64,000 bases of DNA, from NCBI GenBank assembly GCA_050253415.1, contig JBFWJC010000001.1, positions 648,679-712,678 of the forward strand. Reading direction: 5' to 3'. The notes under the pieces were generated by a model that was not told the origin of the DNA, searched no databases, and saw nothing but the letters and a program-made list of their open reading frames with translations. Of this stretch, positions 1 to 64,000 are shown piece after piece (position 1 is the first letter of the stretch; each line of letters starts with the position of its first letter). Source of the stretch: Pedobacter sp. (GTDB lineage Bacteria; Desulfobacterota; Desulfuromonadia; Desulfuromonadales; Syntrophotaleaceae). A program made the position numbers and the translations under genes.

Positions 1-335
1 GGTTATGCTGTCGCACCGGCCATCGAGGATGACACCGATCTGACCGAAGCCGAGGCAGTATTTACGCCGGATGCCGTCAGTGAACTGTCCGGTGAATTGC
101 CGGGCGCTGCCGAAGAGCCGGAAGCATCCGTTGAGGATACGTACGGTTATGCTGTCGCACCGGCCATCGAGGATGACACCGATCTGACCGAAGCCGAGGC
201 AGTATTTACGCCGGATGCCGTCAGTGAACTGTCCGGTGAATTGCCGGGCGCTGCCGAAGAGCCGGAAGCATTCGTTGAAGATACGTACGATTATGCTGTC
301 ACACCGAGCATGGAGGGTGACGGGGACCTGGCAGA
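1..335 (+). repeat. Intragenic 144-bp (48-aa) tandem repeat: two near-identical copies plus a degenerate third start
   Basis: ggttatgctgtcgcaccggccatcgagg... starts at 1 and again at 145; degenerate gattatgctgtcacaccgagc at 289. Confidence 0.95.
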
Positions 336-882
336 GTTTGGAGAATCCCCTGCGCTAGAAGATGTCGATGAACTGCCTGAGGGCCTGCAAGATACATCCG
401 GGGCACCTGAGGGTTTCGGCGAGTTCCAGTTTGGCACCGCTGCTTCGCTGGCTGATACAGACGAGGAATCGTTGCTGGAAACAGAACAGCGGGTAGACGA
501 TGACCAGGAAGGTTCTTTTCAGTCATCCGAGGCATCGGAGTCATTCACTTTCGGCTCAGGAGCACCGATTTTCCAGGAGGAAGAGGCCGACCTGGCTAAA
601 TCCGAATCCCTGGAGGAGCCACTCTCCGCTATCCAAACCTCAAACGATGACACTTTGGAAACTTCCAGACAGGTGCCGAGCGAGAACGTAATCGATAGCA
701 CAACCCCATCACAAACTGCCTCGCAGCCGTCCTCTCTCGAATCCTTGCCGGGGGATTCTGATCGCCCCCAGGTGGGCGTGGTTCGTTGCGCGGAGTGCGG
801 GCGTAAGATTGCCTATCCTAAACGGCTTTCAGGAAAGCGGATGCGTTGTCCGGCCTGTCGAGCGACCTCGGTTCTTCCCTGA
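1..882 (+). CDS. C-terminal part of an acidic repeat-rich protein ending in a CxxC-x17-CxxC zinc ribbon (MJ0042-finger-like); 5' end lies outside the window
   Basis: Frame open from base 1 (GYAVAPAIEDD...), very Asp/Glu-rich, C-terminal CAECGRKIAYPKRLSGKRMRCPAC, stop TGA 880-882. Confidence 0.8.
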   Translation, partial: GYAVAPAIEDDTDLTEAEAVFTPDAVSELSGELPGAAEEPEASVEDTYGYAVAPAIEDDTDLTEAEAVFTPDAVSELSGELPGAAEEPEAFVEDTYDYAVTPSMEGDGDLAEFGESPALEDVDELPEGLQDTSGAPEGFGEFQFGTAASLADTDEESLLETEQRVDDDQEGSFQSSEASESFTFGSGAPIFQEEEADLAKSESLEEPLSAIQTSNDDTLETSRQVPSENVIDSTTPSQTASQPSSLESLPGDSDRPQVGVVRCAECGRKIAYPKRLSGKRMRCPACRATSVLP

Positions 883-917
883 GTAATTATCAGGGGGCCC
901 GGGGGAAAACAAAAACC

Positions 918-963
918 AAGCGGGAGCCGAGGTGTGGATGCACTTCTGTTCCCGCTTTTGTTT
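918..963 (+). terminator. Probable intrinsic terminator
   Basis: aagcggga...tcccgctt stem followed by a T-rich tract. Confidence 0.5.
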
Positions 964-1328
964 ACGATTGTCCAGTTGCCTGCCTTTGAAAATCCCCTTA
1001 TCTTCGTTTTTGATCCAATATGGTTATCGTCCCATTGCGGGGGTAATGATTAAACATGATCCCGGCAGCAATTTCAGGGTGGTTTGACTGTTTCCATGCT
1101 GGATATTGCTGTTCTCTTCCCTCCTGTGAGCCTGTTTTAAGCCAATTGTCTATGCGTGTTTTCTCTCCATTTTCCTTTTGAGGCGCCTGAAAAGTAGCGG
1201 TATTTGGGCAAGGGGAGCTCATGTCAAAATCGAGCATATCAATGCCCTTGTTACAAAAAACATATTGAAAAACCATGGCTAATGACATTTAATGAAACGT
1301 GGTTTTGATTTTAGGTTAAGTAGAGGAC

Positions 1329-3788
1329 ATGATGCACAATCGGAGCAAAAACAGGCGGAGAGGTGTGTTGGTTGCGCTGGCGGTTAGCTTGGTGCTGGCT
1401 GTAAGCCTGGTTGCAGCCATGCTGGTGGATGCGCAGTCCAGAAAGTATGGTCTTGACGCCTTGATATGCCGTGCTCGTACTGCCGCCCTTTCATTCACTG
1501 CCGAAGAAATACGTCAGCTTGATGACGTACCCGCCGAAAATAGTCAGCATTTATATCGAAACATGCGGAGGAAGTTGACACAGTTGGCAGGGCCTGGACG
1601 GGGCCATTCACGCGCGATTTTGACCTGTTTAAAGAAGGGAGAAGTTCTCTTCCTGGCCGGGGCGGGGGTCGGCAAGCCTGTCGAGCCGGGGCAAAATTAT
1701 CCTGATGCGCCGGGGATTCTGATGGCTGTGTTCAGTCGTGGTCGGGCTAAAGGGGATCAAGCTGTCAAAGATAGCTGGGGGCGGTGGGCTGCCGCCTTCG
1801 CGCCTGTTGTGCATCCTCAAACCGGTCAGGTAGTGGCTGTGCTCGGTATGTATGTCGAGGCCTCTTACTGGCGGCAACAGTTCCATTATTCTTTCATATT
1901 GCCCATGGTTTACGCCATTATTCTGGCTGTGCTTACTGCGCTTTTTTTCGGTCTGAAATGGAGGGATCGGAAAGTCAGGGATGTTTTACAGATGACGCAT
2001 CAACGTCTCATGCTTGAAACAGGTGCACGACAAAAGGCAGAGAAGGAGCTTCGCTCCTGGAAAAACCGTTATCGAAAAACAGGACGGTTTGTTCCACATG
2101 TTCTGTTTGAAACGGATGCGGCCGGTGTTCTCTCCTTTGTACGCACGCGAGGCGCCGGCAGAATGATTTTGCCCGGAGAACTTGCGATCGGGGGACAAAT
2201 TCTGGATTCTGTTATTCCTGAACATCGGAAACGGGCGTTTCATTGTCTACAGAAGGTTATGCAGGGGCACCGGGTCGAGGAGAAATTTACCGTGACCACA
2301 AAGGCTTCGAGGGAAGTAGCCGTCAGGGTTTCAGGCGCCCCTATGCACAGTAAAGGACAGATTGTGGGTACCAGATGGGTAGCGGTCGAACTGGCGTTTC
2401 CAAAAGAGAGCGTGACGCCTCCTCGCCGGGATGCAATATCACCAGAATCTTTGACCCGTCTAGATACTTTAACCGGATTGCCGAGCCGATTTTTGTTTCA
2501 GCGCCAACTCAAGGAGGCAATGCTAAGAAACATGGAGTTGGAAGGTTTTCTTGTGTTGCTGTGCCTTGATATTGATCGGTTTAAACAGATTAACGACGGC
2601 CATGGTCGCGAGGTGGGCGACAGGGTGTTGTGCGAAACGGCGCGGCGTCTGAAGAAAGTTTTGCGCAGCACCGACACGGTGGCTCGCCCGGGTGGTGATG
2701 AATTTATGATTATTCTTGAAGAGGTGAAATCGTGCGACGATATCCGCATAGTTGTTGGCAAGATACAGGATTGCCTGCGGGCACCGATGGAAATCAATGG
2801 TGTCCGTCACGCTCTTTCGGCCAGCATGGGCGTAAGCATCATGCCGCAGGAAGGAGTTGATGCCCAGAGGCTGCAGCAGTCCGCCGATCTGGCCATGTGT
2901 ATGGCCAAAAAGTCAGGGCGTGATACCTATCAGGTTTTCTCATGGGCAGCCGATGATTACGCCATGTCTGAAGCGATTATGGGTGAACGTCTGAGCCAGG
3001 CACTCGAAAGAAATGAACTGGAAATTTTATACCAGCCGAGAAAGGATCTCTCAAGCGGTACCTTGAGAGGCCTTGAGGCTTCCTTTTGCTGGCAGCATCC
3101 GGTTCGAGGCAATGTCTCCTCGTCGCAAATTATTGCGTGGGCCAGGGATGGAGGTTTTCTCCTTCCTCTGTGGGAATGGTATTTTTCTGCGGTGTGCAGG
3201 CAAATAAGGCGTTGGCAGAAAGAATTGGATTTTTCCGGCAGCATTGCGGTGAATCTCTTTTCGGAGCAGGTTGGGATGCCTTGGTTGAAGGAAAGAATCG
3301 ACCATCTGCGGGCTGCATCAGGCGTTGCTCCGTGTAAGATAGTCCTTCAAATTGGTGAGGAAGTGATTGCAAAGGAACTTCCTTCAGTTATGGGAACCAT
3401 GAATGGTTTGCACTTAGCCGGTTATACCCTGGCAGTAGTTGATTTTGGCAGAGATGATTCCTGTTTGAAGTTTTTAGCCGATTTGCCCGTATCCTTGATT
3501 AAAATAGAGAAGAGTGTTGTTCATGATCAGTGGTCCAGTGAGACGTCTGATTGTTGCATGGGGCTCATGGTTTCCGCCGCCCATCGTCTGGGAGTGGAAG
3601 TTGCTATGGCCGGCATCAATACCGTCGAGGAGGCTGCCGCTGTCCTGAAGATCGGGTGTGATTTGGTGCAGGGTCCCCTGTTCGGCGGTGCCCAGTCGCC
3701 TATCTTTCTCCATGATAAGCTGCTTCGTTCAGGATGTTCGGATCCTGAACAGGGATTCGAATTTCGGTGGGACAGCCTTTCAGCGTAA
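1329..3788 (+). CDS. Membrane-anchored sensor/PAS/GGDEF/EAL protein with a degenerate EAL domain
   Basis: Two TM segments around a periplasmic region; DTLTGLPSR, DIDRFKQIND, RSTD-x5-GGDEF; EAL region reads EAS, VDFGRD, MAGINT. Confidence 0.9.
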   Translation: MMHNRSKNRRRGVLVALAVSLVLAVSLVAAMLVDAQSRKYGLDALICRARTAALSFTAEEIRQLDDVPAENSQHLYRNMRRKLTQLAGPGRGHSRAILTCLKKGEVLFLAGAGVGKPVEPGQNYPDAPGILMAVFSRGRAKGDQAVKDSWGRWAAAFAPVVHPQTGQVVAVLGMYVEASYWRQQFHYSFILPMVYAIILAVLTALFFGLKWRDRKVRDVLQMTHQRLMLETGARQKAEKELRSWKNRYRKTGRFVPHVLFETDAAGVLSFVRTRGAGRMILPGELAIGGQILDSVIPEHRKRAFHCLQKVMQGHRVEEKFTVTTKASREVAVRVSGAPMHSKGQIVGTRWVAVELAFPKESVTPPRRDAISPESLTRLDTLTGLPSRFLFQRQLKEAMLRNMELEGFLVLLCLDIDRFKQINDGHGREVGDRVLCETARRLKKVLRSTDTVARPGGDEFMIILEEVKSCDDIRIVVGKIQDCLRAPMEINGVRHALSASMGVSIMPQEGVDAQRLQQSADLAMCMAKKSGRDTYQVFSWAADDYAMSEAIMGERLSQALERNELEILYQPRKDLSSGTLRGLEASFCWQHPVRGNVSSSQIIAWARDGGFLLPLWEWYFSAVCRQIRRWQKELDFSGSIAVNLFSEQVGMPWLKERIDHLRAASGVAPCKIVLQIGEEVIAKELPSVMGTMNGLHLAGYTLAVVDFGRDDSCLKFLADLPVSLIKIEKSVVHDQWSSETSDCCMGLMVSAAHRLGVEVAMAGINTVEEAAAVLKIGCDLVQGPLFGGAQSPIFLHDKLLRSGCSDPEQGFEFRWDSLSA

Positions 3789-4129
3789 TATCGATTGTCT
3801 TTTCTTTTTCTGATACCCTTCCCAAATCCCGCCTCCGTCTCTTAGGTTAAACTTCTGTGTACTTTGTCGGCCCTGCCAAGGTGGATCAAACCAGAGACAG
3901 GAAGAGCCATGCGGCCCGGTTCTGCAATGCCGACGGCGCAGTGCGAGAGAAGAGTCAGGGGAGATCGATGTGGGTGATGTATACAGGGTGTTTTGATTTG
4001 CATGACATGGACAATCCTGTTATTTTTTCAACCGTGGCATAAAGTGATGTTCGCCTCATGACTACGTGACTCTTCGGGATGTCCTGTGGCCTGTGGGGAT
4101 TTTTCGAGTTTTTGCAAGGGAGCTTCGCG

Positions 4130-4480
4130 ATGGAGATTGAAGTCCGACTGTTTGTATTTGATGATGAAGGCGGGATTTTTCCTCTGGACAAAAAGCGTTA
4201 TGATGCTGCAGTCGAGCATCGAGAGCCGTTACCGGAATTCAAAGGCCAGTGTATTAAGCTGGCTGGAGCCATGCTCATGCGGCAGGATGATCAACCGGCT
4301 ACCCTGGAAGATGTTTATGGCCAGTTCGTTTACTTCGACCAGGACGGTTTCGTGGATGAAGAAAAATTAGCTGCAGCCACCTGCCACACCGATAAGGATC
4401 TCGGGCGGGAATACCACAATGAGTTTATCTGGACTCCCGATGCGTCGGACATGGAAAAAATTAAAGCGGCCTTGGGGTAA
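4130..4480 (+). CDS. Hypothetical acidic protein (116 aa)
   Basis: ATG 4130 preceded by aagggag; protein-like composition. Confidence 0.7.
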   Translation: MEIEVRLFVFDDEGGIFPLDKKRYDAAVEHREPLPEFKGQCIKLAGAMLMRQDDQPATLEDVYGQFVYFDQDGFVDEEKLAAATCHTDKDLGREYHNEFIWTPDASDMEKIKAALG

Positions 4481-4525
4481 TAGTTTGTCTGCTGATAAAG
4501 CGATAGCTGTAGGGAGACGATAATA

Positions 4526-5428
4526 ATGGAAAAAAAACAGGGGTGTAAAGGCGGCAAACCCTCGGTGTTTGCTTCTGGTGGTACCGAAGAAAGCCGGGAT
4601 TGGCTGGCAGACGATCTGCATGTGTATGTGGAACCGTGGCGTTCGCGTTTTGAGTGGCCGGATGGCTACCCGCGGCGTATCAAGGTTTCTGATGAACTGG
4701 TGGAATGGGATGCCGACTATCCCGATTACGATCCGGCCTATTATGTCGCTCCTGAGGTCATTGAGAATGACCGAACCCTTAAGCCTGGTGGTTGGGCCGA
4801 TCCGGAAGATATCGCGGCGGCCGGCGAATTGCCAAAAGAAAGTTTTGAGGGTCCCATCCGTTTTGATGCCATGGGGCGGCCTTTGAATCCGCGGGGACGC
4901 ACCGGTATTGCGGGCCGCGGACTGCTTGGCAAGTGGGGTCCCAATTATGCCGCCGATCCTATTGTGACACGGTTGAATGCACAATTTGGAGACGTTGAGA
5001 TGCTGGCTATTCAACGTCGGGACAATGGTCAATGGGCGATTCCCGGAGGCATGGTTGATGCCGGGGAGGAAGTCAGTCGCACGCTGGCGCGTGAATTGTC
5101 CGAAGAAACCGGCGTCAGCCTCGATATGAGTCGCGGTCGGCTGATCTATCGCGGGTATGTTGATGATCCGCGTAATACCGACAATGCCTGGATTGAAACT
5201 ACGGTTCGGCATCTGCACCTGGATACCGAAGAAGCTGCCAGCTTGGAACCTCAAGCCGGGAGCGACGCGCGTACGGTTAATTGGTTGCCGCTCACCGAAC
5301 GCAGTTTGCAGAAACTCTATGCAGGCCATGGGTATTTTGTGGTTTCCGCCCTGGCGCAGTTGCTTCGGGATGAACCGGATGTGCTGCCGAAAAAAATGCT
5401 GGCACAGTTGCGCAGTTTTTATAGGTAA
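4526..5428 (+). CDS. Nudix hydrolase, NUDT9-like ADP-ribose pyrophosphatase
   Basis: Nudix box GGMVDAGEEVSRTLARELSEETGV; NUDT9-type motifs NPRGRTGIAGRGLLGKWGPNYAADPIVTR and YRGYVDDPRNTDNAWIET. Confidence 0.9.
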   Translation: MEKKQGCKGGKPSVFASGGTEESRDWLADDLHVYVEPWRSRFEWPDGYPRRIKVSDELVEWDADYPDYDPAYYVAPEVIENDRTLKPGGWADPEDIAAAGELPKESFEGPIRFDAMGRPLNPRGRTGIAGRGLLGKWGPNYAADPIVTRLNAQFGDVEMLAIQRRDNGQWAIPGGMVDAGEEVSRTLARELSEETGVSLDMSRGRLIYRGYVDDPRNTDNAWIETTVRHLHLDTEEAASLEPQAGSDARTVNWLPLTERSLQKLYAGHGYFVVSALAQLLRDEPDVLPKKMLAQLRSFYR

Positions 5429-5511
5429 TATTTCCTGGGCGGGCGCCCTTGGAGGTGCCTGCCCCTTCTGCTTACCGCATCGTATCTGCGATGCTGGCAA
5501 AGGGGTAATGC

Positions 5512-6375
5512 ATGGCCCCGTGGTTTGCTCAAGCGTTGCTGGCTCTTTTGTTTATCGGCCTGCAGCGCTTTTTTTATAAAGTTGCTGCGGAGCGCGGTTG
5601 TGGCACGGCTCTGACCAGTCTTGTTTTCATGGGGGCGGTCGCTGCGGTCAGCTGGTTGCTGTTTTTAAGTGGCGCAGACAGGGGGGGGCCGACTCCCGCC
5701 ATGGTACTTTGGGGACTTGTCAACGGCCTGGCGTTTCTCGGAAGCGCCGCCTTGACCATGGAGGCTTTGCGGCATGTGCCAGCCGCCGCCGGCTACTCCC
5801 TGACCCGACTCAGTACGGTGCTTGCAGCTGTCTTTTCCATCCTCTATTTTCATGATCGTTTGCAGCCGAGGCAACTGCTGGGAATCATCCTCGCCTTGAG
5901 CGTCGTATTTCTCTGCGCAGGGGGGCGTGCAACCGGAGCGCAACGTCCAGATGCCCGCTATCGTTGGGGGGTGATGTTGGCATTGCTCGCCATGCTGTCC
6001 GGCACTGTGGCCTCCGTTTCCAGTAAATTTGCAGCACTGCAGGCTGATAAGTGGGGGTTTATGGCGATATCCTACAGCTTCAGCACCTGCGCCGCCGTTG
6101 CCATGCAGCGCCGTGATTGGAACCGCCTGCCGTCGGGGCCATGGCGTGCGACCCTGGTCATTGGGCTGGCTATGGCCGGGTTGAATTTGATTGGTTTTTA
6201 CCTGCTGCTGCTGGCTCTGGAGACCGGCCCTCTTTCAGTTATTGCCCCGTTGACCGGATTGCATTTCGTTATTGCGATTATACTGGCGGCCGTGGTGTAT
6301 CGTGAGCGACCGAGTTTACGCAATGTGGCCGGGATGGTTATGGCCATGTTGGCTGTCCTGTTGATGAAAACCTGA
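5512..6375 (+). CDS. EamA/DMT family transporter
   Basis: About 10 hydrophobic segments in two repeats; GPLSVIAPL and YRERPS motifs. Confidence 0.85.
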   Translation: MAPWFAQALLALLFIGLQRFFYKVAAERGCGTALTSLVFMGAVAAVSWLLFLSGADRGGPTPAMVLWGLVNGLAFLGSAALTMEALRHVPAAAGYSLTRLSTVLAAVFSILYFHDRLQPRQLLGIILALSVVFLCAGGRATGAQRPDARYRWGVMLALLAMLSGTVASVSSKFAALQADKWGFMAISYSFSTCAAVAMQRRDWNRLPSGPWRATLVIGLAMAGLNLIGFYLLLLALETGPLSVIAPLTGLHFVIAIILAAVVYRERPSLRNVAGMVMAMLAVLLMKT

Positions 6376-6468
6376 GGGATCCTTCCACATTGGCGTGATT
6401 CGCCCTTTCCTTGTTTTTTAGACCGTTTAACGGTTTTTCATCCCCTTTTTTTGCTTTTTGAGTTTGGT

Positions 6469-6488
6469 TTATCCACTCTTTATCCACA
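6469..6488 (+). promoter_or_regulatory. Two tandem DnaA boxes upstream of nrdD
   Basis: TTATCCACT (6469-6477, 1 mismatch) and perfect TTATCCACA (6480-6488). Confidence 0.7.
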
Positions 6489-6505
6489 CGCTTTCCCTGC
6501 TATTT

Positions 6506-6553
6506 ACACAATATGTGGGGGCTGGATTCAAAAAAAATCCCTAGATATAGTGC
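6506..6553 (+). promoter_or_regulatory. Two tandem NrdR boxes
   Basis: acaCaATATgTgGggg (6506-6521) and tccCTAgATATAGtgc (6538-6553) resemble acaCwAtATaTwGtgt; 32 bp apart; directly upstream of an RNR gene. Confidence 0.8.
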
Positions 6554-6562
6554 TAATTTGGC

Positions 6563-6590
6563 TTGACACTCGGTGATGCTGTGTTACATT
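6563..6590 (+). promoter_or_regulatory. Sigma70-type promoter of the nrdD operon
   Basis: TTGACA 6563-6568, 16-bp spacer, TG-n-TACATT ending at 6590. Confidence 0.6.
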
Positions 6591-6626
6591 CACAAACGTC
6601 AAATCGACTGCGGAGGGAAGTAGAGG

Positions 6627-8615
6627 ATGATCGAATATATTCGTAAAAGAGATGGTCGGCTGGTACCGTTTGAGCAGGGCAAGATCACTATCGCCATTCA
6701 ACGAGCCGTGCGTGCCGTCAATGGCAGCGATATGGACAAGGCGGACAAGATTGCCAGGGAAGTGGTGGGCATTCTGGAGGAGATCTACAAGCAGGACAGG
6801 GTCCCGACCGTTGAGAACGTACAGGATCTTGTGGAAAAGATTCTGATTGAGAATGGTCACGCAAAAACCGCCAAGGCTTATATTCTCTACCGGAGTCAGC
6901 ACGAGTCATTGCGCCAGACCAAGGAGTTTATCCAGGAGTCTATCGACGCTATCGATTCCTATCTCACCCAGGAAGACTGGCGGGTCAACGAGAACGCCAA
7001 CATGGGTTACTCTCTGCAGGGCCTCAATAACCATATAGCGGCCAATATCACCAGCAATTACTGGCTCAATAAAGTGTATCCCCGCGAGATTGCCGATGCG
7101 CATCGTAACGCCGATTTCCATGTCCATGATCTCGGTACGTTGGCGGTGTATTGCTGTGGATGGGATCTGCGCGACCTTCTTATGCGCGGGTTTTCCGGTG
7201 CCTACGGCAAGGTCGAGAGCGCGCCGCCACGGCATTTCCGTACCGCCCTCGGGCAGATCGTCAACTTCTTTTATACTCTGCAGGGCGAAGCGGCCGGAGC
7301 CCAGGCGTTTGCCAATTTCGATACGTTGCTGGCACCGTTTATCCGCTACGATAAGCTTTCTTACCGCGAGGTCAAACAGTCGGTTCAGGAGTTTATCTTT
7401 AATATGAACGTGCCGACCCGGGTCGGTTTCCAGACACCCTTTACCAACATTACCCTCGACATGATCGCGCCGAGCAATCTTGCCAACGAAGCGGTGGTGT
7501 TTGGCGGGAAGTTGCTGGATGCCTGCTACGGTGAGTTTCAGGAGGAGATGGACCTTTTCAATCGCGCCTTCTGCGAAGTGATGATGGCTGGCGATCATGC
7601 CGGAAGGATTTTCTCCTTCCCCATCCCGACTTATAACATCACTCAGGGTCTCGATTGGGAAAGCCCACGGTTCCAGGCTATCTGGGAAATGACGGCCAAA
7701 TACGGGATTCCGTATTTCAGCAATTTCATCAATTCGGATATGGATCCGGAAGACGCCCGTTCCATGTGCTGTCGGCTGCGGCTGGACAACCGTGAGCTGA
7801 GGCGTCGCGGTGGCGGCCTGTTCGGCTCCAATCCCCTGACCGGCTCGGTAGGGGTGGTGACGCTCAATCTACCGCGCGCGGCCTATCTTGCCGACGGTAA
7901 GGAGGCTTTCTTTGTTCGCATTTCCGAACTGATGCGCCTGGCTTATCAATCTCTGGAGATCAAGCGCAAGCAGCTTGAGCGTCTCACCGAAGAGGGGCTG
8001 TATCCTTACAGCCGTTTTTACCTGTCGGATATCCGGGAGCGCATGGGACAGTACTGGGGCAATCACTTTTCCACTATCGGCCTGATCGGCATGAACGAAG
8101 CCAGCCTCAATCTTATCGGTCAGGGGGTCGATACGCCCGCCGGGCAGGCTCTGGCGGTAGAGACGCTTAATTTTATGCGCCTGCAGCTGGAAGCTTTTCA
8201 GGAAGAGTCGGGGCATCTGTACAACCTTGAAGCCACTCCGGCCGAAGGCACCAGCTTCCGACTGGCCAATCAGGATCGCAAGCGCTATCCCGACATTATC
8301 ACTGCGGGGGCAGAGGAGCCTTACTACACCAACTCCACCCAGTTGCCGGTTGGCAGTACCGACGATATTTTCGAGGCTTTGACCCATCAGGATTCTTTGC
8401 AGACCCTGTATACCGGCGGCACGGTATTTCATGGTTTCCTTGGTGAACGGCTGGAAGATTGGGGGAGTGCCCGTCTGCTCGTACAGCGTATCGCAGAGAA
8501 CTTCCATCTGCCGTATTTCACCATCAGCCCGACTTTTACCATCTGTCCTGAGCACGGTTATATAACCGGTGAGCATTTCAGTTGCCCCCATCAGCAGGAT
8601 GTTGGCGCAGCCTGA
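6627..8615 (+). CDS. nrdD: Class III (anaerobic) ribonucleoside-triphosphate reductase, catalytic chain with ATP cone, lacking the glycyl-radical C-terminus
   Basis: ATP cone IRKRDGRLVPFE; HVHDL, YCCGW, SMCCRL, NLEATPAE, YTGGTVFH; ends CPEHGY...CPHQQDVGAA with no RVxG motif. Confidence 0.95.
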   Translation: MIEYIRKRDGRLVPFEQGKITIAIQRAVRAVNGSDMDKADKIAREVVGILEEIYKQDRVPTVENVQDLVEKILIENGHAKTAKAYILYRSQHESLRQTKEFIQESIDAIDSYLTQEDWRVNENANMGYSLQGLNNHIAANITSNYWLNKVYPREIADAHRNADFHVHDLGTLAVYCCGWDLRDLLMRGFSGAYGKVESAPPRHFRTALGQIVNFFYTLQGEAAGAQAFANFDTLLAPFIRYDKLSYREVKQSVQEFIFNMNVPTRVGFQTPFTNITLDMIAPSNLANEAVVFGGKLLDACYGEFQEEMDLFNRAFCEVMMAGDHAGRIFSFPIPTYNITQGLDWESPRFQAIWEMTAKYGIPYFSNFINSDMDPEDARSMCCRLRLDNRELRRRGGGLFGSNPLTGSVGVVTLNLPRAAYLADGKEAFFVRISELMRLAYQSLEIKRKQLERLTEEGLYPYSRFYLSDIRERMGQYWGNHFSTIGLIGMNEASLNLIGQGVDTPAGQALAVETLNFMRLQLEAFQEESGHLYNLEATPAEGTSFRLANQDRKRYPDIITAGAEEPYYTNSTQLPVGSTDDIFEALTHQDSLQTLYTGGTVFHGFLGERLEDWGSARLLVQRIAENFHLPYFTISPTFTICPEHGYITGEHFSCPHQQDVGAA

Positions 8616-8660
8616 TTTTATTCGTTACGTTGAACGAAATTTTCCATAAGGAGGCCAGGC

Positions 8661-8807
8661 ATGGCTACAAAGTGTGATGCCAAGACCGAAGTTTATTCCC
8701 GTGTTTGTGGTTTTTTCCGTCCGGTTCAGCAGTGGAATCGCGGCAAGAAAGAAGAGTTCAAGGATCGTCGCGAATTCTTGCTTGAAAACCAGCCGATGAA
8801 AGGTTAG
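8661..8807 (+). CDS. Stand-alone NrdD glycyl-radical domain (48 aa), below the ORF-track cutoff
   Basis: RBS AAGGAGG 8648-8654; translation MATKCDAKTEVYSRVCGFFRPVQQWNRGKKEEFKDRREFLLENQPMKG matches the NrdD C-terminal YSRVxGYxRPVxxWNxGKxxEFxDR pattern. Confidence 0.93.
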   Translation: MATKCDAKTEVYSRVCGFFRPVQQWNRGKKEEFKDRREFLLENQPMKG

Positions 8808-8813
8808 GTCAGC

Positions 8814-9509
8814 GTGGGCATCAAGGGGTTTCAGGGGACCAGTCTTCTCGATTTTCCCGGTCGCATCGCTTCCCTGGTGTTTTTGGGCGGGTGCAATCTG
8901 AGTTGTCCGTTCTGTCACAATCCCGCCCTTGTTGAGGCACCGGATGATTTGCCGGATTACCCCCTGGAGCCGCTGTTCGAAGAGTTGAAACAGCGCCGGA
9001 ATTTTATCGATGGGGTTGTTATCTCGGGCGGCGAACCGACGCTGTATCCGGAGTTGTTGCCGTTGATGCAGCGCATCAAGTCCATGGGATTGCAGGTCAA
9101 GCTCGACACCAACGGTCTGTTGCCCGAGGTGCTTTCTGATGTGCTGCAACAAGGCCTGGTCGATCTGGTGGCCCTGGACCTGAAAACCTCCCCGGGGCGT
9201 TACCGGGAACTGCACAACCGATCGGTTGACAGTGCGGCGCTGGCACGTAGCGTGGCTTTGTTGCTGCAAGGCTCTGTGGCCTGTGAGTTTCGCACTACCT
9301 GTGTACCTGGGTTGGTGCTGGAAGATGATATCCTGCAGTTGGGCACGCTGTTGCGTGGCGCACAAAGCTGGGTGTTGCAGCAGTTCGTACCGCACTACAG
9401 CCTGGCCGAGTCGTATCGGGTGCTTGAGCCGTATCCGGTCTCTCGCCTGGAAAAATTTGCCGAGCTGGCACGGGAATTTGTTCCGAAGGTGGTATTGCGG
9501 GGCGTTTGA
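8814..9509 (+). CDS. nrdG: Anaerobic RNR activating enzyme (radical SAM)
   Basis: GCNLSCPFCHNP (CxxxCxxC), SGGEPT, KLDTNG; follows nrdD. Confidence 0.92.
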   Translation: MGIKGFQGTSLLDFPGRIASLVFLGGCNLSCPFCHNPALVEAPDDLPDYPLEPLFEELKQRRNFIDGVVISGGEPTLYPELLPLMQRIKSMGLQVKLDTNGLLPEVLSDVLQQGLVDLVALDLKTSPGRYRELHNRSVDSAALARSVALLLQGSVACEFRTTCVPGLVLEDDILQLGTLLRGAQSWVLQQFVPHYSLAESYRVLEPYPVSRLEKFAELAREFVPKVVLRGV

Positions 9510-9591
9510 AAGGCAGCCGTAAGCTATAAGTTGTGATCTTCAAGCTTGGAGCTGAGGGAGCGATGGCGTTCCCCGGGGATTGAATCGTAAT

Positions 9592-9634
9592 AAAACGGGC
9601 CGCGGCAGATTATGTCGCGGCCCGTTGATTTTTT
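9592..9634. terminator. Bidirectional terminator between convergent genes
   Basis: aacgggccgcggca...tgtcgcggcccgtt stem with A/T flanks. Confidence 0.7.
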
Positions 9635-9648
9635 GGGCGGAGGAAAGA

Positions 9649-10431
9649 TCAGTTCTTTTTTGTGGCGGCAAGGTGGGCGCAGCCGATGGCGCCGTTGTGC
9701 TGCGGATGGTCGGGGATGACGATGTCGGCGGAACTGAATTCGCGAAGCAGGGCGACGAAGGCGCCGTTTTTTGCCACCCCGCCGGTGAGCACGATGGTGT
9801 CCTGGGCAAAGCGGGCCAGCATTGGCGCGACGCGCTTGATAAGGGTCTGGTTGACCCCGGCGCACAACGCCTCGAGAGAGTGCCCCTCGATGATTTTTCC
9901 GATCAGTTCGCTTTCGCCGAAGATGCCGCAGGTAGCATCGAGGTACACGGGGTTCTCGTGGTGGCGGGCCAGTTCTTCCAGGGTGATATCCAGAACTTTG
10001 GCCATGTTCTCCAGATAGCGACCGGAAGAAGCGGCGCATTTGTCGTTCATGAGAAAGTCGATAAGGATTCCGTCTTCCAGTCGGGCGACCTTGCTGTCCT
10101 GACCGCCGAGATCGAGCAGGGTGAAGGTTTCCATCCCGGTCTGGAACCGTGCGCCGGCAATATGAGCCTGGATTTCGGGGACTACGTTGGCGCCGGCCAG
10201 GTTGATGGTGTTGCGACCATAGCCGGTGGCGGTCAGCGGCGTGGTCTGCCATTGCTCCATGGTCAGCAGACCCAGGTCCTCGTAAGCCAGTAGGAGCCGG
10301 TCACCTTGACGGGTGGCGTAGCGTTTGTAAAAGGGGATAGTGTCGAAGCTTTCCAGCTTGGTTATGTTGCTACCGTCGAGAGCGGCGAACTTAACCTGAC
10401 GGCTGCCAAGATCGATGCCTATGCCGGTCAT
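9649..10431 (-). CDS. Acyl-CoA dehydratase activase (HgdC/BadF-BcrAD ASKHA ATPase)
   Basis: GIDLGS, TATGYGR, LDLGGQDSK, MNDKCAASSGRYLE, TCGIFGESE. Confidence 0.9.
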   Translation of the reverse strand: MTGIGIDLGSRQVKFAALDGSNITKLESFDTIPFYKRYATRQGDRLLLAYEDLGLLTMEQWQTTPLTATGYGRNTINLAGANVVPEIQAHIAGARFQTGMETFTLLDLGGQDSKVARLEDGILIDFLMNDKCAASSGRYLENMAKVLDITLEELARHHENPVYLDATCGIFGESELIGKIIEGHSLEALCAGVNQTLIKRVAPMLARFAQDTIVLTGGVAKNGAFVALLREFSSADIVIPDHPQHNGAIGCAHLAATKKN

Positions 10432-11411
10432 GGCCGCCTCGCTTTGATCATCTCGACAAATCCTTCCAGTCGGATGCGGGTGCGTGCATCGAGTGGGCCG
10501 GGTCTGTCCCCCTCGAGGGTCAGGATAGGCAGGTGGCGCAGGCGGCGGCGCACGATAAGGTCCTCGATCTGGCGAAAACAGAACGATTGAACGTAGTGTA
10601 TAACCCCGTCGATGCGGCGCTGTTCAATTTCCTTTTCGATGTCGTCCAGCCGCACGAAGACGTCGTAAGGGTAGGTGTAGCGCTGGTATTGTTCGACCAG
10701 CGACGCCACCTGGTAGGGCATGGAGAACTGCCTCTGGGTTTCGTTGAATACCACGCGTCCGCCCAGTTCTTCAATCACGGTATAGATATCGGTAAAGATC
10801 GGCGGTACGCCGATGTACGCCAGGCGTAGCCCATCCGGCAGGGGATCGCGTTGCCGCGCTTGGTCCAGAAAGGCGTCGGCCTGTTCTGCGAAGGTTTGTG
10901 GATCGCCGTTCATATCGGAGGTGCAGACCTGCCAATAGTGATTTTCCGTGCCGGTAACGCGATTCTCCTCCCAGGTCAGGCGGTCGATTTCATGCACCCG
11001 GGCGCGGATGGCGTTAAGCTGCTGCCAGGCTTGATGGGTTTGCTCCGGAGTGACGCCGAAATGGGCTGTCAGCTTGGCAATTTCATGCTCCAGGCTGGTC
11101 CGGGACCTGTCGTAGGGGTAGGCGAACGGGATGGTGGTGATGCCCTGCAGTTGCAGAACCTCCATCAAGGCCTTGGTATTCGAGCAATCCCCTTCGGTGA
11201 CGGCGATGATCTCACGTATGCCGTGGCGCAAGGCCGCGCTATAAAGCCCCTTGATCCAGCCGCAGCAATTGCGCGGGAACCCGGCCATTTCCGCCTCATC
11301 GATGAGATTCTGGCAGGCAGGATCGGTGATGAAAATATTATTCAGGTCAACGGGGCGCTTGCCTGCCGCAACCACGATTTCGAGGGGGATAGTAGTGGTG
11401 AATCCGACCAT
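10428..11411 (-). CDS. 2-hydroxyacyl-CoA dehydratase subunit D family protein
   Basis: NCCGWIK, GDCSNT, IDGVIHYVQSFCFR, TRIRLEGFVEM; 4-bp overlap with the activase gene. Confidence 0.85.
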   Translation of the reverse strand: MVGFTTTIPLEIVVAAGKRPVDLNNIFITDPACQNLIDEAEMAGFPRNCCGWIKGLYSAALRHGIREIIAVTEGDCSNTKALMEVLQLQGITTIPFAYPYDRSRTSLEHEIAKLTAHFGVTPEQTHQAWQQLNAIRARVHEIDRLTWEENRVTGTENHYWQVCTSDMNGDPQTFAEQADAFLDQARQRDPLPDGLRLAYIGVPPIFTDIYTVIEELGGRVVFNETQRQFSMPYQVASLVEQYQRYTYPYDVFVRLDDIEKEIEQRRIDGVIHYVQSFCFRQIEDLIVRRRLRHLPILTLEGDRPGPLDARTRIRLEGFVEMIKARRP

Positions 11412-11434
11412 ATGGGAATGCTTTGAAAAGTCCG

Positions 11435-11767
11435 TTAGTCCTGTCGTAGGAACAGGTAGTAAATAAAAACGAAGACCAGAATGGCCCCACCTCCGGCGAA
11501 AACCAGAACCGGCTCGCTGCCGACGGTTGAGATGGACGGTTTTTTCTGCAGGGTGTAATCGATAACGCAGGCGTATCCCACCGTAGTGAGCAGCATAAAC
11601 AACAGCGCCTGTCGTTTCAGAATAATGGACACCAGGCAGATGACGCCGAGTACAGTCAAAAACCAGGGGTTGTAAATCAGGTCGCCAAGATTAGCATTGC
11701 GTAGAGTCTCCATGAGGTGCTCTGTGCGCAACGGTTCCAGAAAATCCTTGACTGTTGAAAGGTCCAT
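11435..11767 (-). CDS. Small membrane protein (about 3 TM)
   Basis: Hydrophobic segments; co-oriented just upstream of the dehydratase genes. Confidence 0.7.
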   Translation of the reverse strand: MDLSTVKDFLEPLRTEHLMETLRNANLGDLIYNPWFLTVLGVICLVSIILKRQALLFMLLTTVGYACVIDYTLQKKPSISTVGSEPVLVFAGGGAILVFVFIYYLFLRQD

Positions 11768-11944
11768 AGGCGGTTATCCTTTTCCAGGCCTACCAGGAAC
11801 TCCACGGTTTAAAGATCGAACACTCAATATACCAGAGGCCTTGCCTAATCCAAAGCTTAAAATGGTGATGCATCTTGACTTTACGTTTGGGTTGAACCTA
11901 GTATACCCCTTTTTGGATACAGTCTCGCGGAGAGGGGAAAAGGG

Positions 11945-12745
11945 TTGCCGGATCGGGCTATTGGAGTGTTTGATTCAGGGGTCGGGGGTCTTACGGTTCT
12001 CAAGGAGATCCAGCGCCTGTTGCCGGGGGAAGAACTTCTCTATCTCGGAGATACGGCTCGCGTGCCTTATGGTACCAAAAGCCCCGCGACGGTAAGGCGT
12101 TACGCCATGGAAGCGGCCGCTTTTTTAACCCAGCGCAGAGTCAAGATGCTGGTTGTTGCGTGCAATACCGCCTCTTCGGTGGCATTGCTCGAACTGGAAA
12201 ACTGCTTTCAAATGCCGGTTATCGGTGTCATTGAACCCGGTGCCAGGCGGGCCGTGTCGGTCACGCGTACCGGCTGTATCGGCGTAATCGGTACCGAGGG
12301 CACTATCAAGAGCGGGGCCTATACCCTTGCTATCAAGCAATTGGCCCCCGATGCAGATGTGGTGGGGGTGGCTTGTCCCTTGTTTGTGCCACTGGTGGAG
12401 GAAGGGTGGCTCGATCACCCTGTAACCCGCCTCACTGCCGAGGAGTACCTCAGGCCCTTGCGAAAGCATGGGATCGATACTTTGGTGCTCGGTTGTACCC
12501 ATTATCCGCTGCTCAAGAATGTTCTGCAGGAGGTTTTGGGACCGGAAGTTGTTCTGATCGATTCGGCAGAAGAAACCGCCTTTGCCGTGGCTACAAGGTT
12601 GCAGGGACGTAGTCAGTTGCGCCCGGTCAGGCCAGCGGTGCCTTCGCAGTTTTTTGTTACCGATGTACCCGAACGCTTTCAGCGGGTCGGCGGGGAATTC
12701 CTCGGCCATCTGCTGACCGGGGTGGAACAGGTCTCTATCGATTAA
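11945..12745 (+). CDS. murI: Glutamate racemase
   Basis: FDSGVGGLTV, VACNTAS, LGCTHYP. Confidence 0.97.
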   Translation: MPDRAIGVFDSGVGGLTVLKEIQRLLPGEELLYLGDTARVPYGTKSPATVRRYAMEAAAFLTQRRVKMLVVACNTASSVALLELENCFQMPVIGVIEPGARRAVSVTRTGCIGVIGTEGTIKSGAYTLAIKQLAPDADVVGVACPLFVPLVEEGWLDHPVTRLTAEEYLRPLRKHGIDTLVLGCTHYPLLKNVLQEVLGPEVVLIDSAEETAFAVATRLQGRSQLRPVRPAVPSQFFVTDVPERFQRVGGEFLGHLLTGVEQVSID

Positions 12746-12795
12746 GGCAGAGCACCCGGCGTGTCAGCGGGTAGACCTGTCGTGGAGCAAATGAC

Positions 12796-13389
12796 ATGAA
12801 AAAATCTTCCAGTCGGTATCTGATTCCGATTTCGATCCTTATACTGCTGGCGGCCGGCCTGTTCACTTATCGTATCCTGCAACGGCAACCGCAGGTGGAG
12901 CAGGATACGTCCGGTACGGCAGAGGTTTTACCGCAAAGGGAAGTGCTCCTGTATTTCGCCAGTCAAGACGGATTTAGTCTGATTACCGAAGCGCGCGAGG
13001 TGCCTGAGGCCGAGGAAGAACAACTGGTGATGGAAATCATTCAAGCCCTTGCAGCCGGTTCGCATGCCTCGCTGAGTCCGATTCTGCCACCGGGGGTTCG
13101 CCTTCTCGGCTACAGCCAGCAAGAGGGGATCGCCACCCTCGATTTCAGCAAAGAGCTGGTCGCCGCGCATCCGGGCGGAAGCATGTCGGAGCTGCTGACT
13201 GTATATGGACTGGTCAACACCCTGGCCGTCAATTTCCCACATATTCGCAAGGTGCGTATTCTGGTTGAAGAACAGCCGGTGGAAACCCTCAAAGGGCATG
13301 TCGACCTGCGCCAGCCGATTGCCGCCGATTTTCGTTTTGCCCGCCCGTCCACCGAGGATGAGGCTTCGACCCTACAGGAGAACCCATAG
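12796..13389 (+). CDS. GerMN domain protein
   Basis: N-terminal TM; LYF, LDFSKEL, GGSMSELLTVYGLVNTL, TLKGHVDL; typical murI neighbour. Confidence 0.85.
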   Translation: MKKSSSRYLIPISILILLAAGLFTYRILQRQPQVEQDTSGTAEVLPQREVLLYFASQDGFSLITEAREVPEAEEEQLVMEIIQALAAGSHASLSPILPPGVRLLGYSQQEGIATLDFSKELVAAHPGGSMSELLTVYGLVNTLAVNFPHIRKVRILVEEQPVETLKGHVDLRQPIAADFRFARPSTEDEASTLQENP

Positions 13390-13390
13390 C

Positions 13391-15796
13391 ATGGCCGACT
13401 TCATCGCCGCAATCAAGGAACGCGTACTGGTGCTGGATGGCGCCATGGGGACCATGCTTCAGGAACGCGGACTCAAAGCCGGTGGTTGCCCTGAAGAAAT
13501 GAACCTGACGGCACCAGAGGTGGTGGAGGCTGTGCACCGCGAGTATGTCGAGGCCGGTGCCGATATTATTGTCACCAACAGTTTTGGCGGCAGCCGCTTG
13601 AAGCTGGCCCATTACGGTCTTGAACAGCAGGTTCATGAAATCAACGTCCGTTCCGTGGAACTGGCCCGGCGCGCCGCCGGTCCGGATCGTTTTGTCGCCG
13701 CGTCCATTGGACCTACCGGCCGTTTTTTGCGGCCAGTGGGGGACGCGGATTTCGATGAAATGGTGGAGGTGTTTGGCGAGCAGGTGCGCGCTTTTGCCGA
13801 GGCCGGTGCCGACCTCATCACCATGGAAACCTTCCTGGATATCGCTGAACTGCGGGCGGCGGTGATCGCCTGCCGTGAATTTTCCAACCTTCCGATCATG
13901 GCTCTGATGACCTTTGAGAATGAAGGACGCAGCGTGCTCGGTACCTCGCCGGAAGCCGCAGCCGTGACCCTTGAGGCTCTTGGTGTGTCGGTGGTCGGAA
14001 CCAATTGCGGGTTGGGGGTGGAGGGGATTTACCAGATGCTGGCGCGCATGCGCAATGTCTGTGCGATTCCTCTGATTGCCCAACCCAATGCCGGCTTGCC
14101 CCAGCTCATCGACGGCCAGACCGTATTCAATGCAACCCCTGAAGACATGGTGGTCTATCATCAGCGTCTGCTGGATATCGGCGTGCGGGTGATTGGCGGC
14201 TGCTGCGGAACCACTCCGGCCCACATTCGGGCCATGCAGCAGGCGCTGCAGGGGATGCCGCAGGAATGGACCCCGCCGGCCCGGCGTTGCCTGCTGTCCA
14301 GTCGTACCGAGGTGGCCGAAATCGGCGGACAAGCTGCCTGTGCCATCATCGGTGAGCGCATCAATCCCACCGGCCGCAAGGCTTATGCTCAAGAGTTGCG
14401 TGAAGGCAAAACGGCCTATATCCGGCGCGAGGCCCAGGCCCAGGTGGCGGCCGGTGCCCACTTGCTGGATATCAACTGCGGTGCTCCCGGTGTTGACGAA
14501 CCGGCATCGCTGGAGCGTGCCGTGCTGGCCGTTGCAGGCGTGACGCAAGTGCCGCTGGTGCTTGATTCTTCCGATCCGGCGGCTTTGGAGCGGGGCCTGA
14601 AAGTGGCCGATGGCAAAGTGCTGATCAATTCCGTGTCCGGTGAGGAAAAGAGTCTCAAGGGCATTCTGCCGCTGGCCAAAAAATATGGCGCGGCGGTCAT
14701 AGCCCTGGCCCTGGATGGCTCGGGAATCCCCGAAACCGCCGAAGAGCGACTGACGGTGGCACGGCGTATCCGCGATGCGGCCCTGGCGGCCGGCCTGGCG
14801 CCCGAAGACATCGTGGTCGATTGCCTGACTCTGACCGTTTCGGCCGAGCAGAAGCGCGCCATGGAAACCATTCGCACCCTGCGCCTGGTCCGCGATGAAC
14901 TCGGTCTGCCGACAGCCCTGGGGGTCAGCAATATTTCATTCGGTCTGCCGTGCCGACCGGTTCTGTCCTCGGTGTTTTTTGCCATGGCTCTGGATGCCGG
15001 CTTGTCGGCCGCCATTATCAATCCCCGTGATGAACGCATGATGGATGCCTATCGGGCCGCCATGGTGCTGTTGGGCAAAGATGTGCGGGCTGAAAGTTAT
15101 ATCGCCGCATATGCCGATATTGCCGCCGCACCGGTCGCTACGGATCCGAATGCCGCACCGGCGGGGATCCGCGAACGGTTGGCTGCCGCCATTATCGAAG
15201 GGGATAAGGACGGTGTGGTCGCCCTGGTTGAGCAGGCGCTGGGTGAAGGGCTGGATACCGCGACGATCAGCAACGAAGGACTGCTCCCCGGGCTGGAGGA
15301 GGTCGGGCGGCGTTTCGGTGAAAATCGCATCTTCCTGCCGCAGGTCATGCAGTCTGCGGAAACCATGCAAACAGCTTTCGCCCGTCTCAAACAGGAGATG
15401 CAGGGAGGCTCCTTTGCCTCTTTAGGGCGGATCCTGATGGCGACCGTTGAGGGAGATATTCACGATATCGGCAAAAATATCGTCTGTACCCTGCTGGAAA
15501 ACCACGGTTTCGAAGTCATCGACCTGGGCAAAAACGTATCGGCCGACCGTATTGTGGAACAGGCTGTGACCCTTAAAGTCGATGCGGTGGGCCTGTCCGC
15601 TTTGATGACCACCACCATCGAGCAGATGCGGGTGACCGTCGACAGGTTGCGCGAGGCCGGCGTCAAGGTCTTCACCATGGTCGGCGGGGCCGTCGTCACC
15701 CAGGAATACGCCGATGAAATCGGTGCCGATATGTACGCCGCCGATGCCCTGGAGGCGGTTGCAAAAGCGAAAAAACTGCTTGCGCCGGGGCACTGA
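13391..15796 (+). CDS. metH: Cobalamin-dependent methionine synthase core (homocysteine, pterin and B12 domains; no AdoMet reactivation domain)
   Basis: LDGAMGTML, GGCCGTTP, IGERINPTG, GDIHDIGKN, SALMTTT; ends right after the B12 domain; ATG at 13391. Confidence 0.93.
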   Translation: MADFIAAIKERVLVLDGAMGTMLQERGLKAGGCPEEMNLTAPEVVEAVHREYVEAGADIIVTNSFGGSRLKLAHYGLEQQVHEINVRSVELARRAAGPDRFVAASIGPTGRFLRPVGDADFDEMVEVFGEQVRAFAEAGADLITMETFLDIAELRAAVIACREFSNLPIMALMTFENEGRSVLGTSPEAAAVTLEALGVSVVGTNCGLGVEGIYQMLARMRNVCAIPLIAQPNAGLPQLIDGQTVFNATPEDMVVYHQRLLDIGVRVIGGCCGTTPAHIRAMQQALQGMPQEWTPPARRCLLSSRTEVAEIGGQAACAIIGERINPTGRKAYAQELREGKTAYIRREAQAQVAAGAHLLDINCGAPGVDEPASLERAVLAVAGVTQVPLVLDSSDPAALERGLKVADGKVLINSVSGEEKSLKGILPLAKKYGAAVIALALDGSGIPETAEERLTVARRIRDAALAAGLAPEDIVVDCLTLTVSAEQKRAMETIRTLRLVRDELGLPTALGVSNISFGLPCRPVLSSVFFAMALDAGLSAAIINPRDERMMDAYRAAMVLLGKDVRAESYIAAYADIAAAPVATDPNAAPAGIRERLAAAIIEGDKDGVVALVEQALGEGLDTATISNEGLLPGLEEVGRRFGENRIFLPQVMQSAETMQTAFARLKQEMQGGSFASLGRILMATVEGDIHDIGKNIVCTLLENHGFEVIDLGKNVSADRIVEQAVTLKVDAVGLSALMTTTIEQMRVTVDRLREAGVKVFTMVGGAVVTQEYADEIGADMYAADALEAVAKAKKLLAPGH

Positions 15797-15883
15797 TCAG
15801 GCTTCGAGGCTATTGCACCGAAACACCGGCTGTGATAACTATAGGCGGCCGTTTCCCCAGTCCGGGCGATACGCGAGGAATCC

Positions 15884-16330
15884 ATGGTAGGTGGATACAA
15901 TCATAATTTTCGTTATAAAGGGCGCGTGTTTCACGTCCAGACCGAGGACGGCGGATCCAAAAGCCCTCAGATAGTGACTCTGCTGTATGAAGGCGGCACG
16001 ATCCTGGCGTCCTGCAAGAGCACTTATGCGGATCTGTTGGGTAAGGAAGACCATCGGCAACAGGTCGAGCAACGTATGAAAGCCCAGCATAAAGAGATGC
16101 TGCGGCGTCTGCGGGACGGCGAGCTGGATGCCAAGGCCGGTTTTGCCACCGTTTCCGATGCACAACCCGACGCCCCCTCCTGCTCACCTTCCGGCGCTTC
16201 AGGGATTTTAAATCAAAATCAACATGTGGATGTTCCCGCGGCCGATGTAGAGCCGCCGGAGGCTGGCTCTCTGGACGAACTGGTGTTCGCCTATCTGGCC
16301 GGCAACGACCCTCGCTATAAAAAATCGTAA
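15884..16330 (+). CDS. Hypothetical protein
   Basis: RBS gagga; GYNHNFRYKGRVFHVQTED N-terminal domain; in-operon orientation. Confidence 0.75.
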   Translation: MVGGYNHNFRYKGRVFHVQTEDGGSKSPQIVTLLYEGGTILASCKSTYADLLGKEDHRQQVEQRMKAQHKEMLRRLRDGELDAKAGFATVSDAQPDAPSCSPSGASGILNQNQHVDVPAADVEPPEAGSLDELVFAYLAGNDPRYKKS

Positions 16331-16417
16331 TCGCCTGCCCGTTGGTGGCGTTGGCCGATACCTCGGCCTGCGTTGCGCGACGGGTCTGATTTTTTCAGGA
16401 AAGGAAAAGTAGTAACG

Positions 16418-17242
16418 ATGTTGACCGAACAAAAAGTCCAGGAACTCGCGCAGACAGCTCGGGAGTTGCGTGTGGACATTCTCAAAATGCTGCATCAGTC
16501 ACAATCCGGGCATACCGGAGGCAGTTTGTCGGCCATTGATATCATGGCCGTGCTGTTTTTCCACCAGATGAAGCATGATGCGACCTGCCCCGACTGGTCG
16601 GAGCGTGACCGTTTCGTTTTGTCCAAAGGGCACGCCGCACCTGCTCTTTATGCCTGCCTGGCGCGTGCCGGTTACTTCCCCAAGGAAGACCTCGCCACCC
16701 TGCGTCAGCTCGGCAGCCATCTGCAGGGACACCCGGACATGCGCAAGACTCCCGGTGTTGAAGTATGTACCGGTTCCCTCGGTCAGGGGCTGTCGCAAGC
16801 TGTTGGTCTGGCGTTGGCCAATAAAGTTTCCGGACGCACATCGCGCGTTTTTGCTCTTCTGGGAGATGGCGAGTTGCAGGAAGGGCAGATCTGGGAAGCG
16901 GTCATGAGTGCCGCCCATTTCCAGCTCTCCAATTTGTGTATTGTGGTCGATTGTAACGGTCTGCAAATCGATGGCTTTACCGAAGATGTGATGAATGTAG
17001 GGCCCGTTGCGGCCAAGTTCGCCGCCTTCAACATGCATGTCATTGAGGCCGACGGACATGACGTCAACTCTTTGGGACAAGCTTTTGCCGCCGCCGAGGT
17101 GTCCGAGCGACCGGTCGTGATTGTTGCCAAGACCATCAAGGGAAAAGGCGTTTCGATTTTTGAAAACAAAGCCAAATACCACGGTCTGGCACCGAGCGAC
17201 GAAGAACTGCAGGTTTCCCTGCAGGTACTGGGGGCGCTGTAG
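16418..17242 (+). CDS. Transketolase, N-terminal (TPP-binding) subunit
   Basis: SGHTGGSLS, DRFVLSKGH, GSLGQG, GDGELQEG. Confidence 0.95.
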   Translation: MLTEQKVQELAQTARELRVDILKMLHQSQSGHTGGSLSAIDIMAVLFFHQMKHDATCPDWSERDRFVLSKGHAAPALYACLARAGYFPKEDLATLRQLGSHLQGHPDMRKTPGVEVCTGSLGQGLSQAVGLALANKVSGRTSRVFALLGDGELQEGQIWEAVMSAAHFQLSNLCIVVDCNGLQIDGFTEDVMNVGPVAAKFAAFNMHVIEADGHDVNSLGQAFAAAEVSERPVVIVAKTIKGKGVSIFENKAKYHGLAPSDEELQVSLQVLGAL

Positions 17243-17384
17243 TCCGGATTATGCTTGAAGCCTTTGGCGCTGTGTGCCAAGGGCGTCAACCATGCTTCAT
17301 GGACAAACAGACCCAAGGTGATGTTGCTACCGATATGATGCCCGCTATGGCTGCGGGCTTGCTAAACAGAAAGCGAATGACGCA

Positions 17385-18320
17385 ATGATTGCAACCAGAG
17401 ATGCATACGGCAAGGCTCTGTTGGAGCTTGGCCGCCAGAATCCGAAAATCGTCGCCCTGGACGCTGACCTGTCTGGTTCGACCAAGACTGCCCAGTTCGG
17501 CAAGGAATTTCCTGAGCGGTTTTTCAACGCCGGTATTGCCGAGGCCAATATGGTCGGCATGGCTGCCGGATTGGCTGCCGGCGGTATGATCCCCTTTGCC
17601 TCGACCTTTGCAGTGTTTGCAGCGGGACGGGCCTTTGAGCAGATTCGTCAGTCGTTGGCGTATCCGCGTATGAATGTCAAGGTGGTCGCTACCCATGGCG
17701 GCATCACTGTCGGTGAAGATGGCGGTTCCCATCAGTCGATAGAGGATCTTGCCATTATGCGCTCTTTGCCCAACATGACCGTGCTGTGTCCGGCAGACGG
17801 CCCCGAAACGGCTGCCGCCATCTGCGCCGCCGCGGCATTTGAAGGCCCGGTTTATATTCGTCTGGGCCGCGGCAAGGTACCTGTGGTCTTCCCTGATGAT
17901 TGTTCTTTTGAAATCGGCAAAGGGGTGACTCTGCGGGAAGGTAAAGACGTTACCCTGATAGGGACCGGTCTGATGACGTCCATGGCATTGGAAGCGGCCG
18001 AGGAACTGGCCGGCAAGGGGATCGATGCGCGGGTACTGCACATCGGCAGTATCAAACCCCTGGATGAGGCTCTGGTGCTGAAGGCTGCCCGGGAAACCGG
18101 CGCCATCGTCACCGCCGAAGAACATTCGGTGATCGGCGGTCTCGGCGGCGCGGTATGCGAGTGTCTGGCAGAAGGTTGCCCGACCCCCGTGGAGCGGGTC
18201 GGCATGCGCGATGTGTTTGGCCAATCCGGTCCCGCGGATAAGCTGCTGGAATATTACGGTCTCACCGCCGACAAGTTGGTAGAAGCTGCCGAGCGCGTGC
18301 TGCAGCGTAAAGTCCGATAA
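17385..18320 (+). CDS. Transketolase, C-terminal subunit
   Basis: DADLSGST, GIAEANM, GEDGGSHQ, EEHSVIGGLG. Confidence 0.95.
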   Translation: MIATRDAYGKALLELGRQNPKIVALDADLSGSTKTAQFGKEFPERFFNAGIAEANMVGMAAGLAAGGMIPFASTFAVFAAGRAFEQIRQSLAYPRMNVKVVATHGGITVGEDGGSHQSIEDLAIMRSLPNMTVLCPADGPETAAAICAAAAFEGPVYIRLGRGKVPVVFPDDCSFEIGKGVTLREGKDVTLIGTGLMTSMALEAAEELAGKGIDARVLHIGSIKPLDEALVLKAARETGAIVTAEEHSVIGGLGGAVCECLAEGCPTPVERVGMRDVFGQSGPADKLLEYYGLTADKLVEAAERVLQRKVR

Positions 18321-18356
18321 TTCGTTTTGAGCCGTATACCAAGACAGGAAGAACCG

Positions 18357-19730
18357 GTGGAACATCACGCCAACATCCTGATCGTCGATGCCGATCAAAC
18401 ACTCGGCCAGGCTTTGGAGCAGATGCTCCTCAGCCGGGGACATCTGGTTAAGCGTACCTGCTCCGGGCAGGACGCTCTGGATAGTCTGGCCAGCGACACG
18501 CCGGACTTGATGGTCCTCGATCTGCAACTGCCCGATGTCGACGGATGGCATGTGCTGGAACAGGTCAGTGCTCTTGGCGATGGCTGCCCGGTGGTGGTGT
18601 CCACCGCCCGGGAATTGCCGGAACACGCGGTTACCGCTTTACTCAACGGTCCCGGCGATTACCTGCGCAAACCGGCCTCCGCCGAGGAGCTGACGGTTGT
18701 GGTGCAGCGTACCCTGGAGAACAGTCGTTTGCGCAAGGAAGTGGCCTGCCTGCGTAACCAGAAGAGCGAGCGCTTCGGTCAACCCTCGATCATCGCCTGC
18801 AGTCGCGAAATGCGTCAGGTGCTGGAGATGGTCGAGAAGGTTGCCGGTAGCGATGCTTCCACGGTTTTTATCCAGGGGGAAAGCGGTACCGGTAAAGAAC
18901 TGGTGGCGCGGGCCATTCATTATCAGAGCGCCCGTGCTGATCAACCGTTCATGGCCATCAACTGTGCTGCCGTGCCCCAGACGCTGCTCGAGAGCGAGTT
19001 GATGGGCCATGAAAAAGGCGCCTTCACCGATGCCAAGAACCTGAAAAAAGGTCTGTTTGAGTTGGCCGATGGCGGCACCGTATTTCTTGATGAAATTGGT
19101 GATATGGATCCGGCCATGCAGGCCAAGCTGCTGCGGGTACTGGAAGAGCGTACTTTCCGGCGGGTGGGCGGTACCCGCGACATCACCGTCGATGTGCGTA
19201 TCCTTTCGGCAACCAACCGGGATTTGCGCAAGGCGATGGAGGACAAATCCTTCCGTCCGGATCTGTATTATCGCATCGGCGTCATCCCCATCCAACTACC
19301 GCCGTTGCGCGAACGTCGTGACGATATCCTGCCCTTGGCCGAGTTTTTTATCAGCCAGTTCAACCGCGAATTCCATAAAAATGTGCAGGGTATTTCCCGC
19401 ATGGCGCAGAAGATTCTGCTTGAATACTCATGGCCCGGAAATATCCGCGAGTTGCGCAATGTCATAGAGCGTTCCATTATTCTCGAATGCGAAGACCAGC
19501 TGCTGGTGGAAAATCTGCCCCGTGAGCTGGTGGCCCAATCGGTGGGCGATAACATCGGCCCCCTCAATTTTCAACTTCCCCCTGAAGGGGTCAATATCGA
19601 GGATATTGAGCGGGAACTCATCCGACAGGCCCTCGAGATGGCCAAAGGCAACCAGACTCAGGCCGCAAAATTGCTGCACCTGGGAATCGACGCCTTTCGC
19701 TATCGCATGAAGAAATTCGATTTTATGTGA
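18357..19730 (+). CDS. Sigma54-dependent response regulator (NtrC family: REC-AAA-Fis HTH)
   Basis: LDLQLPD receiver, GESGTGKE, GAFTDA, WPGNIREL, C-terminal HTH; start uncertain (18327 or 18357). Confidence 0.95.
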   Translation: MEHHANILIVDADQTLGQALEQMLLSRGHLVKRTCSGQDALDSLASDTPDLMVLDLQLPDVDGWHVLEQVSALGDGCPVVVSTARELPEHAVTALLNGPGDYLRKPASAEELTVVVQRTLENSRLRKEVACLRNQKSERFGQPSIIACSREMRQVLEMVEKVAGSDASTVFIQGESGTGKELVARAIHYQSARADQPFMAINCAAVPQTLLESELMGHEKGAFTDAKNLKKGLFELADGGTVFLDEIGDMDPAMQAKLLRVLEERTFRRVGGTRDITVDVRILSATNRDLRKAMEDKSFRPDLYYRIGVIPIQLPPLRERRDDILPLAEFFISQFNREFHKNVQGISRMAQKILLEYSWPGNIRELRNVIERSIILECEDQLLVENLPRELVAQSVGDNIGPLNFQLPPEGVNIEDIERELIRQALEMAKGNQTQAAKLLHLGIDAFRYRMKKFDFM

Positions 19731-19753
19731 AAAACAGTCATTGGTGATTGGTT

Positions 19754-19787
19754 AAACGGCGCTGGCGGAATGCAGCGCCGTTTTTTC
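19754..19787. terminator. Intrinsic terminator
   Basis: aaacggcgctg...cagcgccgtttttt. Confidence 0.75.
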
Positions 19788-19806
19788 GTGGGTTCGGCCA
19801 AACCGG

Positions 19807-20328
19807 CTAGCCTTCCCCCAACGCCTCGGCGATGGTCCGGCAAAAAGCCGGTAAATCGCCGGGCATGCGCGAGGTGACCAGGTTGCCGTCGCGTACCACT
19901 TCCTTGTCGACATAACGTGCCCCGGCATTGATCAGATCGTCGCGGATGGCGAAATAGCAGGTCAGGGTACGACCGTCGACGATGCGTGCCGAGGCCAGTA
20001 GCCAGGCGCCGTGGCAGATGGCCGCCACGATTTTATGGGCCTTGTGGGCCTGCAGCACCAGGTCGATCATGGTATCGAAGCGCCGCATGCGATCCGGCGC
20101 ATAACCGCCCGGAACGATCATGGCGTCGAACTGGTCGCCGCGCACCTCGTCCATGCAAGCATCGGCACTGACCGGATAACCGTGCTTGGAACTGTAGACT
20201 TTCTTTTCCGGGCCGATAACCGTCACCTCGGCCCCGGCCTCACGAAACCGCAATACCGGGTACCACAGTTCCAGATCTTCGTACAGATCTTCCACCAGCA
20301 CAGCAATGCGTTTATTTTTCAGCGACAT
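19807..20328 (-). CDS. PfpI/DJ-1 family protein (YhbO-like glyoxalase/deglycase)
   Basis: EDLELWYP, VPGGYAPD, AAICHG, DGNLVTSR. Confidence 0.93.
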   Translation of the reverse strand: MSLKNKRIAVLVEDLYEDLELWYPVLRFREAGAEVTVIGPEKKVYSSKHGYPVSADACMDEVRGDQFDAMIVPGGYAPDRMRRFDTMIDLVLQAHKAHKIVAAICHGAWLLASARIVDGRTLTCYFAIRDDLINAGARYVDKEVVRDGNLVTSRMPGDLPAFCRTIAEALGEG

Positions 20329-20357
20329 GCCGTATCCTCCTCAATTTGGTTTGTCCA

Positions 20358-21077
20358 TCAGGGCAACTGCAGGATCATGCCGTCATGGGCGATAGACGCC
20401 TTGATGCCCAGCCTTCGTGCGTTGCTTTGCAGTTGATGAATAACCCGCATTTCATCGGCGACGATTTCCTCACCGCAGTGACTGATCACCATGCGCGGGA
20501 CTTTTTCCTCGGCGCACCAGCGCAGCTGATCCCGCAGGGGCGCATGTCCATAGAGCATATCATCTTCCCAACGCAGCAGTGATTGATGATACGAAGCGCC
20601 GTCGCCGATGTAAATCTGCACGCCCGTTAAAGCCTGGTGCTGCTCAGGGATGGCGGCCACGTCCGGGCAGTAAAAAATCGTGCTGCGACCGGCCTGGATA
20701 CGGTACCCGACAGCGGGCGCGCGCGGCGAATGTTGCAGGGCGAAAGCTTCGCAGCTGATGCCGGCCACATAAAAGGGTTGCCTTGCTGCGATAAGCCTGC
20801 GGCGGGGCAGGGGAAATGTATCTATTTTTTCCCAGGTGACGGCATCGGCATAGACCGGGCAGGCAGCCCCGGCAACCAGACCGCCGATATGATCGGGATG
20901 GGCGTGCGTCAGTAGCAGAGCGGTGGGCTCGAATGCCGGAAGTCGCCCCAGCCAGTCGCTGCCGCAGTCAATAAGCAGACGCCGCCCGCCGAAGGCCACT
21001 TCCAGCAGGCTCTGACGGGCGTGCCTGGCGTTGCGCTGCGCGATAGAACTGAGAGTGCCGTGAAAAATCAGTTTCAT
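20358..21077 (-). CDS. Metallo-beta-lactamase-fold hydrolase
   Basis: LIDCG, THAHPDH, HS, YCPD, GHA, SH motifs. Confidence 0.88.
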   Translation of the reverse strand: MKLIFHGTLSSIAQRNARHARQSLLEVAFGGRRLLIDCGSDWLGRLPAFEPTALLLTHAHPDHIGGLVAGAACPVYADAVTWEKIDTFPLPRRRLIAARQPFYVAGISCEAFALQHSPRAPAVGYRIQAGRSTIFYCPDVAAIPEQHQALTGVQIYIGDGASYHQSLLRWEDDMLYGHAPLRDQLRWCAEEKVPRMVISHCGEEIVADEMRVIHQLQSNARRLGIKASIAHDGMILQLP

Positions 21078-22537
21078 GGCTGGTAACGAGCGATGTACTG
21101 ATCCACCGCTACCTTGCGCGCGGTATTGCGCGAACTCATATAGCGGATTTTACCGAACACCGGCCGCTGCGGTCCCCAGGCCCGATCGAAGCGGCCCAGC
21201 ACCCAGGCAATGCCACTGTACGAATTGGGATCGCAACCGTCCAGGGCATATCGATCATTAAGTTCGATCATGGTGGTCAGGGCTTGTTGCGCAGAGGTGC
21301 TCCATTGCAGAATTTTTTTACCCCACAACATGCGCAGGTAGTTATGCAGTCGCCCCTCTCTGACCAATTGTATCTGCGCCGCATTCCACAACCGATCGTG
21401 GGTTTGTCCGGTGGCCAGTTCCTGCAGGCTGTACAGGTAAGGACGGGGATCGGCGGCGTGATCCAGCAAAGTGGTTTGCGCCCATGCGGGCAGGCCTTCG
21501 AATCGATCGTAATCGTCACGCCTCAGGCAGAACAGGTACCCCAGTTCGCGCCAGGTGATGAGTTGATCGAGAAACGCCTCGGCGTTTGCACTCACCCCCC
21601 ACCAGCCGCTACGTTGACCGCGCGTCTCGAGAGACAGGTTCGATGGATGCCAGCCCTCCTGATCCAGCAACTGTTGCACGATTTGGTGGCTTGAGATATG
21701 TCCCCAGCGCAAAAACGGCGACAGGCCGCTGGTGACCTCCTGTTGTGGTTGGTTGCGGTGGGACTGGTAGAGGGAGAGGTGTTCACGTAAAAAAACTTCC
21801 AGAGCATGGCGGGCGGCGACGGAACCACCCTGCGTTTCCACCGGCTCGGTGTCTTGTCCGATGGGCAGGCGGTAAAGGGCTTCACGGTTTCCGCAAAGCA
21901 GGTCGTCGCCGGTGGCCGGCCAGCGTTCATGGATGTCTGTGGGCAGCGCGGGCGTCGGTAAAAGCGAAGCGTCGGCCAGAGGATCAGCCAGCGGCATGTG
22001 CAAAAGGTGGGGCAGCAGGTTTCGTTGCAAATAACGCCGAAGACTGTAGGCCGTGGTGAACTCGCGGTCGGCAGCTCTGAGCGGCAAGATGCCGTTGCTG
22101 TCGACGCGCTCCAGCAGCAGAGGTAATCGCTCGGCCAGCTGTTGCGTGTCCCGAAGTGCTTTGCGCAGGGGGCGCAGGTCGGTGACCACCATGCAGGCCG
22201 GTTGTGCAAGGGCCATAACAAGATCAGGAATTTGACCAGGCTTACTTTCGACGAACGGATAGTAGCCCACAGGGCGGTGGGCCATGCTGCGGGCGTTTTC
22301 AGCCATGCCGTCGAGGGCGAAATGGTGGTGGCGCAGATTGACATGCGGATCGTCGCAGGGAAGGGTTTCCACCACCAACAACGGCCGCTGTAGTTTTTGG
22401 GCCCATTCCACGGCTCGCTGCAGGGCGTAATTCCACCCGATGCGGCGTGCGGCGTTCATCCAGTAGAGAATATAGCTGCCGTCGGTGCGCACCGGGTGGT
22501 GGTTACAGACTTCAATACGTATTTCGGGAACCGGCAT
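21074..22537 (-). CDS. phr: Deoxyribodipyrimidine photolyase, class II-like
   Basis: YWM..ARR..NYAL, SGLSPFLRWG, WREL, WNAAQ, HNYLRMLWGKKI, DGCDPNSY, FGKIRYM; ATG at 22537 with ggag RBS. Confidence 0.92.
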   Translation of the reverse strand: MPVPEIRIEVCNHHPVRTDGSYILYWMNAARRIGWNYALQRAVEWAQKLQRPLLVVETLPCDDPHVNLRHHHFALDGMAENARSMAHRPVGYYPFVESKPGQIPDLVMALAQPACMVVTDLRPLRKALRDTQQLAERLPLLLERVDSNGILPLRAADREFTTAYSLRRYLQRNLLPHLLHMPLADPLADASLLPTPALPTDIHERWPATGDDLLCGNREALYRLPIGQDTEPVETQGGSVAARHALEVFLREHLSLYQSHRNQPQQEVTSGLSPFLRWGHISSHQIVQQLLDQEGWHPSNLSLETRGQRSGWWGVSANAEAFLDQLITWRELGYLFCLRRDDYDRFEGLPAWAQTTLLDHAADPRPYLYSLQELATGQTHDRLWNAAQIQLVREGRLHNYLRMLWGKKILQWSTSAQQALTTMIELNDRYALDGCDPNSYSGIAWVLGRFDRAWGPQRPVFGKIRYMSSRNTARKVAVDQYIARYQP

Positions 22538-22687
22538 GGGCAAATCTCCATGGCTAAAGGCTGGATGATCCCGTAATTGCCAGCGGGGTGGAAGTGGTAG
22601 CTTTGATACCTGGAATAGGGGTTGCATCCCCGCCCGTCGCCTGCTCCTCTCCGGCGGCGTCACAGGGGGTAGAAAGTCAACATCTCC

Positions 22688-23902
22688 TTACATTGCAACC
22701 AACCACAACCATCCGGCGGTTACTGCGAGGCTCAGCAGGGTGACCGGTACGCCAATGCGGGCATGCTCCCGCCACCCCAGAGGCACGCCCAGTCGGGCGG
22801 CCTGGTCGACTACGATGATATTGGCGATGCTGCCGATGACCAGCAGGTTGCCTGCCAGGGTGCTTGCCAGGGCCAGCAGCGCACCGGCCGCAGGGTGTTT
22901 GGCGGCAGGTAGCAGCAGCATGACCGCCGGCACGTTGGAGACCAGATTGGATAGCACCGCCGCCAGGCCGAACAGCCAGCCGGGTCGGGTAATATCGATG
23001 CCGTAAGCAGCCAAGGTGTTCAGGCTGCGGGCGGGCAGGTCGCTGGCGGCCAAGGCTTGATGGACGACAAACAGCCCCATGAATAATAATAGCAATTGCC
23101 AGTCTACCAGATTTAACAACAGGCGCGAGGCGGTGCGGCGGCTGGTCAGTAGCAGAGCTGCTGCGGCCAGTGCTATCAGTTCACGCGGCCAGTCGGTAAA
23201 CAGGAATGCACCGGTGACCATAGCCAATAGCACCAGCCCTTTGATTGATTGCCATGAATCCCATGCCCTTGCCGTCGAAATATCGGCGGTAACTGCAAGG
23301 TTCCATCGTTGGCGGTACGCACGGGTTATGACCAGCCAGGTGATGCCAAGTCCGATCAGCACCGGTACCGCTGCCAGCCCCAGATATCCGAGAAAAGACA
23401 GTTGCAGCGTCTGTCCAATGAGGATGTTCTGCGGGTTGCCGACAAGGGTAGCGGCAGAGCCGATATTGGCGGCGCAGGCCAGACCCAGTAAAAACGGGAT
23501 GGGGGTCAGGTGTCTGCGGGCGCAACCCTCCACCAGTATCGGTGCCATCGCCAGGCAGACGATGTCATTGACGAGAAGCGCCGACAGCAGTGCGCTGATT
23601 ACGATCAACAGAGCCAGCAGCGTACCGGGTGTGAGCTTTGCGGTGATTGTCCGACGGGTCAACTGGCTGTAAAAACCACCCAATCGCAACTGAGCGGACA
23701 CTATCATCAATCCGAACAGCAGAGCTATGGTCGGCAAATCGATGGCGGACCAGGCGGCTGCCAGGTCGAGGCGCTGACCAATTACCATCAACAGGGCCCC
23801 GAGCAGGGCAATTCCGGTGCGGTCCAGAGCCAGTCCGGGCAGCCGTCCGAGAAACATTCCGAGATAAACCAGGATAAATATCAGGATGGCAAAAAGGTCC
23901 AT
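22688..23902 (-). CDS. Anion permease (ArsB/NhaD/SLC13-type)
   Basis: DRTGIALLGA, ANIGSAATLVGNPQN, SNLVSNVPA, GSIANIIV. Confidence 0.88.
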   Translation of the reverse strand: MDLFAILIFILVYLGMFLGRLPGLALDRTGIALLGALLMVIGQRLDLAAAWSAIDLPTIALLFGLMIVSAQLRLGGFYSQLTRRTITAKLTPGTLLALLIVISALLSALLVNDIVCLAMAPILVEGCARRHLTPIPFLLGLACAANIGSAATLVGNPQNILIGQTLQLSFLGYLGLAAVPVLIGLGITWLVITRAYRQRWNLAVTADISTARAWDSWQSIKGLVLLAMVTGAFLFTDWPRELIALAAAALLLTSRRTASRLLLNLVDWQLLLLFMGLFVVHQALAASDLPARSLNTLAAYGIDITRPGWLFGLAAVLSNLVSNVPAVMLLLPAAKHPAAGALLALASTLAGNLLVIGSIANIIVVDQAARLGVPLGWREHARIGVPVTLLSLAVTAGWLWLVAM

Positions 23903-23918
23903 AACAGGTGCCGCCAGG

Positions 23919-24809
23919 TCAGGTTGTAGGTTGATAGCCAGGCCAATCTTTGAGGATCTGGAAAGGATACTGAGAGGAAGGGGCGATAACGTTGGTTTTT
24001 GCAGAATCACCGATTTCAGGCGTTATCCCCCGATCCAGCAGGGCGGTTTTGACCCTTTCGGAAATATCGCTGGCCAGGACACGCTCAAGGCGGATTTCAT
24101 GCACATAGGCCTTGATGGTGAAGCGCGTCAAAAAGGTGAAGTCGAAATGATCTTCCACCAGCACCGTGATCGGCTTGTCGAGTTGCACATAGGGGGAGCA
24201 GGCGGCCGCCTCCCAGGCGATCTGTTTGATCGGGGCGATGGGCACCGAAGCCGGCAGGACAAAGCGCACCACAACCATCTCGTTGAGTTGGCCGGTGTTG
24301 GAGTTGCTGACGCAACCGGTCTGCACAAGACTGTTGGGGAAGGTCACCACCGAGTCTTCGAAGGTGCGAAGTTGTACCGAGCGCAGTCCGATATTGACCA
24401 CTTCCCCATAATGGTCGCCTACCTGGATCATGTCGCCGACATGAAATGGTCGCTCAAACAGGATCAGGATACCGGCCACGATATTGCGCACCAGGTCCTG
24501 GGCCCCCAGTCCGATGGCCAGACCGGCCGAGGCGGAAATGGTCAGCAGGGTATTGAGGGGTGGGTGGATGACAACGAAGACGATATAGGCAATAGCACCG
24601 ATCCAGGTCAAAAGGCGCAGCACCGGGTAGATCCCGGAGATCAGCAGGCGGTAGCGGCTGAAACGGTTCGCAAGGGTTTGCAGCGCACGCCGTAAAACCC
24701 ACAGCCCTGCCGCCGTCATGACGATGACCAGCAGGCTCATCAGTAACCGATCGCGTGACAGGTACTGTTCGATAAACTCTGGAACTTCGGGAAGTTTTAT
24801 GTCTTTCAT
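23919..24809 (-). CDS. MscS family mechanosensitive channel
   Basis: GLGAQDLVRNIVAG, ERPFHVGD, GEVVNIGLRS, FPNS. Confidence 0.92.
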   Translation of the reverse strand: MKDIKLPEVPEFIEQYLSRDRLLMSLLVIVMTAAGLWVLRRALQTLANRFSRYRLLISGIYPVLRLLTWIGAIAYIVFVVIHPPLNTLLTISASAGLAIGLGAQDLVRNIVAGILILFERPFHVGDMIQVGDHYGEVVNIGLRSVQLRTFEDSVVTFPNSLVQTGCVSNSNTGQLNEMVVVRFVLPASVPIAPIKQIAWEAAACSPYVQLDKPITVLVEDHFDFTFLTRFTIKAYVHEIRLERVLASDISERVKTALLDRGITPEIGDSAKTNVIAPSSQYPFQILKDWPGYQPTT

Positions 24810-24824
24810 CGCATCCTCGTGGCG

Positions 24825-27173
24825 TTATTGGATGATGTTGCGGGCTTCCAGCAGGGAAGATATGGGGGCAAAAAACAGGGGATTGACCTGGTAACATGCA
24901 AACGGCTCTTCGCCTTGCGGATATTGCAGCAGGTTGATCTGCGCCAGATAGTCCAGCAATGTACGACTTTGCAGGGGACTGCCGCCGAACACTGCGGCAT
25001 GTTCCTGGGCGGTAAGCCCGCCATGTGCAAGAATTTCGGCCAAAGCGTAAAGCTGGGGCCTGTCAAGATTACGTAAAGAACTGTAGTCGAGCTTATCCAG
25101 TGGGGTCACCTGAAGGGTCTGCTGCTGCGCATCGTAATCGAGGCTCAAAAGCCAGTAATACAGTGCCGCCTGCATATTGCCGCGCGTAGCGGCGAACAGG
25201 TCGGAAAAAAACCGATCCTGACGACTGGTCTGATCGTCTTTGCCGGAAGAGGGGCCAGCCTTTACGGATTTATCCCCGTTGAGAAAGGTGACCGGATAAC
25301 CGCTGGTCTGCAAACGCAGCAACAACGCATCCCGGATTTCCCCCTGGCTGTTGAAGAGGGTATGAACCTGATGGGTGAAGTAACGATCGATGCCGAGCAG
25401 GTGGTCCATGCGATGCCAGGGGTATTTGCGCACCGTTGCTACCCATAGCTGACGGTGGCGGCTGGCCAGGACCAGGCGCAAAAAAGCGCGGCCTGCTTCC
25501 AGACTGCCAACGGTACGCAGCAGCAGGTGGTGGAGACCTTCGACAATGATGACGCTGCGCGGCATGGTTTTTACATGGTTTTCCATGGCGCTGAGGTCGA
25601 CAGGGACTTCCGGCAGGCCGAACCATTGTTGGCAGGCCTCGAGCAGTTGCGTTTCGCTGGTTAAACGTTTGTCCAGGTTGAGACGAATAACCGGCATCTG
25701 ATTGCCGAGTTCGCTTTGAAAACAATTGACCAGCGAAGTTTTGCCGCTGCCGTCGGGTCCGGTCACCGCGATGCTGCACAAAAGCCCCTCCTGCCAACGC
25801 TGAAACAATTCCCTCAGTGTGTCGAGGTCTTTATTCTTACCGACCATGAATTCACGGTTTTTCAAGGCACCGCTGGTAAACAGGCGCCGACAGACCGGAG
25901 GCAGTTTCGCGGCTTTTTGTAAAATGGCTTCAGGGGTCGGTAAATCGCCAATGCTACGCAGTATCGCATCGCCGTTGGCCGCTAGTTTTTTACCGGGCAA
26001 CCAGCGTGTGATAGCCTGGTACAAAAACTGCCAGGAAAGGGCTGCCCTTTCCAGAGGTTCCTGCAGGCTATCATGCCAGGCGTGGTATTTTTGCCGCCAG
26101 ATACGGAGCAAGCGCCGGCGCTGATGTGTCAATCTTTCCTGACGGCTGAGGATGCGCTGCAGGTCCTTGGGAATCAGGCGCAGCATTTCCCGGCATTCTT
26201 GTGCCAATTCTTCCTGTAGCTGGTGGGACAGTTCCTTGAGCGGAACGGCCACGGTCGCCAGTTGCTGTTCGGTGCGGGTCAGGGTTTCCGTTACCAGCCG
26301 GGCGGATTCCGCCAGCTTCTGCAGAAGGACGGAATTTTCCGCTGTATCGCTTTTAGCCTCACCGGCCAGTCGTGCACAGTCCTCGGCTGCGGTTTCCAGA
26401 TTAAAGCGCAGCCCCCTCCACATGTCGGCGCAGCTGCGGCTGACTTGTTCATGACGTTGTGCGTACCCTCCGGAAGCCGGGGTGTGATCCGGTTGCAGCA
26501 TGGCAGGGAGATGGCGGGCGAAGGCTTCCTGCAATACCGGTTGCAGAATCTGGTAACGCCGTCCCAGTTGGTAGCGAAACCGCCAGAAGAGAATGCGGGC
26601 TGTCAGTTTCGAGTGCCCGGCACAGGCCTTTTGCAATATCACCGGACCCTCTATCTGCCAGATGCTGCGCCCCTTTAAGTCGTTTTGTTGCATGCGGTCC
26701 CGGATCAGGGTCAGGTCTTCCGGCAGGTTGCGGCTGACCTGCGACAGGGCGTCGCCAACGCTTTGCACAATTTTGTTCCAGAGGCGATTTTTGGGGCGAA
26801 CCTGATTCAGACTGCGCTCCTGGCGCACCCGGACCCGGTCATACAGCCATAAAATCCGCCCTTCGATGGTGCGCGTCAATCGGGACAGGGCCTCGGGTGC
26901 AAGGGGGGTGGTCGCCCGCACCTCATCGAATTCCTTGGCCAGCAGATCGGCGCTGCTTGCCAGATGGACGGCAACCTCGGCCAGCTCTTTGTCGAGCATT
27001 TCGTCCGCGGCAGCCAGTTCGGCACATCCCTGTTCAAGTGCTTTGTCGATGGCTTCGGCCAGTTTCTGCAGCAGGGTATCGAGCTGCGGTTGCTGATCGA
27101 CAGCGCTGAAAAAGCTGTCCCGCATGGAGATCCGGGTTAAATAATCCTTACAGTCTGTTTCTCTTACAGCCAT
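24825..27173 (-). CDS. Large helical protein with a C-terminal P-loop (AAA-like) ATPase and a possible winged helix
   Basis: Walker A GPDGSGKTS, Walker B-like VIIVEG; long helical N-terminus; start overlaps the corA stop. Confidence 0.8.
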   Translation of the reverse strand: MAVRETDCKDYLTRISMRDSFFSAVDQQPQLDTLLQKLAEAIDKALEQGCAELAAADEMLDKELAEVAVHLASSADLLAKEFDEVRATTPLAPEALSRLTRTIEGRILWLYDRVRVRQERSLNQVRPKNRLWNKIVQSVGDALSQVSRNLPEDLTLIRDRMQQNDLKGRSIWQIEGPVILQKACAGHSKLTARILFWRFRYQLGRRYQILQPVLQEAFARHLPAMLQPDHTPASGGYAQRHEQVSRSCADMWRGLRFNLETAAEDCARLAGEAKSDTAENSVLLQKLAESARLVTETLTRTEQQLATVAVPLKELSHQLQEELAQECREMLRLIPKDLQRILSRQERLTHQRRRLLRIWRQKYHAWHDSLQEPLERAALSWQFLYQAITRWLPGKKLAANGDAILRSIGDLPTPEAILQKAAKLPPVCRRLFTSGALKNREFMVGKNKDLDTLRELFQRWQEGLLCSIAVTGPDGSGKTSLVNCFQSELGNQMPVIRLNLDKRLTSETQLLEACQQWFGLPEVPVDLSAMENHVKTMPRSVIIVEGLHHLLLRTVGSLEAGRAFLRLVLASRHRQLWVATVRKYPWHRMDHLLGIDRYFTHQVHTLFNSQGEIRDALLLRLQTSGYPVTFLNGDKSVKAGPSSGKDDQTSRQDRFFSDLFAATRGNMQAALYYWLLSLDYDAQQQTLQVTPLDKLDYSSLRNLDRPQLYALAEILAHGGLTAQEHAAVFGGSPLQSRTLLDYLAQINLLQYPQGEEPFACYQVNPLFFAPISSLLEARNIIQ

Positions 27174-28267
27174 CGCTTCCTCTTGAAAAAGATGAACATG
27201 ATCCCCGCCATCAGGAGCATCGCCAGCCACAGCAGCGGATAGCTCCAACGCCAGTGAAGCTCCGGCATGTACTCAAAGTTCATGCCATAGATTCCAGCAA
27301 CGAAGGTCAGCGGGATGAACACCGTGGCGATGATGGTCAACACTTTCATGACTTCGTTCATACGATTGCTGATGCTGGTCATATACAGGTCCAGCAGACC
27401 GGACAGGATGTCCCGCAACGTTTCCACCGTGTCGATGATCTGGATGGTGTGGTCGTACACGTCACGCAGAAAGACGTCGGTGGTATCCGTGATCAAGGGC
27501 GATTCGTCGCGCTGCAAGCTGGATATTAATTCGCGCAAGGGCCACACGGCCTTGCGCAGCAGAATCATTTCACGTTTGAAATGGTGAATACGGGACTGCG
27601 TATCCTGGTTTGGACCGTTGATGATGTCTTCCTCCAGGTTTTCGATTTCCTCGCCGAGGTTTTCCAGTATGGAATAATAGCTGTCCACCACCGAGTCGAG
27701 CAGCACGTAGGCCAGATAGTCCGATCCCATTTTCCGGAGACGCCCCTTGTTGTTGCGCAGGCGTTGACGCACGCCGTCAAAGACATCCCCTTTTTGCTCC
27801 TGGAAAGAAAGGACATAGCCGGGACCAAGGATCAAACTCACCTGTTCGGTGGTGACGGAGGCGGTTGCACTATCGAAACGCGGCATTTTCAACACCATGA
27901 AAAGGTAGTCTTCGAAATCCTCTAATTTGGGCCGGTGGGTGGTATTGACGATGTCTTCCATGACCAGCGGATGAAGGCCGAAGTCGGTGCCGATTTTTTC
28001 CAGACTGTCCAGTTGGTGAACGCCGTCGAGATTGATCCAGCTGATGGTGGGGGTGTCGCGAAAAGCCCGGCACTGTTCTGCCGCAGTCAGTTCCCGTTCC
28101 TCCAGGTGGTCGCGTGTATAATCGATCAGACTGATATGTACCGGCTCGGCGCGTTCGTTACCGATATGCACCATGGTGCCGGGGGATTGGCCAGCCTTAT
28201 GGGAGGTTTTACGCAGAAGTTTTTTGGAAACGATTGGCGGTTGTTGACGGCGTTTTTTTGCAGGCAT
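27164..28267 (-). CDS. corA: Magnesium/cobalt transporter CorA
   Basis: LHPLVMEDI, RPKLED, MNEVMKVLT, GIYGMNF, MPEL. Confidence 0.96.
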   Translation of the reverse strand: MPAKKRRQQPPIVSKKLLRKTSHKAGQSPGTMVHIGNERAEPVHISLIDYTRDHLEERELTAAEQCRAFRDTPTISWINLDGVHQLDSLEKIGTDFGLHPLVMEDIVNTTHRPKLEDFEDYLFMVLKMPRFDSATASVTTEQVSLILGPGYVLSFQEQKGDVFDGVRQRLRNNKGRLRKMGSDYLAYVLLDSVVDSYYSILENLGEEIENLEEDIINGPNQDTQSRIHHFKREMILLRKAVWPLRELISSLQRDESPLITDTTDVFLRDVYDHTIQIIDTVETLRDILSGLLDLYMTSISNRMNEVMKVLTIIATVFIPLTFVAGIYGMNFEYMPELHWRWSYPLLWLAMLLMAGIMFIFFKRKRWL

Positions 28268-28388
28268 CGTTTCTCCTTCGAGGAGCTTGGCGGGATTGGG
28301 GTATCTGTTAGGATTTAGCTTAATAAGAGTTGTTTGGCATTAAATATTTTACCATGGTGAATTTCAACCGCTGAATGAGAGGTGATCT

Positions 28389-29336
28389 ATGGAGAAAATT
28401 CGTCTTGGAATCAGCGCCTGCCTGCTCGGGCAAAACGTTCGCTACGATGGTGGACATCAACTTGATCGTTTTTTGCGCGATACCCTCGGAAAGTTTGTGG
28501 ACTATGTGCCGGTTTGCCCCGAGGTGGAGATGGGGTTGCCCATCCCGCGCGAAACCCTGCGCCTGATTCAATCTCCAGAAGGTCCGAGGCTGGTTTTTTC
28601 CAGGAGTGGGGAAGATGTCACCGAGCGTATGACTGCCTGGGCCCAAAAACGCCTGTCGGCCCTGGAGAAGGAGGATCTGTGCGGGTTCATTTTCAAAGGG
28701 CGCTCGCCGAGCAGTGGTATGGAACGGGTGAAGCTCTATGATCGCTTCGGGGTGCCGGCAAAGACCGGAGTCGGCCTGTTCGCCAGTATGTTTATGGCCC
28801 ACTTTCCCCTGTTGCCGGTGGAGGAAGACGGGCGCTTGCATGACCCGCGTTTGCGAGAGAATTTTATCGAGGCCATATTTACCTTCCGCCGGTGGCGTGA
28901 CCTTTTGGCCGCGGGCGCTACTTCCGCAGCGTTGGTTGCTTTTCACGCCCGCCATAAACTACTGTTCATGTCCCACAGTGTGGAGCTTGCGCGGCAGATG
29001 GGGCGCTTGATGGCCCAGGCGGGGGAGTTGCCGAATAACCGGCTGCAGGAAGACTATCAGCAACTGCTTATGCAGACCGTGCGCATCCTGGCGACACCGG
29101 CCAAGCACAGCAATGTCCTGCAGCATGCTCTGGGGTATTTTAAGCGTCAACTGAGTGGGGATGAAAAGCACGAAATGTTACAGCTTATCGAACAGTACCG
29201 GCAGGGCAAGGTTCCCCTTGCCGTACCCTTGACGCTGCTTAACCATTACGTTCGCAAGTACCAGCCGCCATGGCTCGATGAGCAGATCTATTTGCATCCA
29301 CATCCGGTCGAGTTGCATTTGCGCAGTGGTATGTAG
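28389..29336 (+). CDS. ybgA: YbgA family protein (DUF523 + DUF1722)
   Basis: ISACLLGQNVRYDGGH, CPEVEMGL, SPSSG, EEDGRLHDPRLRENF, FHARHKL. Confidence 0.9.
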   Translation: MEKIRLGISACLLGQNVRYDGGHQLDRFLRDTLGKFVDYVPVCPEVEMGLPIPRETLRLIQSPEGPRLVFSRSGEDVTERMTAWAQKRLSALEKEDLCGFIFKGRSPSSGMERVKLYDRFGVPAKTGVGLFASMFMAHFPLLPVEEDGRLHDPRLRENFIEAIFTFRRWRDLLAAGATSAALVAFHARHKLLFMSHSVELARQMGRLMAQAGELPNNRLQEDYQQLLMQTVRILATPAKHSNVLQHALGYFKRQLSGDEKHEMLQLIEQYRQGKVPLAVPLTLLNHYVRKYQPPWLDEQIYLHPHPVELHLRSGM

Positions 29337-29384
29337 TTGGAGAAATGTCGGAATGGTACAGGGCAGGTGTAGATTCCCTGAAAG

Positions 29385-29792
29385 TCAGGTAACAATGGTT
29401 TGTGCGGGACGGGCAGCGGCATCGATGGCGGTTTTCAGGTCGAGAGGCCGGACCGGCTTGGTAAAAATGGCCATGGGGTTAAGGGCTTTGGCGCGTTCGT
29501 ACAGTTCGCCGGAAGAGTATCCGGTAATGAAAATAATGGCATTGTGCCCGGTTTCCATCATTTTTTGGGCAGTTTCGATGCCATCCATGTTGCCAGTCAG
29601 GCTGATGTCCATTAATACGACATCCGGTTTTTCACTGTTAAGGCTTTGAAGTGCTTTCTCCCCTGTGGCAACCGGATCACAGGTAATGTAGCCCATACCT
29701 TGCAGTGCTCCGATCATGGCCAGGGCCGTAATGGCTTCATCTTCAACCAGCAGTAGTTTGATTGTGGATGGTTTTTTATTATTGTATGCCAA
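29385..29792 (-). CDS. Single-domain response regulator
   Basis: LVEDE, DVVLMDI, FITGY, KP; start codon uncertain. Confidence 0.85.
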   Translation of the reverse strand: MAYNNKKPSTIKLLLVEDEAITALAMIGALQGMGYITCDPVATGEKALQSLNSEKPDVVLMDISLTGNMDGIETAQKMMETGHNAIIFITGYSSGELYERAKALNPMAIFTKPVRPLDLKTAIDAAARPAQTIVT

Positions 29793-30193
29793 AATAAAAA
29801 CTTCCTTGGAGATTGTAAATAAAAAAGTTTTTCAACTATGCTTTCGTTTTTGTCTGTTAGTCTTGATCTTGAAATATTGATAGAGGACACGTGTGAACAG
29901 TATATACCGTTTTGCAAGTGGTCCTCAAGTATAGTACTTCGTGTGCGATGTTAGTTGAAACCAATAAACATAGTATTTCAAATGATACATATACCAGGCT
30001 GTGATTTGTAAAACACTTTTTGATTGCTTCTTGAGTTGAGAATCAAATAGACTGATATGCGAATAGTTACGATTCCATCTGCCGGTAATGCTGGTTGCAA
30101 ACCCCTTGAAATTTAAACTAAAACAATAAAATAATTTTGTGTTTACATCAAGTTATTTTCGCTGACATGCGGCTGACCCATCGTGGAGCAGAC

Positions 30194-32410
30194 ATGAAAA
30201 CAATTTTGACTCTTGATGGCGATGGATATGACCTCGAAACCCTTGGGGATCTTCTTCGTGGGCACGGCTATGCCGTTGATACGGTGATCGAGTGTGCCGA
30301 GGCGATGTTACGGTTCAATCGTTTCGCCGTCGATAAGATGAAAGATCAGGCTTTCTGGGTGTCTCCGGAGGGCCGTTTGCTCTACGTGAATGAGGCGGCC
30401 TGCCGGACTCTGGGGTATTCCAGGGAAGAGCTTCTCGGCATGTCTATATTCGATATCGACCCGGACTGCACCTTCGAAGAGTACACCCGTCTCTGGAAGG
30501 ATTTGCAAACCAACGGTTCGTTTAGCCTGGAATCATTTCATCGATGCAAAGATGGGAGGGTCTATCCGGTCGAAATTCGCTCCAATTTCATGAAGTTCGA
30601 GGGCAAGGAATATAATTGTGCGTTTATTACGGACATTTCCGAGCGCAAACGGGCCGATGAAGCGTTGCGTTTTACTCAGTACGTGGTGGACAACACTACG
30701 GATCAGGCGTTCTGGCTGACCTCGGATGCCAAGGTGTTTTATGTCAACGATGCAGCCTGCCGGGCGCTCGGCTATACGCGGGATGAACTTGTTGGCATGT
30801 CCATACACGATTTCGACCCGGTGTATCCGGCGAACGAATTCAAGAAGGGTTGGGAACTCCTGCGCAATGAAAAGTCGCGGATCATAGAGAGCTGGCATCG
30901 TTCCAAAGATGGCAGGGTCTATCCGGTTGAGGTGCGCGTGAATCATGTGGAATTCGACGGCAAGGAGTACCATTGTACTTTTGTCACCGATATCTCTGAG
31001 CGCAAAGCCACAGAAGAGATCCGGCGCCAGAGTGAACAACGCTATCGGCAATTGATGGAGATACTGCCGATTGCCGCCTACACCACCGATGCCGATGGGA
31101 GGATCACATTTTTTAATCGCAACGCCGTAGAGCTATGGGGACGAAAACCGGAACTTAACGTGGATCGCTGGTGCGGTTCCCACCGGTTGTGGTATCCCGA
31201 CGGCCGGCCGATGGCTCTCGTTGATTGTCCCATGGCCATGACCCTGAAATACGGGAAAAAGTTTCAAGGGCAAGAAGTGCTCGTCGAGCATGCGAAGAGT
31301 GGTTACTCTCATGTGGTAGCCTATCCCGAGCCTCTCTATGATTCCGATGGCAAGCTGGTGGGCGCCCTTAACCTGTTGGTTGATATAACCCAGCGCAAAC
31401 AGGTTGAAAAACAACTGCTGCAGTCGAACATCGTGGTGGAAAACAGCCCGGTAGTACTGTTTCGCTGGAAGAATGAACCCGGCTGGCCAGTGGTTCTGGT
31501 GTCAAAAAACATCACCCAGTTCGGCTACGAACCCGAAGAGCTCCTTAGCGGAACCCTGGCGTTCAGCTCCATGATTCACCCGGGTGATCGGGAGCGGGTG
31601 GTGCGTGAAGTCGAGATCTACGCTGCACGGGGGGTTGATCGGTTTGAGCAGGAGTACAGAATCCTCGGTAAGGGGGGGAGAAATTGTTGGGTCAGCGACC
31701 AGACCATTGTCGAGCGCAATGACGAAGGGCAGATCACTCACTATCAGGGCATCGTGATAGATATTACCGAGCGTAAGCATGCCGAAGAGCGTATCAAGGC
31801 ATCTTTGCGCGAAAAGGAAGTATTGCTGAAGGAAATTCATCACCGGGTGAAGAATAACCTGCAGGTGGTTTCGAGTTTGCTGTATCTCCAATCCCAAAAA
31901 CTACAAGATGCTGAGGCAAGGGCGCTTTTTGTCGAAAGTCAGAATCGGATCTGTTCGATGGCTCTGGCTCACGAGCAGCTCTACAAATCGCACAACCTTG
32001 CCGACGTCAGCTTGACCGATTATGTACAAAACCTGGTGTCGCATGTGCAGCAAGCTTATATGAAACAGGAAACGCACCATGAATGTCGCGTGGTCATTGA
32101 CAATGTGGAACTCGATATTGAAAAGGTGGTCCCTTGCGGACTGCTGATTACCGAACTGCTTTCCAATGTTTTTAAACATGCTTTCCCTGATGCCCGGTGC
32201 GGTGCCATAGAAGTGACCCTCTCAAAGCAAAGTGGACGGTTGCTGCTATCCGTTGCGGATGATGGTGTCGGGCTGCCTGAAAGCCTGGATTATCGCAATG
32301 CTCAGACACTCGGGCTGCAACTTGTTTCTGCTCTGGTCGAACAGCTTGACGGAAGTTTGTCAGTAAAAAACGATGCCGGAACCCGATTTGCAATTTCGTT
32401 TCCCGGGTAA
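30194..32410 (+). CDS. Cytoplasmic histidine kinase with four PAS domains (HisKA_2 type)
   Basis: Repeated PAS/PAC ending in DISERK/DITERK; EIHHRVKNNLQ, ELLSNVFKHAF, DDGVG, TLGLQLV. Confidence 0.95.
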   Translation: MKTILTLDGDGYDLETLGDLLRGHGYAVDTVIECAEAMLRFNRFAVDKMKDQAFWVSPEGRLLYVNEAACRTLGYSREELLGMSIFDIDPDCTFEEYTRLWKDLQTNGSFSLESFHRCKDGRVYPVEIRSNFMKFEGKEYNCAFITDISERKRADEALRFTQYVVDNTTDQAFWLTSDAKVFYVNDAACRALGYTRDELVGMSIHDFDPVYPANEFKKGWELLRNEKSRIIESWHRSKDGRVYPVEVRVNHVEFDGKEYHCTFVTDISERKATEEIRRQSEQRYRQLMEILPIAAYTTDADGRITFFNRNAVELWGRKPELNVDRWCGSHRLWYPDGRPMALVDCPMAMTLKYGKKFQGQEVLVEHAKSGYSHVVAYPEPLYDSDGKLVGALNLLVDITQRKQVEKQLLQSNIVVENSPVVLFRWKNEPGWPVVLVSKNITQFGYEPEELLSGTLAFSSMIHPGDRERVVREVEIYAARGVDRFEQEYRILGKGGRNCWVSDQTIVERNDEGQITHYQGIVIDITERKHAEERIKASLREKEVLLKEIHHRVKNNLQVVSSLLYLQSQKLQDAEARALFVESQNRICSMALAHEQLYKSHNLADVSLTDYVQNLVSHVQQAYMKQETHHECRVVIDNVELDIEKVVPCGLLITELLSNVFKHAFPDARCGAIEVTLSKQSGRLLLSVADDGVGLPESLDYRNAQTLGLQLVSALVEQLDGSLSVKNDAGTRFAISFPG

Positions 32411-32450
32411 GGTAGCGACAGGGTAGGCCGCGAAAAGGAGCGCATTGTCG

Positions 32451-33740
32451 ATGAAAGCAAAGCTGTTGATCGTCGAAGACGAAGCGTTCATCGCTCTGGA
32501 AATCAAGACCCGACTTCAGCACATGGGTTACGAGGTGTGCGGTGTGGTTTCCCACGGGGAGGATGCCATCCTGCAGGCGGAAGCCATGCGCCCGGATCTG
32601 GTGTTAATGGATATCCGCTTGAAGGGAGAAATGAGCGGCATCGAAGCGGCCGCTGTTATTCGTGAAAAAAGCAGGATTCCGATAGTCTACCTCACCTCCC
32701 ATGCCGATGAGGAAACCCTTCAGCAGGCCAAATGGACTGCCCCCTCCGGGTATCTTCTCAAGCCGTTTCAGGAGAAGGATTTACGCATCGGCATCGAAAT
32801 GGCATTGCATAAACATGCCATGGAACGACAGTTGCTGGAAAGCGAAGAGAAATTCCGACTGGTCACCGAAAGCATTGATGACGTTTTCTGGCTCAGCAGT
32901 CCCGATTTCAGGGAGTTGCTGTATGTCAGTCCCGCTTATGAGAAAATCTGGGGCCGGAGGCGGGAAGATCTGCATCACGACCCACTGTCGTTTCTCGACG
33001 GTGTGCATCCGCTCGATCGCGAGGCGGTGCGCGCACTCATGGAGCACCCCCCCCTCGAAAGGCTGCAACTCGAATACCGTATCATCAAGCCTGATGGATC
33101 CATATCCTGGGTCAGGGATCGGCGCTTTCCGGTCCTGAATGCCCATGGCAGCCCTTATCGCCTTGCAGGGGTGGCCACCGATATCACCGCGCAAAAGAAT
33201 GCCGAGCAGCAACTGCTGGTTCTCAATCAAAAATTGCAGCAGCAGGCGACTCATGACATGTTGACCGGCTTACCCAATCGGCGTCTGCTCATCGACCGTC
33301 TCGAACAGGCTTTAGCTCAAAGCCAGCGCAATGGCGGGCATCTTGCCATGTTGTTTATCGACCTCGATGGCTTCAAGGAAATCAATGATCGTCTGGGACA
33401 TACGGCTGGTGATGAGGTGTTGGAAATTATCGGTCGACGGCTGAATAATCTTCTGCGTTCAGCCGATACCGCTGCGCGTTTGGGGGGGGATGAATTCGGC
33501 CTCGTCCTTTCAAAAATCAGTGACAGGCAAGGTGCCCAACTGGTGGCGAAAAAGGTGCTGGAAACCATTTCTGCCCCCCTTGTCGTTCGGGGTGAGCACT
33601 GCTATATCGGGGCGTCCATAGGCATCAGTCTCTACCCGGAACATGGTACCTCGGCGGATGAACTTATCAGTCGGGCCGATTCAGCCATGTACAAGGTCAA
33701 ACATGCCGGTAAAGGTTCCTTTGGTTTTTACCACGAATAA
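32451..33740 (+). CDS. Response regulator-PAS-GGDEF diguanylate cyclase
   Basis: IVEDE...LMDI receiver, PAS, DMLTGLPNR, RSAD-x5-GGDEF. Confidence 0.95.
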   Translation: MKAKLLIVEDEAFIALEIKTRLQHMGYEVCGVVSHGEDAILQAEAMRPDLVLMDIRLKGEMSGIEAAAVIREKSRIPIVYLTSHADEETLQQAKWTAPSGYLLKPFQEKDLRIGIEMALHKHAMERQLLESEEKFRLVTESIDDVFWLSSPDFRELLYVSPAYEKIWGRRREDLHHDPLSFLDGVHPLDREAVRALMEHPPLERLQLEYRIIKPDGSISWVRDRRFPVLNAHGSPYRLAGVATDITAQKNAEQQLLVLNQKLQQQATHDMLTGLPNRRLLIDRLEQALAQSQRNGGHLAMLFIDLDGFKEINDRLGHTAGDEVLEIIGRRLNNLLRSADTAARLGGDEFGLVLSKISDRQGAQLVAKKVLETISAPLVVRGEHCYIGASIGISLYPEHGTSADELISRADSAMYKVKHAGKGSFGFYHE

Positions 33741-33914
33741 TTTTCCCACCTGCCTAGAAAACCTTTTTTCTCGAAAAAAACTCCTATTTCCCTGCAAAAT
33801 TTCTCCATCCGCTTTTTAAAGAGAGAAAATGCGGCATACTTCTAAGAGTTTGTTTTTTGTGGCGGATTTGTAAAATCCAGTAACAAATAACCAATTTAAT
33901 GAGGGAGACTCGCC

Positions 33915-35381
33915 GTGTCTGAGAAAAAGCAACTGCGCATAGCAACCCGAAACTCCGGCTTCATCGATCCGGAAAAGATCGAAGACTACATCGCCGTTGG
34001 TGGTTACCAGGCTATTGGGCGGTGCCTGGTTGATATGACGCCGCAGCAGGTTGTCGACGAAATGACCCGCAGCGGTTTGCGTGGCCGTGGCGGGGCGGGT
34101 TTCCCAACAGGTGTTAAATGGGGGTTTGCCGCCAAGTACCAGTCGGATACCAAGTACATCATCTGCAATGCGGATGAGGGTGATCCCGGCGCCTATATGG
34201 ACCGGGCCGTCCTCGAAGGTGATCCCCATACCGTTATCGAAGGCATGATCATCGCCGGTTACGCTATTGGTGCCAGGCATGGCGCCGTTTATATCCGGGC
34301 TGAATACCCCCTCGCGATCAAGCGCCTGCGTACTGCCATCGAGCAGGCAGAGGAATACGGGTTGCTGGGTGAAAAGATTCTCGGCAGCGATTTTTCCTTC
34401 GATATCGAGCTTAAATACGGCGCCGGTGCATTTGTCTGCGGCGAAGAAACCGCCCTGATCCGCTCCATCGAGGGCAATCGCGGCGAGCCTTATACCAAGC
34501 CGCCATTTCCCGCCGAATCGGGCTATTGGAATAAGCCGACCATCGTTAACAACGTCGAGACGCTGGCAAACGTTCCGGCCATCTTGATGAAAGGTCCCGA
34601 ATGGTTCAGCAGTATCGGATCCGCCACGGCGAAGGGGACCAAGGTCTTTTCCCTGGTTGGAAAAATCACCAACGTCGGTCTTATCGAAGTGCCCATGGGC
34701 ATCACCCTTAAAGAGGTCATCTTTGACATTGGCGGCGGCTGCCCCGGTGGCAAGGAGTTTAAGGCCGTCCAGACCGGTGGGCCATCCGGTGGGGTGCTGA
34801 CCTACAAAGATCTCGATATTCCGATTGATTACGAAAGTCTTGCCGCGTGCGAATCGATTATGGGCTCCGGCGGTATGATTGTCATGGACGAGGACGCCTG
34901 CATGGTGGCTATCGCCAAGTTCTTCCTTGAATTCACCATGGAAGAAAGCTGCGGCAAGTGTACCCCGTGCCGCATCGGTTCCAAGCGTCTGTGGGAATTA
35001 CTTGAGAATATCACTATCGGGCAGGCCACGGAGGACGATCTCGAGAAACTCGTGACGCTTGCGCGCACCATCAAGGACACGGCCCTGTGCGGCCTTGGCC
35101 AGACTATGCCCAATCCCATACTCTCCACGGTGCGGGTGTTTCGTGATGAATATCTTGCTCATATCCGCGACAAGCGCTGCCCGGCAGGGGTCTGCAAGCA
35201 CCTTTTACAATATGTCATTCTCAAAGACAAATGTGTCGGTTGCACCCTGTGCGCAAAAATTTGTCCCGTAAAATGTATCAGTGGCGCAGTAAAAGAGCTG
35301 CACGTTATCGACCAGAGCGAGTGCATCAAATGCGGAGCCTGTCTGGAAAAATGCAAATTCGATGCGATTGTTACCCGGTAA
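33915..35381 (+). CDS. NuoF/HydB/HndC-type NAD(P)H-binding flavoprotein with a C-terminal 2[4Fe-4S] domain
   Basis: [40 protein letters not shown], two CxxCxxCxxxC motifs. Confidence 0.93.
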
Positions 35382-35444
35382 TCTGCCTTGCCCCCTCCCG
35401 GTAGCAGGGGAGGGGCGAGCGATAACTTACAGTTGGGTAAGAAG

Positions 35445-35822
35445 ATGTGCGATAAAAAGATTTTCAACAGAACCGAAGCGTTGCGGCTGACCCCGATTAA
35501 TCGTCTGGCATCTCTTAAGCTCAAAGTTGCCGGTCTGGACGAGCATCCTTCGGTGCTGCCGGTCTTTCAGCTCATGTCCTGGGGGTTGGCGGATTGTTCG
35601 TGTCTGGCCCACGAGGATACGGCTGATGAGCTGATGCAACTGGTCTGGCACCCTGACCAGCGGTTTGCTATCGATTATCTGCTTGCCAATGTGCCCGGTG
35701 GTGTGACAACCTTTCAACGCAAACTTCTGCACTTGCCTCCACGAGCCGCCGCCTGGGCCTTGCTGGGGGTTTTTGATATGCGCCTCAAGTCCGACCCTCG
35801 CAAGCCGTATCCGGACGGGTAG
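35445..35822 (+). CDS. Hypothetical protein
   Basis: ORF fills the gap between co-oriented genes; no family recognised. Confidence 0.55.
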   Translation: MCDKKIFNRTEALRLTPINRLASLKLKVAGLDEHPSVLPVFQLMSWGLADCSCLAHEDTADELMQLVWHPDQRFAIDYLLANVPGGVTTFQRKLLHLPPRAAAWALLGVFDMRLKSDPRKPYPDG

Positions 35823-35855
35823 GCAATGTCGCAAAGCAGCACCGGAGATCTCCCT

Positions 35856-36515
35856 ATGCTTATGAAACGTCTTGGCAGGACCCTGTTCCGCGGGCTGGTA
35901 GCGATGCTGCCAGCTATCTTGACCATTTATATTCTCTATTGGCTGGTGCGCTCCACCGAGACGGTTCTGGGCTCCGTGCTTACGCTGTTGTTACCTCCCG
36001 GCTGGTATGTCCCCGGCATGGGGCTGGTTGCTGGCCTTGTCGTCACCTTTTTGTTCGGCATGGCTCTCAACGCCTTTTTGGTGCGCAAGATGCTCAGTTT
36101 GAGCGAAGCGCTGATGAACCGTATTCCGCTGGTCAAGATATTGTACGGTTCCCTCAAGGATTTCATCGGGTTTTTTGCGACCAAACGTGATACGCAGTTT
36201 AACCAGGTGGTCACCGTAGATCTGGAATTCGGCGGTATGCCCATGCGCATGCTTGGCTTCGTGACCTGCAGTGACTTCAGTAACCTCCCCGACGGGATAG
36301 GCACATCCGATGAGGTTGCCGTCTATCTCCCCTTGAGTTACCAGATTGGCGGTTATACCGTGGTCGTACCGCGAGCCTTGGTTAAACCGGTGGACATATC
36401 CACCCACCGGGCCATGGGATTTGTGGTCACCGGTGGACTTACGGCCGATAAAGGGCCGGTAGGTGCAGCCGCTCGACCTGATGTGAAACCTTCAAAGCCG
36501 GTCGCTACTACCTGA
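35856..36515 (+). CDS. DUF502 family membrane protein
   Basis: RIPLVKILYGSLKD, LGFVT, VYLPLSYQIGGY. Confidence 0.88.
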   Translation: MLMKRLGRTLFRGLVAMLPAILTIYILYWLVRSTETVLGSVLTLLLPPGWYVPGMGLVAGLVVTFLFGMALNAFLVRKMLSLSEALMNRIPLVKILYGSLKDFIGFFATKRDTQFNQVVTVDLEFGGMPMRMLGFVTCSDFSNLPDGIGTSDEVAVYLPLSYQIGGYTVVVPRALVKPVDISTHRAMGFVVTGGLTADKGPVGAAARPDVKPSKPVATT

Positions 36516-36986
36516 CTCGGGCAAGGGGTCATCGGCGGACATGGTTTCGGTTTATTGTCATCTGCTCCATAGGGCTCCTCTTGTGCGCGGCTTAAAAGGG
36601 TTATGAAAATCCGCAGCTGAAGGCCGGCCAACATTATCTCCAACACCTCTTCCGATGCTTTAACTCCAGCAGATTTCAAGACGCCTCTCCGGCCGACCGG
36701 TCGAAGTAGCCCACGCCTGAATACGCATGCACGATGAATATGTTTGACGTTAACTGATCTGGTACGCAACCTTGATCCGAAGGGAGTTGCCAACAGGGGA
36801 GTTTTTTTCCTGTCGGTGGTGGGGCTGCTTGACATCGATAAGTACATATTGCATAAAGGTCTCTAATGATGATGCTCGAAGAGTTTTATGCCCGTGGTCG
36901 TTTTGCCCGGACAGGCTGTTTCGTTGCTGATCGGAAGCCGGCGGGTATGCGATGCCTCACCCAAACGATAAAGGGAGGAAGAACTT

Positions 36987-37775
36987 ATGCGTAAGTATTT
37001 CTGGTGGATGATTCTGTTCGCGGTATTGCCGCCCATGATAGTCGCTGCGCAGACACCCATGGAAAAACCGGCCTTGAAGCACCCCTCTTTACAACATCCC
37101 ATGGCGGAAAAAATCGGCAAACAATTGCGTCCCTGGCTGGCTATGGAGATCAACGATTTCTACACCCTGTGGAATGGCCATCCCATATATGATTATACTT
37201 TGACCAACAATTCTCAAGAGCCGTCAAGCCAGCTGGAGGTCACAACGTCCTTTGCCCGCAAACCTGATGGACCATGGGAGAATACGGAAGTCCTCGGGTT
37301 CATGAGCCTGCTCCCGGGGGGTAGCCAGGGGCCGGTTTCCCAGATCATCCCTCGCGGTGCCCGCTGGGCCAATGTGGTCATTCGGCAGGACCTCAAGCCG
37401 GGCAAGCCGGTGGTGCTTGCGAAGAAATTTGAGGTAAGGTATGCCGGACCGGTCATCCGAAGCGTTACCCGCAAGGTTGCTGCGGACAAGACCGGCTTAA
37501 AGCTTACCGTGGCTATCGATAATCCGACGGTGGAGGATTTCCGCGAAGAGTGCACCATTCAATGGAGCTTTTCTGAAGACTTGGAGGGGGTGCGCCCCGC
37601 CCTTTTGCATAAACAGCCTCTGGTTATCCCCGCATCCGCCACTATTACCCATGACTTGTCCGTAACAAACGATGCCTCCAAACCATATTTGACCGTGACC
37701 ATCAAAGGGCTTTACGATACGATTGCCGTCAGGCGTTTCAAGCAGGTGGGGCGTGTTTTTACGCCCATCAAATAA
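36987..37775 (+). CDS. Hypothetical secreted protein, beta-rich
   Basis: RBS gggagga; Sec-type signal peptide ending ..VAA-Q. Confidence 0.75.
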   Translation: MRKYFWWMILFAVLPPMIVAAQTPMEKPALKHPSLQHPMAEKIGKQLRPWLAMEINDFYTLWNGHPIYDYTLTNNSQEPSSQLEVTTSFARKPDGPWENTEVLGFMSLLPGGSQGPVSQIIPRGARWANVVIRQDLKPGKPVVLAKKFEVRYAGPVIRSVTRKVAADKTGLKLTVAIDNPTVEDFREECTIQWSFSEDLEGVRPALLHKQPLVIPASATITHDLSVTNDASKPYLTVTIKGLYDTIAVRRFKQVGRVFTPIK

Positions 37776-37797
37776 CAGTCATTCACAGGAGTATCAG

Positions 37798-39255
37798 TTG
37801 GCGGATATCAGTCTCAACCGGGTTGTCGCACGCATCAGTAAGCATGCCAGTCTGAAGGATGTAAGTTTGCATATCGGCGACAACGAGCACTGGGCCGTCA
37901 TCGGTGCCAACGGTTCGGGAAAATCGGCCTTGGGGAGGCTTTTGTGCGGCGAGCTGGAGATCCTTTCGGGCACGCGGGACTCCGTCGCCAAGTCGGCTTA
38001 TATCGCTTTTGAAACGGTCAACGAGATTCTCGACATCGAGTATTACAACGACGATACCGATTTTCTCGATTGCATCGATCAGGGCACGCCGGTACGGGAG
38101 TTCATCCTGGAAGGTCATCCCCACGCCGGGCAGAGGCTCCAGGACCTCGCAGCGCAGCTCGATTTCAGCAGGTTGCTTGATCGCGGTATCCGTTTCCTGT
38201 CGACGGGCGAAATGCGCAAAGTGGTAATCTGCAGGGCTTTGCTGCAGGAACCGGAACTGCTGGTGCTCGACGAGCCGTTTGACGGGCTGGATCAATCTTC
38301 CTGCGCTGTTGTGCGGAGCCTGATCGACTCCTTGGCGCGCCAGGGGGTACGTATCGTTCTGCTGCTCAACCGATTCAGTGAAATCCTCCCCTGTATAACC
38401 CACCTGGCGTATATCCGGGACTGCAGCATTGTTGCGAGTGGTCCCCGGGATATCCTGCTGGCGTCCGAGGCGCTGTTGCGACTGCACTCCTTTCACTATA
38501 CCCTGCCAGCGCAACTGCCGGATGTCGGCGCAGTGCCCGTCGCCATCCCCCTGTCGGAAACCGAGCCGTTGATCGAAATGAAAGACGTGGTTGTGCGTTA
38601 CGATGGCAGATACGTTTTGAACGGACTGAGTTGGACGGTTTTACCCGGGCAGCACTGGCAAATTTCCGGTCCCAACGGTTCCGGCAAATCGACTTTGCTG
38701 AGCCTGGTCTCCGGCGATAATCCTCAAGCTTATGCCAATGATATCCGTCTGTTTGGACGCCAGCGGGGCACGGGAGAGAGTGTCTGGGAGATCAAAAAAC
38801 AGATCGGTCTGGTTTCCACCTCCTTCCAACAGAACTATCGCGTCGGCATTACGGCTGAACTGGCGGTTATTTCAGGTTTTTTCGACAGTATCGGGGTGTA
38901 CGGCAGTTATACCCGCAAACAGCGGGATATCGCCCTGCAGTGGCTGGAAATCCTGCATATGCAGGACAAACGCTCCGCTCCGTTGCGTGGTTTGTCCTAT
39001 GGGGAGCAACGCCTGATTTTGTTGGCTCGTGCCATGATCAAGCAGCCAAGGTTGTTGATTCTCGATGAGCCGTGCCAGGGGTTGGACGATGTCAACCGGG
39101 AGATGGTTCTGAAGCTTGTCGACCATCTCGGTACGGCCGGCCAGACTCAGCTTCTTTACGTGACCCATCATGCAGACGACCGTATACCCTGTGTCGATAA
39201 TCACATGCAGATGGTAGCGGCCGAGGGGGGCGGATATAAGGCCCAGGTGGTTTAA
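37798..39255 (+). CDS. modF: ModF-type tandem ABC ATPase
   Basis: GANGSGKS and GPNGSGKS; LSTGEMRK, LSYGEQRL, GDNPQAYAND; TTG start with caggag RBS. Confidence 0.88.
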   Translation: MADISLNRVVARISKHASLKDVSLHIGDNEHWAVIGANGSGKSALGRLLCGELEILSGTRDSVAKSAYIAFETVNEILDIEYYNDDTDFLDCIDQGTPVREFILEGHPHAGQRLQDLAAQLDFSRLLDRGIRFLSTGEMRKVVICRALLQEPELLVLDEPFDGLDQSSCAVVRSLIDSLARQGVRIVLLLNRFSEILPCITHLAYIRDCSIVASGPRDILLASEALLRLHSFHYTLPAQLPDVGAVPVAIPLSETEPLIEMKDVVVRYDGRYVLNGLSWTVLPGQHWQISGPNGSGKSTLLSLVSGDNPQAYANDIRLFGRQRGTGESVWEIKKQIGLVSTSFQQNYRVGITAELAVISGFFDSIGVYGSYTRKQRDIALQWLEILHMQDKRSAPLRGLSYGEQRLILLARAMIKQPRLLILDEPCQGLDDVNREMVLKLVDHLGTAGQTQLLYVTHHADDRIPCVDNHMQMVAAEGGGYKAQVV

Positions 39256-39399
39256 CCGTCTAAGAATCTGCCGTTGGCATACTATCGCCCGCCTGGTAAG
39301 GCCGGCCGGAAAACCGAATTGCTATTCAGCGGCAGATATCCAGGAAAAACGTGTGTCTTCGCCAAGAATGTAAAGAAATATTTGCTCACAGGAGAGACC

Positions 39400-40701
39400 A
39401 TGAAAAAAACGGCCATTCTAATCGCAGGGTTGATTGTCGCAGCAATGTTTGGGGCGACTTGCTATTCCAGCGTAAAAACTGAAAAGATATTTACCGCCCA
39501 AACGGAAAAGATGCGGGAGTTGTACGGGCCGATGTTGGGAGTAAGTCTGGATAACTATGAGCGTGGATTTTTTCACTCCCAGGCCAAGACCACTCTGCAG
39601 GTGGGGCAGGCAACGCCTGTGCATATGCTTCATCGGGTGACGCATCTGCCCTGGGGGGCGAGGGTGGTGACGACCGTCGACCAAGGTGTCTATGCAGATG
39701 AAGATTTGGCTGCAATCCGTGAACAATTACCTCTGGATCAGCTGAAGCTCGTCTGCCATTTTGGCATAACCGGGAGTTCCGATGCGAAGATGGAAATACC
39801 GGCCATTGTCATGGAACAGAATGGCGCAAAGATAAGTTTGGCCGGCATCGGCCTCAGCGGTGGACTCAATGCGGCCATGGATCGTGGGGATTTCGATGTC
39901 AGGATCGCAAGCCTGCAGGTGCAGTCTACCGATGAGAAAGACCTTGCCATTGCCGGGTTGCGCTACTTTGGAACCTATCGGGAGGTGAACGGTTTCCCTC
40001 TTGGCGAAGGAGCGTTTCAGCTGGATGACATTCAGGCCATGCATGGCGATATTGTTACGCATGCACTGAAAAAACTCCTCTGTCGTTTCAATAGCACACT
40101 GACGGATCAGACCTTAAACGAATATGTGGACATCACTTTTGGAAACATAGCGGTTTTAGACGCATCTTGTTCAAGCGGTCAGTTGAAGTTCGATATCACC
40201 GGCTTGGATGCCGAAAGCGTTCGCGCAATTCGTGAAGTTTATCGGGGCTCTTCGGCGGCGGCTCTGGATGGGGGGGACGTTGATCCCTTTATGTTGCAGC
40301 TGCAGGTTATGTCCAAGGGCATGGAATTGTTGCAAAAAGGTATGCGCTTCAAACTTGATGCCCTGAGGTTGGAACATGCCAATGGGTCGATGAGCGCTGA
40401 GGGATTTGTTGATCTGAAGAAAAGGGAAGATGGTTCCGCGCCGGCATTTGACCTGAAAAATATCGAGGCGCAAGCAAATCTGCATTTTGATAAGGGTGCG
40501 TTTGCTGACGGGTATCGCCTGGCCAGTGCCCTGCGTGGAAACCGCAGTCTCGCTGAGGATCTTTCCCGTCAGGCGGAAACGCTCGCGCAGTCGCTGTTGG
40601 CGCAAGGAGTTCTGATACAGGCTGAGGATGGTGGCCTGAGCGCTGACTTATCCTTTGCCGATGGCAAGGCGAGCTTGAATGGGAAGCCCATGTCGCGTTA
40701 A
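39400..40701 (+). CDS. YdgA/DUF945 family exported protein
   Basis: N-terminal anchor, YERGFFHSQAKT, H.VTHLPW, C-terminal LNGKPM. Confidence 0.8.
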   Translation: MKKTAILIAGLIVAAMFGATCYSSVKTEKIFTAQTEKMRELYGPMLGVSLDNYERGFFHSQAKTTLQVGQATPVHMLHRVTHLPWGARVVTTVDQGVYADEDLAAIREQLPLDQLKLVCHFGITGSSDAKMEIPAIVMEQNGAKISLAGIGLSGGLNAAMDRGDFDVRIASLQVQSTDEKDLAIAGLRYFGTYREVNGFPLGEGAFQLDDIQAMHGDIVTHALKKLLCRFNSTLTDQTLNEYVDITFGNIAVLDASCSSGQLKFDITGLDAESVRAIREVYRGSSAAALDGGDVDPFMLQLQVMSKGMELLQKGMRFKLDALRLEHANGSMSAEGFVDLKKREDGSAPAFDLKNIEAQANLHFDKGAFADGYRLASALRGNRSLAEDLSRQAETLAQSLLAQGVLIQAEDGGLSADLSFADGKASLNGKPMSR

Positions 40702-40722
40702 TCGGTTCGTATTAAAAATAAT

Positions 40723-40756
40723 GAGCCGCTTTCAGTGTCTGGAGGCGGCTTTTTTG
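40723..40756 (+). terminator. Intrinsic terminator
   Basis: gagccgcttt...ggaggcggctttttt. Confidence 0.7.
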
Positions 40757-40882
40757 TGTCCGGGGTGGTCGAAAATCGTTTTTGAGTGGGAGGGACAACG
40801 GTCACGTTGGATCGCTTTCCCATGGCGGACCATCTATTTCAGTGCGTCAGGCTGGGCGAGTATGGCTCTGGTAGTCTCCGGG

Positions 40883-41989
40883 TCAAAAAATCGATGGCGT
40901 AAAGGGAAGATTCAGGGCTTTTGCAACGGCCTGGTTATGCAATCGACCTTGGTGAAGGTTCAGTCCCTTGGCCAGCGCCGGGTCTTCGTTCAATGCCTGT
41001 TGCAGTCCCTTGGTTGCCAAATCGCGGATGTACGCCAGGGTACTGTTGGTCAGGGCAAAGGTGCTGGTACGGCTGACGGCGCCGGGCATGTTGGCCACTC
41101 CGTAGTGCAATACCCCGTGTACTTCGCGTACCGGATCGTCATGGCTGGTAGGACGGATCGTTTCCACGCAGCCACCTTGATCCACGGCCAGATCGACAAT
41201 TACGCTGCCTGCTTCCATCTTTTTTACCAGAGCTTCCGACACAAGGTGGGGAGCCTTGGCTCCCGGAATCAATACCGCACCGATGACCAGATCCGCCCTT
41301 GATACTTCCTCTTCGATATTCTGAGAGTTCGACATCAGGGTGTGGATATGATTGCCGTAGTGATCGTCCAGGATTGCCAGACGTGCCGGTTCAATGTCGA
41401 GTACGGTGACATCTGCCCCCATACCCACAGCTATACGCACCGCATTGCTGCCCCCGGTTCCGGCCCCCAACACCACGACGCGCCCGGGGCGTACTCCTGG
41501 AGCGCCAGCGAGCAGTACCCCTTTGCCACCATGTTCTTTTTGTAAAAATTGGGCGCCAATCTGAACCGCCATGCGACCTGCCACTTCGCTCATTGGCTGC
41601 AACAGAGGCAGGCTGCGATCGGCCAACTGGATGGTTTCATAGGCGAGAGCGGTAACCCGGTTATTAAGGAGCGAAGAGGTCAGTTCCGCGTTGGCAGCCA
41701 GGTGCAGATAGGTGAATAAACATTGCCCGGGGCGCAGCAACTCGTACTCTTCGGGGAGTGGCTCCTTGACCTTGACGATCAGTTCCGCCGCCGCATAGAT
41801 GCTGTCAGCGGTTTGCAGTATGTCGGCGCCTGCCCGGCGATATTCCTCGTTGCTGAGTCCGCTGCCTGCTCCCGCCCCCTGTTCTACCAGGACCGTGTGG
41901 CCAGCTTCTGTTAGCGTCCTCGCTCCGGCCGGAGTCATTGCGACGCGGTATTCACGGGTTTTGATTTCTTTGGGAATTCCTATAATCAT
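40883..41989 (-). CDS. ald: Alanine dehydrogenase
   Basis: GIPKEIKTREYRV, KVKEP, PMSEVAGR, DQGGC, VANMPGAV. Confidence 0.97.
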   Translation of the reverse strand: MIIGIPKEIKTREYRVAMTPAGARTLTEAGHTVLVEQGAGAGSGLSNEEYRRAGADILQTADSIYAAAELIVKVKEPLPEEYELLRPGQCLFTYLHLAANAELTSSLLNNRVTALAYETIQLADRSLPLLQPMSEVAGRMAVQIGAQFLQKEHGGKGVLLAGAPGVRPGRVVVLGAGTGGSNAVRIAVGMGADVTVLDIEPARLAILDDHYGNHIHTLMSNSQNIEEEVSRADLVIGAVLIPGAKAPHLVSEALVKKMEAGSVIVDLAVDQGGCVETIRPTSHDDPVREVHGVLHYGVANMPGAVSRTSTFALTNSTLAYIRDLATKGLQQALNEDPALAKGLNLHQGRLHNQAVAKALNLPFTPSIF

Positions 41990-42045
41990 AGACGGAACAT
42001 GCTCCCGACAAAGCAGGTAACCAGGTCCCGGTGGCGGGGACCTGA

Positions 42046-42079
42046 AAAAAGGGCCGGTGCGTATGGCACCGGCCCTTTG
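42046..42079 (-). terminator. Intrinsic terminator of serA
   Basis: aaagggccggtgc-gtatg-gcaccggcccttt perfect stem. Confidence 0.8.
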
Positions 42080-42088
42080 TGGATGAAA

Positions 42089-43693
42089 TTATTCTTCCGG
42101 GCGAGCCTTAATCAGATGCAGATACTTGATGAAACTGGCCTCGACCATGGAGCCGATTTCGTCCACCACGTTGGACGGTACAGCTGAGTCCAGCGACAGA
42201 ATAACCATGGCTTCTCCCCGTTTTTCCTGGCGGCCGAGGTTCATGGCGGCAATATTGATATCGTGCTCGCCCATGATCTGACCGATTTTGCCGATCATGC
42301 CCGGCTGGTCCTTGTAGGTGATGACCAGCATGTGTTCTTCCGGAGCAAAGTCGACCTGACAGTCACGCAGGCGCACAATGCGGGGCTGACCTTCGAAGTG
42401 GGTGCCGACGATGGACCGGCGCATGCCGGGGCCTTCGATGTCGATGGTAACGGTGTTGGCAAATGCCGCCGGATCAGGATTTTTGACTTCCTCGATGGTA
42501 ATGCCCATGTTTTCGGCTATGAGCGAGGCGTTAACCATGTTGACATCCTGCTCCACCTTGTTGTCCAGCAGGGCGGCCACACCGCAGACGGTAATGGGTG
42601 TGCAGCAGAAATTGGCAACATTGCCCTGATAAGTAAAGGTGATTTTGTTCAGGTTGGAATCGGTCAGTTGAGACACGAAATCGGCCATGATATTTACCAG
42701 CCGCAAAAACGGCCGCATCTGCCCCATCAGCGAGCTGTCGAAACGCGGAATATTGGCGGCGTATTCCATGGGTTGCTCGTTAGCAAACCGCACGATGTCC
42801 TTGGCCACGTCGATGGACACGTTGATCTGGGCCTCGGCGCTGGAGGCTCCCAGGTGAGGTATGGCAAGCATACGTTCGTGCGCAATAAGCTGTTTGATGT
42901 GGTCGCTTTTGGGCGGTTCTTCGCTCCACACGTCGACGCAGGCCGTTCCGACCTTACCGCTTTCCAGGGCAGCCAGCAGAGCCGGTTCGTTGATGATCCC
43001 GCCGCGGGCAGTGTTGACCAGGATGACGCCATCTTTCATTTGTTCAAATTCGGCGGCATCGATGAGGTTGCGGGTTTCGTCGTTGAGAGGTACATGTACG
43101 GAAATGACGTCGGAGGTTTTGATCAGTTCCTCAAGGGAAACAAGCCTTACGCCGAGATCCTGTACCCGCTTTTCCGAGATGTAGGGGTCGCAGCCGATAA
43201 CTTCGCAACCAAACGCCTTCAGGCGGGTGACCACGCCGCCGCCGATCTTATTGAGCCCGATGACACCGGCAACCTTGTCTTTGAGTTCCATGGCTTTAAT
43301 GGAACGGTTCCATTCGCCACTCTTTATACTGTTGTCAGCTTTGACCAGTTTGCGACAGGCCGCCAGGATAAGAGCCATAGCGTGTTCAATGACACTGTTG
43401 ATATTGCCGAACGGTGCGTTGCAGACGATGATTCCTTTTTCGCTGGCCGCTTTGAGGTCGACGTTGTCCAGCCCCACCCCGGCTCTGGCGACGACTTTGA
43501 GATTTTTCCCGGCCTCGAGCAGTTCACGGTCCGCCTTGGTCGCGCTGCGAATCACCAGTGCCTCATAGTTGCCGATGATGTTCAGCAATTCTTCCCGGGT
43601 AAGGTCGGTTTTGACGTCCAACTCGATGAGGGATTCTTTTTCAAGGATCAATAGCCCCTCTTTGGCAAGTTTTTCCGCAACCAGAATTTTCAT
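42089..43693 (-). CDS. serA: D-3-phosphoglycerate dehydrogenase, long form with ASB and ACT domains
   Basis: RAGVGLDNVD, NTARGG, PHLGASS.EAQ, DQPGMIGKIG; ATG at 43693 with aaggag RBS. Confidence 0.95.
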   Translation of the reverse strand: MKILVAEKLAKEGLLILEKESLIELDVKTDLTREELLNIIGNYEALVIRSATKADRELLEAGKNLKVVARAGVGLDNVDLKAASEKGIIVCNAPFGNINSVIEHAMALILAACRKLVKADNSIKSGEWNRSIKAMELKDKVAGVIGLNKIGGGVVTRLKAFGCEVIGCDPYISEKRVQDLGVRLVSLEELIKTSDVISVHVPLNDETRNLIDAAEFEQMKDGVILVNTARGGIINEPALLAALESGKVGTACVDVWSEEPPKSDHIKQLIAHERMLAIPHLGASSAEAQINVSIDVAKDIVRFANEQPMEYAANIPRFDSSLMGQMRPFLRLVNIMADFVSQLTDSNLNKITFTYQGNVANFCCTPITVCGVAALLDNKVEQDVNMVNASLIAENMGITIEEVKNPDPAAFANTVTIDIEGPGMRRSIVGTHFEGQPRIVRLRDCQVDFAPEEHMLVITYKDQPGMIGKIGQIMGEHDINIAAMNLGRQEKRGEAMVILSLDSAVPSNVVDEIGSMVEASFIKYLHLIKARPEE

Positions 43694-43997
43694 TGTAGCT
43701 CCTTTTGTGTTCAAGCAACTGTCTGACCGGGGGGCGGAGGGGACATGCATGGGATGTCCGAAGGGGGTGCCTCGGGGTCGGGTTAGGGTTGACGTCTGGA
43801 CAGGCTTCACCGAAAAGTCTGCCCAATTCCAGGACTTGAAAAGCCTTGCCATAATATAAAACGCAGATAATTTTTGCCAGTAAATTTGTCCTTCTAAGAA
43901 TTGTTTAAAAAAAGCTGGTAAAATAAGAGCGTATTCACTATTATACCGTTCAAATTTATTAGGTTTTCCTAAATACGTACAATACAGGATTGTTAAT

Positions 43998-44795
43998 ATG
44001 TGTCGCTTTTTATCTCTATTGCTCATCTCATTTCTTGTCATCGGGGTCGCCAGCGGTTTTCGTGTGTCTCAGGGCAAGATTCTCCAGAATGGTTTTCTGG
44101 CCAGTTGCTTTCGGGGCTACAGTGCCGCATGGGGGCAGGAACTATGGCGTTCTGACGGAACTTCCGAGGGTACTACGCTTATCCGTGATATCAATCCTGG
44201 CAGTAACTCGGGGCAACCCTATCAGTTCAGAGCATCGGATGAGCTGCTCTATTTCGGCGCCGACGATGGCAGCCACGGCTTTGAGTTGTGGCGTTCCGAT
44301 GGCAGCGCCACCGGTACTCAGATGGTGGCGGATATCAATGACGGCCCGGCCGGTTCTTTCCCGGCCGGCATCACCATTTTGGGCAAGCGGGTTTGCTTCG
44401 GAGCGGACGACGGCAGTGCCGGTCGCGAACTGTGGTGCTCGGCTGGTACCGCTAACGATACCCGCATGATTATGGATATCTTTCCGGGTTCCAAGGGATC
44501 TAATCCGAGATATTTCACCGAAGTGGAAGGTATGCTGTTGTTCGAAGCCGATGACGGCATACATGGCAGGGAATTGTGGCGCACGGACGGCACCCCGGAG
44601 GGTACCATGATGGTCTACGATATTTTCGCCGGTAGCGATAATTCCTGGCCATCCAATTTTTCCAAGACCAACGGAATATTGTTGTTTCGCGCCACCGATA
44701 GTATTCACGGGCGCGAACTATGGCGTAGCGACGGTACCCCGGAGGGAACCTACATGGTTAGGGACCTCAATAAGGGGGTGAAAAGTGCCTTCTAG
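43998..44795 (+). CDS. Secreted ELWxxDGT-repeat protein (five repeats of about 48 aa)
   Basis: ELWRSDGT, ELWRSDGS, ELWCSAGT, ELWRTDGT, ELWRSDGT; hydrophobic N-terminus. Confidence 0.9.
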   Translation: MCRFLSLLLISFLVIGVASGFRVSQGKILQNGFLASCFRGYSAAWGQELWRSDGTSEGTTLIRDINPGSNSGQPYQFRASDELLYFGADDGSHGFELWRSDGSATGTQMVADINDGPAGSFPAGITILGKRVCFGADDGSAGRELWCSAGTANDTRMIMDIFPGSKGSNPRYFTEVEGMLLFEADDGIHGRELWRTDGTPEGTMMVYDIFAGSDNSWPSNFSKTNGILLFRATDSIHGRELWRSDGTPEGTYMVRDLNKGVKSAF

Positions 44796-44849
44796 GCAAT
44801 GTCCATCCGCAACTCGGATGCAATGAATTGATAATGCTCAAGGCAAAAT

Positions 44850-44888
44850 AAAAAAGGGACCTGCATTTCTGCAAGTCCCTTTTGTTTT
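44850..44888. terminator. Bidirectional terminator
   Basis: aaaaagggacctgca-tttc-tgcaagtccctttt. Confidence 0.75.
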
Positions 44889-44891
44889 ATT

Positions 44892-44968
<77 letters not shown>

Positions 44969-44981
44969 TCAGTGGAGTGTG

Positions 44982-45010
44982 AAGATACACAATCGTTTGA
45001 GAGTTGTCAA
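44982..45010 (-). promoter_or_regulatory. Sigma70 promoter of tRNA-fMet
   Basis: TTGACA-17 bp-TATCTT on the minus strand. Confidence 0.7.
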
Positions 45011-45053
45011 CCTGCAGTTTCGGAAAAATTTACAATCGGTGTTTTTTGTACGG

Positions 45054-45093
45054 TTGCCGCCATGACGCAAGGCTGATAGAATGATTGCGTCAT
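45054..45093 (+). promoter_or_regulatory. Sigma70 promoter with an overlapping 9-bp inverted repeat
   Basis: TTGCCG-17 bp-TAGAAT with TGn extension; ATGACGCAA (45062-45070) and TTGCGTCAT (45085-45093). Confidence 0.6.
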
Positions 45094-45114
45094 TCATTGA
45101 GAAGGATACAACCG

Positions 45115-45291
45115 TTGAGTAAATCCTCACCCAAACAAACGTATAATCGCCTTTGCGCACGGTGCCTGCGAGATTGCCGGCAGTCGGAAGGCACACTTTT
45201 AATCAGTTGTCCCCGCTTCATGCCCCGTCCCTTCAAGGTCAAGGATTACCGCTTTGACCAGCTCGATCTTTTTGGTCGTCCCCGCAAATAA
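45115..45291 (+). CDS. Small Cys-rich protein (58 aa) with a near-C-terminal QLDLF motif
   Basis: RBS gaagga, TTG start; MSKSSPKQTYNRLCARCLRDCRQSEGTLLISCPRFMPRPFKVKDYRFDQLDLFGRPRK. Confidence 0.7.
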   Translation: MSKSSPKQTYNRLCARCLRDCRQSEGTLLISCPRFMPRPFKVKDYRFDQLDLFGRPRK

Positions 45292-45473
45292 CCTTGCGCT
45301 TGATGACGTCGTAAACAATCCCTTTACAGCGTATGGCGTGCTTTTGCAGGCCCTCGGCATGTTTTTATCCACTCAAAGCACGGTCCGTGCAGGTCAAAAC
45401 ATGCCCTTGACCACCTTCTGTTTTTTTGCGTAAGCATTACGGTCGGGTGAGCCCTGATCTGTGCGGTATTTCT

Positions 45474-46601
45474 TTAGAATGCTAGGCGATCAAGGAAGTC
45501 CGTAATAAAGTGTGTGAACTTCTCGGGTTCCACCAGAAAGGAGTCATGCCCGTGGTCGGAGTCGATCAGATGGTATTCAACCGGTTTTTCCAGCTTATGC
45601 AGAATCTGAATAATTTCTTCAGCTTCCTTGGGGGGATAGAGCCAGTCGGAAGAAAAGGTAAACCATAGCGAGGGGCATTGGATACGTTGCAGGGCCTCTT
45701 CCCGGCTTTCATAATTCCAGGCAACGTCGTAAAGATCGAGAGCCTTGGCCAGGTAGAGAAACGCGTTGGTATCGAACCGGTCAATAAAGGATCGGCCGTT
45801 GTATTCCAGATACCGCTCAACTTCAAACTGCCCAAAGAAATCGAACATGCCGTCACGGGCCGAGAAACGACGACCGAATTTGAGATGCATGGACGCATTG
45901 GACAGAAAGGAGATATGTCCGATGGCACGGCCGAGGGCCAAACCGTCTGCCGGAGGGTGTTCCGGTTTGTAGTTGCCCTTTTTCCACATGGGGTCGTTAA
46001 AAATTGCCTGGCGCGCAAGGGCGTTGAGAGCGATAGCCATGGGCGATGTGCGCCCGGTTCCGGCAATGGGGATGATGGACCGGACCCGTTCAGGGAACAG
46101 CACCCCCCACTCAAGGGCCTGCATGGCTCCCATGCTTCCGCCGATGACCGTTAGCAGGCGTTGTAAGCCGAGGTGATCGATGAGGCGTTTCTGGGCGCGG
46201 ACCATGTCCCGCACCATGATGACCGGAAAGCTGAGGTTGTAAGGGCGCCCGGTGCGCGGATTAATGCTGGTCGGTCCGGTGGAGCCGCCGCAAGAACCGA
46301 TCACATTGCTGCAGACGACGAAGTAGCGGTTGGTGTCGAGGACTTTGCCGGGGCCGATCATGTCGTCCCACCAGCCGGGTTTGCGATCTTCGCTGGAATG
46401 CCGGCCGGCCGCATGGGCATCGCCGGTCCAGGCGTGGGTTACAAGAATGGCGTTGGAGCGATCGGTGTTGAGCTTCCCGTAGGTTTCATAAGCCAGTCTG
46501 ATGGGGGCGGTAAGTAGACGGCCGCTTTCCAGGCGCAGGTCGCCATCGAAGTCGATGAACTGGGTTTTGACGATGCCGACTGAATCTTCCAAGATCAACA
46601 A
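45474..46601 (-). CDS. metX: Homoserine O-acetyltransferase
   Basis: [37 protein letters not shown]; lies downstream of a SAM riboswitch. Confidence 0.95.
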
Positions 46602-46614
46602 GCCTTCCCGTGCA

Positions 46615-46652
46615 TAAAAAAACGGCCCTTCCCGGAGATTGGGAGGGGCCGT
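46615..46652 (-). terminator. Expression-platform terminator of the SAM-I riboswitch
   Basis: Minus strand acggcccctcccaatctccgggaagggccgttttttt between the aptamer and metX. Confidence 0.85.
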
Positions 46653-46687
46653 GAGGATTAATTATGATCCTGCTGCATGCGGCTCCA

Positions 46688-46796
46688 TCCTCATCTCTCC
46701 CCTGGGCAGGGGTAGGAATTAGCACCTGGCATCCGCGCCGGCAGATCGGTTGCTGTGGTTTCACAGGGCCTATCCCTCCACCACTCTCGATAAAGA
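46688..46796 (-). ncRNA. SAM-I (S-box) riboswitch
   Basis: Minus strand TTATCGAGAGTGGTGGAGGGATAGGCCCTGTGAAACCACAGCAACC...GGTGCTAATTCC...AGATGAG; TTGACA-17-TAGAGT promoter at 46854-46826. Confidence 0.96.
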
Positions 46797-46973
46797 CAGT
46801 ATAGTTTTACCTATATGTTGCGGAAACTCTAAAGGAGCAACCGCCAAATGTCAATCATTCTCTCTTCTTTGGTGGATGGGGCTTAGCCTGGTCGCAGGCA
46901 GGTCCGATCCGCAGTCGGAAGAAGAAAGGTCGCAGTCGCGTGTCAAAACAAACACGCGTTATGAATGAGGGTT

Positions 46974-47420
46974 CTAAAGTTTGCTGACAAGTTGGTCTAC
47001 AGGATCCTTGCAGTTTTTACCCATTTCGCAAAGCTGGGCAAAGCTGTAACGATTCAGAACCTCAATCAGTTGCGCGCGTGCTTCATGCCATACCTTGTTG
47101 ACCGGACAGTACAACTCACGTTCGCAATGGGATTCATCTGCCAGGCACAGATTGAGGTGAAGAGGGCCTTCTTCAGCCTTGATGACGTCGAGCAAGGTTA
47201 CATCCGCCGGATCTTTCATCAGGAAGAAACCGCCGCCGACGCCACGATGGGAACCAACGATGCCCAGTTTTATAAGAGGCTGAAGAATTTTAGTCAAAAA
47301 AGCGGGGGTAATGCCTTGCTCCCGGCAGATATCTTTTTTTAAAACTATTTCTCCTCGTGGCTGGCTGGCCATGAATAAAACGGCTCGTATAGCGTACTCG
47401 GTTGCTCTGGTAATGATCAC
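46974..47420 (-). CDS. Rrf2 family transcriptional regulator with three Cys (possible Fe-S ligands)
   Basis: TEYAIRA, S.RGVGGGF, C-x6-C-x5-C. Confidence 0.93.
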   Translation of the reverse strand: MIITRATEYAIRAVLFMASQPRGEIVLKKDICREQGITPAFLTKILQPLIKLGIVGSHRGVGGGFFLMKDPADVTLLDVIKAEEGPLHLNLCLADESHCERELYCPVNKVWHEARAQLIEVLNRYSFAQLCEMGKNCKDPVDQLVSKL

Positions 47421-47690
47421 ATCAAAATCCTTGAAAAGATGACTTTAGAGGTTATGAATAACCTGTCCTGTGCCCATTGTCAATATTCAAATTGCTCCAG
47501 ACGAAAAAATGTATACAGTGTTGGTTTTGGTCCATGATGCCGGGTTAAATTTTATGGCCTGCGGAAGCATTTATGCTTTATGATGAAGCGTTAGTAAGGA
47601 GCGTGCATTAGCAGGGATAGCGCAAATTATTGCGCTGCACCGTCTTGTTGCACAGCGGGTTCTGAAGACATTCACTCATGGAGATATTCG

Positions 47691-48038
47691 ATGGAGAAAA
47701 TTGCTCTGGTTGGCTTTAACGGTGAGTCCATGTGTTTTGTCCATGTTTTACTCAATGCCCTTGATATGCAGGCCAGGGGTTTTGACGTGCGGGTGATTAT
47801 CGAGGGCAGCGCTGTTCGCCAGATTGCGGAACTCGCCGAATCGTCTCATCCATTTGCGGCGCTTTGGGCCGATGTGCGGAAGTCCGGCCTGATCTGGGCA
47901 GTGTGCCGCGCTTGTGCTGTCAAGATGGATAGCCTCGCGGCCGCCCAGGAGCAGGGTTTGCCGGTGCGTGGCGATATGTCGGGCCATGTTGCCCTGGCCG
48001 AGTGTGTGCTGGAAGGGTACCGCATTATCACGTTTTGA
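47691..48038 (+). CDS. DsrE-like protein
   Basis: CFVHVLLNALDM, EGSAV, VCRACA, GY.IITF. Confidence 0.8.
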   Translation: MEKIALVGFNGESMCFVHVLLNALDMQARGFDVRVIIEGSAVRQIAELAESSHPFAALWADVRKSGLIWAVCRACAVKMDSLAAAQEQGLPVRGDMSGHVALAECVLEGYRIITF

Positions 48039-48134
48039 AGTCCGTTAAGTATGTGTTTTTTGGTTCTGGCGACGGGCACTTATTCCAATGGGGCGGCATG
48101 ATTGCAATGGTATTTTTTTGATTATGGAGGGGGC

Positions 48135-49154
48135 GTGACCGTAAGATTCTGGCGATGCGTGTGGGTGGTCGGACTGTTTTTGCTGCAGGTTAACACAGGG
48201 TATGGGCGACAAATCCGTTGCGACGATCCCTTGTCTTTGTGGCAGGATCGTCCGGTAAAGCAGGCCATTGTTAATTTTGTCCGGCAGGTAATTGATCCTG
48301 CCGACGTTGCGTATGTTCCACCCGGAGACCGTATCGTCACCATCGATATGGACGGTACTCTTTTATGCGAACGGCCTTTATCCGTGGGGATGGTATTTGC
48401 GGAGAGTCTGCTGGAAGAGTTGGCCGAGGTGCCGCAGTTGCAGGGCAGACAACCCTTTGATGCCGCACGCCAGGACAGGCTCAAGGCGCTGCGCAGGGAG
48501 CATTTTGAACTGTTCTTCGGCATGTCGGGCGCCGGCCTTGAGGAGGATACTGTTCGGGAAAAGGTGCGGACTCTGGCCCGCCAGGCGCGTCATCCGCGTT
48601 TTGACCGTCCGTATCGGGATCTGTTTTATGATCCCATGCTGCAATTGGTTACTTACCTGGTACGCAACGATTTTATCGTCTACGTGCTTTCCGGCTCGGA
48701 TCAGACCGTGGTTCGCACCCTGTGTGCCGAACGGTCGGAGTTGGCAGGCTTGCCGCCATCGCGTTTTATCGGGACTCTGGTGGCGCTGGATGTCGATTAC
48801 GGCACAAGTGGGCCGGTTTATTACCGCTTGGCCAGGGAGCTGGAGCCGGTCAACCTGCGTAAAGGCAAAGCCCTGAATATCCTCTATCGCATCGGGCAAA
48901 AGCCGATTCTGGCCGTGGGTAACAGTGAGGGCGACTGCGGTATGCTGGCCGCGACCCTCGGCTCGGGGTATCCTGCAACCATGCGCCTGTTGCTGCGACA
49001 TGATGACGACGAGCGTGAGTACCTTTATCCCCGAACGGAAAGGTCGGGCGCTGCGGATCAAGCCGGTCTTTGCCAAGCTCAGGTCGGAGCCGATATCCTC
49101 GCCATCAGTATGAAAGAGGATTTCCGCCAGATCTTTGGGCACCCCGCCAAGTGA
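48135..49154 (+). CDS. Secreted HAD-family hydrolase/phosphatase
   Basis: DMDGTL motif I, LSGS, GKA, GNSEGD; signal peptide; GTG start with ggagg RBS. Confidence 0.85.
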   Translation: MTVRFWRCVWVVGLFLLQVNTGYGRQIRCDDPLSLWQDRPVKQAIVNFVRQVIDPADVAYVPPGDRIVTIDMDGTLLCERPLSVGMVFAESLLEELAEVPQLQGRQPFDAARQDRLKALRREHFELFFGMSGAGLEEDTVREKVRTLARQARHPRFDRPYRDLFYDPMLQLVTYLVRNDFIVYVLSGSDQTVVRTLCAERSELAGLPPSRFIGTLVALDVDYGTSGPVYYRLARELEPVNLRKGKALNILYRIGQKPILAVGNSEGDCGMLAATLGSGYPATMRLLLRHDDDEREYLYPRTERSGAADQAGLCQAQVGADILAISMKEDFRQIFGHPAK

Positions 49155-49191
49155 GCCATTCGTCCGCCTGCAACCGGAGGGCGTCGGCCGA

Positions 49192-49821
49192 TCAGGCGCC
49201 GCTGCGCTTAAGCACGGCGGCGACCGCTTCTGCCATCTGTTTATAACCGGCGGCGTTGGGATGGATCATATCGCTTTTCAGCGAGTTGTCCCGCAGGATG
49301 CGAGTCAAAACCTCGTTCTCAAGCGGAATCCGGTAGCGCTCGGCAACTTCCTGGTAAAATTCGGCCGGCCGGGGCAGCAGGCCCGGTTGCGGTACGCCGA
49401 GCATGACCACCTGGGCACCGCTTTTGCGGATCATTTCGATCATATCGGACAAGTGCGCGGCGGTTGTCTGGTGGGCCAAGCGTCGCAGCAGGTCGTTGCC
49501 GCCATGGCATAGCACCACCAGGTCCGGATGGTAACGTTGCAGCAGGCCAGGTAGTCGTAGTACCCCTTCGGCGCTGATTTCACCGGGTACCCCGGCATTG
49601 ATCGTCTGCCATCCGGTCAATTGCTGCAGTATGGCCGGATAGCTGTCAACCCTCTGTGCTCCGTTGCCGGCAGTGAGACTGTCGCCAAAAGCCAGGATTA
49701 CCGCATGGGCCGGCAATGGCTGCAGGCGTGGAATGCGATCGCGGCAACCCACCATCAAAGCTGCAAACATCACGATTGCCACGGATAAACCGCGACCCGT
49801 CCTTTTCAGGCTTTTAACCAT
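49192..49821 (-). CDS. GDSL/SGNH arylesterase (TesA-like) lipoprotein
   Basis: FGDSLTAG, NAGVPG, GGND, DMIHPN; lipobox-like LMVGC. Confidence 0.9.
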   Translation of the reverse strand: MVKSLKRTGRGLSVAIVMFAALMVGCRDRIPRLQPLPAHAVILAFGDSLTAGNGAQRVDSYPAILQQLTGWQTINAGVPGEISAEGVLRLPGLLQRYHPDLVVLCHGGNDLLRRLAHQTTAAHLSDMIEMIRKSGAQVVMLGVPQPGLLPRPAEFYQEVAERYRIPLENEVLTRILRDNSLKSDMIHPNAAGYKQMAEAVAAVLKRSGA

Positions 49822-49998
49822 GGCTAACCTCGTTTCCCTTCCGAACATCATCGTCAGAAACCATCCCTTTTAATTTATCGGTCCGGTGCGCTGTCTTGTC
49901 AAGGTCTCGCGTTTGTTCCGGGGCTTTCCTAAAATGGGCGGATCTGCCATAATCTTGTTTTTGTTCCATGTTGCAATCAGGAAGAGAGAATTACCATC

Positions 49999-51876
49999 AT
50001 GGCTTTGTTGAGTATACAGAATGTCAGTCTCGCATTTGGCGGGCCGACCTTGTTCCAGGACATTAATCTGCATGTTGAGCGCGGTGACCGCGTCGGGTTG
50101 CTGGGACGCAACGGCTGCGGTAAATCGACGCTGTTGCGCCTGATCTCCGGTGAATTGAAGCCGGATAGCGGCGCCGTGGTATGTCGCCAAGGGGTGCGGA
50201 TCGCCAGCCTGCCCCAGGATGTCCCCGCAGATTTGAACGGTACCGTGTATGAGGAAGTGCTGTGTGGCCTGGGACAGGCCGGACAGGAATTGTTGCGCTA
50301 TCACCGCCTCGCCCGGTTGGTGCAGGATGGCGATGACAGCCAGTTGCCCGCCATGCTGGAATGTCAGCACGCGCTGGAGGCCTCCGGTGCCTGGCCGCTG
50401 GAGCAGTTGGTGGTGCAGGTTCTTTCCCATCTGCACCTTGAGGGTGAAACGCCGGTGTCCGAACTTTCCGGTGGCGTTAAACGCCGGGTATTGCTGGCTC
50501 GCGCCCTGGTAGGGGAGCCGGATATCCTGCTGCTGGACGAACCGACAAACCATCTGGATATCGACACCATCGACTGGCTGGAAAGTTTTTTGCGCCGCTC
50601 ATCGCTGACCTTGCTGTTCGTTACCCATGACCGTGAGTTTCTCAAGGCTCTGGCGACTCGCACGGTTGAACTTGATCGCGGCAAGCTGTTTGATTTTGCC
50701 TGCGATTACGAAACGTTTTTGCGCCGCCGGGAAGAAGCGCTGCACGCCGAGGAGCAGGAATGGCAGCGTTTTGATCGCAAGCTGGCCCAGGAGGAAGTCT
50801 GGATTCGGCAGGGGATCAAGGCCCGCCGCACCCGTAATATGGGGCGAGTCGGTGAGTTGCAACGGATGCGAGCGGAACGTCTGCAGCGTCGCCAACGCTT
50901 CGGCACCTCGCGTCTGCAGTTGCAGGAGGCCGGCCGCAGTGGCAAGCTGGTAGCGGAGCTGGAGGACGTCTGTTTCAGCTATGGCGACAAACCGGTGATT
51001 CAGGGGCTGTCGACCACTATCATTCGTGGCGACCGCGTGGGGATCATCGGTCCCAATGGCGCGGGTAAATCGACCTTGCTCAAACTGATTCTCGGGCAGT
51101 TGGCGCCACAGCAGGGGCAGGCACGGCTTGGCACCAATCTGGAAATCCTCTATTTCGACCAGTTGCGCGAGCAACTTGATCCGGATGCCACGGTGCAGCA
51201 GAATTTATCCGGCGATCAGGACACCGTCCTGGTCGGCGGGACACCCCGGCACGTTTACGGTTATCTGCAGGACTTTCTGTTTACCCCGGATCGAGCCCGC
51301 ACGCCGGTGCGCATTCTGTCCGGTGGTGAGCGTCATCGCCTGCTGCTGGCAAAATTGTTTACCCGCGAAGCCAATGTGCTGGTCATGGACGAACCGACCA
51401 ACGACCTCGACCTGGAGACCCTGGAGTTGCTGGAGGAACTGTTGGCCGAGTTCACCGGTACGGTGTTGCTGGTCAGCCATGACCGCGCGTTCCTCGACCG
51501 GGTGGTGACCGGAACCCTGGTGTACGAGGGGGACGGTCGGTTTACCGATTATGTTGGTGGATACCAGGACTGGTTGCGGCAGCGTCCCGCTCCGGAGCCG
51601 GAGCCTGTTGTGGTCAAGTCGGCCAAAACCAAGCCGGAGCGGGTCCGGCCGCGCAAGTTAACATTTAAGGAACGCCAGGAACTCGATGCCTTGCCGGCCC
51701 GGATCGACGCATTGGAAAACGAACAGGCCACGCTCCATGAAAAGTTGGCCGATCCGGCCTTTTATCGGGAGCAGGGCGATGCCGTGGCCGTGGTGCGCGA
51801 ACGTATGGCAAGCCTTGAAGAGGACCTGACCGTTTGTTTTGCCCGTTGGGAAGAGCTCGAAGCCCTGGCAGAATGA
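49999..51876 (+). CDS. uup: ABC-F ATPase Uup
   Basis: Two ABC domains, EEVWIRQGIKARRTRN linker, C-terminal coiled coil ending RWEELE. Confidence 0.93.
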   Translation: MALLSIQNVSLAFGGPTLFQDINLHVERGDRVGLLGRNGCGKSTLLRLISGELKPDSGAVVCRQGVRIASLPQDVPADLNGTVYEEVLCGLGQAGQELLRYHRLARLVQDGDDSQLPAMLECQHALEASGAWPLEQLVVQVLSHLHLEGETPVSELSGGVKRRVLLARALVGEPDILLLDEPTNHLDIDTIDWLESFLRRSSLTLLFVTHDREFLKALATRTVELDRGKLFDFACDYETFLRRREEALHAEEQEWQRFDRKLAQEEVWIRQGIKARRTRNMGRVGELQRMRAERLQRRQRFGTSRLQLQEAGRSGKLVAELEDVCFSYGDKPVIQGLSTTIIRGDRVGIIGPNGAGKSTLLKLILGQLAPQQGQARLGTNLEILYFDQLREQLDPDATVQQNLSGDQDTVLVGGTPRHVYGYLQDFLFTPDRARTPVRILSGGERHRLLLAKLFTREANVLVMDEPTNDLDLETLELLEELLAEFTGTVLLVSHDRAFLDRVVTGTLVYEGDGRFTDYVGGYQDWLRQRPAPEPEPVVVKSAKTKPERVRPRKLTFKERQELDALPARIDALENEQATLHEKLADPAFYREQGDAVAVVRERMASLEEDLTVCFARWEELEALAE

Positions 51877-51920
51877 ACGGATAAATTTTGATCCGTCATT
51901 GTATTTTGGGGAGGGAAAAA

Positions 51921-52550
51921 ATGGTACCTGCCGTATTGCTGGCGATTTACCTGGTGATGTTTGCCGCGCTTGGTGTGGCGCCCTATGATCGTGCTGTATG
52001 GATTGCTGAGAACCTGCCGATCATGGCCATTGTCCTGCTGTTGGTGACGACTTATCGGCGGTTTCGATTTTCGGATGGGGCCTATCTGTTGATGGCTTGT
52101 CTGGTCTTTTTGCATACCATCGGCGGGCATTTTACCTTTGAGCGGGTGCCATTCGACTGGGTGACGGACCTTTTCGGTTTTCAGCGCAACCATTACGATC
52201 GCATGGCGCACTTCACCGTCGGTTTTTATGCCTTTCCCTGCGCAGAGTTACTGTTGCGGCGAAAGTTGGTATCTTCCCGCTGGGTGTTGCTGCTGTTTCC
52301 GATCTTTTTTATTGTGACGGTGGCGGCCGGCTACGAATTGTTTGAGTGGCAGTATGCCGTGCATGCCGACCCGACGGCCGGCATCGCCGTACTCGGCTCC
52401 CAGGGCGATATCTGGGATGCGCAGAAGGACATGCTGGCAGATACCCTTGGAGCCCTTTTTGCTACCGGCCTGTTTACGGTGGTTTACCGTCGCTCGCTGG
52501 CGGCTTTGAAATGCTGTGGGCCGCGGTCCCAGCAGGGCGGGGCTTGCTGA
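51921..52550 (+). CDS. DUF2238 (YjdF-like) membrane protein
   Basis: GGHFTFERVP, RNHYDRMAH, YELFEW, LGSQGDIWDAQKDM. Confidence 0.9.
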   Translation: MVPAVLLAIYLVMFAALGVAPYDRAVWIAENLPIMAIVLLLVTTYRRFRFSDGAYLLMACLVFLHTIGGHFTFERVPFDWVTDLFGFQRNHYDRMAHFTVGFYAFPCAELLLRRKLVSSRWVLLLFPIFFIVTVAAGYELFEWQYAVHADPTAGIAVLGSQGDIWDAQKDMLADTLGALFATGLFTVVYRRSLAALKCCGPRSQQGGAC

Positions 52551-52598
52551 ACGGCAGTTTTTTCAGTCTGCCTGCCGCAAAGGTGCGGTTCCTTGATT

Positions 52599-52907
52599 TT
52601 ACCGGGGCTGGTCAGACGGTTCCTCCGAGCGGTACATTTGCTTGGTTTGGACTTTGCCGTTGATGAACTGCACGGAAATCACCGTGTCCTTGTGACGCCA
52701 AGTGGCTGCTGTGCCGGAGAACAGGCCAAGATCGATGCTGGTGGTCTCTGCAGGTTCACCCAATATCTTGATGACTTCGGTTTCGGCCATGCCGGGTTCG
52801 ATGTGGCTGAAGTTTTCCTGGTTGATCGATGAATTACATGCGACGACGGACAGCAACAGATATAAGCCTAACAGCCCGCGCAGGCAGGATCGTAAAAAAA
52901 ATGGCAT
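52599..52907 (-). CDS. Small lipoprotein (SmpA/BamE-like fold)
   Basis: Lipobox VVAC; IEPGMAETEVIKILGEP. Confidence 0.75.
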   Translation of the reverse strand: MPFFLRSCLRGLLGLYLLLSVVACNSSINQENFSHIEPGMAETEVIKILGEPAETTSIDLGLFSGTAATWRHKDTVISVQFINGKVQTKQMYRSEEPSDQPR

Positions 52908-53031
52908 TTCATGACCTCTTTGGCTTGGGGTAAAAGGCTGCCAGTTGTGCGCAGCTGATGCCAAGCATAAATGCTTTTGTCTCGTCGGGCAAGAAGTGTC
53001 TGAACCCCAAGCGTTATACAGATGGAGCCTC

Positions 53032-53463
53032 ATGTCGATGGATATTACCACTCCAGCCTTGTTGTTTCCGGCCATATCGTTGCTATTGCTGGCTTACACA
53101 AACCGATTTCTGGCTTTGGCCAGCGTCATCCGTGCGTTGGCCGGGCGCCTTGCCGAGAGTGATGATGTTCAGGTGCGCCGACAGATTCATAACTTGCGAG
53201 TGCGTATCAGCCTTATCAAGTGGATGCAGGGCTTCGGCATCGTAAGCATTTTGCTGTGCATGGTTTCGATGTTTTGCCTGTTTATAGGTCAGGAAGTTTG
53301 GGCTCGGTTCAGCTTTGGCATCAGTATGGTTTTGATGGTGGTGTCTCTGGGTATCAGCATCTGGGAAACACTTTTGTCTGGTGAAGCCCTTAAGCATGAG
53401 TTGCAACGGTGCGAAATGCTGGCGGCGGAACGTGCGATGGGGCAAAAGAAACATCCATCATAA
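53032..53463 (+). CDS. DUF2721 family membrane protein
   Basis: TTPALLFPAISLLLLAYTNRF signature. Confidence 0.85.
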   Translation: MSMDITTPALLFPAISLLLLAYTNRFLALASVIRALAGRLAESDDVQVRRQIHNLRVRISLIKWMQGFGIVSILLCMVSMFCLFIGQEVWARFSFGISMVLMVVSLGISIWETLLSGEALKHELQRCEMLAAERAMGQKKHPS

Positions 53464-53511
53464 AATGGTTTTGCGTGCCAGTATGCGATACTGGCTGAAA
53501 GGTAGGGAAGG

Positions 53512-54000
53512 ATGCAGCCGTTTTTAAACCGCTGTGCGGAAGTTGAGGAGACTCTGGCGCAAATTTATACCGAATTGGCAGCCACGGTAGCGGCAGAGCA
53601 GACTCTTAAGAATATCTGGCTTGCCATGGCGGATGATGAGGGTGAGCATGCCCGTGAAATCCGCATGGCCGTGCGCATGTTGAAAGAGGATATCGTTGTT
53701 GGAGAGCAAGTCCCCGACGCGGAGATCAGGCAACTGCTTGCCCAGGCTCGTGATTTGCTGGCCAAGGTTCGCCAATCCGACCTTGGCGTAAAAGAGGCGT
53801 TGAGTCTGTCCCTGCATCTGGAATCAGATTTCCGCCGGGTGCATGTGTTGTGTGCTGTGCGCTTTGCCGATGAAGGCCTACGCAGGGTTTTCGAGCTTCT
53901 CGGGCGGGCCGATCAGGAACATGTCGCCCGACTTAGTGACTACTGCAGAAAGTTTTCCGCTTTGGAAAAGGGCGGAAATGGGGATGCTGCAACAGCCTGA
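53512..54000 (+). CDS. Ferritin-like (rubrerythrin-type) four-helix-bundle protein
   Basis: E..Y, DEGEH, E, DQEH di-iron-like pattern in two halves. Confidence 0.75.
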   Translation: MQPFLNRCAEVEETLAQIYTELAATVAAEQTLKNIWLAMADDEGEHAREIRMAVRMLKEDIVVGEQVPDAEIRQLLAQARDLLAKVRQSDLGVKEALSLSLHLESDFRRVHVLCAVRFADEGLRRVFELLGRADQEHVARLSDYCRKFSALEKGGNGDAATA

Positions 54001-54044
54001 TGGGCGTGCGCAGTAGTCTTGCCCGTTTTTAATTCCCTGAGGTC

Positions 54045-54074
54045 TTGACCTGCCCTAGACGACCGGTCTATTAT
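54045..54074 (+). promoter_or_regulatory. Promoter with a palindromic TetR operator in the spacer
   Basis: TTGACC...TATTAT with TAGAC-gaccg-GTCTA (54056-54070), resembling the NemR box. Confidence 0.75.
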
Positions 54075-54081
54075 TCTCGCC

Positions 54082-54663
54082 ATGGAAAAACGTGATACCA
54101 AAGAACATATCCTGCGCATCGGCATGGACCTGATTGCCCGTCAGGGCTTCAATGCCACCGGCATCGGTGCCGTCCTGAGCCAGGCAGAAGTGCCCAAGGG
54201 CTCCTTCTATCACTATTTCCCCAGCAAGGAAGCTTTCGGGCTGGCGATTATTGATCGGTTTGCCAGCCGCTACGAAGAAAAACTTCTTGGTTTTTTACAG
54301 AATGAAGATCTTGCGCCTCTCGATCGCATCCGCACCTATCTGGATGCCATTGTTCGGCGACTTGACGACGGGGGCTGCGATCGGGGTTGTCTGGCGGGGA
54401 ATCTGGGTCAGGAGCTGGCCGCCTGCAATGAGACTTTCCGTCATCGTCTTGGCCAGCTTTTCGATAACTGGCAGGAGCATCTTGCCAGTTGTCTAGCCGC
54501 GGCCCAGGCGCATGGAGAACTGGCCGTCGAGGCAGATAGCCGGCAGCTGGCGGGGATAATCCTCAATGGTCTCGAAGGGGCCATTCTGCGAGCCAAGGTG
54601 CAGCGTTCGTCCCAGCCGGTGCGTGAATTCATGAGTGTGCTGTTTTCACGATTGTTGCTTTGA
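54082..54663 (+). CDS. TetR family regulator (NemR/AcuR-like)
   Basis: GFNATG, VPKGSFYHYFPSKEAFG, GCLAGNLGQE, EGAILRAK. Confidence 0.93.
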   Translation: MEKRDTKEHILRIGMDLIARQGFNATGIGAVLSQAEVPKGSFYHYFPSKEAFGLAIIDRFASRYEEKLLGFLQNEDLAPLDRIRTYLDAIVRRLDDGGCDRGCLAGNLGQELAACNETFRHRLGQLFDNWQEHLASCLAAAQAHGELAVEADSRQLAGIILNGLEGAILRAKVQRSSQPVREFMSVLFSRLLL

Positions 54664-54739
54664 TTAAATATCGAATCATTATCCGGTTACCTCGTCCCTG
54701 GCCTGCACTTGGGACTGTCTGGATGTATCTGGAAGGAGC

Positions 54740-55588
54740 ATGCGCATGACCCATTTACCTCAGTTTCAACGTTTTACCAGTGCCTCGCGCTATGTGCTTG
54801 ACGATGAGCTGGCCAAGATCGTCAACGTGTCGATGGTTCTGGAGCTGCCTCTGTTGCTCAAAGGGGAGCCTGGTACCGGAAAAACCCGTCTTGCCCATGC
54901 CATCGCCGAGAGCCTGGGCATGCCTTTGATTATTCTCAATGTCAAATCGAGTATGAAGCTGGTCGAGGCCCTTTATCAGTACGATACCCTGACCCGTCTC
55001 AATGATAGTCGATTCGCCGATAGCAGCCGTGATGTCAGCTGTATCGAAGATTACATCCGCATGGGCAAGATCGGCCAGGCTTTCACCGCACAGCAACGCG
55101 TGGTGCTGCTCATCGATGAGATCGATAAGGCCGATACCGATTTTCAGGATGACATGCTCGATGTGCTTGATCAGATGCAATTCGATATTATGGAAATCGA
55201 CAAAACTGTTACCGCCCGTCATCGTCCGGTGGTAATCATTACTTCCAACGCCAAAAAAGATCTGTCCGACCCGTTTCTCGGTCGGTGTAATTTCCATCAC
55301 ATCGCCTTCCCTGAGGCGGATATGATGAAGCGCATCGTGGCGGTGCATTTCCCCGATCTGGATCAGAGTCTGGTCGAGGAATGCCTGGCGGCTTTTTACC
55401 GGCTGCGCGATCTGGACGGGGTGGAGAAAAAACCGGCAACCCGCGAGCTGCTCAATTGGCTACGCGCTCTGTTGGCCGACCCGGATGTCGATGCCTCGAT
55501 GCTGACCCGGGGGCAGTTGCCGTATCTCGGTATCCTGTTTAAGAAAAGCGCCGATCTTGAGGCGGCACAACTCCACGCGTTGGCCTGA
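54740..55588 (+). CDS. MoxR-family AAA+ ATPase (CoxD-like)
   Basis: GEPGTGKT, LYQYD...RLNDS, LIDEIDKAD, ITSN, KKPATRELLNW. Confidence 0.92.
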   Translation: MRMTHLPQFQRFTSASRYVLDDELAKIVNVSMVLELPLLLKGEPGTGKTRLAHAIAESLGMPLIILNVKSSMKLVEALYQYDTLTRLNDSRFADSSRDVSCIEDYIRMGKIGQAFTAQQRVVLLIDEIDKADTDFQDDMLDVLDQMQFDIMEIDKTVTARHRPVVIITSNAKKDLSDPFLGRCNFHHIAFPEADMMKRIVAVHFPDLDQSLVEECLAAFYRLRDLDGVEKKPATRELLNWLRALLADPDVDASMLTRGQLPYLGILFKKSADLEAAQLHALA

Positions 55589-55602
55589 AAAGAGGGGGTG
55601 CG

Positions 55603-56793
55603 GTGTTTTTGCCATTTTTTTACGGATTGCGCGATCGCGGGGTGATGGTTGCTCCGACAGCTTTTTTGCGCTTGCAACGTGCATTGAGTATGGGGCTGGT
55701 TCATTCCCTGGATGATCTCTATACCGTCGCGCGCACCGTACTGGTGAAAAGCGAGCGGGATTTCGATACCTACGATCAGCTGTTCGCTGAACATTTCGGC
55801 GCTGCGGAACAAGTCGCGGAACAGTTGGAGGATCTTGATCAGGCGATCCGCGATCAGATAAAAAAGTGGCTGGAAAAACCCAGAAACAAGGATCGTTCCG
55901 TGGAGCCTGGGGCCGAACAACTCGAGCGCCTCAGTCCGGAAGAGCTGGAACAGTATCTGTTGGATCGTCTGGAGGATCAGAAGGAGGAGCATCACGGTGG
56001 CCGCAAGTGGATCGGTACCGGAGGTGTTTCACCCGTCGGTCATTCGGGGCAGCGCCCCGGCGGCATGCGCATCGGTGGTATCTCCCGCAATCGTTCGGCC
56101 ATGCAGGTAGCCATGGAACGACGTTATCGCGATTATTCCCGGGGCGCTCCGTTGACCCGGGCGCACATCGGCGAAGCCCTTAAGCGGCTGCGAAACCTGA
56201 TGCCGGCCGGGCCGTGTGATGCCTTGAATATTGATCGAACCATTTGCCAGACCATGCGTAATGGTGGCGAAATCGAACTGGTCTTCGATCGGCGTCTGGC
56301 CGATCGCCTTAAGGTTATTTTGCTTGTCGACAACGGTGGCTGGTCCATGGAGACCCATGTGCCGACGGTCCAGACCCTGTTTAACCATGCGCGCGACCAG
56401 TTTCAGAATCTGGATATCCATTATTTTCATAATACCATCCACGACCGTGTCTGGAACGATGCCGAGCGGACGTCTTCGCCCATTCCCTTTGCGCAGCTAT
56501 TGGCGCGCGATCCCCAAAGTCGGCTGATTATTGTCGGCGATGCCAGTATGGCACCCGAAGAGCTGTTGCATGCCGGGCCTTCCTATACCATGCGTCGTGT
56601 CACAAGACAGGCCAGTATCGAACGTCTCGAAGCGCTGGCCAAGACTTTTCGTCATGCGGTCTGGCTCAATCCCCAAAGTCCTTCCCTGTGGCCCTACGGG
56701 CAAACCATCAATCGGATCCGGCAGGTCTTCCCCATGTTCAATCTCAGTCTTGATGGCCTTGAGCAGGCCGTATCGCACCTGATGCATTCCTGA
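55603..56793 (+). CDS. VWA-domain CoxE-like partner of MoxR
   Basis: HHGGRKWIGTGG.SP.GH, DNGGWSM MIDAS-like motif, YFHN, VGDASMAPEEL, WLNP. Confidence 0.88.
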   Translation: MFLPFFYGLRDRGVMVAPTAFLRLQRALSMGLVHSLDDLYTVARTVLVKSERDFDTYDQLFAEHFGAAEQVAEQLEDLDQAIRDQIKKWLEKPRNKDRSVEPGAEQLERLSPEELEQYLLDRLEDQKEEHHGGRKWIGTGGVSPVGHSGQRPGGMRIGGISRNRSAMQVAMERRYRDYSRGAPLTRAHIGEALKRLRNLMPAGPCDALNIDRTICQTMRNGGEIELVFDRRLADRLKVILLVDNGGWSMETHVPTVQTLFNHARDQFQNLDIHYFHNTIHDRVWNDAERTSSPIPFAQLLARDPQSRLIIVGDASMAPEELLHAGPSYTMRRVTRQASIERLEALAKTFRHAVWLNPQSPSLWPYGQTINRIRQVFPMFNLSLDGLEQAVSHLMHS

Positions 56794-57016
56794 CCTCGGC
56801 TGTTTCGCAATAATCGGGAGCAATTTGGGGCGCATCCTTGGGGCACGCCACAGGAGTGTGGCGCCCCATGCGGGCGCTGTCAAGCCTCTGACTGCAAAGT
56901 TGAAGAGGTGCGGCACCTGTTGGCCTGTAATTACCAGGCAGGTCCTATGATTTTTGTCAAACAATTCCGTATACTTCCATTTTATTAAAGACAAATAAAG
57001 GCATATTCGGCGTAAG

Positions 57017-57032
57017 TGGCATTGCCTTTGCG
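57017..57032 (+). promoter_or_regulatory. Sigma54 -24/-12 promoter upstream of the MCP gene
   Basis: TGGCATTGCCTTTGCG with GG-N10-GC spacing, preceded by an AT-rich tract. Confidence 0.6.
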
Positions 57033-57126
57033 ATACTCCTGCCTGTCCACAATTAGGACGACCCGAAATTTTTCATCGTTGGCCTCATAAAATTCAATGT
57101 GGGACAGGAAGAAAGGACGAGTTTTT

Positions 57127-59346
57127 ATGCAATTCAAGTCGGTGCAAATGAAGATTGCCATGATTGCCGGGCTTTGCCTGCTTTCGGCTGTGGCAGTATT
57201 GGTGGTTTACGGATTGTTTTCTGCCAGCAGCACGCAAAGCCTGGTATCTGAGCAGGTTTCCGCCCTGCAGACCGAGACCAGCATGCAGGGGCTGCAAAGC
57301 CTGGCTGGCGAGCAGGCCGGTATGGTTCAGGAGCAGTTGGCCTTGGCGTTGGATGCCGCGCGAACCATGGCGAACACGTTTGAGGTAAGCAAACAGAAGT
57401 CCGGCAACCTGCACATCGGTCGCGATCAACTTAATGCCATCCTGCTCAATGTGTTGAAGCGCAACAAGAGTTTCAACGGGACCTATTCCTGCTGGGAGCC
57501 GAATGCCATTGACGGTCAGGATGAGGCGTTCCGGGTTGACAAGGATGGTAACAATGCGGTGACCGGTCGTTTCACCCCCTATTGGACCCGGGATGCCGGC
57601 GGCAATATCGCTGTTCAGCCCCTGGTTGAATACGATACGTATGATAAGCACCCCAACGGTGTGCTCAAGGGTGGCTGGTATATCACGCCTCGCGAAAAAA
57701 ATCTCGAAAGCGTGCTTGGCCCGTTGCCTTATATTGTGCAGGGCAAGCAGGTGTGGCTGGTAACCATGTCGGTACCCGTTATGGTCGACGGTAAATTCTA
57801 CGGTATCGCCGGAGCCGACTATAATCTTGATTTTGTGCAGGAAATTGCCAAAACGGTCGATTCTGGCCTGTTTGGCGGCGAGGGGCAAGTCTCCATTATT
57901 GCCGATAACGGATTGCTGGTTGGACAAAGCGAGCATGCGGACATGATCGGGGGCCATTTCAATCAGGTGATGCCCAAAGGCTGGGAAGATATTTACAAGG
58001 CCATCCAGTCCGGAGAGCCGTTGGTGCGTACCAACGAGGAAAGCGGTATGGTTGAAACCGTGTCCCCCATCCATCTCGGAAATACCGGCAAACCCTGGGC
58101 CGTCATGATTCAGGTCCCCCAGAAAGTCATTTTGGCTAAAGCCATGGCTCTCGACAACGAGTTGACCAAGCGCGGTCAAAGCAGCGCATTCTGGCAGATC
58201 GTTGCCGGAGTGGCGGTTGTCTCCCTGGCCGTGGCACTGCTGTGGTTGGCGGCTGGTGGCATCGCCCGCCCCATCCGCCGTGCTGCCGAATTGGCCAATA
58301 CCATCCGTGCCGGCGATTTTTCCCAGAGACTTACTCTCAATCAGCAGGATGAGGTGGGCCAGTTGTCCGCTGCCCTGAATCAGATGGCGGATAGCCTCCA
58401 GGGAGCAGCCGATGTCGCCGAACAGATTGCCGCAGGCAATCTTGATGTCGACGTCAAGCTGGCCTCCGATAAAGATCAGTTGGGTCGCGCTCTGCAAAAC
58501 ATGACCGCCAACCTTAACGACGTGTTGGACCAGGTGCAGACTGCCGGTGAGCAGATCGCCTCGGGCTCCGGTCAGATTGCCGATGCCAGCCAGTCTCTGT
58601 CGCAGAGCACCACGGAAGCCGCGGCGTCCATGGAAGAGATCAATGCTTCCATGACGCAGATGGCGTCCCAGACCAAGCTCAACGCCGATAACGCCGAGCA
58701 GGCCAACTCTTTGGCCGACAACGCCCGTCAGGGTGCTGCCGATGGCGCGAAGATGATGGAGGAGATGGTCGCGGCGATGCGTGAAATCAATGCTTCCAGT
58801 GAAGATATTTCCAAAATCATCAAGGTTATCGACGAAATCGCCTTCCAGACCAATCTTCTGGCTCTGAACGCTGCCGTCGAGGCAGCCCGCGCCGGACAGC
58901 ACGGCAAAGGCTTCGCCGTTGTTGCCGAAGAAGTTCGTACTTTGGCGGCGCGCAGTGCTACGGCGGCTAAGGAGACTGCCGAGCTTATTGAAAATTCGGT
59001 GGGTAAAACGCGCAATGGTACCAATATCGCCGACAAGACCGCAGGTGCTCTCAAGGAAATTGTCAGTGGTGCCACCAAGGTTTCGGATCTGGTCGGTGAA
59101 ATTGCCATGGCTTCTAACGAACAGGCACTTGGTTTTTCACAGGTCAATCAGGGGCTTAACCAGATCGATGGCGTGACTCAGCAGAATACCGCCAATGCCG
59201 AAGAGAGTGCTGCTGCTGCAGAAGAGCTTTCCGGCCAGGCTATGCAGTTGCAACACTTGCTCAGTCGTTTCACCCTCAAGGGCCGCAGTTCGGCGGGCAC
59301 CGCAAGGATAGCCAATCGCTCCCAGTTATCGCTTCCGGAGGCTTGA
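57127..59346 (+). CDS. Methyl-accepting chemotaxis protein (Cache sensor, HAMP, MCP signalling domain)
   Basis: Two TMs, PYW/WY Cache motifs, IAFQTNLLALNAAVEAARAGQHGKGFAVVAEEVR. Confidence 0.97.
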   Translation: MQFKSVQMKIAMIAGLCLLSAVAVLVVYGLFSASSTQSLVSEQVSALQTETSMQGLQSLAGEQAGMVQEQLALALDAARTMANTFEVSKQKSGNLHIGRDQLNAILLNVLKRNKSFNGTYSCWEPNAIDGQDEAFRVDKDGNNAVTGRFTPYWTRDAGGNIAVQPLVEYDTYDKHPNGVLKGGWYITPREKNLESVLGPLPYIVQGKQVWLVTMSVPVMVDGKFYGIAGADYNLDFVQEIAKTVDSGLFGGEGQVSIIADNGLLVGQSEHADMIGGHFNQVMPKGWEDIYKAIQSGEPLVRTNEESGMVETVSPIHLGNTGKPWAVMIQVPQKVILAKAMALDNELTKRGQSSAFWQIVAGVAVVSLAVALLWLAAGGIARPIRRAAELANTIRAGDFSQRLTLNQQDEVGQLSAALNQMADSLQGAADVAEQIAAGNLDVDVKLASDKDQLGRALQNMTANLNDVLDQVQTAGEQIASGSGQIADASQSLSQSTTEAAASMEEINASMTQMASQTKLNADNAEQANSLADNARQGAADGAKMMEEMVAAMREINASSEDISKIIKVIDEIAFQTNLLALNAAVEAARAGQHGKGFAVVAEEVRTLAARSATAAKETAELIENSVGKTRNGTNIADKTAGALKEIVSGATKVSDLVGEIAMASNEQALGFSQVNQGLNQIDGVTQQNTANAEESAAAAEELSGQAMQLQHLLSRFTLKGRSSAGTARIANRSQLSLPEA

Positions 59347-59403
59347 CACAAGCAGGTTGAAGTTTCTGTAAGTCTATAGGCGTAAACATTGCGCCACCAA
59401 TAA

Positions 59404-59455
59404 GGCCCGCCCTGGAATTGCAACGTTCGTTGCGATCGAGGGCGGGCTTTTTTAT
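59404..59455 (+). terminator. Intrinsic terminator
   Basis: gcccgccct...agggcgggctttttt. Confidence 0.8.
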
Positions 59456-59512
59456 TGCATTTTATCGGTCTGTTATATGGTTTTGGAGGGGATTTTTCGG
59501 CAGAAAAAGCCC

Positions 59513-59562
59513 TTGACAGGCGTTATGTTTGGGATTAGTTTAATGCAGCTTAACGGTGTTAA
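59513..59562 (+). promoter_or_regulatory. Promoter and palindromic operator of tetR-shc
   Basis: TTGACA-17 bp-TAGTTT, then TTAAC-ggt-GTTAA (59550-59562) at the predicted transcription start. Confidence 0.65.
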
Positions 59563-59581
59563 CTTTAATGGGATAAAACGA

Positions 59582-60193
59582 ATGCAAGCAGTTGCTGTCC
59601 GAGCTGAGGACAAATCCGAACTTAGGGCCACTATATTACAGGCCGCACAGGACCTCTTTCTTGAGGAAGGGTTTGAAAAATTTTCTATGCGGCGGCTGGC
59701 GCGTAAAATCGGTTATTCCCCGACAACGCTGTACAACTACTTTAAGGATAAACAGGATCTTATTTATTCCCTCTGTGAAGATCTTTTTGCCTCCTATCTG
59801 GACGCGTTGCAGCAATTGGCCGAATTGGAGGCAAACCCTCTTGAGCGTCTCAAAGGGTTTTTTTTATTAAGCATTCGATTTGGCTGCAGTCATCGGGATC
59901 ATTACCGTGTGGCATTTTTCTCCTCGGAGGCGGTCTACGGTCCTCCGGAGGAATTCATGTCCAGGGATTCCCTGGCCCGCAAATCCTATCTTTTTATACG
60001 TCAGGTCGTAGCCGATTGCATTGCAGGCGGAAAGTTTCGCCTGGCGGACCCAGAAGTGGTGACACAGGCATTTTTGGCTGCATCTCATGGCGTCATTGCA
60101 GCACATATTTTCTGGACGGACTTTCCTCTGGCCCCTCCCGACGTGCTGGGTGAAACGTTGCTCGATGGACTGCTTAAAGGCTTGCTGCCCTAA
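59582..60193 (+). CDS. TetR family regulator
   Basis: GFEKFSMRRLARKIGYSPTTLYNYFKDK; start uncertain. Confidence 0.92.
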   Translation: MQAVAVRAEDKSELRATILQAAQDLFLEEGFEKFSMRRLARKIGYSPTTLYNYFKDKQDLIYSLCEDLFASYLDALQQLAELEANPLERLKGFFLLSIRFGCSHRDHYRVAFFSSEAVYGPPEEFMSRDSLARKSYLFIRQVVADCIAGGKFRLADPEVVTQAFLAASHGVIAAHIFWTDFPLAPPDVLGETLLDGLLKGLLP

Positions 60194-60217
60194 TGGTTGT
60201 CAGGGACGAAAATTGTT

Positions 60218-62416
60218 ATGAATAACCGGGATCAATATAAATTTAAAGTCTATAGCGGTGGGCAGAAATCCGGACTGATAAAAACCGCTGCGCCATTTGA
60301 GCGGCGCGGTTCCCTCGACCGGGAACGGCTTGCACATGCCTTGAAACACGGCCGAGACTGGATGCTGTCTCTACAGGCCGAGGATGGCAACTGGGTATTT
60401 ACTCTGGAAGCGGATACGACCATTGCCTCCGAGTACATCATGTTACAGCGTTTTCTGGGTCGTCCTCTCTCCCCCGGGTTGCAACAGCGCATGGCCAATT
60501 ACCTGCTCAGCCGTCAGTTGCCGGATGGAAGCTGGGCCCTTTATGCCGGCGATGGTTTCGCCAATCTAAGCGCTACGGTCAAAGCTTATTTTGCACTCAA
60601 GCTTTTGGGGTATAAGCCTCAGAGTGAGCCATTGGTGCGGGCTCGGCAAATCATCCTGAGTCTTGGCGGCGCAGAGCGTTGCAATGTGTTCACCCGTATC
60701 GGCCTGGCGCTGTTCGGGCAAATTCCCTGGTATACCGCACCGGCCATGCCGGTTGAAATCATGCTTCTGCCGCGCTGGTTTTTCTTCCATCTGAGCAAAA
60801 TTTCCTATTGGGCACGTACCGTGGTGGTGCCCTTATTGATTCTCTACGCTCACCGACCGGTATGTCGACTGGAGCCTTGGGAAGGGGTTCCCGAGTTATT
60901 CGTGACGCAACCGGACAAGTTGGGTCATCTCGATGAATACAGACCCGGTAAATGGCGAAAAAATTTATTTATCCTGGTAGATCGCATCACCAAAAAGACC
61001 CTGCGGTTTATCCCCCGCCGCCTCCATGCACATGCCGTAACCAAGGCGGAAAAATGGACCCGCGAACATATGCAGGGCGCTGGCGGTGTCGGAGCTATTT
61101 TCCCGGCTATGGCCAATGCGGTGATGGCGTTGCGAACCCTGGGGTGTGCTCAAACGGATGCCGATTATCAGCGCGGCATCAAGGCACTTGACGAGCTGCT
61201 TATCGAGCGTTGCGACGTTTCTCCGCAAGAAGATACCCCTGTTTCGCCTTGCTGGTGTACCGGCGGGTCGGTAGCCCCGATACTTGATCCAAGCCCTGTT
61301 GGCAGTCAGGCAGCTGGGGGGGAGCAAGGCATGTGTCAACCTTGCGCCTCGCCGATATGGGATACCGGTCTGGCGCTTACCGGATTGCTCGAGGCGGGAC
61401 TCGATATCAAGCATCCGGCGGTTGATCGTGCGGTTCGCTGGCTGCTTGACCAGCAGGTCAGCATCAAAGGCGATTGGGCACAACGGGTCCCGGATCTTGA
61501 GCCGGGTGGCTGGGCTTTTCAATTTGAAAATGCGCTGTATCCCGATCTTGACGATACCAGCAAGGTGCTTATGTCCCTGATCCGTGCCGGAGCGCTGGAT
61601 AACCCGGCCTATCGCAGGGAAATGTCGAGGGCCATTAACTGGGTGATCGGCATGCAGAACTCCGACGGCGGGTGGGGAGCTTTCGATGTTGATAATAACT
61701 ATCTGTATCTCAATGATATTCCCTTCGCAGACCACGGTGCCTTGCTTGATCCCAGTACTGCCGATGTAACAGGCCGCTGCATTGAAATGCTTGGTATGAT
61801 TGGTTTTGGACCTGATTTTCCCCCCATTGCCAGAGGGGTAGAATATCTACGCCGCGAGCAGGAGAGTTTTGGCGGCTGGTATGGTCGATGGGGAGTGAAC
61901 TATATTTACGGCACCTGGTCGGCCCTGTCGGGTCTCAGCCAGGTTGGTGAGGATCTGCACTCTCCCGGCATCCGGCGGGCGGTGGCGTGGCTCGAATCGG
62001 TGCAGAATCCGGATGGCGGATGGGGAGAGACCTGCTATTCCTATGACGATCCCGGCTTGGCCGGTCGCGGCGCCAGTACGGCTTCTCAAACTGCCTGGGC
62101 GTTACTTGGACTGCTGGCGGTCAAAGAGGTGGACAACCTTGCGGTACGACGCGGTATTCAGTATCTGGTTGAGGAGCAGAACCGGGCCGGAGGGTGGGAT
62201 GAGCGCTATTTCACCGGAACCGGTTTTCCCCGGGTCTTTTATCTGCGCTATCACGGGTATAGCCAGTATTTTCCGCTTTGGGCTCTCGGCGTGTATGAGC
62301 GACTCAGTTCCGGCCATCCAAGCCTCCAGCAGAAGGTACGGCGGGCAGGTCCGGTCGGTCTGTTTTTGCCGGTCCTCGATCGGCATAAAAAATTGCGCCG
62401 TAAGCGTAAAAGTTAA
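60218..62416 (+). CDS. shc: Squalene-hopene cyclase
   Basis: QW repeats (QxxDGxW), catalytic YPDLDDT, SPIWDT, GRWGVNYIYGT, FTGTGFPRVFYLRYHGY. Confidence 0.97.
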   Translation: MNNRDQYKFKVYSGGQKSGLIKTAAPFERRGSLDRERLAHALKHGRDWMLSLQAEDGNWVFTLEADTTIASEYIMLQRFLGRPLSPGLQQRMANYLLSRQLPDGSWALYAGDGFANLSATVKAYFALKLLGYKPQSEPLVRARQIILSLGGAERCNVFTRIGLALFGQIPWYTAPAMPVEIMLLPRWFFFHLSKISYWARTVVVPLLILYAHRPVCRLEPWEGVPELFVTQPDKLGHLDEYRPGKWRKNLFILVDRITKKTLRFIPRRLHAHAVTKAEKWTREHMQGAGGVGAIFPAMANAVMALRTLGCAQTDADYQRGIKALDELLIERCDVSPQEDTPVSPCWCTGGSVAPILDPSPVGSQAAGGEQGMCQPCASPIWDTGLALTGLLEAGLDIKHPAVDRAVRWLLDQQVSIKGDWAQRVPDLEPGGWAFQFENALYPDLDDTSKVLMSLIRAGALDNPAYRREMSRAINWVIGMQNSDGGWGAFDVDNNYLYLNDIPFADHGALLDPSTADVTGRCIEMLGMIGFGPDFPPIARGVEYLRREQESFGGWYGRWGVNYIYGTWSALSGLSQVGEDLHSPGIRRAVAWLESVQNPDGGWGETCYSYDDPGLAGRGASTASQTAWALLGLLAVKEVDNLAVRRGIQYLVEEQNRAGGWDERYFTGTGFPRVFYLRYHGYSQYFPLWALGVYERLSSGHPSLQQKVRRAGPVGLFLPVLDRHKKLRRKRKS

Positions 62417-62449
62417 AAAAGGGGAGCCGCTGGCTCCCCTTTTATTTTC
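62415..62449. terminator. Bidirectional terminator
   Basis: aaaaggggagcc-gct-ggctcccctttt. Confidence 0.85.
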
Positions 62450-62481
62450 AGGCTGATTGTTTACGGGTTGTCCTCACTGTT

Positions 62482-62931
62482 TTACGGAGCCATGTTTTTG
62501 TCCTGCAATTCCTTTAGGGCCTGCTCGCTCTTGCTCAGCCCTGCCATCTGCATGCCCTTGAGGATGTGGTCTGCCTTGGTGAACTGGATGTTTGTGTACT
62601 CCACCACCTGGATGTGATTGCCCCAGGGATCGAGAAAGTCGAGTCCTCGGCTCGGTATGATTTGGGCTCCGAGTTTTTCAAGGGTAAGTCGGATCGGGTC
62701 GCGCTTGTCGACTACCAGTCCGAAGTGACGGTGGGTGTCGGGGGGCTGTGTCCGTCCTTCCGACAGGGCCAGAAACTGATCGCCCATATCAATGAACGCC
62801 ATTCCCGGGGCGCGTCCGCGCAAGGTAATATGAAAGATGCTGCCGTAAAACTCAAGGGCTGAATCGATGTCATCGACCTCCAGTGCGACATGATTGATCC
62901 CGACCATGGTGGCTTTGGGTGCTTGTGTCAT
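62482..62931 (-). CDS. VOC/glyoxalase family protein
   Basis: GINHVALEV, ALEFY, HFGLVVD, DPWGNHIQV. Confidence 0.9.
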   Translation of the reverse strand: MTQAPKATMVGINHVALEVDDIDSALEFYGSIFHITLRGRAPGMAFIDMGDQFLALSEGRTQPPDTHRHFGLVVDKRDPIRLTLEKLGAQIIPSRGLDFLDPWGNHIQVVEYTNIQFTKADHILKGMQMAGLSKSEQALKELQDKNMAP

Positions 62932-63197
62932 AACCGTTACTCCTTGTTGCAGGCTTTTGCGGGTTTTAACCTCGTCCTTCAAGCATACGGCAAAATGATG
63001 ACAATGCATTCACCGCGGAGGACGCTGAGAACGCAGAGACAGTTATTGATTTTCAGGCTCTCCCCTGCTTTTTCAGTTCTATGCGCAATGTGTGATCCGC
63101 ACTTTTCTATTATATCAACCTGTAGAAATGGTGACCCTGCTGATGAAATCCAAGGGGCGCAAACGGTGTAAAAGGCCAAGTTCGAACAGCGAATTAA

Positions 63198-63257
63198 AAA
63201 GGGCCGCATCTACCCGACTCGACCCATTGAAAGGTGCGCCGGGCGGATGCGGCCCTC
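63198..63257 (-). terminator. Long hairpin, probable amt terminator
   Basis: agggccgcatctacccg...cgggcggatgcggccct with an A run on the left. Confidence 0.6.
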
Positions 63258-63287
63258 GTAGTTTATGATCGGGATGAACGTATCCGG

Positions 63288-64000
63288 TTATTTCACGTGC
63301 TCCTCGGGGTAAGCGTTGATGCTGTGGATTGAAAGGTCAGGTCCGGCAAATTCCTGCTCCTTCGTCAGGCGCATGCCAAATACTTTGCGGATTACACCGT
63401 AGATGACGAATCCATTGAGCAGGGCATAGAGGACGGCCAAAAGGCTTCCCCCCAGCTGCGACATGAAGGTGACGCCGCCCATTCCCCCGAACAGGGGGTA
63501 TCCAAAAATCCCTGCGGCGATGCCGCCCCAGGTACCAATGACACCGTGCAGGGGCCAGACGCCGAGTACGTCGTCAATCTTCAGTTTTTCCTGTTCCCAC
63601 TTGAAACCGTAGACAAAAATCAGCGAGCCAAAGCCACCCATGAAAAAAGCGGCCAGCGGATGCACGATATCCGATCCTGCGCAGATGGCGATCAGGCCGG
63701 CCAGCGCACCGTTATGCAGAAAGCCGGGGTCGTTGCGTCCCGCGACGAGGGCAAAAAGCACGCCGCCGACCAGTGCCATAAGCGAGTTGACAGCCACCAG
63801 CCCGGAAATGCCTGTGACCTGCTGGGCGCTCATGACATTGAATCCGAACCAGCCAACCGCCAGGATCCAGCTTCCCAGAGCCAAAAACGGGATATTGCTG
63901 ACGGGGATGGCATGACTGCGTCCATGGACATAACGTCCCTGGCGTGCTCCAAGCAGTAGAACGGCGGGTAAGGCAAGCCAGCCGCCCATGGAGTGAACCA
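63288..64000 (-). CDS. amt: Ammonium transporter (Amt family), 3' part
   Basis: VHSMGGW, GWFGFN, NGALAGL, IDDVLGVWPLHG; runs off the window end. Confidence 0.93.
   Translation of the reverse strand, partial: VHSMGGWLALPAVLLLGARQGRYVHGRSHAIPVSNIPFLALGSWILAVGWFGFNVMSAQQVTGISGLVAVNSLMALVGGVLFALVAGRNDPGFLHNGALAGLIAICAGSDIVHPLAAFFMGGFGSLIFVYGFKWEQEKLKIDDVLGVWPLHGVIGTWGGIAAGIFGYPLFGGMGGVTFMSQLGGSLLAVLYALLNGFVIYGVIRKVFGMRLTKEQEFAGPDLSIHSINAYPEEHVK

Follow-up and report, generated by a model that had tools for sequence, protein, structure and literature searches.

A conserved 58-residue Cys4 microprotein of the Desulfuromonadales as a putative non-enzymatic ligand of the beta sliding clamp

The window analysed here, the whole stretch of 64,000 nucleotides taken from contig JBFWJC010000001.1 of Pedobacter sp., encodes a 58-amino-acid microprotein between a divergently transcribed tRNA gene and a convergent metX. 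The product translated from 45115-45291 on the plus strand, MSKSSPKQTYNRLCARCLRDCRQSEGTLLISCPRFMPRPFKVKDYRFDQLDLFGRPRK, has four cysteines arranged as C14-x2-C17-x3-C21-x10-C32 and a QLDLF peptide five residues from the C-terminus. Both features, and the basic composition of the protein, had been pointed out in a preliminary description of this DNA and are present as described. The locus comprises the following features:

44892..44968, minus strand: tRNA-Met(CAT), initiator-like and divergent from the small gene (context)
45054..45082, plus strand: promoter-like site with a -35 element TTGCCG, a 17-nt spacer and a TG-extended -10 element TAGAAT (9/12 matches)
45062..45093, no strand assigned: perfect 9-bp inverted repeat ATGACGCAA-N14-TTGCGTCAT, flanking the -10 element on both sides
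45099..45106, plus strand: ribosome-binding site (RBS) GAGAAGGA, 8 nt 5' of the TTG
45115 (TTG) to 45291 (TAA), plus strand: CDS of the 58-aa Cys4 microprotein, based on the ORF, its orthologues, purifying selection and a conserved start
45474..46601, minus strand: metX (homoserine O-acetyltransferase), convergent neighbor (NF001209, E 5.8e-141)

That the small gene has its own promoter and RBS, as the preliminary description held, is borne out by comparison with other loci. The extended -10 element (TGnTAnAAT, in the form TGnTA[GC]AAT) recurs in all 14 upstream regions inspected in one family of the order (family f1), and a TTGCC or TTGTC element further upstream is likewise recurrent in 14/14 of these regions. 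A start codon lies exactly 13 codons 5' of the first cysteine in 39 of the 51 loci compared, and in most loci a purine run resembling an RBS stands ahead of the start at that position. The 9-bp inverted repeat is a possible operator or 5' hairpin; a modified form of it persists in the closest relatives (L001-L004) but in none of L005-L014. A terminator scan found no intrinsic terminator for the small gene, and the fold of 45285-45435 has a z of -2.7, yet is without a clean terminator. No recognizable LexA-type site was seen, although this is weak evidence: a Geobacter-type LexA pattern gave only two-mismatch matches, at the tRNA promoter, and the two lexA upstream regions of the genome have no 8-mer in common. 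RNA sequencing runs contain only approximately 0.07-0.08 of the sampled words, probably from the tRNA, and DNA-type runs contain at most 0.28.

Within the genus, differences among orthologous genes amount to 0.049, 0.033, and 0.374 per site at codon positions 1, 2, and 3, respectively, and codon differences comprise 300 synonymous versus 71 non-synonymous changes. Further, the invariant residues are encoded by varying synonymous codons, and the reading frame is intact at 50 of the 51 loci. By these codon comparisons, the 58-aa ORF is under purifying selection as a protein. The ORF is short, starts with TTG and lacks annotation in many assemblies, as might be expected of a chance ORF, a leader peptide, or an RNA element, but the concentration of variation at third positions, the excess of synonymous changes, the open frame, and the conserved start position make a non-coding origin hardly credible.

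The genes that surround the microprotein might be thought to point to its function. The metX gene adjoins it at 36 of the 51 loci, and mnmH, which encodes tRNA 2-selenouridine synthase, is directly upstream on the same strand at 20 of the 51. The tRNA-Met, which has three G:C pairs by the anticodon loop and a 1:72 mismatch that we take to be initiator features, adjoins the small gene in 12 of 14 family f1 loci and lies approximately 1.2 kb off, beyond mnmH, in 13 further loci (nearby in 25/51 overall); in two loci, tRNA-Sec is directly upstream. These associations could suggest a role in tRNA or selenium metabolism. However, in the host genome mnmH is approximately 190 kb distant (C1:503714) while the small gene has stayed in place with its own conserved promoter, the sister-family loci have neither metX nor mnmH nearby, and no feature of the protein points to tRNA chemistry, such that this role is considered very improbable. 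The divergent arrangement with tRNA-fMet that the preliminary description had noted is real, but it represents local synteny of one family (12/14) and carries no functional link. More generally, the neighbors include metX, mnmH, alaDH, tatC, and genes for a GGDEF-EAL protein and an MBL-fold protein, and no replication or repair gene was found as a conserved neighbor among the 51 loci. Gene context was rejected as a functional clue because the neighbors vary between loci.

Of 61 genomes from the order, 51 have a clear orthologue, matched at E <= 1.4e-12. Two families of the order, each of whose sampled genomes (five in total) is 99-100% complete, lack the gene throughout, and it is therefore dispensable. 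Among the 51 orthologues, a 43-residue core aligns without gaps and 14 columns are invariant, including the four Cys and the Q, L, and F of the tail motif. The alignment divides the protein into the following parts:

45145..45219, plus strand: Cys4 head, N11-x-L-C14-x2-C17-x-R-x-C21-[RK]-Q23-x8-C32-P-R-[FY]35 (alignment of 51)
45220..45258, plus strand: proline-rich linker, x3-P39-F40-K-x5-[FY]47-[DE]48, of fixed length and free of indels in 51 sequences
45259..45273, plus strand: clamp-binding-type motif, Q49-L-D-L-F53 (residues 49-53, five from the C-terminus; from the alignment)
45274..45288, plus strand: variable basic tail, GRPRK (from the orthologue alignment)

The N, L, four Cys, Q, P, and R of the head are invariant (51/51). 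In the linker, P39 and F40 are invariant, K41 is present in 42 of 51 sequences, and an aromatic residue occupies position 47 in 48. The Q, L52, and F53 of the motif are found in all 51 sequences, while position 50 is L in 48, M in two, and Q in one, and position 51 is D in 37, E in 12, and G in two. The residues that follow the motif F number from 1 to 33 across homologues and are variable in sequence. In this alignment, the Cys4 cluster and the QLxLF motif stand out as the two most conserved features of the protein, and the conservation on which the preliminary description had made its proposal depend is thus present (invariant Cys in 51/51; Q-[LM]-[DEG]-L-F in 50/51).

Searches with the 58-aa protein against Pfam and NCBIfam at E <= 10 returned 0 families, and no PHROGs family was matched. 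When 30-31 relatives were searched against Pfam and PHROGs, nothing significant was found over the Cys4 head, and Pfam matched only added HTH domains. With the AF2 model as query, Foldseek-PDB and VIA-wide gave 0 matches each, and ESM Atlas matches were to unnamed hypothetical clusters only. The best match of a PDB sequence profile, a fragment of FBXO11 (E 0.1), was not regarded as meaningful. The described zinc-ribbon, zinc-knuckle, and Fe-S small-protein families in Pfam, NCBIfam, PHROGs, and PDB likewise gave no significant profile or fold match. Nor was the microprotein found to be covered by any family of Pfam, NCBIfam, or PHROGs, by a solved structure, or by a paper. In agreement with the preliminary description, no enzyme domain is attached; longer fused forms of the microprotein were not found either, although that search is in itself weak evidence. 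The AF2 model is moderate overall (pLDDT 75.3, pTM 0.39), with the last 17 residues predicted as coil at a pLDDT of 66-71 as compared to 79-83 for the head. A coil tail of lower confidence than the head is what is expected for a linear motif.

PMC11139829 gives the canonical clamp-binding motif as Q-phi-x-[L/M]-[F/L] or Q-phi-x-[L/M]-x-[F/L], with QLDLF as the consensus and strongest-binding form and with acidic flanks favored. The QLDLF of the microprotein matches this motif, and the earlier identification of QL[S/D]LF as the DnaN clamp-binding consensus agrees with it and with the form of highest affinity given there. A D or E, corresponding to position 48 of the linker, directly precedes the motif Q in 34 of 51 orthologues. 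Among 120 independent database homologues, 118 have Q-phi-x-[LM]-[FL] at an offset of +16 from Cys4. In two sister families (8/8 homologues), the head is retained and the tail motif is altered, to QMELGL, QLELGL, QMDLEL, QMDLGL, QMELGF, QMELDL, QQELF, or QPELF, and several of these motifs sit at the extreme C-terminus. Across lineages, as seen in these alignments, the tail thus alternates between two known classes of clamp motif, the pentapeptide and the hexapeptide. A switch to the other motif class is difficult to account for if the clamp pocket is not what selection targets. Over the entire host genome, six-frame ORFs of 50 aa or more (4.59 M residues) contain Q[LM][DES]LF just 10 times. 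Besides the microprotein, three real host proteins carry the strict motif, and two of them, MutS (QMSLF) and a Y-family polymerase encoded in a lexA operon (QMDLF), belong to known clamp-client families. A FliD-like protein (C1:1472770-1474203) likewise terminates in QLSLF, which indicates that the motif can arise in a protein without an obvious clamp role.

In the host, DnaN is a clamp of the standard type (E 4.8e-64 to a set of chains that includes 1mmi, 1ok7, and 3d1e). Across 29 DnaN sequences from the order, its T175-D-G-H-R-L180 and V366-x-M-P-M-R371 segments do not vary and, with the pocket residues named in PMC11139829 mapped onto the host by offset rather than by a printed alignment to E. 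coli, the host DnaN retains the peptide-binding pocket motifs. A model of the complex, one of the checks that the preliminary description had proposed, provides weak support for docking: the predicted DnaN-microprotein complex has a median score of 0.47 (runs of 0.42, 0.47, and 0.47), which is in the weak band, versus 0.01 for the best of three controls (range 0.00-0.01). In the docking runs, at least 85% of contacts agree and the pLDDT of the partner is at least 56. It should be noted that clamp-peptide complexes have already been solved, and the docking result may therefore reflect likeness to those structures.

Collectively, the alignments and the complex model suggest, with a probability that we place at roughly 60%, that the gene product is a small, basic protein with a putative metal site and docks on DnaN, the beta sliding clamp. 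The microprotein would then most likely represent a new family of non-enzymatic beta-clamp ligands. From the conserved features we infer metal binding, DnaN binding, contact with DNA, and a regulatory role, and a possible mechanism can be outlined. The four invariant Cys would hold one metal ion (Zn is a guess) and fold residues 11-35 into a compact knuckle, and the fixed-length, proline-rich linker would present the C-terminal [DE]-Q-L-[DE]-L-F peptide. This peptide would enter the hydrophobic pocket that separates domains II and III of a DnaN protomer, where polymerases, MutS, and other clamp clients bind, and the basic Cys4 head would thereby be brought next to DNA or another protein. Since there is no catalytic domain, any effect would be exerted via occupancy of the pocket on loaded clamps, via the placement of the head, or both. 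The preferred reading is that of a clamp-tethered, DNA-contacting accessory that may modulate which clients use the clamp. In function, such an accessory would resemble the small eukaryotic PIP-box proteins.

The head is also found in a much wider set of proteins. A profile search recovered 412 representative clusters of very basic Cys4 microproteins at E <= 1e-3, and the superfamily is defined here by an 'N-x-L-C-x2-C-x3-C-[KR]-Q-x8-C-P' head, a length of 40-100 aa, and high positive charge. The 58-aa protein belongs to this superfamily by its invariant N, [KR]Q, and CP, and hhalign comparison of its head to two superfamily subgroups yielded probabilities of 98.7% and 97.7%. The mean net charge of superfamily members is +8.2 over approximately 71 aa, and three members have RGRP or PGRP tails. 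One member is fused to an HTH_17 domain. One subgroup, with an N-terminal E-[LW]-x-[FL]-[FY]-L motif, resides within mobilizable elements of gut Firmicutes, between a serine recombinase and a MobA/MobL relaxase. The charge, the tails, the HTH fusion, and the mobile-element setting all speak for a link of the superfamily to DNA. Of 148 representatives, 63 have a penta- or hexapeptide clamp-type motif after Cys4, at fixed offsets of +8 (a hexapeptide subgroup) or +15 to +18; by comparison, shuffled tails gave a mean of 1.9 (maximum of 8 in 1000 trials), reversed tails gave 2, and N-terminal parts gave 1. The canonical tail motif is missing in the other 85, and the Cys4 head must therefore have a function that is independent of the tail motif.

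This last observation, together with the strongly basic character of the members, is compatible with a metal- and nucleic-acid-binding microprotein (an accessory of DNA, RNA, or the ribosome) whose tail binds a partner other than DnaN or packs on the head, with the likeness to clamp motifs being coincidental. The lack of replication genes in the gene context and the terminal QLSLF of the host FliD-like protein can be read in the same way, as can the P-F-K...[FY] of the linker, which is conserved as strongly as the motif and suggests a larger interaction surface. Nevertheless, coincidence does not readily account for a motif that alternates between exactly the two known clamp-motif classes over lineages, for the presence of the preferred acidic flank, for the members of known clamp-client families that make up two of the three other real host proteins with the strict motif, or for a docking score of 0.47 where controls gave 0.00-0.01. 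A partner other than DnaN is thus considered unlikely.

The preliminary description had gone further and suggested a metal- or Fe-S-binding clamp ligand that could modulate replication or repair in response to redox or metal state and could act as a competitor or adaptor. In its specific form, the Cys4 would be a redox- or metal-sensing switch, possibly an Fe-S cluster, that toggles a clamp competitor. Pro, a residue that is common after Cys at Fe-S ligands, follows the last of the four invariant Cys, and the hosts are, by their taxon names, anaerobic metal reducers. However, nothing in the sequence sets a sensing cluster apart from a structural metal site, and the CxxCxxxC-x10-CP spacing is unlike that of ferredoxins (CxxCxxCxxxCP) or radical-SAM proteins (CxxxCxxC). 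Moreover, no Fe-S family of Pfam or NCBIfam was matched at E <= 10, and mobile elements of gut Firmicutes, in which no redox-sensing role readily suggests itself, encode the same head. Redox sensing by the Cys4 cluster is thus unsupported, and the switch is judged to be improbable.

With docking on DnaN retained as the preferred reading, a bolder version of it is advanced tentatively, with the odds leaning somewhat against it. The gene would be the chromosomal founder of a large, undescribed Cys4 superfamily, spread over several phyla, whose members ride the clamp via interchangeable penta- and hexapeptides and thereby set a metal knuckle on the DNA, at the clamp or behind it. As such, the superfamily would be a bacterial counterpart of the PCNA microproteins of the PAF15/p21 type and would include a class-wide housekeeping version in the Desulfuromonadia and versions recruited by the mobile elements of gut Firmicutes.

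If DnaN is indeed bound, the microprotein would count as a clamp partner that is class-wide, non-enzymatic, and based on an undescribed, putative metal-binding domain, and it would provide an entry to a superfamily of hundreds of clusters with clamp motifs at fixed positions. It would also offer a tractable 58-aa model, with relatives in genetically amenable Geobacter, for regulation by pocket occupancy on loaded clamps, and would indicate that core replication-associated factors can be found among small unannotated genes. As antibiotics target the clamp pocket, natural minimal ligands of high affinity are of structural interest. According to PMC11139829, the known partners of the bacterial clamp are far fewer than those of PCNA, and perhaps only a subset has been identified.

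Among known systems, the canonical clamp clients are the closest in motif. In E. coli, terminal clamp motifs are found in Pol II (QLGLF), Pol IV (QLVLGL), Pol V (QLNLF), and Hda (QLSLPL) (reviewed in PMC11139829). Like these clients, the microprotein has a short Q-phi-x-L-(x)-F/L peptide in a terminal segment with an acidic flank, and its orthologues and relatives include both penta- and hexapeptide forms. In contrast, the canonical clients have 230-1100 aa and function as enzymes or AAA+ regulators, whereas the microprotein has 58 aa, is non-catalytic, and has an undescribed Cys4 head. An identity as Hda or another DnaA-related AAA+ protein (TIGR03420), which would combine an AAA+ domain with an N-terminal clamp-binding motif, was rejected, as 58 aa is too short for an AAA+ domain; the sole TIGR03420 match in the genome is DnaA.

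Another point of comparison is YabA of Bacillus subtilis (Pfam PF06156). This small regulator binds zinc and interacts with DnaN as well as DnaA, and it is without a canonical C-terminal QLxLF. Similar to YabA, the microprotein is small and non-enzymatic, with a putative Cys-ligated metal and a predicted clamp interaction. It differs in having no sequence relation to YabA (no Pfam match at E <= 10), no coiled-coil tetramerization domain, and half the size; with no match to the PF06156 profile, which comprises a coiled coil and a C-terminal Zn domain, it was rejected as a YabA. No PF06156 match was found in the whole genome, and since neither YabA nor Hda was detected there, a clamp-linked regulator of another kind is plausible.

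Other comparisons are with proteins that act on clamps by binding. The SocB toxin of Caulobacter and phage clamp binders are non-enzymatic and act by binding DnaN; they are toxins or phage takeover factors of restricted distribution. The microprotein, unlike these, is encoded by a single-copy chromosomal gene with stable synteny across the class and with no antitoxin-like partner. In eukaryotes, PAF15/p15 and the p21 C-terminus combine a PIP-box with basic DNA-contacting segments and regulate the traffic of PCNA clients by occupying the pocket. Like them, the microprotein is small and consists of little beyond a clamp-docking motif and basic segments. The likeness is one of analogy only, as PAF15 and p21 belong to another domain of life, have a different motif and clamp, and lack a metal-binding head.

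The gene for the 58-aa Cys4 microprotein lies between tRNA-Met(CAT) and metX, in the following arrangement within the window:

44892-44968, minus strand: tRNA-Met(CAT), divergent from the small gene
45054-45082, plus strand: sigma-70-like site TTGCCG-17-TAGAAT with TG extension, from a promoter scan
45115-45291, plus strand: small ORF, Cys4 microprotein
45474-46601, minus strand: metX, convergent with the small gene

Read from the TTG at 45115, the small gene encodes the 58 residues MSKSSPKQTYNRLCARCLRDCRQSEGTLLISCPRFMPRPFKVKDYRFDQLDLFGRPRK, with a cysteine spacing of C14-x2-C17-x3-C21-x10-C32 and with QLDLF at residues 49-53. A mechanical ORF list opens the same frame at 45085, giving 68 aa; the shorter reading is supported because a start codon lies exactly 13 codons 5' of Cys1 in 39 of 51 loci, usually with an RBS-like run ahead of it. 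The preliminary description had credited this ORF with its own promoter and RBS and with divergence from the tRNA, and each of these stands: GAGAAGGA is found at 45099-45106, upstream of the TTG, and the extended -10 element of the sigma-70-like site is common to all 14 upstream regions compared from the organism's own family. A perfect 9-bp inverted repeat (ATGACGCAA-N14-TTGCGTCAT, 45062-45070 and 45085-45093), read directly from the sequence, flanks the -10 of the small gene; only the closest relatives (L001-L004) retain it, and it may act as an operator for some regulator.

The small gene is a real protein-coding gene under selection. Of 61 genomes from the order, searched in six frames, 51 matched at E <= 1.4e-12, the window's own genome included; all 51 loci were retrieved and their frames extracted for comparison. 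The frame is open in 50 of them, and a 43-residue core (N11-F53) aligns without gaps across the orthologues; N, L, the four Cys, Q23, P33, R34, P39, F40, Q49, L52 and F53 are invariant. Within the window's genus, differences per site at codon positions 1, 2 and 3 are 0.049, 0.033 and 0.374, a total of 300 codon differences are synonymous versus 71 non-synonymous, and alternative synonymous codons encode the invariant residues. At locus L017 (G030:C49) an in-frame TAG immediately precedes the fourth Cys codon, with the remaining frame and motif intact; the gene may have become a pseudogene recently, or the stop may be a sequencing error or be read through.

The small gene is class-level and usually single-copy, yet dispensable, since matches among the sampled genomes are confined to the class and 10 of the 61 order genomes lack the gene, profile search included. 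When the profile of 50 orthologues (A1) was run against a phylum-wide sample of 401 genomes, 14 had a match, each of them labelled as own, of the same order or of the same class, and 387 had none. Five of the 10 gene-less genomes are every sampled member of two families, at 99-100% completeness, where loss appears genuine; the remaining five are draft assemblies whose congeners have the gene. Source names of close database relatives are Syntrophotalea and, more widely, Desulfuromonas and Desulfuromonadales. Each of the 120 database homologues listed bears the name 'hypothetical', 'uncharacterized' or 'cytoplasmic protein', with no Pfam domain in any. No paper describing such a microprotein was found in the openly accessible literature, where reports on QLDLF were judged by titles and abstracts.

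A review of beta-clamp (DnaN) binding motifs gives two canonical forms, Q-phi-x-[L/M]-[F/L] and Q-phi-x-[L/M]-x-[F/L], with QLxLF and QLxLxF of highest affinity, QLDLF as the strongest consensus peptide and flanks that are usually acidic (PMC11139829). The pentapeptide class fits 50 of 51 orthologues, the exception being QQDLF, and recurs at the same offset in 118 of the 120 listed database homologues; the residue before the motif Q is D or E in 34 of 51 orthologues. The conservation of the four Cys and QLxLF that the preliminary description proposed to examine is thus borne out. Two sister families within the class contribute eight homologues that keep the Cys4 head (NKLCxxCRRxCKQ...CPRYYP) and have tails reading QLELGL, QMELDL, QMDLEL, QMDLGL, QMELGF, QQELHLF, QPELF or QQELF, the motif being the very end of the protein in several. 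These tails are of the hexapeptide clamp motif class, which is known from Pol IV and Hda. Alternation of two recognised motif classes, with the remaining tail varying freely, is the pattern expected from selection for the DnaN pocket, and in this respect the motif behaves like a clamp-binding one.

The proposed partner appears conventional. Host DnaN is a standard clamp, and the pocket stretches T-D-G-H-R-L and V-x-M-P-M-R, placed by offset on the pocket residues published for E. coli, do not vary among 29 DnaN sequences from the order. When DnaN (alignment A2) was folded together with the microprotein (alignment A1), the models scored 0.42, 0.47 and 0.47 versus 0.01 for the best of three controls, with contact agreement between runs of at least 85% and partner pLDDT of at least 56. 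In calibration, 116 of 157 solved complexes attained the docking mark, as did 2 of 215 mismatched pairs; at scores of 0.60 or below just 18 of these complexes did so, along with both passing mismatches. The prediction proposed earlier lends weak support to docking. Because clamp-peptide complexes have been solved, the pass may instead mirror likeness to known structures.

A survey of ORFs of 50 aa or more in all six frames of the host genome (4.59 M residues) found 10 occurrences of Q[LM][DES]LF, four of them in real proteins: MutS (QMSLF; TIGR01070), a Y-family polymerase encoded downstream of and adjoining lexA (QMDLF, 42 residues from the end), a FliD-like protein and the microprotein. The remaining six lie in non-coding frames or 5' of a start codon. 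The FliD-like frame (478 aa, G000:C1:1472770-1474203, minus strand), identified as such from its N-terminal sequence alone, has a perfect pentapeptide of the clamp type at its C-terminus (...TQQLSLFNS). It has no obvious clamp role, and the motif alone is not proof. The lexA and polymerase genes lie at G000:C5:152331-154264 (minus strand), and upstream of lexA ACTTACG(C/G) occurs as three direct repeats around the promoter.

No conserved replication or repair neighbour was found across the 51 loci. Downstream, metX is convergent in 36 of 51; mnmH lies directly upstream on the same strand in 20 of 51, being located away from the small gene in the window's genome, and tRNA-Met is nearby in 25 of 51. 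Genes for alaDH, GGDEF-EAL, tatC and MBL-fold proteins occupy the remaining loci in various arrangements. At two loci (L028, L031) tRNA-Sec is directly upstream, so that, with the frequent mnmH, selenium-related genes recur here, ancestral synteny being the probable cause. YabA was not found in the host genome, and the Hda model matched only DnaA there, under a stringent family cut-off, passed by just 1 of 14 control genomes. Upstream of the tRNA, 43998-44795 (plus strand) encodes an ELWxxDGT-repeat protein (TIGR04534, 5 repeats, E 4.7e-96), with homologues in the same position in five loci of the family. A 148-aa ORF at 46974-47420 (minus strand) begins MIITRATEYAIRAVLFMA and presumably resembles an Rrf2/IscR-type regulator.

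An AF2 model built with A1 (mean pLDDT 75.3, pTM 0.39) is mainly coil; the head, which contains one short helix, has a higher pLDDT (79-83) than the tail (66-71), and fold searches with the model returned no match. No feature distinguishes Zn from Fe-S binding, and the cysteine spacing matches no familiar Fe-S signature. The suggestion of a redox or metal sensor has no basis other than the presence of the cysteines.

The Cys4 head also marks out a wider superfamily, so far undescribed. Against 1.84 billion representatives, A1 matched 412 proteins at E <= 1e-3 (21 at E <= 1e-10), most by the head only (N-x-L-C-x2-C-x3-C-K-Q-x8-C-P). Of the best 150, 148 were examined, leaving out a 1024-aa repetitive protein and a head-less one. 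A clamp-type penta- or hexapeptide follows Cys4 in 63 of the 148, under a pattern looser than the published definition (PMC11139829) in allowing I, F or V at position 4, and does so at fixed offsets of +8 (for example PVQLEIKF, PIQMEIKF, PKQLEFKF) or +15 to +18; shuffled tails gave a mean of 1.9 (maximum 8 in 1000 trials), reversed tails 2 and N-terminal parts 1. In 28 others (P0036, P0069, P0097 and 25 more) the tail lacks a motif, and an N-terminal E-[LW]-x-[FL]-[FY]-L, possibly a degenerate counterpart of the N-terminal clamp motif of Hda, stands a fixed 17-18 residues before Cys1; 57 have neither motif. Profile-profile comparison of the heads gave probabilities of 98.7% with the +8 subgroup and 97.7% with the N-motif subgroup, which supports homology of the three heads; since the +8 alignment was selected by motif, its motif conservation is circular and the head comparison alone is independent.

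One +8 member has Cloacimonadota MAGs as its source name, and the N-motif group Anaerotruncus. The latter is present at 594 sites or more; its 80 best matches share 94-98% identity and come from many genera of gut Clostridia and from a few Bacteroidota MAGs. At the one locus annotated (L117) the gene is within a mobilisable integrative element, flanked as it is by a large serine recombinase and a MobA/MobL relaxase, together with an HTH regulator, an HTH protein and DUF3847. In one relative an HTH_17 domain is fused to the Cys4 head. These associations point to DNA transactions, although the evidence concerns relatives rather than the window's protein itself. Superfamily members carry a mean net charge of +8.2 over ~71 residues, and in three of the hexapeptide subgroup (P0046, P0048, P0062) the clamp-type motif is immediately followed by an RGRP or PGRP tail that resembles an AT-hook.

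The features noted in the preliminary description hold, and its main inference, that the microprotein is a minimal clamp ligand, has more support than any other explanation; we put the probability of motif-dependent binding to DnaN at about 0.6. On the clamp, it would serve as a tethered, DNA-contacting accessory that modulates client access, a role favoured because of the charge and the DNA-linked relatives.
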